NCBI RefSeq assembly: GCF_001194135.2
Contig: NC_068983.1
Coordinates: 120,281,804 to 120,345,803 of the forward strand
Source of the DNA: Octopus bimaculoides
Taxonomy: Eukaryota
Length of the DNA: 64,000 nt
Reading direction: 5' to 3'
Shown: piece after piece, positions 1 through 64,000 of the stretch
How the letters are laid out: every line of letters begins with the position of its first letter
Numbering within the stretch: position 1 is the stretch's first letter
Position numbers and translations under genes: made by a program
Notes under the pieces: model-generated
Database searches by the model: none
Seen by the model: only the letters and a program-made list of their open reading frames with translations
Told to the model about the DNA's origin: nothing

Positions 1-292
1 AAATAACAGAACAAAAAAAAAAAACAAGACCTTGTTTGTAAAAAATTTTGGACCTGGGTTTGCACCCCCTCAGCAAATTTTGTTCCTGAGCCAGTGGCGA
101 CACACATAGTCCCCAGTTGGTAACATTGATTTCAAGGCCCTCCTAGATGAGAGACTGGCATTCCACTTAATGTCTATGTTCCATGCTAGCATGGATTGGA
201 GAGTTATTAATGTAGAAATATGGTATCGTAGCTACTAACAGTTGAGGGTTGCGTAGTCTAGACGGCGCTTTTAGATTTCATTATTCTCTTTA

Positions 293-322
293 ACCCGGGC
301 AAAGCCGGGTATTTCTGCTAGT
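293..322 (+). mobile_element. Helitron-like 3' terminus (hairpin plus CTAG)
   Basis: acccgg-gcaaag-ccgggt hairpin followed a few nt later by CTAG|T, the canonical Helitron 3' signature. Confidence 0.55.
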
Positions 323-391
323 ATGCAATAAAAATAAAACTGCTAAATAATAATAATAGCAATAACAACGACAAAAACAATAATAATAATA

Positions 392-915
392 AGCCTTTCT
401 ACTAAAGGCACAAGGCCTGAAATTTGGGTGGGGGAACTAGTCGATTGCATCAACTCCAGTGTTTCACTGATACTTAATTTATTGACCCTGAAAGGATGAA
501 AGGCAAAGTTTACCTCAGCAGAATTTGAACTCAGAATATAGTGACAAGCGAAATACTGCTAAGCATTTCATCCATGTGGCTAACGATTCTGCCAGCCTGC
601 CACCTTAACAACAACAACAATAACTATAGTTTCAAATTTTGGCACTGGGCCAGCAATGTTAGTGGGAAGGGGTAAGTTGATTATCTCAACTCCAGTACAT
701 GACTGATAGTTTTAATAATGGTTTCAAATTTTGGCACAAGGCCAGCAAGTTTAGGAGAGAGGATAAGTCAATTACATAGACCCCAGTGCTTTGGAACTTA
801 TTTTATCAACTCCAAAAGGATGAAAGGCAAAGCTGACCTTGGTAGACTTTGAACTTCAAATGTAAAGACGGATGAAAAGCCACTAAGCATTTTGCCTGGC
901 ATGCTAATGATTCTA
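392..915 (-). mobile_element. Cluster of degenerate tRNA-headed SINEs (family B, core gactttgcctttcatcctttc)
   Basis: Two to three tandem decayed copies matching the reverse complement of the well-preserved copy at 50023-50250. Confidence 0.75.
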
Positions 916-921
916 CCTGTT

Positions 922-1045
922 TGCTTCCCAACCACGTGGTTCTGGGTTCAGTCCCACTGCATGGCACCTTGAGAAAGTATCTTCTACTATAGCCTCTAGC
1001 CAACTGAGGCCTTGTGAGTAGATATGGAAACTGAAAGAAGCCCGT

Positions 1046-1088
<43 letters not shown>

Positions 1089-1240
1089 GTGTGTGTCCTT
1101 GTGTCTGTGTTTGTCCCCCACTACTGCTTGACAAGTGGTGTTGGTGTGTTTACATTCCTGTAACTTAGTGATTCAACAAAAAGAGACCAATAGAATAAGC
1201 ACTACATTTAAGAAAATGTCCTGGGTTGATTTATTCGACT
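922..1240 (+). mobile_element. tRNA-headed SINE (family A) with internal (TA)n
   Basis: B-box-like GGTTCAGTCCC, body matching 55636-56090, internal (TA)n. Confidence 0.75.
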
Positions 1241-2076
1241 AAAGGATGAAAGGCAGTCAACCTCAGTGGAAATTGAACTCAGAAAATGAAGACAGATGAA
1301 ATGCTGCTAATGCCAGCTCGCTGCCTAAAAGTAGTGTAATGTATAGAAACACAACCAGATATGGTTAGTTCTTTTATCAACCTAAGACAGCTGACTTTTT
1401 AAAAATTAAACCTGAAATAACAGGTATTGATTTTACAATTTTATCTCTCTGGATTGAGAAGGTAAATAACAGTAATTATGCTATTTATTTTAGCAGTATT
1501 ATACCTCTTTTCTACAATAATTGGCCTTGTTCCTAACCAAAATATTCTTTTCTGATTCCAATGATCAACTGGTATTTATTTTATCAAATCCTAAAGGATG
1601 AAAGATAAAGTCAACCTTGGCAGAATTTGAACTCAGAACATAAAGATAAATGAAATGCCGCTAAGCATTTTGCTCAGCATGCTAACAATTGTGCCAGCTC
1701 ATTGCTTTGTTACTAACCAAAATATTAACCTTGTGCTTAGCTCCTCATTTCCTCAAGCAGTAGCATCATTATTGTTTTGTTTGAATCAGTAGCAAAATGC
1801 GCATCCCACAATATCTTCAGTAGATAAAATCGATAAAAGTTTCAAATAACAAACCTCATAATGACAGCAATTAATTAAGCCATCAGAGGGATATTCTGAG
1901 ATGGAATATGCGAAGAATTATTTCTTTATGTTGGATATGAAATGCAATGAGGAATGTTTGTAATAAAGTGAAAAGTGGAAACAGATGAAAGAGCAACAAA
2001 AAGAAGAAAAATACAAATGACTTGTGCCAAATCTTAAAGACTAAGCTATTATAAAGCTGATCTTGCTACTGTAGAC

Positions 2077-3532
2077 CAGAGGTTCCCAACTATTTTCAGC
2101 CTATGGACCCTTTTGATTTCTATTTTACTCTAACAGGACTCCTACAGCTATTTGATGTTTAAAAATGTCCTAATATATTTTTATAATTAAATATTATTAG
2201 GAATTGTATTAAAAAGATTTTTGAAATATTTTGTGTATTGTATTGGTAATGCGGTTTTTTTCAGTTGCATGAAAAATTAGATGGGGATGGGATAAACTAC
2301 CTGCATCAACTTGCTATAAAAACAGGTAGTAATTTTACTTTGTCCTTATTCTTAGTGCAAGTTTTGAAGAGTGTAGTTCAATTTTAACAGTTATTTTTTC
2401 AAAAGCTATAACAGAAGTGACAAAGGAGCATTTTCGGCATATTTTGCTTTATGAGTTCAACGAAGGCAACAAAGCAACAGAAAGTGCAAGGAATATTAAT
2501 GCAGAATATGGGGATCAGACAGTAAGGGTAAACCAGTGTCAACAGTGGTTCCAGAAATTCCAAGCCAGAAACTACAGCCTAGAAGACAAGCATCATTCTG
2601 GAAGATCTGTAGAGCTTGACAAGGATGTCCTGCAAACCCAGGTGGAACAAAATCCCAACATAACTGTTGAGGAACTAGCAGAGAAGCTTGGATTTAGTCA
2701 TTCAACTATTCATCGACACCTGCATGCTATCGGAAAAGTCAGCAAATTAGATCAATGGGTTCCTCACCAACTTTCTGAGTCTAATTGCATGCAGAGAGTG
2801 AATGTGTACTCTTCTTTGCTGTCATGCCTCACAAATGAACCTTTTTGGGACCAAATAATGACTGGTGATGAGAAATGGGTTCTCTATAAAATGTGAAGCA
2901 CCAAAGATAGTGGGAAGGGAAAGGAGAAATACTGGCACCCCAGGCTAAAGAAGGTCTTCACCCATGTAAGGCGCTGTTATCTGTTTGGTGGGATATGAAA
3001 GGTTTAGTTAACTTTGAACTTTTAAACCCAAACCAAACAGTAACAAAGGAGATCTACTGCAAGCAACTTAAGTCAGCACTAGAAGAAAAACAACCATCTT
3101 TGGTTTCAAGACGAAAGGTATTCTTCCATCAGGATAATGCTCAGCTACATACAGCAGGGATGACATTCCAAAGGCTAGAGCAGTTTGAATGGGAAATGAT
3201 GCCCCACCCACCATATTTGCTGGACATTGCCCCATCTGATAATCATTTATTCTGTAGATGAGGTCAGAACAGTACTGGAGGAGTATTTTTCATCACAGAC
3301 AAGTCAATTTTGGAAGAGAGGCCTTGCAAGTCTACCAGATAGATGGAAGAGTATTGTAGAAAATGAAGGAGAGTATATTTTAGATTAAAAAAGAACTTTG
3401 TTTATCTTTAATTTTTAAAAATAAAAACAGCATTATTTATGGGATGACCCAATAGATGTATATCCAATTTATTGTAAATAAAATCTATTGTGGACTCCCA
3501 AGGGCCATGTGGACTCTGGTTGAGAACCACTG
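2077..3532. mobile_element. hAT-like MITE interrupted by a mariner
   Basis: TIRs CAGAGGTTCCCAAC / GTTGAGAACCACTG. 8-bp TSD ctgtagac (2069-2076) / ctgtaaac (3533-3540). Confidence 0.75.
2241..3454 (+). mobile_element. Near full-length degenerate mariner transposon; transposase pseudogene
   Basis: Fragments 2417-2896 and 2995-3261 carry mariner motifs (WVPHQL, MTGDEKWV, FHQDNA, HPPYLLDIAPSD) broken by stops and frameshifts. The 3' TIR reads ttatttatgggatgacccaata; the 5' TIR is partly deleted; TA at both ends. Confidence 0.92.
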
Positions 3533-3815
3533 CTGTAAACAGTATATTCCCTTTCACTTATAAGTATCTTAAGACATGGAGCAAATTTTGTTTTGTATAC
3601 TAGAAATATATTCTATATCATCAACATTGTTTTAATGTTTGCTTTTCCATGCTTGCATGGGTTGAATGGAATTTGTTGAGGTGGCTTTTCTATGGTTGGA
3701 AGCCTTTCCTGTTTCCAAATAGGATAAAATTTCATGAAAGGTTGGAAATGAAGCTCATCACTTACATGATAGTGACACATGTGTCACACAAACAAAGCCA
3801 GGGCAAGGATACAGC

Positions 3816-3859
<44 letters not shown>

Positions 3860-4553
3860 CAATATATTTCTTTCAGTTTCCATTTGCCAAATCCACTCAC
3901 AAGGTTTTGGTTAGCCTGGGGCTACAGAAGAAGACACTTGTCCAAGATACCATCCAGTAAACTTACTATACAGCCATGGCTGGCTTATATGTCAACATCG
4001 ATATATATTCTATACTAGCATTAAGAAACTGTCTTGTTCAGCATGCAGAAACTCAATCCTAAACAAGCTAATATAATCCTTGCACATGGAAGACATTTCT
4101 GTGTTTGTTATTAATTGTTCGAAATACCTTTGATTCACGTAAGTAGAGTATTCAAGACATGCTAAGATCACATAATACAAAAATGTAACCCAAGCAGTTT
4201 CATTAACAATGCAACTGTATCTATCATACAGGCAAAGAACAGTAGATCAAAACTTTTGTAACTAAACTTATAGCTATGAAGAGAAGTACCATGGTAATTA
4301 ATAGATTAAAGCTAAAAATAAAACAAGACAGTGTATCATATAAAACAAAATAACTGTAATACATTAAAAAAATATCTACGTACTGACATTATTTTCTCCA
4401 GTTCACTATAAAAAAATGTGATAAAAAGATTGTATGTATGCATGTATGTATGTATCATCATCATCATCAAACCTTTGCTGTCCATGCTGTCATGGGTTGA
4501 ACTATGTATGTATGTATGTATGTATGTATGTATGTATGTATGTATGTGTGTGT

Positions 4554-4589
<36 letters not shown>

Positions 4590-4751
4590 ATGCATGTATG
4601 TAAGTATGCATGTATGTATGCATGCATATATGGTTATGTATGTATGTATGCATTCTTCTGTTTTTAATTATTTAAATTCTTCTACTGAGGGACTGGCTGG
4701 TTTCTAACAAAGATACTAAACTTCATCATTGGAATGGAGATAACAGAAACG

Positions 4752-5268
4752 TCACACTTTAAACTTGAGAAAAGTCTTGCATATTTTACCATTCTACTTA
4801 CAGGTTGTATTTGTAATGTGTGAGTTAGTTGTTTTTTTTTTCTTCTTTTTTCAAAAACTAGCTTATTCAGGTTGTCACTTAGACATTTACTCACAAAACC
4901 AAATACACCAATTATTATAAATGTGATTTTATAATCTGGATATAAAAGCTGGAGGTTTTCAAGTAGGTGTGCATAGCTATCTTCTACATACCTTTACTTG
5001 TCTGTCCCAAACAACAATATCCGGCATGTTATGCTTGCACTCGACAGATTTTTTGATGGGACTGTTCCACCAATATTCCTTGTGTTGATGTTTGCATATG
5101 TATTCAATATTCCAGGACAGTCTTTTTGTCAGAAGGCATTGGATATTGTTTTTGCAACAACATCGTATTGCATAGGGAGGTAGTACCTTGATGACATTTT
5201 TGGGCAGCTGCTAATTACAGGTGCGATGTCTTCCACAAAAATATGACATAATCTACATTTTTGGTTGT
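4752..5268 (-). mobile_element. 3' fragment of an R2-superfamily (R4/Dong-like) non-LTR retrotransposon with a restriction-like endonuclease domain
   Basis: Minus-strand translation across frameshifts: KCRLCHIFVEDIAPVISSCPKMSSRYYLPMQYDVVAK (zinc-knuckle-like), EYWWNSPIKKSVECKHNMPDIVVWD (PD..D motif), ending KICKTFLKFKV*. Confidence 0.75.
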
Positions 5269-5696
5269 ATGTACATATGTATGTATATATGTATGTATGT
5301 GTGTGTGCATGTCTATGTGTATGTATGCATGTATGTAAACTAAATGGACTGAAAATAAAGCAAGGCATGTTAAAATAAGATACACACATTTTTTTTACTT
5401 TGGATATAATCATGATAGTTGGATGTGAGAAAATCCCACACATGTATTCACTTAATCAGCAAATCACCCAAAGATGTATTTGCTCAAAATAGACATGCAT
5501 TGTCATGGTTGACATAAAGCAAAATACAAGGTGTTGTAAACAAATCTTAAATGCCATAAGTTCCAAGCAAAAATTCCTTCAAGAGTACAATACTCTACAC
5601 TACACCATCATTGTCAATTCTATGACTCTGATATTCCATACTGTGTGTGATGAGATGAAGAACAGTTGTTGGATTACTTTTCTATCTCAGAGTAAG

Positions 5697-5779
<83 letters not shown>

Positions 5780-5855
5780 AAAATAATGATGTTTAATAAA
5801 TATATCAATACATTTGAGTGGTATTCAGAAGTCGTAGAATATACTGAGTTGTCAC

Positions 5856-6084
5856 TTAACCCTTTGAATACTAACCCACCTAAAACTGGCCCTGGGTTCT
5901 CTGATACAAATTCCTGTTTAAACTTACCTAAATCAAAACCGTCTATCAAAATTTCATATCAATTTATGTTCCAAACACCAGCTTAATAATGACAAAGTTA
6001 TCTTATTAAATTCTTCATTATTTTCAAAATTAATTGAAATAAAGGCAGTGCATTTCCACAGAATTATGGTGACAAAAGGGTTAA
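5856..6084. mobile_element. piggyBac-like MITE
   Basis: TTAA-CCCTTT ... AAAGGG-TTAA termini. Confidence 0.7.
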
Positions 6085-6496
6085 AAACTATCCTTAATTT
6101 ACACAAATATAATCAAAAACATTTCAATTTCTGATGGCTCTTAATCTATAGATTTGTCTGTTCTGAAGAGTATTAACTATATATGGATTAAATTATCAAT
6201 ATCTAGCAGAAACATTATTTGCCTTTTTCAGATTGTTTAAGGCTAAGAAGTATATTTGATGATGGGTGGGGGGTGGGGGGTGGTAACCAACATTTTCTCA
6301 TATAATATGTATATATTTATTTATTTATTTATTTATTTATTATTCAAAAGTTAATAATTGGTCAACAACTACCAGATATAAATGTTTACATAAAACAAGT
6401 GTACAAAATCTCATCCAGGCCTTCAGTTCTGCAATCTTTTTCATAGCATAGTATCTAAAGCATTAAGAATTATTAACTATAAGTATCTTAGGGTTA

Positions 6497-6527
<31 letters not shown>

Positions 6528-6541
6528 TGTATGTATGTATG

Positions 6542-6608
<67 letters not shown>

Positions 6609-7067
6609 ACTACACATATTCAATATATGTGTTTTGCTTGTTTGTTGGTATATATATATATATATGATATATATGTTGAACTTATAATAGGAAGTGAAAG
6701 AGCCACATACACATGCAACTTAGTGATGGTGGAATTAAAGATGTGTAATGGCAAAACTGGAGAGGATACAAATTAATAACAAACTGTCACATTTGAAGAT
6801 TATCTGTGAAAATTGTGACATTCAATCACTTCCCTTTTTAGGATACTGTCATTTGAGAGCTGAATAAATCTGGCTTTGATATAGACTAGACTTTTGATCA
6901 GAGTTAAACATAATGAAATATTAAGTTCATTAAAGGAAAGAAAAAAAAATTTCATTGATGTAAATTTAACTGCTAAATATATGGGGTTAGAAAAGGTCAT
7001 GGGAGATAGCTATGATTCTCATTTGTACTCTTATTATTGTGATATTCAAAATATGAAATATAAAGAA

Positions 7068-7305
7068 TGGCGAGCTGGCAGAAACGTTAGTACACTGGGC
7101 GAACTGCTTAGCGGTATTTTGACTGTCTTTACGTTCTGAGTTCAAATTCTGCCGAGGTCAACTTTGCCTTTCATCCTTTCGGGGGGGGGGGGGTCGATAA
7201 ATTAAGTACCAGTTACACACTGGGGTCAATGTAATCGACTTAATCCATTTGTCTGTCCTTGTTTGTCCCCTCTATGTTTAGCCCCTGGTGGGCAATAATG
7301 AAATA
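7068..7305 (+). mobile_element. tRNA-headed SINE family B
   Basis: Matches 50023-50250 along its length. Confidence 0.8.
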
Positions 7306-7394
7306 AGATTAAAGGTGATAATAATAAACTGATGACAATAGCTAGAAACAAACTTATAGATTAATGTAAAACTAATTATAATTTCTCTTAGTTT

Positions 7395-7780
7395 TAAATA
7401 ATATTTATCTGTCATTTGACTGTGACCATGCTGAAGTACCATCTTGAAAGCTTTTAGTCAAACAAATCGACCCCAGAACTTATTTCTTAAGGCTAGTACT
7501 TATTCTATCAGTCTGTTTTGCTGACCCACTTAGTTATGGGAATGTAAATACACCAACACAAGTTGTCAAGATGTGATGGAAGGACAAACACAAGCACAAA
7601 GACACACACACACACACACGTATATATATGATGGGCTTCTTTTAGTTTCCGTCTACAAAACCCACTCACAAGAATTTGGTTGGACTGAGGTCATAGTAGA
7701 AGACACTTGCCCAAAGTGCCATGCAGTGGGACTGAACCTGGAACCATATGGTTGAGAAGCAAGCTTCTTACCACACAGTT
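7395..7780 (-). mobile_element. tRNA-headed SINE family A
   Basis: Matches 51175-51568 and 16120-16495. Confidence 0.75.
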
Positions 7781-8168
7781 ACTTTATTATGTAATTTGCT
7801 TTGGCAAACTTAGTAGTATTGCTTCATTTTAACTGCCCAAGCAAAAGATCATTGTAGTATGAATGCTGCACTAGATGCTTTACTTTATCATGTTTAGGTA
7901 AAGTACAGTTCAAAGTTGAAGTTGGGATAACTTTAATAATGGTTAGGATATACTGGGGTTGATTTAATTAACTACACTATCTCTCAGAAGAGGTTGTAAG
8001 ATGGCAGAAAAAGTTGCATGCAAGACTGTAGCATTAACATATTTACAATTCTAAGCTCTGACTTCATACCTCTATGTTTGAGTTCAAATCCTACCTTATA
8101 TCCCTTTGATGTCAATAAAATAAGTGCTTGTGATATAGGATTTATTCACATGACTATACCACCATCCT

Positions 8169-8396
8169 GTAACCCTTTAGCATTCAGATTACTCTGTCAA
8201 ATACAATGCCTATTTATTCATATTGTTTTTAATTACTCATACATCATCTCATAGCTTTGAGATTTTGATGATGTTACTATTTACTTTTAGAATGACATCA
8301 TAGGATAGGTAGAAGAGGCCAGATTTGGCTGGTTTGAACATAAAAGAGGTAGAATATTTAGGCTGGATAGGACCAGTTTAAACACTAAAGGGTTAA
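8169..8396. mobile_element. piggyBac-like MITE (family also at 30427-30650 and 42213-42431)
   Basis: (G)TAA-CCCTTTAG ... CTAAAGGG-TTAA termini; the internal sequence is shared with the other two copies. Confidence 0.7.
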
Positions 8397-9074
8397 AAAA
8401 AAACAGTCTAAAGAAACTAATACTTTCATTTAAGAAAAAGCTGTTACCTTGATTATTCAATGAATTTGGTACAGTTAATAAGTGAGTCTCCAGTACAGTA
8501 TGGTTTTGTTTGTTTGAACTGTTTACAAGAACGAATTCCTATACTAAACCTATTCTGTTTTTTTTCTTTTTTTTCTTCTTTTTGCATCAAAACAAGTCGT
8601 TTGAAACATCAAATATCTTCTTGAATAGTTCATTCTAAAACCATACACATTCTTGACTGCAGAGAAATAATGAACTTGTAGTCTTAGTCTTAAAACATCA
8701 TATAGCCAATAAGGGTGTCTCAAAGTAGTCATTTGAACTGTTAGAAATAGCAGCCATACTCCCTTAAATTAAACCTGACAGTTTTTTTTAAAAATGTGAG
8801 GATATACTGTATAATATGGTCTAGGAACTATTACATCTGAAAAGAGACAGGTTGATCAGAGATAGAATATGTTTCTTCACAGGTCAGGCTAGTCAAGGTT
8901 GATCTGGAGGTAAATAACAACATATGCATCATGACAGAGAGGGGGGGGGCGAGTGAGAGAGAATGATGATAGGGATCCCTGAATATGGACATTTAAAATT
9001 TAACTCTTTGTTACATAAGCAATGTCACAGAGTGAACAAGAAAAAATATGAATGATAGATGAGAGGGTAGTGAA

Positions 9075-9655
9075 ACAGGAACTCTTTCCTGCATATTTAG
9101 CCTGGCCATTTTCCTGATGAGGCAGGGTCCTGTCTTCTTTTTTTACACATTAAAACTTTAGTTATGCTGTTTATTTTGAAGCTTCTTGATGCTAGGTTTT
9201 GCCACTATGTCTGGAACTTCACTAAATCATCCACAGATTCGGCTATAAGAACTAAGTCAACATTGTACAGGTATTTCCATAGACAGTCAACTTTAAACTC
9301 TTCTATTATGGCTTAGAGGGCTATAACAGATGGACCTCTGTCTGCATGCTAAACTCAGTGTTGAACTAATTTCTAAATCTCACCTTACTGACTGCACCTT
9401 TGTATATGACTCATAAACCATTCATCTACTTGTTTCCTTGACAACCACCAGACTGTAAAGCATAAAACCATGTCAAAAGCCTTCTCCAACTTGATGAATG
9501 CTGGTACAAGGGCATTTTTGTAGTTAAATACTTTTCCTGCAATTGTTCCATTAAAATGACAGTGGTAACTTCTATTCCTGGCATAAACATAAACAGGTTA
9601 ATTCTCTTTTTAATCAATTGTATGATAAATCTTTCCATAACTTTCTTATTCCACA
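9075..9655 (-). mobile_element. Degenerate RTE-clade LINE reverse-transcriptase fragment
   Basis: Minus-strand translation gives FMPGIEVTTVILMEQLQEKYL (cf. RTE GFMPGRSTTDAIF..RQLQEK), then a decayed YADD-region segment LVLIAESVDDLVK and ...SGKWP. Confidence 0.75.
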
Positions 9656-11205
9656 TAACCTTTCATAAAACTGTGTAACAAGACGATTTTTTTGTCTTTG
9701 GTCAGTAAGTTTTATTTCCTATTTGTTTCTATCTAGAAATCAAAGGAAATCACTACTATTCCCTTTAAACTTTGCTCTTGTTTACCTGGACATCAATGTT
9801 TTGAAACTGACAGATTCAGTGCTGAGTTGCTGAAGCAGAAATATCGTTATAGCAAATATTCTGCTCAGTACCATAGACTTGCTTGTCAGTTGCTTGACCG
9901 TAACGAGCATGTTCCTTAGTCGCTGACAATATGTGCATCTCTGATCATGAGCAGGGGTATTCGGGGAGCATCATAGTTATATGTTGAGAGAAATTCTTCA
10001 GGGTTTGAATCAATGTAGCAAAAGTAAAGTTTGAAAGAAATATTAGTTATTTTTCATACTTTCTAGGGGTAAGCAAAAAGGAAATAACAGTTGCTACCCA
10101 AGGACAAAAATCGTGTTACACAATGTTGAGGATGCTACTATTCCAAACATCAGTTATGGTACCTTCCTTCCTGTACTATCTGATTATCTATGTGGGTGAC
10201 TAGCATGTGATCTACTTCAACAGCTATTTAAAGCACCTCAATAACTATCCTAATGTTCTTTAATTATGCTTGCAATTATATTGTTACTCTTGAACAACAA
10301 GAGCACTCAGTGCAGCAAAGAAGAGATTATAAAAAGATAATATATACTTTGTGAATTACATGAGCATTACTTAGAATTTTATGTTTAACAGTAATTTAAA
10401 TATCAAACTTGGAAGGTCAGTGTACAAATTTGTCAGCATTTCCTTGTTTATACAAATGAATATATTTTTTAAACAACATTGACATTATAATGCTATGTAC
10501 ATTTATATTTAACATGTTTAAATGTACTCAAATGAGGAAAGACTTTTGCTGTGGTAACTACCTTCAAAAAGAATAGTGAAAACAAACTGAGCTGGGATTG
10601 TATTGTAGGATGGATTGGATTGTAGGACATGTGTTTCTGCATCATTATGCTTTATTAGCTACAGAAACTGAATTTGTTACTCATAGCCCACTAAGAACTG
10701 TTGGTGTACGTGTAGTAAATTTGCTAGTGTGTATGTTAAGCTTTGTTAAGCTAAAATTAATTCATTAACAACATACTAAGCAACAATGATTAAAAAAATG
10801 AGTACATTCATATTTAATAAGTTTGTGTACATTCACACATAGCAAAGACCTTCGCAGTAGTAGCTGTTTTGGAAGAGAAATTCGTATAGACAATGGGCAT
10901 GAAAACATACCAAGGTGGACAATGAATACTGTCATAGGACAGTAATAGGACAAACGTTGCTATGTTGTCATGCTTCACAGTATAAACACCAAATTTGTTT
11001 TCAGCTCCTGTAGCTGATAAACAAGGTAGATATAAATATACACAGCTTTATTTTAATCACCATTGCTTAGTGCATCTATAATTGGCTGAGAATTAAAAAT
11101 TTAAATTTACTGTAAATCTACATGAAACATGAGACTCTGAGTAGTGCCTGTGTAAACCAGAAGAGAATGTATTAGCTATGCATGTATGCATGCCTGTATG
11201 TATGT

Positions 11206-11321
<116 letters not shown>

Positions 11322-12974
11322 AATATTAAAAAATAAGAATTGAAGATGGCTTAGTGTAAGGACCATGATACCATTTTCTGTTTAATCTAGAGTAGATCTA
11401 TCAACATTTAAACAAGTATAATATTAACTACCATGCATCAGATTTGATTGGCAGATAGCAGTTGAGCTGAAAACTAGATCTAATCAATCTGCAATTAGCA
11501 TTACTATAATCAGACAAATTACAAATGGTAGAAAATTGCAATAATAATGAAAATCATTAGTCGACTTTACTAAAGACAAAAGAATTCCTTCAACTTTAAG
11601 AAAAGACAGACTGTTTAGTTGCTTCAATTATTAACATATTGCTTTTACTTCAAGCGATGAAAACATTAATTAACTATCCTATTCGCAAATATTTTTGATT
11701 TCTTTTTAATAGAAATCTAGTAATGAATATTTTTTTTTATATCAAAGACTTAAGGTACTTGACATAGTGAAACTATAATGAAAACCAAGATATTAGCTCA
11801 CTCCTTCACAACATATAGCACAAAAATCTTCTACTTAAACATTTTAGCTATGTTATATAACTAAGTTGAACTTATATGCACATATTTGAAAATTTGTAAG
11901 AGAAGGAGTGGTACCTATGACCGGTGAGATACTTGTGACTGATACCCAGTCTAAAAATCTGTCAGTTAATGCCGGCAGAAAAATTGCACAGGAAGTAAGA
12001 ACACGTCAGTGTTGCAAACCTGACAAACTTACTGCCATCTTAGACACCACCGACAGTAGTCTACTTGTAAAACACAGTCCAATTGCAAGTCATTTTATAA
12101 TTATCTGTTGATATCAGTAGAAACAATTAGCTTTAGATTCTGGTGAAGATTTTATAAGCATATAATATCACAAGACAATTAAGTGATGTTACTTATATCA
12201 ACCAGTTTCTTAGCTTGAGAATAGTTTCAAGTTTCAAAAGTATTCTACATTTCTTTATACATCCAGTAATCCAATAGCTTTAGTGTAGATTAAACTGTTC
12301 AAGAAGAATTTGAATATGCTTTGAAGATTAAAAAAATACGTCAGTCATATGGACATGGATTCTTCAATCTTTATGATATTAAAATCATCATTATCATTTT
12401 ATGTCCACTTTCCCATGCTTGCATGGAATTCATTGAGATTTTCAACAGCCAGATGCCTTTCCTGTTGCCAACCCTAACATTTTTCTGAGCAAGTTTATGT
12501 TTTCATATGGCTGGACCGGTTTCCATGGAAAATTAGAAACGAAGAACACTGTTTATATAATGGTGAAGCTCATTGTACAACTATCATACAATGTCAAGAC
12601 AAGGAGACACACACATACATACACACATGGATATATGTGTTAATAAAATATACATATTACATGTAAAACTTCTCTAGTGGAGAAAAACAATAATAACATA
12701 ATCCAGAAATGTGTTTTATTCATTTGAGTAATGGGTACAATATATAGGTAGATCTTTGGAATAGAGGTTATACTGTATCTCAATTGGTGCTTCATTTTAT
12801 AACACTCTTTCTTATCTCAAGTAAAAATAAACCAATGCTTAGTATTTCTATAGCATCTATAATGTTATTCTTATTGTCAGTACTGTATGGCCATGCATAC
12901 AAGGGCTGGTCCTATTAGGTCAGAAATGAGTACTATTATGATTAATACAGAATTTATAATTATACTGTGCTGGT

Positions 12975-13155
12975 GACATATTCGTGCTGGTAACACTTAA
13001 AGGCACCCACTACACTCTTGGAGTGGTTGGCATTAGGAAGGGCATCCAGCCATAGAAACCATGCCAAATCAGATGGGATACAGCTTTTTGGCTTACCAGT
13101 CCCAGTTAAACTGTCTAAGCTATGCCAGCATGGAAAGTAGTTGCTATATGATGAT
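12975..13155 (+). mobile_element. Degenerate RTE-tail-related repeat
   Basis: ggcacccactacactc..gagtggttggcattaggaagggcatccag..gccagcatggaaag..gatgatg resembles the RTE 3' UTR at 33740-33925. Confidence 0.65.
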
Positions 13156-14132
13156 GGTAACACTAAATTTCATAATTATAAGCATGGAAAAGAAAAGAAC
13201 TGTTCTGTTAACAGGATTATTTGAGTGAATGATATAGTGTAAGGGATTGAAAATACAGTTTTAGTTTCCTTCTTGCACATTTATATATGATAATTACAAG
13301 GCTTGGAATCCAGAATAGTTAAAACAAGTAGGTTCATATTCTTAGCTTTTTCCAGAAGAAAACACTGCTTTAAACTTGTGATTTGTAGAGTTGAAATAAT
13401 ATCACATGTTAAAAAATGATTGAAAACATGTACATGTACTTCGTATGTGTATTTCGTGTGCAAGATTCTTGATGTACATGTACCATGTAAATGTGTAAAC
13501 AACATATCACACAGTAAACAGTTTTTTTCTTCAAATATAAAATGAGTAAACATATAAAGAGATGATTCAGACTTAAGGTTACTTTGCGAATCTTTTTATA
13601 TGGTTCATCTTCATAGTTCAGACAATTTGCTAAGTTCAAAATCTCAAATACATATATACACAAGCAGGAACTGTTACAAGTCTGACATGTACAGGACTGA
13701 TGAATTAAAATAATTCAATCATTATACTATAAACTTTTAATAAATTCTCTGTTTTGTAAGTATCCTGCCATATCAGTATTCCCTCACCTCAAATATTACC
13801 CATGACCAATATTTAACACTCATGTTAAAGTCTTTTGCTCTTCCTACTGCAAAAGAAAGGGCATTTCCAAATACAAGAATTTCTAAAGTATCAAAGATAT
13901 AATTATCTCTAGGGAAATCTAATCATTTGACTATTGGATTTCTTGATGTCTTAGGCAAAACTTAGTCTATGAAGTTTAACCCACACAAACAATGATCAAT
14001 CTTTTATAACACATACATGGGAAATGTGCAGAAGATATATAAAAAGTGAAATACTTAAGTGTCCTTGCCCATTAAATCTTAATAAGAAACCTTCATATTT
14101 ACAGAACTGTTCTTCAGCACCAGTCACTATTC

Positions 14133-14759
14133 AGTCCAAAAAAGGTTCATTTGTGAGACATGACAACAAAGAAGAACACACATTCACTCTCTGCACGCGA
14201 TTAGACTTGGAAAGTTTGTGAGGAACCCATTGACCAAATTTTCTGACTTTTCTGATGGAACACAGGTGTTGATGAATAGTTGAATGACCAAATCCAAACT
14301 TCTCGGCTAGTTCTTCAACAGTTATGATGGGATTTTGTTCCACCAGGGTTTGTAGGACATCCTCATTGAGCTCCACACATCTTTCAGGATGAAGCATGTC
14401 TTCTTGGCTGTAGTTTCTGGCTCAGAATTTCTGGAACCACTGTTGACACTGGCTTATGCTTATTGTCTGATCCCCATATACTGCATTAATATTACTTGCA
14501 CTTTCCATTGCTTCATTGCCTTTATTGAATTCATAAAGCAAAATATGCCGAAAATGCTCCCTTGTCATTTCTATTATGGCTTTGAAAAAATAACTGTTAA
14601 AATTGAACTGCACTCTTCAAAACTTGCACTAAGAATATGGACAAAGTAAAATTACTACCTGCTTTTATAGCAAGTTGACGCAAATAGTTTATCCTGTCCC
14701 CCTCTGACTTTTAGTTCATGCAATTGAAAAACACGCATTATTTATGGGATGACCCAATA
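14133..14759 (-). mobile_element. 5' half of a degenerate mariner, same family as 2241-3454
   Basis: Translations MTREHFRHILLYEFNKG.. and ..QWVPHKLSKSNRVQRVNVCSSLL; intact TIR ending at 14759. Confidence 0.9.
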
Positions 14760-16119
14760 TAAGAATAAAAATTCTCTTGATTTCACTTGAAAATAACTAG
14801 GGAAAGTAAAGCTGAGACCCCTTGAAGATTGACAAACTTTGTTATAAACAAAACTGCTCCTGGGATATGTGATAAGGGAATAACAGCCAGAAGATTAAAG
14901 ATTGCTAATTTGAGATTCCACCCTGTATTCATTCAAATAAACACCTTTTGGAGGTGTCTTTGCCCTAGCAACTGTTGATTTATTATAATCACCTCATTCA
15001 ATGTCATCACCAGTGGTTATATAAATGATAATAATAATAAGGAGAAAAAGCATTGCAAAATACTGTGAGAGATTAAAATGATTCAAATTACATGGTCATC
15101 TATAATCCACTCTAATGATCTGAATTCATCCTTTATAGCTTCATTTGAGAAGTCCATGTTGATGTTTTTTTATCTGTAAAAACATTTAGTAGTTCAATTA
15201 AACCTTGGGAGAGGCATTATGCCAGTAATAAACACATGCACTGGTTCAGTCCTTTATTAATTTATAAACAGTATATAGTTTTTTGTTAAATAATTTCATT
15301 GCACTCTTGCAATCTNNNNNNNNNNATAGTTTTTTGTTAAATAATTTCATTGCACTCTTGCAATCTCTTCAGTAACTTGTCTCTCCAATTCCATTTATTT
15401 TGAATGTATGATTTGGCGTTGTTTCGAAACTGTTCGGTATGAGCATTTAGTAGTTCTTTGCAGTTTATTAGACATACACTTTAATAATTTTAGTTATATA
15501 ACTAATGTTTACTTAGTGATGCGTACATACATGTAAGTGTGTGTGTGTGCGTGTGTGTGTGTGTGTGTGTGTGCATGCATGTGTGTGTACTTGATGATTT
15601 CTATTAAGATCATAAATAATATTAAAGAAAATATTAAATATTTTGTTTAAAATGAAATGTTTTTCAATTGCTATATTTTCTCATGTACCACTCATAAAAT
15701 GTAATTCTGTAGAAATAATTTGGCATCCTTCCACAATTTTCTGATACACCAACACATTCATTACAAATCATTCTGGTACGAAACATTTCTTTTACCCAAG
15801 TTAACGTGGCATGTTTGCCAACATTTTACTTCCTTCGTGGCTATAATCCAACTGGAGTATAATTAATAACAGTTAAGTTCCGTCATTCTTTCCATCTGAT
15901 TGCTGCTTAGCTGTAAGAAACTAAGCATGTAATATTTTCCGGTATGGACCCCGCTAAATGAACTATAGATAAAATGACAGTATGTTTTTCTCCACCTATA
16001 ACAGAAATTTGAAAATTTCATTTTGATTACTAATGTGATATTTTGTAATGGGAGAAAAATATACTCTTACCTTCAGCATTTTTTTCTGCTAATATCAAAA
16101 TGAAGTGGGTGTAACTCTC

Positions 16120-16330
16120 TCTTTTACTCTTTTACTTGTTTCAGTCATTTGACTGTGGCCATGCTGGAGCACTGCCTTTAGTTGAGCAAATCAACCCCAG
16201 GACTTATTTTTTGTAAGCCTAGTACTTACTCTATCAGTCACTTTTGCCGAACCGCTAAGTTACGGGGATGTAAACACACCAGCATCAGTTGTCAAGTGAT
16301 GTTGGGAGAAAAACACAGACACACAAACAT

Positions 16331-16381
<51 letters not shown>

Positions 16382-16495
16382 TACGACAGGCTTCTTCCAG
16401 TTTCCGTCTACCAAATCCACTCACAAGGCTTTGGTCAGCCCGAGGCTATAGTAGAAGACACTTGCCCAAGGTGTCACGCAGTGGGACTGAACCCG
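16120..16495 (-). mobile_element. tRNA-headed SINE family A
   Basis: Close match to 51175-51568; internal (CA)n(TA)n. Confidence 0.85.
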
Positions 16496-17104
16496 ATGAT
16501 TTATAGTTTTATTTCCTTTTTCTGTTTTTGTTAAACAAGATATAAAACCTCCTACCAGAAAACTGCACCCATATAAATAATACCACTTGTGTAATCTTAA
16601 AATGTTAAAAATATATAATCCATATAGGATTTTAAGCTTGATTATAATCATATTCATAATTAAGCAAATTATGAAACTTTTGGTTCTTTAATGAGTAAAT
16701 AATTAAGTAAAAATGCATATTGGATAATTAAAAAGTTATTATAAGATTATATTAAAACCATAATAAAACGTATCTTGGAGTGGCACATTAAATGTTTTGT
16801 GATATTAAGTTACATTCTTTTAGTTTCTGATTTCAAACCCAGCTGATTTCAATTTTGCCATTTACCATTTTGGGATTCAATAAAATAAGTACCAATTAGG
16901 TACTGATGTAGATTTAAATGACTATATCCTTTCCTCTACAAATTTGTGATAAAATATAAAATAACAATACCAATTCTTTCCACTATAGGAACAAGGCCTA
17001 CAATTGTGGGGAAAAGAGCAGTTGATTACATTAGTTTAACAAATGAACAGATGTACACTGTAGCAATCCCACTTCTAGAAATTGACTGCTTTTAGGACAG
17101 TCAT

Positions 17105-18570
17105 CAGGTATCATGGTTGACTCCGTCAGACTGTTCCAAACTGATCAACCCCACCAAAACCATATTTATTCCTGACCACTCTATGAAGTGTTACTTGAGG
17201 TGAAGTTTGTTGTGGACAGATCTGTCAGAGATGACACAAGTTTGCACTTCTCCGGTTACACTACCAAGGACGAGTGCCAGCCTATTGGCAAGCATTGTTG
17301 CCAAAATCTTTAACTCTGTATTGAGCAGGGTTATGGGCCTGAAATTTTCAATCACATCCCCTTGTTCACATCCTTTTTCAAAACATTACCACTTCTCAAC
17401 TAATTCAATTGGAAATGCTTTCAGTCAGATACTAGCTGCAGTAGATAGTTGTCGAGACAGGAGCAAACAAGTCTGGCATGTAGAAATAAGGTTCACAGGG
17501 CAGGTCATCCAATCCCAGTGATCTACGCTTTGTACAGCATATCTGCCACTGATTCTGCTGAAAATTGTTTTCTCTTTTTTTTTATTCAGCACTCTATTTC
17601 CCTGATCCATAGTGGCACAAAACCATCAAGGTGGGCATCATTATCCCTTCTCTCCAACTATCTCTGGTCCACTGTTCATTGAGAACAGTTTGGCAGGGTG
17701 CTACTGGAAAATCATACTCATTTGAAATTGGAGAGCATGTGCCCATCACAGTCCATCATAGACTGAATTCTGGCTTTGTTACTATGCTGTGCTTCCACAT
17801 GGCCCATCATTGTTCTTACTGTTGCTCATGTTCAGAACCATCAACTTACCATCTGGGTCTCCGAAAAATCATATTTACCTCTAGGTCCAGGCCTTTGTGA
17901 AAGAGTATCACTATACTCAGCACTCAATCTAAGTTGACTGAAGGAGACAAAGGCTGAATAGTCTTCCAGAAGGAGATCAAGTGATTTCATCTTGGACATC
18001 TTGGTTTCACTTATGACTACAATGCTATGGTACAATAACCTGAGGTTATGAAGCAGGTATTCTTGCTTCCATACTAACTCCAGGTCATGCATTTTAATAC
18101 CGCTCACTTTTAATAAAGCCATTTAAGCAGAAGCAGGAAACAAAAAACAAAAGTGGTGTAGAAAATCACTTACTCTGGTCTTGTGTTTTGGAATCTCTGT
18201 CTCATATTTTGAAAATTCTCTACATCATTTAGAAGAAGTTTCCTGAAGGAGTGGCACACTTCTACTGTGGTTCTTATCTGAAGTCTTCTTCATGAGGATT
18301 TGGATATGGTTACCTCATCAAGGCCTTCATATGATGTAAAAGTTTTATCTATTGGAGTGTATGTACTCCATCAACTCTTTGTACCATCTTTAGAGAACTG
18401 TGTAATTGAGAGGTTTGCAAATGAGTTGATTGTAGCTTTCTCAGCTTTTGTGGCTACTGTTGTTGTTTCTGTTCTCAAGAATTCAACGATGACAACTGTA
18501 TATTTTTTGTTAGCAAAGTTTACCTCAGACTGCAGTGTCTTATGTATTCTTAATTTTCTAAGTCAACAGG
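17105..18570 (-). mobile_element. Degenerate, internally deleted Tx1/L1-clade LINE (ORF1 end, endonuclease start, RT fragment)
   Basis: MALLKVSGIKMHDL..IVVISETK.. (APE N-terminus), ..LFHKGLDLEVNMI.., then NFRPITLLNTELKILATMLANRLALVLGSVTGEVQTCVISDRSVHNKLHL..LISLEQS, which matches L1/Tx1 RT domains 1-3. Confidence 0.85.
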
Positions 18571-19794
18571 GTATGGTTTGAGGGCAATTTGGCTGCCTTT
18601 TCTACTAGGTTATAAAAAAAACTACAAATGAGCCCGCAATGACTCACACTTAAAGATATTAATGACAAAGATAATCATAAACATTGATGAAAAAAGTATT
18701 TAGAGAGTTGGAAATTTGTAGCACCCAGAGATAAAGATATGTGAGTTTTTATTACTATACATATAGCTTTTTACAATTATGCATATAGTTTGTACTGGAA
18801 ATCATAATACCTTCAGCATATAAGGACGGATTGGATAATGTAGTGTTGAGATCCCTGCATACAGGAAAACAAAGAGGATGGTCAGGTCTGGAATGATCTT
18901 CATTATTGGTCTGATTTTGGATTAAACAACAATGCTTCTGACTATATTGCATCCTCCGGCACTGTTGAGCAGTATTGACACTTTCAAGAAATGCCTGGGG
19001 TTTTTGAGCCTACCTGGTGGCATACTTTATTTCTCCATTATTCAAGCAATCACTAAACACACATACACACACACATGTATATGTACAAGAGTAAGTCAAA
19101 AATAGAAACACATGTACTTCACAGGACACACCTTAATTCATGTAAATGAAGTCTTTATCACTAAGAGTGCTCAGTAAAAATTAAAGCTATGACAAAAGTC
19201 CATGTGAAAAAGAAAAGGAGGGGAAAATCCAGGAAATAACGATACAAAAAAAAAAAGTGTGTGTGTGTGTGTGTGGTATGTATGAATGAATTATGCATGT
19301 ATGAGTATGGTAAAATTGTGTTTTATGACTGGATGTCTATATTTGACAGAGAAAACAAGGTTCTCTGTTATAACACTATCTAGGGAAGAACGATAGTAGT
19401 GAGATAGGCATGAGAAGTTAGTAGTGTTGGAATAGAGCCAGCAACTTTTGAGAAGCAGAGCCCATTGAAGCAATGTCAGAAGAAGCAGGGATAAAATATT
19501 TTGACAGTAAGCCAAAACCTGAAGGTTGTTGGTGAAGGGAGGCTGGATGTTTTTCTCAATGAAATATCTTTGTTCTGAATACTATGAGTTACTGTTTAGC
19601 CCCAGGTCAGCCCTAATTAAGCTGACTTATAATCAAAGGCATTCCAGCCATGAACACCCTGTTTTTTCCCTTATGCGCAGAGATCTCAGGACTGCATTAT
19701 CCAATCTGTCTTTTCCTTAGACATTAGGATGTGATTTGAAAGAGATTTAGCTGCTATTTGCAGTAGGTCAGGCTCAAATGCTTTATTTTTAAAA

Positions 19795-20190
19795 TCCTTT
19801 TATCTTTTACTTGTTTCAGTAATTTTACTGTGGCCATGATAGCAAAGGGTATAGTTGAACAAATCAACCCCAATATTTTTTTTTTTTTTTTAAGGTCTGG
19901 TACTTAATTTATTGGTCTCTTTTGCTGAAATACTAAGTTATTAGGACATAAACAAAGCAACTTCAGCTTTCAAATGGTATGGGGACAACACAAAGAAACA
20001 CTTACACCCAAATATATATGTGCACGACAGGCTTCAGCACAGTTTTCATCTATCAAATTCACTCACAAGGCTTTGATCAACCTGGGGCTATAGTATAAGA
20101 CACTTGCACAAGGTGCTATGCAGGGGACTGAACCTCAAACCATGTAATTGTGAGGCAAATTTCTTAACCACACAGTTAATGCCTGTGCCA
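19795..20190 (-). mobile_element. Degenerate SINE family A
   Basis: Matches the family A consensus. Confidence 0.7.
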
Positions 20191-20664
20191 GCTTGAAAAA
20201 CATTATAGTAAATGATCCAGCTTTTATAAAGTGAAGTAAATAAAATGTTTCTCTATTGCTCAGAATGAACAAATCATTGATCTAATTATTTAAGAATTTA
20301 CCAAGCCATAATTTACTATATTTACAGGCGAAAGTATGGTAAACACAAAGTTATATCATTTGTTCTTATGTATGTTACACCATTGTGGTTGTTTTGGGTG
20401 TTCCAAATGCAAATGGATGCTAATGTTTCTGTAGCATAAATGCAGTTAAGTGTTCCTCCGATGATTTGTTGCAGTTAAGCATCTAATTGCACTTGGAATG
20501 CCCAATGCAGAGTTTCAAACAATCACAATGGTGAAGCATATGTAGAGACAGGGCCATCTTAAGGTATGGGTAAACTGGGCAGATGCCCAGGAGCCTTACA
20601 TTTCTAGGGGCCAAATTCTGATATATGCATTTTGTTGCTTGCTGTCAATAAATAAATACAATAT

Positions 20665-20880
20665 GGTGGTGAGCGGGCAGAATCGTTTGCTTGCCAGGAA
20701 AAATGCTAAGCAGCATTTTGTTTAACTTTATGTTCTGAGTTCAAATTCCATTGAGGTCAACTTTGCCTTTCATCCTTTTGGAGTCGATAAAATAAGTCCC
20801 AGTTGAGCATTGGTGCTGATGTAATTGACTTACTTCCTCCTCTGAACTTGTTGGTCTTGTACCTAAATTTGAAACCAATA
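20665..20880 (+). mobile_element. Degenerate SINE family B (another copy at ~21170-21340)
   Basis: ttctgagttcaaattcc..ctttgcctttcatccttt core. Confidence 0.7.
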
Positions 20881-22022
20881 AACAAATAAATAAATAAACA
20901 GAGTCCAGTGCATCCATTTATCAGGGAGTGGGATGGTTACAATGCTGCTAAGAGGGCCCAGCATTGAGAACAAATGATATAAACTTGTGTTTATCATAAG
21001 ATCTCCTCCTACACCTGCTCTGTATATCATAACCAGTAATACTACTAAGTACAGTACTATGACTACACTGGAAGTAGATTGGATGATGATACTCTATGTG
21101 GAGCTCTAAATTCAACAGTAGCAGTCTAATTGTTCACAAGATTTACTATATAAATAAATAAAAGAAATAAGGCAGTGAGGTGGAAGAACTATTAGCAGGC
21201 CGGGCAAAATGCTTAATGGCATTTTTTCTGTCTTTACGTTCTGTAAAATAAGTACCAGTTGAACTCTAGGGTTAATGTAATAGTCTTAACCCGCTCCATT
21301 GAACTTGCTGGCCTTGTGCCAAAGTTTGAAACCAATAAATAAAGGAAATGTTTGATTTATAGACACAGTAAACTATATATAGTTAATAAGACAAACAATA
21401 TAAACATCCACTTGTAATTTTACTTTGGTTGAGAAGAATTGATAATCTTTTAAAATGTTATTAGAATTTGGCAGTTAAGATTTGAAACTTTGGTGTATGA
21501 ATAGAAATATTCCCTCATATCTGAAGCTATCTTAAGAGCATCACACCCACCTGCAAAGAAATGTACAGGCATCACCTACATACATGATCACTGCATAGAT
21601 TAGCATCTGTCAAGTGTGTGCACACCCATACAGATTTTAGAAGTAACAGCTATTGGAAGTTTCTCGTTGCCTTCTGCCTCTCCCTCTCTTTTTCTCTCTC
21701 TCTCACACACACACATTATGCTATTCTTTTACTTGTTTCAGTCATTGAACCATGGCTATGATGGGTGGGATATCCTCTTGAAGGGTTTCGTTGAACAAAC
21801 TGACTCCAGAACATATATTTAAGTCTGGTACTTATTCTGTTTTTTCTCTTTTGTTGAACTACTAAGTTACAAGAGCATAAAGAGACAAGCACAGGCATGA
21901 CTGAGTGGTAAGAAGTTTGCTTCCCAACCACATGGTTCTAGTCCCACTGTGTGGCACCTTGGGCCAACCAAAGCCTTGTGAGTGGATTTGGTAGACAGAA
22001 ACTGAAAGAAGCCCATCATATT

Positions 22023-22261
22023 ATCATCATCGTTTAACGTCCGCTTTCCATGCTAGCATGGGTTGGACGATTTGACTGAGGACTGGTGAAACCGGATGGC
22101 TACACCAGGCTCCAATCTGATTTGGCAGAGTTTCTACAGCTGGATGCCCTTCCTAACGCCAACCACTCTGAGAGTGTAGTGGGTGCTTTTACGTGCCACC
22201 GGCACGAAGGCCAGTCAGGCGGTACTGGCAACGGCCACGCTCAAATGGTGTATTTTACGTG
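22023..22261 (-). mobile_element. Young RTE LINE 3' tail running into an N-gap
   Basis: Reverse complement of 33700-33925; near-identical to 24403-24621 and 37103-37210. Confidence 0.85.
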
Positions 22262-22644
22262 NNNNNNNNNNNNNNNNNNNNNNNNNNNNNNNNNNNNNNN
22301 NNNNNNNNNNNNNNNNNNNNNNNNNNNNNNNNNNNNNNNNNNNNNNNNNNNNNNNNNNNNNNNNNNNNNNNNNNNNNNNNNNNNNNNNNNNNNNNNNNNN
22401 NNNNNNNNNNNNNNNNNNNNNNNNNNNNNNNNNNNNNNNNNNNNNNNNNNNNNNAGTTTGCTTGAAGCATTGTGTATTGTTTGTAAAGAATAAAAAGTTT
22501 AGAATGGTATATCAATGCACTATAGAACAAAAAATGCACTATATACCTGTTGTAACTTGGTTATCTATAGTCCGATGATGTTTCGGAATTAGAATTCCTT
22601 CTTCAGGTCTTATTTGCTAGTCCATTTTTTGTTCTATAGTGCAT

Positions 22645-22689
<45 letters not shown>

Positions 22690-23436
22690 GTGTGTGTATG
22701 TATGTATGTACATATTTATATGCTGGTGTGTTTATGTCCCCATAACTTAGCGGTTTGGCAAAGGATACTGATAGAATAAGTACAGGGCTTACAAAGAATA
22801 AGTCCTGGGGTTGATTTCTTCAATTTAAAGATCTTTTAAGGTGGTGCCCCAGTATGGTAACAGTCAAATGACTGAAACAAATAAAAGAATAGACTAAACA
22901 ACAATTGCTACTAGGTGGAAAGGTGGAGAGGCAAATAAAGAGTCATACACACAATAGGCTTCCACAGAGTTTCCGTTTACCAAATTCACTTCCAAGATAT
23001 TTGCCTCAGGTGCTGTACAGAGTAACAGAACCCAAAACCATGAAATAGTGAAGCAAACTTCTTTCTCGCACAGTCATACCTTTCTTTATATACTATCAAC
23101 CCATCATCATATTTTATACATTTTCCATGTTTGTATGGGTTGGACAGGTCCACCAAGCAATATATGACTATTTTGTCTTAATCTCTACTTATCTATTTTA
23201 GAAAACTTGAGTTAGTTCTTCCGTAGGTTGGAAACACTACCTTGCTCATATCTATTTTTGGAATGGTTTCTATGGCTGGATGCCTTTTCTATTATGTCAC
23301 TAGTTTAACTATGTCATTGGTGCATTGCTGTCTTTTGTCACATAGGTGATGGACTGAGGAAAGAGTGATAAAAGAGAAACATATTGATAGGAGTGAGGTG
23401 GTAATATCAGAGAAAGTAATTACAGAGTCCAAATGA

Positions 23437-23439
<3 letters not shown>

Positions 23440-23526
<87 letters not shown>
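23440..23526. repeat. (GA)n microsatellite
   Basis: Directly visible. Confidence 0.98.
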
Positions 23527-23528
<2 letters not shown>

Positions 23529-24145
23529 TGGATGAAAGGGAGAAGAGGAGTTAGAAGAAAGAGAGATGGGGATAGAAAGTGTCAGAATGAAAGGGGTTAA
23601 TGTAGATGGTAATAAAAATGATAAAAGAGAGTGATAGGAGGAGGGAACTAAGGTGGTGAAGTAAAGAAAGAGAAAAAGAAAGAAAGAGAGAGAAAGCATT
23701 TGTGTGTATGTGTGTGTGTGTGTGTGTGTTTGGTAGTGAGTGATAGATGAAAGTGTAATGAAGATAGTAGTTGATAGTAATATAATAGTTGGTGGCAGAG
23801 AGACCTAATATGAACATAGTTGATGAGGGATCCAAAATAGGTATCAAACAGACCAAATTCCCAACCAATGTCATCATAATCATCATCATCAACATCATAA
23901 CTTTTTACAACTGTTCCTTTTTTTCCCATTCATGGGTTTTTTTCCAGCAATTTTACTTTTTGTTACCATTTTTGTCATCTTTCTTGTGAGGTTCAGCCTC
24001 TTGAAATATGAAATCTGTCTTTACTGCTTCTAAGAAGCTTTTCAAACACCAGAAGGAATCCTTTTTTATGTGTACAGAAAAAAATCCACCAATATTCAGC
24101 AAAAATATTCTCTATTACCTGTATTGTCTACAGGCCAGAAAATAT

Positions 24146-24360
24146 CTCTTTTCTACTCTAGGCACAAGGTGCGAAATTTTTGGGGAGGAGGCCAGTCGAT
24201 TAGATTGACCCCAGTATACAAGTGGTACTTAATCTATCGGCCCTGAAAGGATGAAAGGCAAAGTTGGCCTTGGTGGAATTTGAACTCAAAATGTAAAGAC
24301 AGACGAAACCCTGCTAAACATTTGACCTGGCATGCTAATGCTTCTGCCAGCTTGTCGCCT
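24146..24360 (-). mobile_element. SINE family B with a 15-bp TSD
   Basis: Flanked by caggccagaaaatat at 24131-24145 and 24361-24375. Confidence 0.85.
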
Positions 24361-24402
24361 CAGGCCAGAAAATATTCAAAATATTTTTCGACTGAAACAA
24401 AA

Positions 24403-24621
24403 TCATCATCATCGTTTAACGTCCGCTTTCCATGCTAGCATGGGTTGGACGATTTGACTGAGGACTGGTGAAACCGGATGGCAACACCAGGCTCCAGTCT
24501 GATTTGGCAGAGTTTCTACAGCTGGATGCCCTTCCTAACGCCAACCACTCAGAGAGTGTAGTGGGTGCTTTTACGTGTCACCCGCACGAAAACGGCCACG
24601 CTCGAAATGGTGTCTTTTATG
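24403..24621 (-). mobile_element. Young RTE LINE 3' tail running into an N-gap
   Basis: Near-identical to 22023-22261. Confidence 0.85.
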
Positions 24622-27501
24622 NNNNNNNNNNNNNNNNNNNNNNNNNNNNNNNNNNNNNNNNNNNNNNNNNNNNNNNNNNNNNNNNNNNNNNNNNNNNNNN
24701 NNNNNNNNNNNNNNNNNNNNNNNNNNNNNNNNNNNNNNNNNNNNNNNNNNNNNNNNNNNNNNNNNNNNNNNNNNNNNNNNNNNNNNNNNNNNNNNNNNNN
24801 NNNNNNNNNNNNNNNNNNNNNNNNNNNNNNNNNNNNNNNNNNNNNNNNNNNNNNNNNNNNNNNNNNNNNNNNNNNNNNNNNNNNNNNNNNTTAAAACTCA
24901 GGAAATATTAAAATGAATCAGTAAGACATCAATTACAGCATTTTTCATAAGTTGTAGGCAATTATATTGTTTTGGTTATTACTAACGAGTCTTATATTTA
25001 TAAAAACAGTGTAACCTGTTATGACTTAGATATGCGTCAATAATTTAATACTTAAATTAATTGTCTATATATTTAAGCACACACACACATGTACATGCAG
25101 AGTTCCAAAAATATTAAAACACCTTTTTAGCTTTACTTTATATGTTATAAATTTATTTATGTTTAAAAAAAAAAAAAACAACAAATAGATGCCAAACAAA
25201 CGGATTAAAACCTAAGCTTTATCAAGGGTTATTAATTATACACCACTAATCCAGAATTCCACAAATTCCAAAATCAATATTTAAAACACATGTGGTTTAC
25301 TGGGAACTGCTTTTTAAGGGTGGAGAGTGATACTTTAAAGGGAGACAATTACTTCTAGGTTTATTTTTTTTTCTTATGTTGAAGAATCATTATTGAAGAG
25401 TGAAGAGCATACATATATTTCTATAGAATACTTTTATTTATTTTTTTCTCATTTCCAAAATTTGCATATAAGTACAATTATGAATGCCCATATCATTTCT
25501 TGCTATCCACTACTTGTTCTCTTGCTTCTCAAAGGTTTTGCTCTGGCACTCCACCATCTTCCAAGATACTCTCGCCCACCCTTATATAAATGTGGGGTAG
25601 CCATGTATTTTCTCTATAGCAAAACATCGCTTACCCTTGGAACAAAATCACCTTTCCACTCTCTCAACCCTGACCCCACTCTTAATTGTGAGAAATTTTC
25701 CCTTTTTTGTTCTTTCCTATCTTGCAAGTTACTTGGCAACCTCCTCACCCACACCACCACTAGTGCTGGTGGCACAAAAAAAAAAAAAAGCACCCAGTAC
25801 ACTCTGTAAAGTGGCTTGTATTAGGAAAAGCATCCAGGTGTAGAAACCTTACTAAAACTGACATGAATTACGATGCATCCCTGTGGATCACTGGATCCTC
25901 TCAAACTATCCAGTCCATGCTAGCATGGAGAACAGAATTAAATGATGATGATGAATGAGGGAGAGGAATATTATTGTTAAAATTCACAGTGGCTGAAAGA
26001 AGGCATTAACACTAAGGTAGAAAAGTAATAAACATATCCTGATTAGGATAATATGTCATGCACTGGTGATGACACTGAACATCTGAATTTCCATTTGACT
26101 TTTTTTTTTTGTTGCTTTCGTGGATTCCTGTGACTCTCTGTTGTCATTCAATTCCTATATTATGAATTCGAACTGGGAGCTTGAGTCATAGTGGATCTTT
26201 CATTAGCTAATTACACAACCATGGATGCCACCTCTATGAATGTGCTGCAGTTACTCTTTTGATAGAGTTTGGTGATCCTGACCGTTGATCTTATAGAGTT
26301 CTTCTGCTCAGCATCAACATAAGAAACACAATTGGATCAGTTGAGCTCTTCTGCTACCTCTTCACGATTCACTATGTTGCAGTCCCATGACTTCACCACA
26401 TCCCGGGCAGGGTGGCTGAATAGGTGCTATGCCTTGCCAAAAGGCAGCCCATAACTATGCACAAGATAAATAACAATATTGAGCGAGGGAGGAATTTTGT
26501 ATGTAACAGTTCAGTTTGTAAATGCACTCTTTTAAAGAGAATTATATATTTTCATCTCTAAATTTTATAACTGTGTGCTCACTATAAAATACCTATCATA
26601 CAAGTAGTTTGATTTAAATTGATGAATAGGCTAGATAGTTTATAATTGTACATCAAGAGTACTAAACCTATTCTATGCTTTCTGCATGCCACTGTCGGCC
26701 TCATTCCCTATAAGTCTGCTCAATTATAACATGATCCAGGTTACTCATTAATAACTACAAAAAAGATTACTAACTGGCAGAGAGCCACCACTTTTTGTAC
26801 TTAACTTAGCTGATCATTTCATTGACCTTGGGAGGATGAAAGACAAAGTGACCCTGGCAGATTTGAACATACAATGTAAAGGAATTTATAAGTTATCACA
26901 GCAGTCATGTTCAAAGTCATAGTAATGTGTTGCATTGTGTGCATTTGTGCATGTGCATGTGTGTGTGTGTGGGGGTGGGGTGTGTGTGTGTGTGTATGTG
27001 TGTGTATGTATGTGTAAGAGAGAGAGAGAGAGAGAGACAGAGACAGACAAACAGAGAAAGAATGAGAGAAAGAATAAGAGAAAGAGAGAGATGGAGAGAG
27101 ACTAGTGAAATTTCTTCCTCATGCACAAAAATAAATGAACAAATAAATACTAATTATCTACTGACTATTTCTAATTTTATATAATCAGAATGATTTATAA
27201 TTTTCTTTGTTCAAGAATGAGTATTAATAAAGCAGACAAAATACATTTTAAAGTGAAAAGTAACCAGTATCAGGCTTATATGTATTTATATAAGCTACTG
27301 AATGTGGACTCTTCTTTCACTAATTACCTCTGTTATAATATCTTTTATCTTTTACTTGTTTTAGTCATTTGACTGTGGCCATATTGAGGTACTGCCCTGA
27401 GGGTTTTAGTGAAACAAATTGACGTGAGGACTTATTTTTTTTTAAAGCCTAATACTTATTCTATCAATATCTTTTGCCGAACTGCTAAGTTACAGGGATG
27501 T

Positions 27502-27551
<50 letters not shown>

Positions 27552-30426
27552 GTGTGTGTGTGTGTATATAGTTGAAATTTATAGAAAAACAAAAGACAAA
27601 GACAGGTGTATGCAACTATGACCAAATAAATAATGTAAACTACATTCCTATTCTTTCTTCATTGCTTTTCATCGATACCAGTCTAACATGACTAACATGA
27701 TCTGCTACACCTGAAAACTTACATTCATCCCTCAACATACCATTCCACTACACATTCAGCCGTAGAAACCATGATTAAACAGACTATGGAATCTGGTGCA
27801 ACCTTGGCTTTGCTACCTCCTGTCAAGCACCTAACCTGTACTAGCATGGAAAACAGATATTAAATGAAGATGATGATGATGTCTATATGTATATGTGTAT
27901 GTCTTTGTGTGTGGATGTTACTGTCTCTTTGACATGGTGTGATAGTTGAAAATGACTGTCACTGTAATGCTAGAGATGTCCTACATTTCCAATATTCTGT
28001 GGTATTCTTGTCACGAGGAAATATTACCTTATTTCTGTTATATTGCAACAGAAAAGGCGTTCAGCCACTGAAAATTCATCTTAGCAAATTCCATCAGACC
28101 TGTGCAAGCATGGAAAAGAGTACACTAAAACACTGATGATTGTTGTAGACACAAATCCTCACCAAGTTGCTCAGACTCTTTATTTTACATTCACAGACAT
28201 ATAACTATATATAGTTCATGCAGTAAACGAACATTTTTCTTTAAAGATTCTCAGAAAATTCAAGCAAGTACTGATGACCTTTGCAAGTTTTCTTAGACAC
28301 ATGATTGATATTCAACCTGAATACCTGCATTTGCATATCTGTAGCCAAGCATTGGTGGGATGATTACATCAATATTTGAGTGTAGAGTTTGAGATCAAAA
28401 GAATATCAGATCTCAACCATACAGGTATAGTGATGGTCTAAATAACACAAGAGAGAATTATAAACATATTAAATATTTTTCTTCTGACATTATATTTAAT
28501 ATATTCAGAATTTCCCATGTGTAAATAATAAGATTTACAGAGTCATCTACATAAGGAAGTCATTATAGTTTTGAAATACATGTCAGTATTTTCTTTAATG
28601 ACGTTGACTCATATATTTACTCAACATAAAATATGATAAAAATATGTAATTAGTTGCTCTAAATATAAGTGGTCTGAAATTGATACAATTACTGGTTATT
28701 CTGAAAAAAGTATTCTTCTGGATTATAGCAACCATTTATATTTATTTCATGCTTGAAATCATGTAAAAATTTATAATGTACATACTTAGAAGCATTAAGT
28801 TTTTAAGTAGAAAATAGCTTAACTAAATAGTGTAATTTTAAAAATTCATGAAAAATGATGTTCTTAAGTTTAGCATTTTGTAAAAGTATGATTTAATTAA
28901 CCTCTAACATAAAAATTACATTAGTTGCAAGTGTTTCGTATAACAAAATATAATCCCTTTATAGTGTAGCTGTGTTGTGAAAAAGGATGGCTATTTTAAT
29001 TAAAAAACAAAACAAAAGGTAAATTAAAGGTGTGTCACAGGCTACAATTTCTGAGTAAAAGTAGGTAATCAAACATCAGTGGGGAGTATGATGAAGTGAT
29101 GTTCATGCCTCAGGTAATATTAAACAAAATGGAAATTTATGAAAATTAAAGTAATTCTAATAATTGTTGCATTATAAAAACAAAATCAAGATTTTAATTT
29201 AAATATATTTTTCAATACTTACTCATTTGCAATTACAATAATGGTTTATTAAAGTGATTCTAATTTGTCATTATTACTTACATAAAATGTCAAACAGACT
29301 AAATATGTGGCCCATCTGGCTAAAAAGTTTGTTTTGCAATATGAGGTCTTGGGTTTGATGTTGGTCAAAGGTCTTTCACCTTGGTTTTGGGTCACTCTAA
29401 GCCTTGTGAGTGAAATTGAATAGATGTAAACTGTGTTGACACCTCTTGGATAAACTGTACCAGTAATTCAAAGGTACAGTCTTGTTACACACTGTGCCAT
29501 ACTGATTCTGCCAGAAAATTATGTTAAGGGTACATGTATTTGAGGAATATGCAACTACTTACATGTCAATACAGGGTAACACAGATGACCAAATAATCGG
29601 ATTACTCATTGTTGAAACAAAAAAAAAAAAAAATTCCATTTACAACACACACACATACATGCGCATGCGTGTACACATACACACTTAACCAAATTTAGCT
29701 CATGAATATACAGACACTACGCATTTCAAGAAAATGGCAACTACTATACTATGACTGCTATTTTGGAAGAAGACTTACAAAAACTAAGATTACCTTTGAC
29801 AGGAACCATATATTTATTTTTGTTACAGAGGCAAGATTTCATCATAAAAGTTAAGTTTTCATTTCAGAGCAATAAAATACCTAAGTCTTGAACAGCTATT
29901 CACTTATTAAAAGCGCTAATATGCCCTACACAAGAATGTCCTACTCAACACACACATGCGCATGTGTGCACATAAAATAAAAATAGATACTTTCAGCCAG
30001 CCATTACAAAAAAGAATGTAAAAACTGGTTAAACCTTCATTAATTAATATTAGGCAATCTTTGGTTCACTCCTCAGCTGTATTTCCTTCTGTTCTGTAAT
30101 TATAATGTTCTTTGCTTCATTGAATTAATTTACTCAAACTATGTTTATCTAAACTCACTTGATACATCTATCCTTACATCCTCTCATCAGTCCCAATGCA
30201 TCTTGATCCCCAAACCTTATACTAAATAATACCTAACCATTCTTTCCTGGAACTGCTTTTCTTAAGAATAACACTTCCTGTCTAAATACTTTCCATAATC
30301 ACACAACCTTTCCTAATTATCTTTATTTCTCAGTCAAGAAAAAGCCTGCCCTTCCTATCTTGAATAATAATTAGGCACATGTTCATAAAGGTTATATTCA
30401 ACTTGGTATTTCAAAGTGGAGATAAT

Positions 30427-30650
30427 TTAACCCCTTGGCATTCAAGTTATTCTGTCAAATGTGATGCTTAATTCACAGTCTTTGAATTAATCATGCATTA
30501 TCTTGTAGTTCCAAGATTTCAATGAAGTGAATGTTTATTTTTAGAATGTCATCATAGCATAAGTGTGAGAGGCTGGATCCAGCCAGTTTGAACATAAAAC
30601 ACGGAGAATATTTAGTTCAGATATGGCCAGTTTAAATGTTAAAGGGTTAA
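30427..30650. mobile_element. piggyBac-like MITE
   Basis: TTAA-CCCCTT ... AAAGGG-TTAA termini; internal similarity to 8169-8396. Confidence 0.7.
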
Positions 30651-30667
30651 AGGAGTTCAAAGTTGCC

Positions 30668-31005
30668 TCACTCAAGGTGTATGGCTCGGTGGTCAGAGCA
30701 TCAGGCTCACAATCATGAAGTTGTGAGTTTGATTCTTCGACCAGGCTGTGTGTTGTGTTCTTGAGCAAGAAACTTTATTTCATGTTGCTACAGTTGCTAC
30801 AGTTGCAGAAATGAGTTGCAACGTTACTGGTGTCAAGCTGTATTGACCTTTGCCTTTCCCTTGGATAACATCGGTGGTGGGGAGAAGGGAGGCTGGTATG
30901 CATGGGAAACTGCTGGTCTTCTGTAAACAATCCTCCCCAGACTTGTCTCTCAGAGGGGAACTTTCTAGGTGCAATCCCACGGTCGTTCATGACCAAAGGG
31001 GGTCC
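30668..31005 (+). mobile_element. tRNA-headed SINE (family C) flanked by a 187-bp direct repeat
   Basis: A-box-like TGGCTCGGTGG and B-box-like AGTTTGATTC; flanks 30481-30667 and 31006-31192 are copies of each other. Confidence 0.75.
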
Positions 31006-32058
31006 TTTGAATTAATTATGCATTATCTTGTAGCTCCAAGATTTCAATGAAGTGAATGTTTATTCTTAGAATGTCATTGTAGTATAAGTCTGAGAGGCTG
31101 GATCCAGCCAGTTTGAACATAAACCAGGTAGAGTATTTGATCCAGATATGGCCAGTTTAAATTCTAAAGGGTTAAAGGAGTTCAAAGTTGCCACAGCATT
31201 TGAAAAGATCTTTCAGCTCGATGGGAAAAAGAAAACGGTATTACATCCAGCACCAGTTTAGATGCAGGAAGTGTAGCATGCAAGTTAGCCAATCTCTTAG
31301 ACTGTAGTTTACCTCAAGCTTTAATTTTAATGACTGGTGAAATGTGTGAGCTGAACCTAATTTCTGATCATTATCAAAGTGATAAGGAAAAATGTAAACA
31401 TATGAATAAATTTTAATAAACTTATACATTAAATTTTAATATAAACCCACACTGAACACAACACACATGTTCACAATTTTTGTCCCAAGTAAAGGCTTAT
31501 AGTGTTGTGCATCATTTATATAGCTATGCACACACACACACACACAGTTATTAACGAGGGCAAAATAAGCTCTCTGTTAATACAAATTTGTGGCTAGCAT
31601 AATTTTTAGATTAGTAAAGAATTTCACGTATGCTTATAGCAGGGTACAAGGTTATAGTACATCACTATTCTATATTGTAAATCCATGGTTGTATTCCCAG
31701 TTAGACTGGTCTTTTACACAAAGTGATATAGAAAACAAAATGTAAATAGTGGTCATTACATATTCTTTTATTGTAATCAATTTGACTTACAGCCATTTCC
31801 AATAGTCATTGTTGGTTCCTTCATTGATTGGTTTACTCAACTGGCCTATTGATTGGTTGAGAAAAGTTGAATGACCTTAAAGAACCAATACTATCTTCGT
31901 CAGAGTCAAAGTATTCTGACTCATGAAGATAGCATTAGTTCAACTTTTCTCTCAGAAAGAGTTGTAAATCATATTAACAACAATAAAGGGATATGTATTG
32001 ACCATTGTTTATACCTTGTCTCATATATGTGTGTGTGTAGGTATGCTATTCTGATTAT

Positions 32059-32268
32059 ATGTCTGTGCACACGTTTGAATGTGGTGTGTGCCAGAGGGCT
32101 TGCAAATCCAATGGGGGTCTTAAAAGACATGTTAGGATCCACAATGAGCAGAACTTACCTGCAGGTATTAGTAGTACAAATCAGAGGTGCAATCTGTGTG
32201 GGTGTTTTTTCAAAACATTGTCTGGTTTAAAAAGCCACATCAGACGCCATGAAAGGGGTAAGATGTAG
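32059..32268 (+). mobile_element. Two-C2H2-finger ORF, probably the 3' end of a LINE, followed by a (TATG)n tail
   Basis: C-x2-C-x12-H-x3-H occurs twice (CGVCQRACKSNGGLKRHVRIH; CNLCGCFFKTLSGLKSHIRRH). A short 3' region follows, then (ATGT)n at ~32313-32345. The fingers lack TGEKP linkers. Confidence 0.55.
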
Positions 32269-32348
32269 GTGCAGGAGGTGGTCAAACTCTGTGTAAGGAG
32301 TAGACAACCACCATGTATGTATGTATGTATGTATGTATGTATGTATAT

Positions 32349-32711
32349 ATATTGCTGTATTTCGGGATGGTCATTTTATTTATAATTATTTATTGTTTTT
32401 GCCAAATAAACACATGCACTATATATATATTTTTCTTCACTCGTTTTTTTAGTTATTTTATTATTTTAATGCCTGTCCATTATCCAGAAATCTTTCTCAG
32501 AGAATGGAGTAAGTGGAGCAAGAACACTCATGGAAATGAAAAGTGTTGCTGAAGAGGTCACAGACGTGTGACGAAAGATTTCAGGACAATGGACAGGCGT
32601 TAAAATAATAAAATAACAGTAATAAACAAGTGAGGAAAAAAATATAGTGCGTGTTTTTATTTGATAAAATAAATAAATAAATAAAACGACCATCCCGAAA
32701 TACAACAATAT
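32349..32711. mobile_element. MITE with ~145-bp terminal inverted repeats
   Basis: atattgctgtatttcgggatggtcatttt.. is mirrored by ..aaaacgaccatcccgaaatacaacaatat; the inner arm ends are ccagaaatctttc / gaaagatttcagg. Confidence 0.8.
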
Positions 32712-32774
32712 CTGTTTTGACACAGTTTCATATTAGGAATCTTGCAAAATGAATTGATATATATATGTGTGTGT

Positions 32775-32820
<46 letters not shown>

Positions 32821-33046
32821 GTGTATATCGAGGGTATGAGAGATATTGGTGTCAAGAAGACCCAAAAGGTGCCGGGTAACGCTAAGTAAATGCTATGGAT
32901 AGACCATGGTTAAGGTCCAGGTTCGATAATGATACGAATGAGGAGTCCTACATGGGTCATGAATTAGCATGCATATATATAAATTGACAGAATGAGATAA
33001 AAAATCCAAGGCTGTAAATAGTTTTCAGAACATTTATAAAGAAAAT

Positions 33047-33094
33047 GTCTTACAGCTGTTTCTGGGATATTTTATATATCCCCTCAACAAAGAC
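33047..33094 (-). ncRNA. Decayed hammerhead ribozyme motif of the same family as 60281-60335
   Basis: Shares 22 identical nt (cttacagctgtttctgggatat) with the 60.3-kb copy. Stems I (gtct/agac) and II are retained, but the core reads TTGTTGA instead of CTGATGA. Confidence 0.55.
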
Positions 33095-33221
33095 GGTGCG
33101 AGAAAATGTTTGAGCATTAATTATTGTAGAGAAGGTATGAAATACAGAGGAAAGTAAGAGAATGAAAATAGAAATGAGATACATAAGGATATTGTATTTG
33201 CAGTTCCATTATTCAAGTAGA

Positions 33222-33925
33222 GAAAAGCTGAACATTAGAAGCATCAGTTGTGGCGTGCAAGAGAGACGATTGTGCTGGTATGGACATGTGGTGAGAATGG
33301 ATGAGGATAGCTGTGTGAAAAAGTGCCACACCCTAACAGTTGAGGGAACCCGTGGAAGAGGTAGGCCCAGGAAGACCTGGGCTGAGGTGGTGAGGCAAGA
33401 CCTTTGTACATTGGGCCTCACCGAGGCGATGACTACTGACCGAGACCTTTAGAAATGTGCTGTGCATGAGAAGACCCGGCAAGCCAAGTAAGATCGTTGC
33501 CAGTGCCCCTGGACTGGTTCTTGTGCGGGTGGCACATGAGATGCACCATTTTGAGCGTGNNNNNNNNNNTACATTGGGCCTCACCGAGGCGATGACTACT
33601 GACCGAGACCTTTAGAAATGTGCTGTGCATGAGAAGACCCGGCAAGCCAAGTAAGATCGTTGCCAGTGCCCCTGGACTGGCTTGTGCGGGTGGCACATAA
33701 AAGACACCATTTCGAGCGTGGCTGTTTTCGTGCGGGTGACACGTAAAAGCACCCACTACACTCTCTGAGTGGTTGGCGTTGGGAAGGGCATTCAGCTGTA
33801 GAAACTCTGCCAAATTAGACTGGAGCCTGGTGTTGCCATCCGGTTTCACCAGTCCTCAGTCAAATCGTCCAACCCATGCTAGCATGGAAGGCGGATGTTA
33901 AACGATGATGATGATGATGATGAAT
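33222..33925 (+). mobile_element. RTE-clade LINE 3' end (ORF2 C-terminus, 3' UTR, (GAT)n tail)
   Basis: ERRLCWYGHVVRMDEDSCVKKCHTLTVEGTRGRGRPRKTW is a typical RTE C-terminus. The tail ends in gatgatgat. About 150 bp are duplicated across the 10-N gap. Confidence 0.9.
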
Positions 33926-34783
33926 GGTGTATATAAGTGGTGAGGAAGTTTCCTGTACCTCGTGTGTGAGTTCCAATGGTAGTTATATTAGTCCATTCTA
34001 AACATAGAGCCTTGTAAACAGTGTTGTCCAATTGAGGGGTTTTTTTTGGTGTGAATTAAAATTTGGGAATGTGTTTGTAATATTATTAATGGATAGATGG
34101 TAGGAGGAGAGATGTGTATGATTAGAAAGAGGAGATAGGTGAAATCAAAAACAGGAAGAGAGAATGGGAGGAAAAAAGAGAAAGAGAAAAAGGAAAGGAG
34201 ACAAAAAAAAAATGAAGAAAGAGGGAACGAAATGAGAGAGGGTGTGTTAGCTAGTGGTCAGGATAAAATGATAGGAGGAAGGGAGAGGTGAGGGGAGAGA
34301 GATGAAGAGACATGAGGGTTAAGGAGTAAAAGAGTGTGAGGTATGTAAGTAGGGGTGGTCCGATAGAGCTGTATTAAAAGATGGGTATAGAAAAGGTAGA
34401 GAGAAGGTAAGGGTGGTGTGTTATGTAAGTGGGTATTTAGTTTTGGTAGAAAAAATTGAGATGGAATGAGAATATAAAGAATGAAGAATATAAGTCAAGT
34501 TGCTATAAATAGACATGTGTGATAGGTTAGTAATAAATAAGAAAAGAAAGAAAGAATGTATATCTGTGAATATGTATACTCACATACATATCCATACATA
34601 TATATATATATAGACGTATACATACTTCAACACATACATATGCATACAAACTCATGCATGTTCACATGCATTCACACACTCATTTGTATCTATTTTTGTA
34701 TGTATAAATTTTTGCCCATTTAAACACACATAAACACACACACATGCACGTATAATCATATGTATCTGTGTATATACATGCAT

Positions 34784-34817
<34 letters not shown>

Positions 34818-34944
34818 GCACATATGTGTACATATATATATTTATATATACCCACATACAAATCCATACTTATATAAAATATCTATACATATACTCATAC
34901 ATGTACCCGTTTACATGCTCATATATGTACACACACACATACAT

Positions 34945-34975
<31 letters not shown>

Positions 34976-35202
34976 CACTCATATATACATATACTCATAC
35001 ATACATGTATATTCATATACACACACACATATAATTAAATGATTGTGATCCTAAAGTAAGAATGGGGGAGTTAGATAAGGATTAGAATTTAAAATGGAGA
35101 TTCATAAGGTTGTTGGGGATTACCTATGGGGTATTGTGGAAACATGCTGTGTGGTTATTTAGGCATTTATGTATGTATGTGTGTATATATATATTATATA
35201 TA

Positions 35203-36431
35203 TATGAGGGTGGGCTGAAAAGTTCATAAGCTGATTATGAAGGAGTGATGCTAGAGCTATGAAATTTTGCATGCATTAATTTCAACTCTTCTTATCAATA
35301 CCTGTGTTGTTTCTTTCCAGGTAAACTGACACCTCACTGTTCAACGAAGACTTCAAAAGTAACTTGTAGCAACTTCTCTAGAAAATAAGCAAAATTTGAC
35401 ATCATGGTGTTATCAAGTACCTACAAAAAAAGTGTTTAGCCCCCAATAACATTCATGCTGACATGGTTACCGCATTAGGAGATAATGCTCCAGCTTTATC
35501 AACAGTGCAAAATTGGGCAACTGAATTTAAGAGGGGAAGGGAAGTCCCTTGAAGATGACCCAAAGTCTGCAACTGCTACCACTGAGGAAACATTAATAGT
35601 GTTCACCACATGTTGAAAAGTTCATAGGCTGACTATGAAGGAATGACGCTAGAGATAACCCAAGGTCTGGATGTCCTGCAAAACGGCCATCACTGAGAAA
35701 ACATTGATCGTGTTCACCACATACTGATGGATGAGAGGTGATTGACTATAACTCAAATAACCAATGCTATTAGCATATCTTGTGAGAGAGTTGAGAATAT
35801 TCTGCACATGATGAACGTTTCTGCTCAGTGGGTTCCATGTCTGCTGACACCTGATCAAAAGTGCACAGGGTTGATCACATCACAGAAAAATCTGACATTG
35901 TTTGAGGCAGATCCAGTTGGTTTCTATGAACATTTCCTAAGCCAGGATACGTGTTGGTTTATTGACTATCTTCAAAAGGGCCACACTATCAATGAAGAGC
36001 ACTATGCCAACTTGCTGGGGCTGTTATGAAAGGCTATCAAGACCAAATGCCTAGAAAAACTTACAAAAGGGGTTTTGTTTTATCAAGATAATACTTCAGC
36101 CCACAAGTTCTTGCCTTCAATCATTGCTGTGCATGACTGTTGATCACCCTCCCTATTTTCCTTATTTCTCTCCATCTGATTATCATCTGTTCCTCAACAT
36201 GAAAAAAAGAACTAGGCTGGGAACCAGTATAGCAGTGGTAATGATGTTATATCTGCTCGTTTTTCAACCAATATGATGAAAGCTTTTTCACCAGTGGGAC
36301 CCATGCACTGCAACACTGATGGAATAAGTATGTGGACTGCAAGCGGGACTATGTTGAAAAATAAAACTTATTTGGTCACATTCCATGAGAATATCTTGAT
36401 TAGCCAATGAACTTTTTATCTGACCCTCGTA
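35203..36431 (+). mobile_element. Degenerate full-length mariner of a second family
   Basis: TIRs tatgagggtgggctgaaaagttcat / atgaactttttatctgaccctcgta. Fragments SAQWVPCLLTPDQK, FYQDNTSAHK and HPPYF..FSPSDYHLF; many stops. Confidence 0.9.
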
Positions 36432-36526
36432 TATATATATATTGTCTGTAAAAAAACATAAAACCAAAAGAAGCACACTCTAAGATGTAAAGCAGTATAT
36501 ATTAAAAATGTGGAAGGCCGGTTTAT

Positions 36527-36587
36527 GGGATTACCTTAGGTTTCCTGTCCATAAAGGGTTTAGCTTTATGGCGTATCATGAGATCCC
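36527..36587 (-). ncRNA. Hammerhead-like motif of a second family, with a mutated core
   Basis: Minus strand: gggat-CTCATGA-..ccataaag[loop]ctttatgg..-GAAA-cctaagg-TA-atccc. Stem I is 5 bp and stem II 8 bp; the core has G5>C. Confidence 0.45.
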
Positions 36588-37102
36588 CAAATCCTGTTGG
36601 CCCAAGACCTCTTTAAAAAATGCCTTTTTTAAGAGGTCTTGGGCCACACACACACACACACTTATATAGTAGAATAGGAAATAAAAAGTCTTTGGTACGA
36701 CATAATATATTTGAAAAAATGAATAGAAATGGCTTTTCTAATAACTTTTCCACTTTAATAATCAGATGTTTATAANNNNNNNNNNNNNNNNNNNNNNNNN
36801 NNNNNNNNNNNNNNNNNNNNNNNNNNNNNNNNNNNNNNNNNNNNNNNNNNNNNNNNNNNNNNNNNNNNNNNNNNNNNNNNNNNNNNNNNNNNNNNNNNNN
36901 NNNNNNNNNNNNNNNNNNNNNNNNNNNNNNNNNNNNNNNNNNNNNNNNNNNNNNNNNNNNNNNNNNNNNNNNNNNNNNNNNNNNNNNNNNNNNNNNNNNN
37001 NNNNNNNNNNNNNNNNNNNNNNNNNNNNNNNNNNNNNNNNNNNNNNNNNNNNNNNNNNNNNNNNNNNNNNNNNNNNNNNNNTATATATATATATATATAT
37101 AT

Positions 37103-37210
37103 ATCATCATCATCATCATCGTTTAACGTCCGCTTTCCATGCTAGCATGGGTTGGACGATTTGACTGAGGACTGGTGAAACCGGATGGCAACACCAGGCT
37201 CCAGTCTGAT
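37103..37210 (-). mobile_element. Young RTE tail fragment
   Basis: Near-identical to the start of 24403-24621. Confidence 0.8.
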
Positions 37211-38366
37211 ACATACATACATACACACATATATATATATGCACATATGCACACACACATGCTTTCTTAGGTATATCAGTGAGTTGGCAGTGTCAGAAAC
37301 AACATAGCAACTGTGGAATATTTTCAGTTTTGGAAAACAATTTCTAAGAAATGTGTGGGTGCAGAATTATAACTTCTTCATGCAGTTTACTTTGACTAGG
37401 TATCTCAAAGAGATTTATTTGAATTATATTCAAAAAGGACAGTTTCTATAATTACACTTGAATTTCATGCAATAACGGAATAGATGAAAAAGGGTAGATC
37501 TAAAAAAATGATGGAAGATCTTCACAGGAGGTAATAAAATGGCACCCCAAGTAGCTCATCCTCAAATTTGTTAGATAAGATATTTCAGAAATCTAGATTT
37601 ACTTCAAAAATATCATAGATGTTATATAAATTAGACCTCTCAGTGAGAGCCTTCAAGTGGTTTCAAAAAGCCATTTATTAACTTTAATTTGAAATACCTA
37701 GAGTAATTAAGAAAACTGTTTTTTGCTTTTTAAAATTTTTGTTTCATAGTGAAATTAGAGAATAACATGTAACAACTAATAAATTTGTAGGATAACGACG
37801 AAACTAGAAGAAAAGAACAAAAAAATTTAATAAAAGAAAGCAAAAGAGAAGAAAAGTTTGGCATGTGGTTTTAGTTTTAAAAAGATAAGGTATCTAGTAT
37901 TTTTTTTTTTTCTAGGAAGGTTAGAATGTTCTGTTATAATAATTGGTTAAAAGAAGATAAAAGTTCATTCTTATATGTTTAATTTAGATCTTGTTTACAT
38001 GATTTCACTGACTTGATATATATAAAAAAAAAAGATAGAAAACTGACTGGATTATAATGAAAGCTAGCATAGCACTTGTCAAAATGGAGATTATTTAAGT
38101 ATGGAATAAATAATGGAAACATAAATTTTAGATAAAATTTAGAGATATAGATAGCATTCATTGCCACACAATGGTAAAAAGTACCAGCATTAAAAATATT
38201 ACTGTATCTATCTCAATTATCTCTCATTATACATTTTTACTTTCTTTCTCTGTTTGATTACAACTTCCTCAGTCATCTATCACAAAATACGTTCAGAATT
38301 TCTTTCTTGTTCTTTCTCCTTACTGTATCTTCCTCAGCCATATCCCCCCCTCTCTCTCTCTCTCTC

Positions 38367-38403
<37 letters not shown>

Positions 38404-40029
38404 CATATGTCTGTAGTGTGCATTTGTGATTAATATGAAAAAGCTAGAAATGTTATTTGTGGAGAGAATTAGCAGATGACATACACAGCTCCATTTATAG
38501 TCCCTGGAAAATGGTTAAGAAGACAGAGCCATTTCTTATGAGATACAGAAACAATAAGGATGTCTTTTTAAAATTATGCAAAAAATGTTTGAATCATAAT
38601 AGACAAAAAATGTACATATATTATTGATGAGATGCAACCTGTCTTCTTTTTAATAAAAAAATGATGGATCTGATTGTCTTCTAAGGGTTAGAAAGCCTCT
38701 TACCTTACACCATAGATTAAATCAAAATACTGCCGATTAAACAGGGATGTTGTTCAGTAAAAAGTTTTAAACAAGATTCAATTAAAGATACTTTTTACAC
38801 CCAAGTTTGATATAAAGTAATAATTTGTTTACTTGTATTCTATAATCTCAGCCAAATACTCTCTTAATGATTGTAAAAATAACATATTTTGGACACAACA
38901 GTAGTATAATTAACAAAAAACAAATTGTGCTAAGGTGAGAATTTTCATCAAGTTAAGTAAATAAATTACTTAATAACAATCATACAAAAAGAAAGACAAA
39001 AATAAATCAAATTACAATAGTTCATTAGTGATTCTAAATTCTGAGCTATTGTTTGAGAAATAAACAAAACATCAAATCACAGAAAAAGTTATACTTAAAT
39101 TCTCTGTCTAACTTGACTGACTCAGACTTTAAGTGGAGACTGTTTTTACAGGAAATAAGTTATTTAGTGCAAATTGACAGTTGTATCTGTGCAACTAGTG
39201 CTAATAGCTGAGTTTTGGGAGCTTGTCACTTCACAAAACAATTTTTATCAAAATAACTAGTATTTGCTATCACTAAAATCTTCTTGCATCCTTAATAAGA
39301 TATTAATCTTGTTTAACTTTAATTCTAATTTTAGCTACTTTATCAAGTCAAACGAATCAAGTTAAGAACGATTTAGCTAAAAATTCAAGATAAGATTAGA
39401 ATTTTATCAATTGCAGGCTCACAAGCAGAAACATATGTTAGCTCTTTATTGTTCGTGAATCACAAGTTTTTCATTTTCATTTGTAGCATACCACTCTCTT
39501 ATATTTGGCAAACCAATTTTTATAATGTGCATAAGACTTTTTTTATCTATGAGAAATATTTGTATATGTTAAAGAAATGAGAAGAAACAGGGTGGTAGTA
39601 TGTTTAGCTAACAAATACTGATTGAAAAATTTGCTGTGGCTTCAATATATTTGAGAAAAATATGAGAAAAATAAATTTTAAAAAATGATCAGCATGAAGT
39701 GTGATAGTTATTCCAATATGTTTGTAGGAACTTGGCCAGTTTATACAATTTTGAAATTATATAACATCTATGATTCTCTATTTCTTTTTCATCACCCTAA
39801 ATCTTTCTGCTTAGGCACCATGCTAAATTCTGAGCAGGTTTTTATTTATGGTTTTCAGTTGCTGAATGGGTATTGATGCTAATGTTTTGGTTAAAGAAAA
39901 TCTTGAGTTGTATCTCATAACTAGCACAAGGTCATATGCCAGGAAATATATGAAACATTAAATGTTTGTATGAGTCATTAAACATGATTATAATTTTTGT
40001 TGGGATCATATGAAGTATTATAGTTCTCA

Positions 40030-51979: not shown

Positions 51980-54900
51980 TATACATACATACACATGTGC
52001 ACTCACAAATACACACAGAAATATATGCATATTTAATAGATATACACAATATTAATTATTTTATCTGATTGAATGAATAAATCAAATTAAAACATTACTC
52101 TGATAGAATAGAGTTATATTATTTCATAGGTTACTAAATCATCAGATTATTTTGTTATATATAATTATAAAGATAGGGTGATTATACTGAAGAATGAAGG
52201 ATAAAATAAAGTTTAATGAAATTTACAGCTTGAATGTAGAGGCTTGGCAAACGATTACTTTTTTTTCTTTTAGAGGCTGCTGGCTGAGAAAATCTATTTC
52301 ATCAGTCCTCAAAATAATGCTGGTATTCGTTTTATCAACCCAGCAGGGATGAAGCAAAGTTGATCTGACCAGGTTTTGATGACATTGAACATATAATGCT
52401 AATTTCACAATTAAACATGTTCTGATGAAAGGGTATGAGAAGTAATGACACTTACGTCTGCCTAATAAGTCTAATAATGCAAAGTAAATGAACTAGTTCA
52501 AACTGGGAATTCAGATATGCTCACCAATAACTTACTGTCACAGTGCAATGTCTATTAAATAATATCTTTTTAATGAATTGAGTGAATGGGCTTAAGTAAG
52601 AGCAATTAAATTGATATTTTTATTTACATGAGTGGGCTGGTTAACTTGTTGAAACAAATGTTTTTGCAGCTAGATACTCTTCCTACTGTGAAGTAAGAAT
52701 TTTTTTTCAGTCAAGCTAATATATATAGACGAATTGTTCTGGGACCCAACACAATGGCAGTAATAACAGACCATAAGCTCTGTTAAAGTAATGGACCACT
52801 GACCAATGTTATAAAACCAGATCTTATTACAGTTACAGTATGGAGTATCAAAGTGAAAAATATTTTATTTTGCTTGCCCCAGTTTACCTGAAAGTGCACA
52901 CAATTAGGTGTAAAACAGTTTTTCTTTTTTAAATCAAATGTTTCTTTTTTCTTACAAAATAGTTCTTGAAGAAACTGAAGAAAATTGACTGATATAGTTT
53001 GTAGGTATCAACTAATTTATTGACCTCCCTTTTTAGTCAATATTTTAGTATTTCTCATCTATGCTGCACTGAGTCTAGAACCAAGACTAAACTCTTTTTA
53101 AATTGACCTGTTTAACTGTGTGTAGTTCAAGGTTACTATTGTAACAAACATAAATATAAATGGGATACAAATGAATGTTTAAAATTTTATGTTGTAAAAC
53201 TCTAATTTATGTCAACTTCACTTTACAATTCAAAATGTGAAACTGATTAAAACCAACATATATCTCTAAAACATTTAATTTGATGACAATAATATGAAGA
53301 GACATTCAACAACAACATATTTGAATTTTTGAAAATATAGGGAAAAACACTTTAAAAAAAGTGTTTGAAATGAAATTAAAGAAAAGTTACATTTTGTAAT
53401 TAATGTCAAAACAAACATTTTACTTCTTCATGTCACTATGGTTATCAACTAGCAAAAGCAGATGAAGCCCATACAATATAATAATTTGAGAGTGTATTCA
53501 TGAAATGTTAAATTTTTTTAAACTGGGCTAAAATAGGTTAAAAGGAACAGTACATTTTCTCTTCAAATCGATGAACTTTGCTGGTTGAGCAGTTTTGTTT
53601 GTGTTGGTACAATAAACCTATGAATGTAGTACTGAAGAAAACTCATTAATCTCTCAGCTATGGGGAAAGTAATATTTAATTTAATTAATCCATTGTAGAA
53701 ATATACAATTTCAAAATAACTGTGTTCAAATATTTGGGTATGGAAAATTTCTGATCCTGTTGCAAAAATTAAAAAGTAAAATATTTGATGCTGTTAAACT
53801 GGTTGATTTTTAATACATCAAGGCCACTAAATGCAACAAACTTCCATCTATGTTAAAAATATGGGAAGTCTGCATCCTTATCTCTATATACTGAAGTACT
53901 TTAGTTATTGCTGATAAATGTTGGCACAATTTTATGAAGTATTTGAAGAACTTGGGTTATTTCTAAGAAAACCTTTTTAGACTTTCAACTAAACTAAAAG
54001 ATTGATTTGAAAGGGGGAAAATGATATATCTTTTTGCTATTTTACGATACTTGAATAAGGTCAATCTTGTAATGCAGGATACCAATACAACATGGTTCAA
54101 AGTACAAAATATAATTAATCAACTTAAGTGTAAACTAAAACTGTTGTAGTGAGTTTGTAGCTATGGTTGATATTTAATGTTTTGAAAACTTTAAACATAC
54201 CACTTCCACACAGTGCATTCATAAAATGTCTAATTTTTATGAAACTGAACTAAGACAAGTTAAATATGAGCTCAGCATTCTCTCTTCAAATAGATGAGTC
54301 AACAAGCTGAGTTGGAATGCAACAGGCTTAATTTTGCAACAATTGTGTTGATTGTGTGTGTGTGTGTGAATCAGTAACAAATAATTGTCTGATTGAAATT
54401 GAATATAATTTCAAATGGGTTTACAATTTTGGTTAAATTTAAGCAACCTTTCACTAGAAGAAAAAGACATCACAATGAATTTTACCTTAAAATCAAAAAT
54501 CCAACCAGTAGAAATTACAAAATTTTGGTTTGCATTATTAATGAACTACCAACCATAAATGCAAAAACTTAAACAGTATTAATGTGATTTCTAACTTCAT
54601 ATTTATGTGAAGGAACATTTTCGCTGTATTCAAAGGCAAAAATATATTTAGAAATAAATTAAATAGAGAAATTGACTTAAGGTTGCAAGTAACATCTATA
54701 ATTCCAATATTGGGACTCTCTGTGATGAGAAACAGGTCTAATGAAGTTACTAACTTTTATCATCTTAATTACAAAGTTTAATTTTTCAAACCATTTAGGT
54801 AAGCAAAGTTACTAATTAACATTGGCACAGTGTTATTTTAAAGCTTATCTACTGCATGACAATATTTTTTAGAACTATTTTAGGTTCTAAAAATGTTCTC

Positions 54901-55635
54901 CCAATCTTCAAGATTACATAAATATAAAAAGTTTGAAAAACCTCAACACAGACTACTGAAAGTAGAGACAGTTAGGTGGATAGAACACTAGATAACTATC
55001 AAAGAGGTTCATATCCTGTTCTGGCAATTCATTGTGTTTGTGGTTAGAAGACTTAACTCTGAAATGATTCAGTATACTAAACTGAAAATTGTTACTATAC
55101 AGGTAGGAACATGTCACAACTTTAAATAACAACAGTAGTATTTTAATTGAGGATTATATTAATTGAATAACCTTCTATTTTTACCAACCTCTGCCATCTG
55201 TCTTCACCCTTACCTTCTGGTGTCCATTACAGTTAAAGATCTTATCCCATTATTCTCCCTCCCAGTTTTTTTTTTATATTGTAAGTTAAGAGGAAGTGCT
55301 CTTGACAAATGATTTCATCTTGAATTTCCACAGATAGATAACTACAGGGAAGATTTGAGCAAAATATTTAATTAAGAGTTTTCTGGGGTGAGACACATAA
55401 AGATGATGAGAGGAAAAGAAAAGGTTAGAGCTCGGTAGTTAAGAAGAACATGAGCCAATGTAACAGTAGAAGAGATAAAAGGAGAACACAGTGTAGCAAT
55501 ATCATAATGATTATTTGTACATGCACCAACATTCTAATCATTTGCTCGACAATTAGAATGCTGGTCAATATAGCAGCTACTTGTTTCAGATGCATGAGCA
55601 GTCTGTAGTGAGTGGTAGTCTATATAAAGTTAGCA

Positions 55636-55793
55636 AGGAGTGGCTGTGTGGTAAGTAGCTTGCTTACCAACCAAATGGTCCCGGGTTCAGTCCCACTGCG
55701 TGGCAGCTTGGGCAAGTGTCTTCTACTATAGCCTCGGGCCGACCAAAGCCTTGTGAGTGGATTTGGTAGACGGAAACTGGAAGAAGCCCGTCG

Positions 55794-55878
<85 letters not shown>

Positions 55879-56090
55879 TTGTGTGTCAGTTTGTCTCCCC
55901 AGCATCGCTTGACAACCGATGCTGGTGTGTTTACGTCCCCGTAATTTAGCGGTTCGGCAAAAGAGATCGATAGAATAAGTACTAGGCTTACAAAGAATAA
56001 GCTCTGGGGTCGATTTGCTCGACTATAAAGGCGGTGCTCCAGTATGGCCGCAGTCACATGACTGAAACAAGTAAAAGAGTAAAAGAGTAA
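55636..56090 (+). mobile_element. Young full-length SINE family A with a long internal (TA)n
   Basis: A-box-like TGGCTGTGTGG, B-box-like GGTTCAGTCCC, (gtaaaaga)n tail. Confidence 0.9.
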
Positions 56091-57137
56091 GTGTTCAGAA
56101 TTGAAGTAATTTCTAGATCAGGAGAGAAAGCAATTTTAGTTCTTTTACAAATGATGTCACCATGGGAGGCCTAAATTTTGCAAACTGGTGAAAGTTTTAC
56201 TTGCAAAGTGTTTGCTTGTTTGTTTGTATGTATGCATGTGTACATGCATGCATAGATGTGTGTCTGTACATGTATGTAATTATACACAGACACATACTAT
56301 CTTGGATCTAGACGAACCATTCAATCCATGCTGACATGACAAACAGACTGAACCACTCCATCACCATCACATTCCTCTCCCCTTCTTTTTCATGCTTATC
56401 CCTAACATTCTCTCTCCCTTGTCTCCATTACTCCCGCCCAACCATTCTCCCTTCTTTATTCTTTTCACTATCATCCCCTCACAATAAATCTGTTTCATCC
56501 ATAATGCATGGCAGAGTGGTGGAGGCTCTCTTTTTCTTTGCAAGCTGCTACGTAAAATGTTGGTGCGACAAAACATAGCCAGTGCACTTTGTGTAAGTGG
56601 AGGGTAATTGATTCAAGCAGTAACAATGCAAGGCTTAAGAAGGGTCTTTAGTCTTATTAGTAGCAAAGCAACCTCTATAGAGCTGGTACTACAAAAAAAA
56701 AAAAAGCATCTGGTACACTCTGTAAAGTGGTTGGTATTAGGAAGGGCATCAGGCTGTAGAAATTGTCAAAAATGAGACACTGAAGTAAGATGTGACCTTA
56801 AGACTTGTTGGATCCTGTGTAACCATTCAACCTCTGCATGGAAGATGGACATAAAATGATGATGACTTACATGTATTCATTTATTTATTTTACATCCATT
56901 TTTCTATACTACTGTGAATTAGATGAATATATTATTGAAGCATTGTTTTACAGACAAATGCTGTTCCAGTTGCTAACCCTTGCCTATTTTTCAAGCAAGG
57001 GATCTTGTATTCTACACAGCTTCAAAGGCATGAAGTAATTGCATAAGTTATTAAGAGGGAAAAGTGCCAACAACACTGCTCAAACATTAACCTTTGAATA
57101 TGCAGGCACAGCTGCAAACAAACATGCAGACATACAA

Positions 57138-57172
<35 letters not shown>

Positions 57173-57957
57173 TATGTATCGATAGAAACTAATGCAAGCA
57201 TTTGTCAGCATTTCTGTGAACTGGTGGAATGTTAAGGCATTCAATAAAATGTCTTGCGGTATTTAGTTACATCCCTTTACATTCTGAATTCAGATCCTGC
57301 TGAAGCAACTTTGTTTTTCTTCCTTCCAAAGTCAATCAAATAAGGTTTGTCAATCAGTCAATTAATTTGACTCTTCCTTCACACAAAATTTGTAATCAAG
57401 CACCGGTGTTACAAATTGACATTTATAATCTTTTGATGTAGTTATTATTTTCACAAAGTGAAACTAATAGAAATGAAACTATTAAAAGTGAAACTAGTGA
57501 AAGCAAAACCATATAACAGTGAAATTATTACATCACATTACAATAGAGATGTCATTGTTTCTGCTTTGACACATATTACTGAAACAGTCTAAAAGATTTC
57601 TCCGAGCTCACATTAGGCAAGTTGGAAATTTTTTTTTGGCCCATGACACTCCATGGACCCTAAATAATGCATGTGTAAACCTTGAATGAAATCAGTTGGT
57701 TAGTTCTTGAGTTTTAGTGATGCACACACACTCACACATTCTCAGTTTTATATATATAGATACAAATCATGTATGTTTTATTTATTCATTACATTTGCAA
57801 CTGTTAGCTGAGTGTTCCAGTACTCTCAGTAACATAATTGAAATATGACTCATCATTTGGGAAGATTAAAAACTAATAAACTACAGGCCCCCAAGTGTTG
57901 TATATTGATTGCAATAAGACCCTTTACTTTAATTGAAATGACAACATGGAACAAAAA

Positions 57958-58308
57958 TTTTTCTATATCTGTAAAAGACTATTCTTTTATTTTTTAAAAT
58001 CCTTTTATTAGAAATAGGAATATTTGCAAAGAAAAACACACTTCAAAAACCTCATTTTTTTATTATTAAAAAAATGATAACATTACTGTCTTACAGGGAC
58101 TACAAAATCAATAAATGTGTATCCAGTTTACTAAGTTGTGCAAATACTCATTTCAAAGCAAATGATCTCATCAAAATTTTGGGAATTTTTCTACATCAGT
58201 AAAAGACTATTTTATTATTTTTTTTTATCCTTTTATTAGAAATAGGAATATTTACAAAGAAAAACACACTTCAAAAACCTCATTTTTTGTTATTAAAAAA
58301 ATCTGAAC
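57958..58308. repeat. Local direct duplication of ~120 bp with ~229-bp period
   Basis: ttttcta..gtaaaagactatt..gaaaaacacacttcaaaaacctcattttt occurs at ~57958 and ~58187. Confidence 0.85.
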
Positions 58309-58639
58309 TGTAAATCAAAGGCAGATATTGTTCAATTGATATCTTTTCTTGCTTAAATATTTACTTTCATTCCAGAGATAAAATAAGAAGTTGCAGTTAC
58401 AGTAACATATTTTTACTCTCTATTCTAGTCTGCTTGACTAATTCTAAATTATATTTTGATTGACAAAATGACAAATAGACTTGATATGCATACATGAGAT
58501 TTTGGGAGTGTATATCTGGGAGACAAGAAAGGAAAATGTTGTTTGTACAATCATAACCAATATACAAATGTTAATTATTATCTTATCAAGGCTTATAATG
58601 TTTGTAATATGTTAATTGTTAATATTTGTTATAAAAGCA

Positions 58640-58850
58640 AGATGGTGAGCTGACAAAATTATTAGCACACTGGGTAAAATGCTTAGTAGCATTTCATCTG
58701 TCTTTTTATTCTGAGTTCAAATTCTGCCATGACTGACTTTGCCTTTCATCTTTTTTGGGGTTGATAAAATAAGTACTAGCCAAACACTGGGATCAATGTA
58801 ATGGACTAGACCTCTCCCACCAAATTTCAGGCCTTGTGCCTATAGGAGAA
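58640..58850 (+). mobile_element. Degenerate SINE family B (others at ~59755-59895 minus and ~62335-62530 plus)
   Basis: Family B core sequence. Confidence 0.7.
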
Positions 58851-59447
58851 AGGAATATCTTATCTATAAAAGGCAGATTTTCAGTGTGTGTGTGTGTGTG
58901 TGTATGTTTAAAATTCATACATTTACACAATTCCAAATTTCTTGGATTAAAGAATCACAATTAATATTCTAAATACAATAAGTTAAGTCACAGCGTCATT
59001 TTTTCAGTCAAAAAAACTCCCAATTAAGAATAAAATAGATAAAACTACACAAATTAACATTTTCCCCCCTAATAAAATCTAATTTCCTCTTTCTACTACC
59101 TTTACAAATCCTTTCAACTCCTTTCTCTTATTAGCCTTTACAAACGATCCAACAACAAATACAAAAAGAAAGGAAGGAGAAACACTGACAGTAAAAGAAA
59201 ACCATTTCAGTATCAAAACTGAAACAATCACATTTCGATACTGTAATGACAAGTACTTTCACTTTAATGGTTTCATTTTCATATACATACATCATTCTAA
59301 TTGGCAAGAATTGTAACTTATTTCAAACTCCGTCCTTCACCATGATAACAACAACAAAAAATAACCACACATCTTTTTCAAATACGATCGACAAACATTT
59401 ATTCTCTACAAACTGAGTCTTTTGCAAAATCTTTTTGTAAATCTTGA

Positions 59448-59543
59448 GATTAACACCTGCACGATTACCTAACTAACCCTAACCCCAACCCTGACCCTAA
59501 AACCCTAACCCTAACACTAGTGAAAATCGTGCCGGCGTTAATC
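59448..59543. mobile_element. 96-bp MITE-like element enclosing degenerate (CCCTAA)n telomeric repeats
   Basis: TIRs gattaacacctgcacgatt / aatcgtgccggcgttaatc (17/19 match); TGA on both flanks. Confidence 0.7.
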
Positions 59544-59674
59544 TGAAAATTTAATAATCTTTTTTAAAACACTTTTACTTAATAACATTTTTTTATTTAG
59601 TGTGTGTGTGTTGCCCATATATATATATATACACTTAAGACTTAGTTGTGGGTTGGGACTTTCATTGGCAGAGG

Positions 59675-59676
<2 letters not shown>

Positions 59677-59742
<66 letters not shown>
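59677..59742. repeat. (ATT)n microsatellite
   Basis: Directly visible. Confidence 0.98.
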
Positions 59743-60280
59743 TTTTAAAATTTTTCCCACAAGGGCGGCTTGGGGCAGGTGGAGAATAATCGATTATATC
59801 AACCCCTGTGTTCAACTGGTACTTATTTTTTAGACCCCGAAAGGATGAAAGGCAAAGTCGACTTCGGCGGAATTTGAACTCAGAACGTAGAGATGGGCAC
59901 AAACCTCCCATCGCTACACTGATTCTGCAGAACAGGGTTGAGTGTGAAAACTAACTTTAAAGTGTAAATATAGATGTTTTTGAATACACGCTCATACATA
60001 CATACCTACAAATACACACATACATACAAATACCTGTCAGTCTCTTCCAAATACAAGTGACAGTCAAACATTTATTCCTTACAAACTGAATCTTTTTAAT
60101 ATCTTTCTTAAAACACATTTACTTACTACCATATATATATAGAGAGAGAGACACAGAATACACATTAATACACACATATATACAAATATATATATATAAT
60201 TGCTAAACAGGATAGCAAACATTAAGGCAAGGCAAGTATCTCAAGTTGTATACAATATCATTATAGGAAGAAATTCAAAA

Positions 60281-60335
60281 CCTTACAGCTGTTTCTGGGA
60301 TATCCCTGAGTATGTGATATTCCATCATCAGAGGG
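60281..60335 (-). ncRNA. Minimal type I hammerhead ribozyme motif with intact core, probably from a Penelope-like terminal repeat
   Basis: Minus strand reads ccct-CTGATGA-tggaatatc[loop]gatatccca-GAAA-cagctg-TA-agg. It has the conserved core, a 9-bp stem II with one mismatch, palindromic stem III (ACAGCTGT), a GUA cleavage triplet (60286-60284) and a 3-bp stem I (cct/agg). Confidence 0.7.
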
Positions 60336-60438
60336 AAAATGAGAATGGCATACATTAATAAAATGATGTTACAACGCTTACCTAGTGCTCCTAATCATTT
60401 AGATCACCTGTGAACTAAACTCCCATACTTTGTATATA

Positions 60439-60516
<78 letters not shown>

Positions 60517-60616
60517 ATAAAAATAAATTCATTAATTCATAAAAATGTATAAATTTTGATTAATTTTTGTTTCTTCCTTTCTTTTTTCTTCAACAGAGCT
60601 GCTGTAAAACATCAAT

Positions 60617-61414
60617 ATGAAGCTTGAATATTTCCATGATAAAAAACTTATTCCACTTTCTGACAAAAACAAATTAACCAAATGTAACCAAATCACTACT
60701 CGGGTAATCTTTGTCTTCATCCTCTTTGCTGGATTATCACAAATTGGTCTTGGAATAGGGCTCTTACTCTCATGCCGCAGCAATCTAGAAAATATATCCT
60801 GTGCCTTCTCTTTAAAGGCACATCCATGCACCGGATTAGTGATACCAACCTACCTTGGTTGCTTGGTTATTTGTATTGCATTATTTGGATTTGGATTTCT
60901 TGGACGCCGAGCTACTGCTATCTTACTAGCTATTGCTATGACTGCAGAAATCTACTTTGGTTTAATGTCAATCTATGCTGAACCAATTTTATTTACTGAC
61001 TATTTTCGAGTTTTTAATTCAGTTCAAATATGTCCCCAGAATTCCTCCAGCCCAGATAATCTTATAAAATGCTGGAATGGGATCACACAATTATATCCAT
61101 ATTGTTTTCTCTACAGAAATTTAATAAGGACAGACTGTATGCAAGGATATGATCTTTATTTCTCACAATTTAATGAAACTTTATCATCAACAAACATTGA
61201 ACCATGTGTCACTGATATTAGCATGGCTGTGAGTTCCATTTATACAGGTTATCGATATTTTGCAGGTCCTCTTATGTTGCTAAATGCCACAATCTGTCTT
61301 TTACTAGTTCCAGGTTTAGATTTCTTATACCAACAAAATATAGAACTGAATGAATCTCATGTGGTTTCAGGACCAAAAGAACTTCAAAGACAAAATATTT
61401 CTTCATCTGTATGA
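60617..61414 (+). CDS. Four-transmembrane, tetraspanin-like orphan membrane protein (265 aa), single coding exon
   Basis: Uninterrupted 265-codon ORF in otherwise repeat-filled DNA. Strong pyrimidine-rich acceptor (ttcttcctttcttttttcttcaacAG, ends 60596), in-frame TAA at 60605 upstream of the ATG, and AATAAA at 61483. Four hydrophobic segments (~aa 30-51, 73-95, 99-121, 215-238), a short GRR loop, and a ~90-aa Cys-containing loop between TM3 and TM4. Confidence 0.85.
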   Translation: MKLEYFHDKKLIPLSDKNKLTKCNQITTRVIFVFILFAGLSQIGLGIGLLLSCRSNLENISCAFSLKAHPCTGLVIPTYLGCLVICIALFGFGFLGRRATAILLAIAMTAEIYFGLMSIYAEPILFTDYFRVFNSVQICPQNSSSPDNLIKCWNGITQLYPYCFLYRNLIRTDCMQGYDLYFSQFNETLSSTNIEPCVTDISMAVSSIYTGYRYFAGPLMLLNATICLLLVPGLDFLYQQNIELNESHVVSGPKELQRQNISSSV

Positions 61415-61482
61415 TCCAATGGACCCTCTTTTCTACATTTGTAAATTATCATTTGAATATGGAAAGAAAATTCACATTTCAC

Positions 61483-61488
61483 AATAAA
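61483..61488 (+). promoter_or_regulatory. Candidate polyadenylation signal AATAAA of the 4-TM gene
   Basis: First AATAAA, ~70 nt after the TGA stop. Confidence 0.4.
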
Positions 61489-62867
61489 AATGGTCTCATC
61501 TAGCAGATAAAATTAAACAGAGAAGTACTGGAAATACATCTCATTAAAATATTTAGTACTCTCTTCTAAATATCTTTGTTCCCAGCTGTTATGAAAAGAC
61601 TCTCTCTCTTTTGGAATTGGAGCCAATATAAGAGTGATCTTATATTATACAAACATTAAGAAAATATATCAGTTTTCAGATGACATCAGCATATTAATAG
61701 CTGAAGCTAAAAACAAACTGGTCTGATATAGAGAACATATTATTTATTTCACATCATGCATGCTCTGGATTTACACAAACTATGATTAACTTTAAATCAG
61801 AATGTGCAAGAGTCAAGTGACTTCAGATCTATGCCAAATTTATATAACCTATAATAGCTAAGAGAAAATGGCTTATTTGTTGAAATTAAATTCTTGAAAA
61901 GAAAGAATCTACTTTATTGGTCTCTAGTACTAATTAATGAAGTACTGATGTTGAAGTAATCATTGATTCATTATGTGTCACATGTCATATATAATAAGTT
62001 GTTGCAGTTCAGAATATGTACATATAAACTATATACATATTTAAAGTTGTCAGCTACTACTTCCATTGTATGTAGTAGCATTGGCTTTGCTTCAAACTGG
62101 TCTGGTTTTGTGGATTATTTGATACATTTTAGGAAGATTCCTTCTGAGGTATCAATGTCACTATTACTGATAATCAAAACTGGATAACTTATTGTCAAAT
62201 GAATATTCTTTCACAAACCCACCATTATCTAATTGGACTTTAACACTGATTTATTAAAATATTATTTCATTTATATTTCAAATGTTCTGAAATTGAAATT
62301 ATTATTGCTCTCTCTTTCCCTCTCTCTCTCTGCCAGTGGTAAAGTGACAGAATCATTAAAGCATTAGACAAAATGCTTTGCGGTATTAGTGCAAGCACTT
62401 AGTATTCTGAGTTCAAATCTGACTGAGGTCAACTTTGCCTTTCATCTGGGGTTGATAAAATAAAGTACCAACCAGGCACTGAAATTGATCCATTGATATA
62501 CCCCAAAGTTTCAGGCCTTTTATCTGTGTTAGAAACAGCTATAAAGACAAAAGAATGAATAAAAATAGTAGGAATTACTAATATAATGGAAGGGAAGATA
62601 GACTGATGGTAGAAACAGATATTTAGCTCTTCCTCCTCCTCTTCCTATATGCACCATCAACTGGATGATCAATTCTTGATCACTTTTTTAAATAAACTCT
62701 TGCTATTGTGATCAGTTTTGGATAGTTCTTTGCTGTTGGTGTAAAGATTGGTTGCTTTTCTACTGTCTAATATCATTTATCAAGCTGGTCTTACATTTCT
62801 GAGTTCAAAATAGATAATGCCTTTCACTCTTCTTGAGGGTTGATAACATTTTGGAGTTGATTTTTGT

Positions 62868-63250
62868 GGAGGCGCAATGGCCCAGTGGTTAGGGCAGCGG
62901 ACTTGCGGTCATAGGATCACGGTTTCGATTCCCAAACCGGGCGTTGTGAGTGTTTATTGAGCGAAAACACCTAAAGCTCCACGAGGCTCCGGCAGGGGAT
63001 GGTGGCGAACCCTGCTGTACTCTTTCACCACAACTTTCTCTCACTCTTATTTCCTGTTTCTGTTGTGCCTGTAATTCAAAGGGTTGGCCTTGTCACACTG
63101 TGTCACGCTGAATATCCCCGAGAACTACGTTAAGGGTACACGTGTCTGTGGAGTGCTCAGCCACTTGCACGTTAATTTCACGAGCAGGCTGTTCCGTTGA
63201 TCGGATCAACTGGAACCCCTGACGTCGTAAGCGACACAGTGCCAACAACA
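62868..63250 (+). mobile_element. Young tRNA-headed SINE (family D) with TSD
   Basis: ggaggcgcaatggcccagtggttagggcagcggac..ggtttcgattccc tRNA-like head and (AAC)n tail. ggagttgattt is duplicated at 62853 and 63253. Confidence 0.85.
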
Positions 63251-63687
63251 GCGGAGTTGATTTAATTAACTGCATTCTTTACCCTTTATAAATAAGCTGT
63301 GTCTTAAGAAAGAAAACATTAATTCAAATGGTATTCCTAAAACTTTTGTTTTAAGCCATGATTCAACAAAGAAAAGGTTTAGCTTAAGCATTTGCCATTA
63401 GCAATAAATAACATATATATTATTTTTGTTTGTAACTTACTTTGATACCATCAAACCTTGTTATTTACACCTGAAATGCCTTAACACTTCAACATTGCAA
63501 TATGAAATATTTCATTTTCTACTTGGTATTTTGTGTATAACCAAACTGATAAGAAGGCAACTTATTTTGTAAGTATATTGATGATGCAATGACTGCGTTG
63601 GTGAGAAAGCAAAGAAAATAATAATTTACTTGTACTGAGAAGGACTGTGTAAAATCTGTCAGAAAAGTCATAACATTTTTAAAACTG

Positions 63688-63778
63688 ATCCATCCATCCA
63701 TCCATCCATCCATCCATCCATCCATCCATTCCTTCCTTCCTTCCTTCCTTCCTTCCTTCCTTCCTTCAATCAATCCAT
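63688..63778. repeat. Compound (CATC)n(CTTC)n microsatellite
   Basis: Directly visible. Confidence 0.95.
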
Positions 63779-64000
63779 CCAAAGAATTTGAGGGAATTTC
63801 TGTGTGGTCACTTTAATCTACTAGGAATAGCAGCCAAATCTCTATCAAGTATAATTTCACCATCTTAAACAAGGATGGATACATTAAATAATGTAGTTCT
63901 AGATAAAATATACCAGAAATAAAGATGGGATGGTCACGGCTGCAATGTTTTTTTATAATAAGTTTGCTCAATTAAGGTTGAGCTGGGTTAAACAACAACT

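What the first reader, a model, noticed from the sequence alone, without database searches (positions are those of the whole stretch)
60617..61414. Orphan intronless four-pass membrane protein with tetraspanin architecture but no CCG motif
Seen: four hydrophobic helices, a GxxxxGxG pattern in TM1 (FAGLSQIGLGIG), a tiny GRR inner loop, a polar Glu in TM3 (AEI), and a large TM3-TM4 loop containing WNGITQLYPYC and a distal PC..DI. There are 3 Cys in loop 1 (C53, C62, C71) and 5 in loop 2 (C139, C152, C163, C174, C197), with sequons at N59, N142 and N186. Established: tetraspanins have this topology, polar TM residues, a W-x-x-x-Q...CCG motif and a final Cys before TM4, and are normally multi-exon. 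Inference: this is a highly diverged tetraspanin-like (or MS4A/claudin-like) protein, possibly retro-derived and lineage-restricted. The odd Cys count in each loop hints at an inter-loop disulfide. It could represent an undescribed membrane-protein family in this lineage.
Basis: partly seen in the sequence, partly recalled or inferred. Interest (0 to 1): 0.72.

Follow-up and report, generated by a model that had tools for sequence, protein, structure and literature searches.

The report
Divergent CCG-less tetraspanin-like octopus gene
The 265-codon reading frame is a real octopus gene under purifying selection, for a four-pass membrane protein that is a distant relative of tetraspanins lacking their signature CCG motif; its family also occurs in snails, an annelid and a ribbon worm, so it is neither an orphan nor confined to cephalopods.

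Summary
It is a real gene. dN/dS is about 0.11 against a close congener and 0.13 against Argonauta, and the CDS has no indels while the flanks have many. It is not an orphan. An exhaustive profile search found 22 relatives: octopod orthologues and paralogues, seven gastropods, the annelid Owenia and the nemertean Tubulanus. No Pfam model reaches threshold, and neither PDB sequence search nor Foldseek gives a significant hit. A family profile does align full length and in register with PDB-verified CD81, CD9 and CD53 (hhalign 92%, E 5e-7). Reversed and segment-shuffled controls score far lower, and CD20, claudin, PMP22, TM4SF1 and sarcospan each score below 4%. C163, C174 and C197 align with the second Cys of CCG, the PxxC Cys and the last EC2 Cys; the first CCG Cys is a Tyr. 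C62 (loop 1) and C152 (loop 2) are present or absent together, which supports an inter-loop disulfide. The four-helix core is one exon in every locus examined. In four non-cephalopod species the gene lies antisense inside a CFAP300 gene. Verdict: a new variant of a known kind, of moderate interest.

The parts
60563..60596 (+). Polypyrimidine tract ending in AG (60595-60596): probable 3' splice site of an intron in the 5'UTR
   Evidence: Read from the sequence. The tract and CAG are kept in the congener contig L004 and in Argonauta L001, and conservation starts right after the AG. This is inference; no transcript data were available.
60597..60616 (+). Short 5'UTR part of the coding exon, with an in-frame TAA at 60605-60607 that rules out an N-terminal extension from an upstream exon
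   Evidence: GCTGCTG...ATCAA(T/G)ATG is conserved between octopus and Argonauta.
60617..61414 (+). Complete CDS, 265 aa plus stop, in a single exon
   Evidence: Against the congener there are 19 synonymous and 7 non-synonymous differences, dN/dS 0.11 and no indels. Against Argonauta dN/dS is 0.13.
60701..60769 (+). TM1 (about aa 29-51), with the glycine pattern G39/G44/G46/G48 and Q42
   Evidence: Hydropathy and AF2 helix 14-64. G39 and G44 align with conserved TM1 glycines of CD81.
60770..60838 (+). Small extracellular loop EC1 (about aa 52-74), with C53, C62, C71 and the conserved CAFSLKAHPC
   Evidence: C53 and C71 are invariant in all 22 family members. C62 is present only where C152 is present.
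60839..60901 (+). TM2 (about aa 75-95), ending in FGFGF; this is FGFGC in most relatives
   Evidence: The motif aligns with the tetraspanin FLGCxG motif.
60902..60910 (+). Three-residue cytoplasmic turn G96-R97-R98
   Evidence: Invariant in cephalopods and G-R-R/K in most relatives.
60911..60979 (+). TM3 (about aa 99-121), with the buried acidic residue E111
   Evidence: Position 111 is E or D in 17 of 22 members. It aligns with the conserved TM3 Glu of tetraspanins, CD81 E105.
60980..61261 (+). Large extracellular loop EC2 (about aa 122-215), helical, with C139, C152-W153, C163, C174, C197 and the conserved FTDYF motif
   Evidence: AF2 places helices at 127-131, 135-141, 146-159, 161-175 and 178-184. 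C163, C174 and C197 align with the second Cys of CCG, the PxxC Cys and the last EC2 Cys.
61262..61330 (+). TM4 (about aa 216-238), with G217-P218 and N223
61331..61411 (+). Cytoplasmic C-terminal tail (aa 239-265), poorly conserved outside octopods
   Evidence: pLDDT is below 50 at the end of the tail.
61415..61640 (+). Conserved 3'UTR with AATAAA at 61483-61488
   Evidence: Mean column identity with the congener and Argonauta is 74%. The hexamer itself varies (ATTAAA, TATAAA), so the poly(A) site is not settled.

Best explanation
The ORF is a functional single-coding-exon gene for a four-pass membrane protein with both termini in the cytoplasm. It belongs to an old lophotrochozoan family that is a distant, CCG-less relative of the tetraspanins. 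Shown: the gene is under purifying selection, the family spans three phyla, and it aligns in register with tetraspanins over TM1 to TM4. Inferred: it works as tetraspanins do. The four helices would form a compact membrane bundle held partly by the buried TM3 glutamate E111. The helical, disulfide-stapled EC2 head would sit over the small loop and bind partner membrane proteins in cis, organising them in the membrane. The family's own feature is a cysteine-bearing EC1. C53 and C71 are invariant, and C62 most probably bonds to C152 in EC2. That bond would tie the head to the small loop and so limit the open/closed head movement described for CD81 and CD53. The remaining cysteines (C139, C163, C174, C197, plus C53 and C71) would form three more disulfides, but their pairing is not resolved. 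The intronless core, and its position inside a CFAP300 intron in four other species, suggest origin by an ancient retroposition of a tetraspanin mRNA.
For: Real gene:
- dN/dS is 0.11 against the congener contig L004 (19 synonymous, 7 non-synonymous differences). The CDS has no indels, against 45 gaps in 875 nt of 3' flank.
- dN/dS is 0.13 against Argonauta.

Family:
- Five close hits and 22 true hits in a search of 1.84 billion representatives.
- Named sources are Argonauta, O. bimaculoides, Haliotis, Pomacea, Littorina, Aplysia, Bulinus, Bradybaena, Physella, Owenia and Tubulanus.

Tetraspanin relationship:
- hhalign of the family against 7 tetraspanins gives Prob 92.2, E 6e-7, score 54.6.
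- Against PDB-verified CD81+CD9+CD53 alone it gives Prob 92.4 over 209 columns.
- Reversed controls score 16-17. Eighty shuffles that keep topology give mean 18.5, SD 3.2, maximum 26.3.
- Other 4TM families score 0.2-3.8%.
- Three members give sub-threshold PF00335 hits, the best at E 6.6e-4 and nearly full length.
- FGFGC aligns with FLGC, E111 with the TM3 Glu, and C163, C174 and C197 with CCG-C2, PxxC and the last Cys.
- Paralogues keep 'CG' after the Tyr/Ala/Gly that replaces the first Cys.

Inter-loop disulfide: C62 and C152-W153 co-occur in 12 of 22 members and are both absent in the other 10.

Structure: the AF2 model with the 22-sequence alignment has pLDDT 81 and pTM 0.73, with four long helices and a helical EC2.

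Single-exon core in every locus examined.
Against: - The defining CCG motif is absent.
- No family member reaches the Pfam PF00335 gathering score; the best is 19.8 bits against 32.1.
- A PDB profile search finds no tetraspanin.
- Foldseek finds nothing significant. The best membrane hits are CD20 (prob 0.77) and PRPH2 (prob 0.66), both at E above 0.6.
- The hhalign probability of 92% is below the usual 95% comfort level, and the gastropod subset alone gives only 4.5%.
- The tetraspanin TM1 Asn and TM4 Glu are not kept, and the alignment needs an 8-residue gap after TM2.
- The C62/C152 co-occurrence could reflect a single loss, because every member lacking both is a gastropod.
- There are no expression, localisation or partner data, so the function is inferred by analogy only.
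Confidence: 0.68

Rival explanations
1. An independent four-pass membrane protein family that converged on tetraspanin topology (short EC1, tiny inner loop, large cysteine-rich EC2) and shares no ancestry or mechanism with tetraspanins. It could, for example, be a subunit of a channel or receptor complex.
For: No CCG motif. No Pfam, PDB-sequence or Foldseek hit at significance. Three EC1 cysteines are unknown in canonical tetraspanins. Two of the three canonical polar TM residues are missing. The gastropod half of the family shows no profile similarity to tetraspanins on its own.
Against: The profile-profile score is about 11 SD above shuffles that keep topology and composition, and it is specific to tetraspanins among six 4TM families tried. 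Motifs line up in register: GC after TM2, the TM3 Glu, and three of the four EC2 cysteines. Three members give weak PF00335 hits. An automatic UniRef rule names two members Tetraspanin.
Confidence: 0.2
2. A member of another known 4TM family: MS4A/CD20, claudin/PMP22, L6/TM4SF or sarcospan.
For: Foldseek lists CD20 and Fc-epsilon-RI beta among its non-significant top hits. Sarcospan gives 3.8% in hhalign.
Against: hhalign gives CD20 0.6%, CLDN4 0.6%, PMP22 0.4% and TM4SF1 0.2%. The sarcospan match is out of register, with family TM1 aligned to sarcospan residues 109-164. No member hits PF04103, PF00822 or PF05805 at E of 0.1 or better. Claudins have their large loop first, whereas here the large loop is between TM3 and TM4.
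Confidence: 0.04
3. A chance or decaying ORF, such as a dead retrocopy, with no function.
For: An intronless CDS in repeat-rich, AT-rich intergenic-looking DNA. No transcript evidence was obtained here.
Against: dN/dS is 0.11-0.13. The frame is intact with no indels across octopods while the flanks are full of indels. All eight loop cysteines are conserved. The ORF is longer than any in 200 shuffles. The family is conserved across phyla.
Confidence: 0.02

Closest known systems
Tetraspanins (Pfam PF00335; e.g. CD9, CD81, CD53, CD151)
   Same: Both have four TM helices with N and C termini inside, an EC1 of about 22 aa, an inner loop of 3-4 aa, and a helical EC2 of about 94 aa with disulfides. 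These match the features described in PMC5390497. A Gly-Cys motif ends TM2 in most family members. There is a buried Glu in TM3. EC2 cysteines sit at the positions of CCG-C2, PxxC and the last Cys, and a W-x-x-x-x-Q stretch precedes the CCG position. The profile-profile match is full length.
   Different: The first Cys of CCG is replaced by Tyr, Ala, Gly or Ser, so the signature motif is missing. EC1 carries two invariant cysteines plus a third, C62, that is paired by co-occurrence with an extra EC2 cysteine, C152. The TM1 Asn and TM4 Glu are not kept. The stretch between the GC motif and the TM3 Glu is 8 residues shorter. The Pfam model does not reach threshold. The core is encoded by one exon.
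Divergent tetraspanins with solved structures: peripherin-2/ROM1 (7zw1) and uroplakin Ia/Ib (8jj5)
   Same: TM-score is about 0.4 normalised by the query.
   Different: E-values are 0.17-1.1, which is not significant. These proteins keep CCG and have much larger EC2 domains.
MS4A/CD20 family (PF04103) and sarcospan
   Same: Four-pass proteins of similar size. CD20 appears in the Foldseek lists with prob 0.77-0.97 but E above 0.3.
   Different: There is no sequence-profile similarity (0.6% and 3.8%) and no Pfam hit. CD20 has a short EC2 with a single disulfide.

Membership tests
Tetraspanin (PF00335) | Four TM helices, cytoplasmic termini, EC1 of 13-30 aa, inner loop of about 4 aa, EC2 of 70-130 aa (PMC5390497) | tested here: met
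   Hydropathy and the AF2 model give EC1 of about 22 aa, inner loop GRR and EC2 of about 94 aa. Lysine-rich N-terminus and the GRR turn fit the positive-inside rule.
Tetraspanin (PF00335) | CCG signature motif in EC2 | tested here: not met
   The window has Y162-C163-F164. Paralogues have A/G/S-C-G. No family member has CCG at this position.
Tetraspanin (PF00335) | At least 4 EC2 cysteines forming at least 2 disulfides, including a PxxC-type Cys and a last Cys shortly before TM4 | tested here: inconclusive
   There are five EC2 cysteines. C174 and C197 align with the PxxC and last Cys of CD81. Owenia lacks C139 and C174 together, which would argue for a different pairing.
Tetraspanin (PF00335) | Match to the Pfam model at the gathering score (32.1 bits) | tested here: not met
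   The window protein gives no hit. The best family member, P0009, scores 19.8 bits at E 6.6e-4. Only 3 of 22 members hit at E of 0.1 or better.
Tetraspanin (PF00335) | Conserved polar residues in the TM helices (Asn in TM1, Glu/Gln in TM3, Glu in TM4) | tested here: inconclusive
   The TM3 Glu is kept and aligned (E111 to CD81 E105). The TM1 Asn aligns with F32 and the TM4 Glu with a Leu. The family has its own Q42 and N223 instead.
Tetraspanin (PF00335) | Detectable homology by profile-profile comparison | tested here: met
   hhalign gives Prob 92.2-92.4, E about 5e-7, full length. Reversed and segment-shuffled controls and five other 4TM families all score far lower. This is below 95%, so it is strong but not final.
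Tetraspanin (PF00335) | Fold similarity to solved tetraspanins | tested here: inconclusive
   Foldseek against the PDB gives no hit at E of 0.001 or better. PRPH2 scores TM 0.40 and the uroplakin tetraspanin 0.39. Foldseek is weak on all-helical membrane bundles.
MS4A/CD20 (PF04103) | Sequence or profile match to the family | tested here: not met
   hhalign gives 0.6%. No member gives a Pfam hit.
Claudin/PMP22 (PF00822 clan) | Large first loop with the W-GLW-C-C motif, and a profile match | tested here: not met
   The first loop is the small one and lacks the motif. hhalign gives CLDN4 0.6% and PMP22 0.4%.

The most novel reading that the evidence does not exclude
An ancient family, so far seen only in Lophotrochozoa, arose when a tetraspanin mRNA was retroposed into an intron of the ciliary gene CFAP300. 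It then lost the first Cys of CCG and rewired its disulfides into an EC1-EC2 staple. It has stayed nested antisense in that intron for over 500 million years in nemerteans, annelids and gastropods, which may point to co-regulation or a role in ciliated cells. In cephalopods it duplicated and may have left the host gene.
Probability: 0.25. Interest if true: 0.65.

Novelty: new variant of a known kind. Interest (0 to 1): 0.45.

Why it matters
CCG is treated as the signature motif of tetraspanins. A family that keeps the rest of the architecture, has lost one CCG cysteine, and has gained a cysteine-bearing small loop would show how the EC2 disulfide scaffold can be rewired. It would also give a natural test of whether tying EC1 to EC2 blocks the open/closed head movement proposed for CD81 and CD53. 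The family fills a gap in annotation: NCBI calls its members 'uncharacterized' and no Pfam model covers them. The antisense position inside CFAP300 in a nemertean, an annelid and two gastropods is a clean example of a nested-gene arrangement conserved across phyla. For the octopus genome itself, this is one more conserved membrane protein gene, not a cephalopod invention.

Tried and rejected
- Pfam, NCBIfam and PDB sequence searches of the window protein gave only noise such as PsbL and AIM1.
- A PDB profile search with the family alignment gave only Cox6B at E 0.8, a CX9C-like cysteine spacing that I judged to be chance.
- The search for homologous proteins with the 22-sequence alignment scored only the 8000 most word-rich candidates and returned 4 hits, so it added little beyond the Tubulanus name.
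- Foldseek on both AF2 models gave nothing significant.
- A second copy of the gene in the window: none. tblastn with all paralogues hits only 60617-61411. In Argonauta the paralogue lies about 71 kb downstream, which would be outside this window.
- CFAP300 exons in the window: tblastn with seven conserved exon peptides from Owenia and Tubulanus, and with six CFAP300 fragments, found nothing in the window, in the Argonauta loci, in L003, in L012 or in Littorina. The last protein search, meant to fetch a cephalopod CFAP300, returned only short fragments.
- My first guess that the longer distant homologues were vertebrate was wrong; they are gastropod.
- The C-terminal and N-terminal extensions of P0003 are artefacts of prokaryote-style gene calling, because they read through in-frame stops. 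I ignored them.
- Literature searches for the locus name, CCG-less mollusc tetraspanins, intronless tetraspanin retrogenes and CFAP300 nested genes found nothing relevant.

Full report
OBSERVATION. The ORF at 60617..61414 (+) encodes 265 aa from an ATG. It is the longest ATG ORF in this 33%-GC window; 200 shuffles gave a longest ORF of mean 108, maximum 236. Hydropathy gives four hydrophobic segments. N59, N142 and N186 are present, and so are N223, N245 and N260, which fall in TM4 or the tail. All quoted motifs are present and there is no CCG. The window is animal DNA with microsatellites, assembly gaps and transposon debris.

IS IT A GENE? Yes. A genomic contig from a close congener (L004, Logan SRR11869391) is collinear with the window. 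Its CDS is 96.7% identical, with 19 synonymous and 7 non-synonymous differences (dN/dS 0.11) and no indels. The 3' flank is 87% identical with 45 gaps in 875 nt, and the 5' flank is 80% identical with 13 gaps in 102 nt. Against the Argonauta hians orthologue (82% aa identity) dN/dS is 0.13.

GENE STRUCTURE. Just upstream of the ATG there is a polypyrimidine tract ending in an AG at 60595-60596, and conservation with Argonauta starts right after that AG. An in-frame TAA at 60605-60607 lies between it and the ATG. I infer a non-coding upstream exon, with the whole CDS contained in one exon. About 225 nt of 3'UTR are conserved. No transcript data were available to confirm any of this.

RELATIVES. 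The first search found five cephalopod proteins. They were a 97% congener, the Argonauta orthologue, a 52% homologue from ENA sample ERZ21867824, and a 46-47% paralogue in Argonauta and an octopus. The O. bimaculoides copy of that paralogue is UniRef A0A0L8GAQ4, named 'Tetraspanin'. In Argonauta the two paralogues lie about 71 kb apart in the same orientation. The window holds only one copy.

An exhaustive profile search of 1.84 billion representative proteins found 22 true relatives. The named ones are as follows:
- gastropods: Haliotis, Pomacea, Littorina, Aplysia, Bulinus, Bradybaena and Physella;
- the annelid Owenia fusiformis, named 'Tetraspanin' in UniRef;
- the nemertean Tubulanus polymorphus.

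NCBI calls all of them uncharacterized or hypothetical. The gene is therefore neither an orphan nor cephalopod-specific. As far as the named hits show, the family is lophotrochozoan.

WHAT FAMILY? No Pfam or NCBIfam model reaches threshold for the window protein or any relative. Three of 22 relatives give sub-threshold PF00335 hits. The best is 19.8 bits at E 6.6e-4 and covers model positions 11-223 of 225. PDB sequence and profile searches find no tetraspanin.

I then compared the 22-sequence family alignment (A2) with human tetraspanins by hhalign. CD81, CD9 and CD53 were checked against PDB chains 7jic_B, 6k4j_A and 6wvg_A and differ only at engineered positions.
- Against seven tetraspanins: Prob 92.2, E 6e-7, score 54.6.
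- Against the three verified ones alone: Prob 92.4 over 209 columns, from TM1 to TM4.
- Reversing either side drops the score to 16-17.
- Eighty shuffles of the tetraspanin columns within each TM helix and loop, which keep topology and composition, gave mean 18.5, SD 3.2, maximum 26.3.
- Single sequences of CD20, claudin-4, PMP22, TM4SF1 and sarcospan gave 0.2-3.8%. CD9, CD151 and CD53 gave 58, 34 and 20%.

The similarity is therefore specific to tetraspanins and is not explained by hydrophobic topology. Two caveats remain. A probability of 92% is not final, and the gastropod half of the family alone gives only 4.5%.

ANATOMY IN THE ALIGNMENT.
- T21-K22-C23 aligns with T7-K8-C9 of CD81. From my own knowledge, C9 is a palmitoylation site.
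- G39 and G44 align with conserved TM1 glycines.
- FGFG(C/F)-GRR aligns with FLGCxG.
- E111 aligns with the TM3 Glu.
- W153...Q158...Y162-C163-(F/G)164 aligns with the stretch that ends in C-C-G. C163 therefore corresponds to the second CCG cysteine, Tyr162 replaces the first, and the Gly is kept in several paralogues.
- C174 aligns with the PxxC cysteine.
- E195-P196-C197 aligns with the E-G/D-C that precedes TM4.
- Not kept: the TM1 Asn and the TM4 Glu. The alignment also needs an 8-residue gap after TM2.

Against the defining features summarised in PMC5390497, the topology and loop sizes are met. CCG is not met. The Pfam threshold is not met. I therefore call the family tetraspanin-like, a probable divergent branch of the superfamily, and not a tetraspanin proper.

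STRUCTURE. With six sequences AlphaFold2 gave pLDDT 60. With the 22-sequence alignment it gave pLDDT 81 and pTM 0.73. The model has four long helices (14-64, 70-95, 97-120, 191-251) and a helical EC2; only residues 178-190 and the termini fall below 50. Foldseek against the PDB gave nothing significant with either model. The better model's best membrane hits were CD20 and PRPH2 at E 0.7-1.1. This test is inconclusive.

CYSTEINES. Across the 22 sequences, C53, C71, C163 and C197 are invariant, and C139 and C174 are present in 21. C62 and C152-W153 occur together in 12 sequences (cephalopods, Owenia, Tubulanus and five unnamed). Both are absent in the other 10. Seven of those ten are named and all are gastropods; the remaining three have no source name. 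It may, however, reflect as few as one joint loss. Owenia lacks C139 and C174 together, which hints that those two are partners. That conflicts with the canonical CCG-C2 to PxxC pairing, so the rest of the map is open.

GENE STRUCTURE AND CONTEXT ELSEWHERE. The four-helix core is one exon in every locus read: window, congener, both Argonauta paralogues, two ERZ21867824 paralogues, Haliotis, Littorina, Owenia, Tubulanus and Physella. Physella and one Argonauta isoform add a small 5' coding exon.

Unexpectedly, in Tubulanus, Owenia, Haliotis and Physella the gene lies inside the span of a CFAP300 gene (PF14926) on the opposite strand. In Owenia and Tubulanus I mapped the host exons by tblastx. 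The nested gene sits in the same intron in both, the one after the exon ending ...YKDL(I)R. An intronless gene in a host intron, shared by three phyla, fits an ancient retroposition; that is inference.

In the window I found no CFAP300 exon in the 60 kb on one side or the 2.6 kb on the other. I found none within 10 kb of the Argonauta copies, of the two ERZ21867824 copies, or of the Littorina gene. Either cephalopod introns are larger than the DNA I could read, or the arrangement was lost. This is unresolved.

MECHANISM. The following are shown: a conserved gene under purifying selection, a four-pass topology, and a specific profile relationship to tetraspanins. The rest is inferred by analogy. 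It would be a membrane organiser whose disulfide-stapled helical head binds partner proteins in cis. A buried TM3 Glu would contribute to helix packing. A family-specific EC1-EC2 staple would restrict head movement. There are no expression, localisation or partner data.

VERDICT. The gene is a new variant of a known kind, not a new kind. No paper mentions the family, but UniRef already labels two members 'Tetraspanin'. Interest is moderate, 0.45. The CCG-less disulfide rewiring and the nested-gene synteny across phyla are the points worth following up.

Noticed in passing
L005/L009 (Tubulanus), L006/L008 (Owenia), L007 (Haliotis), L011 (Physella); not seen in window 1-64000: The homologue of the window gene lies antisense inside a CFAP300 (PF14926) gene in a nemertean, an annelid and two gastropods. 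In Owenia and Tubulanus it sits in the same intron. No CFAP300 exon was found in the window or in the cephalopod loci available.
   Followed up: partly
L001 and L002 (Argonauta hians contig BAAFZT010000033.1): Two paralogues of the gene lie about 71 kb apart in the same orientation, and both carry the same source name, LOC115209622. By analogy, the octopus paralogue (UniRef A0A0L8GAQ4 type) should lie downstream of the window's 3' end.
   Followed up: partly
window 2417-2896 (+): ORF fragment with a Mos1/mariner transposase HTH domain (PF17906, E 1e-18). It is a truncated transposase remnant.
   Followed up: partly
window 22020-22208, 24402-24621 and, inverted, 33696-33915: Three copies of an interspersed repeat of about 190-220 nt, 94-97% identical, each carrying the same short ORF start (MKPDG(Y/N)TRLQS(D/N)LAEFLQL...). 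Two copies abut runs of N, which are assembly gaps.
   Followed up: no
window 33162-33452 (+): The ORF fragment ...LCWYGHVVRMDED...RGRGRPRKTWAEVV... looks, from memory, like the C-terminal tail of a non-LTR retrotransposon ORF2. It gave no Pfam hit.
   Followed up: partly
window ~22.3 kb, ~24.6-24.9 kb, ~36.65-37.1 kb: Runs of N totalling 798 bases. These are assembly gaps, and they create artefactual long X-containing ORFs in the ORF list.
   Followed up: no
L003 (ENA ERZ21867824 ctg117670l) 10001-10936: The database protein P0003 reads through two in-frame stops and starts at a non-ATG codon well upstream of the probable Met. Its N- and C-terminal extensions are artefacts of prokaryote-style gene calling on eukaryotic DNA.
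   Followed up: yes
window 60420-60520: A compound (TG)n/(TA)n/(CA)n microsatellite lies about 100 nt upstream of the putative splice acceptor. It is absent from the congener contig at that position, which accounts for part of the indel-rich 5' flank.
   Followed up: no
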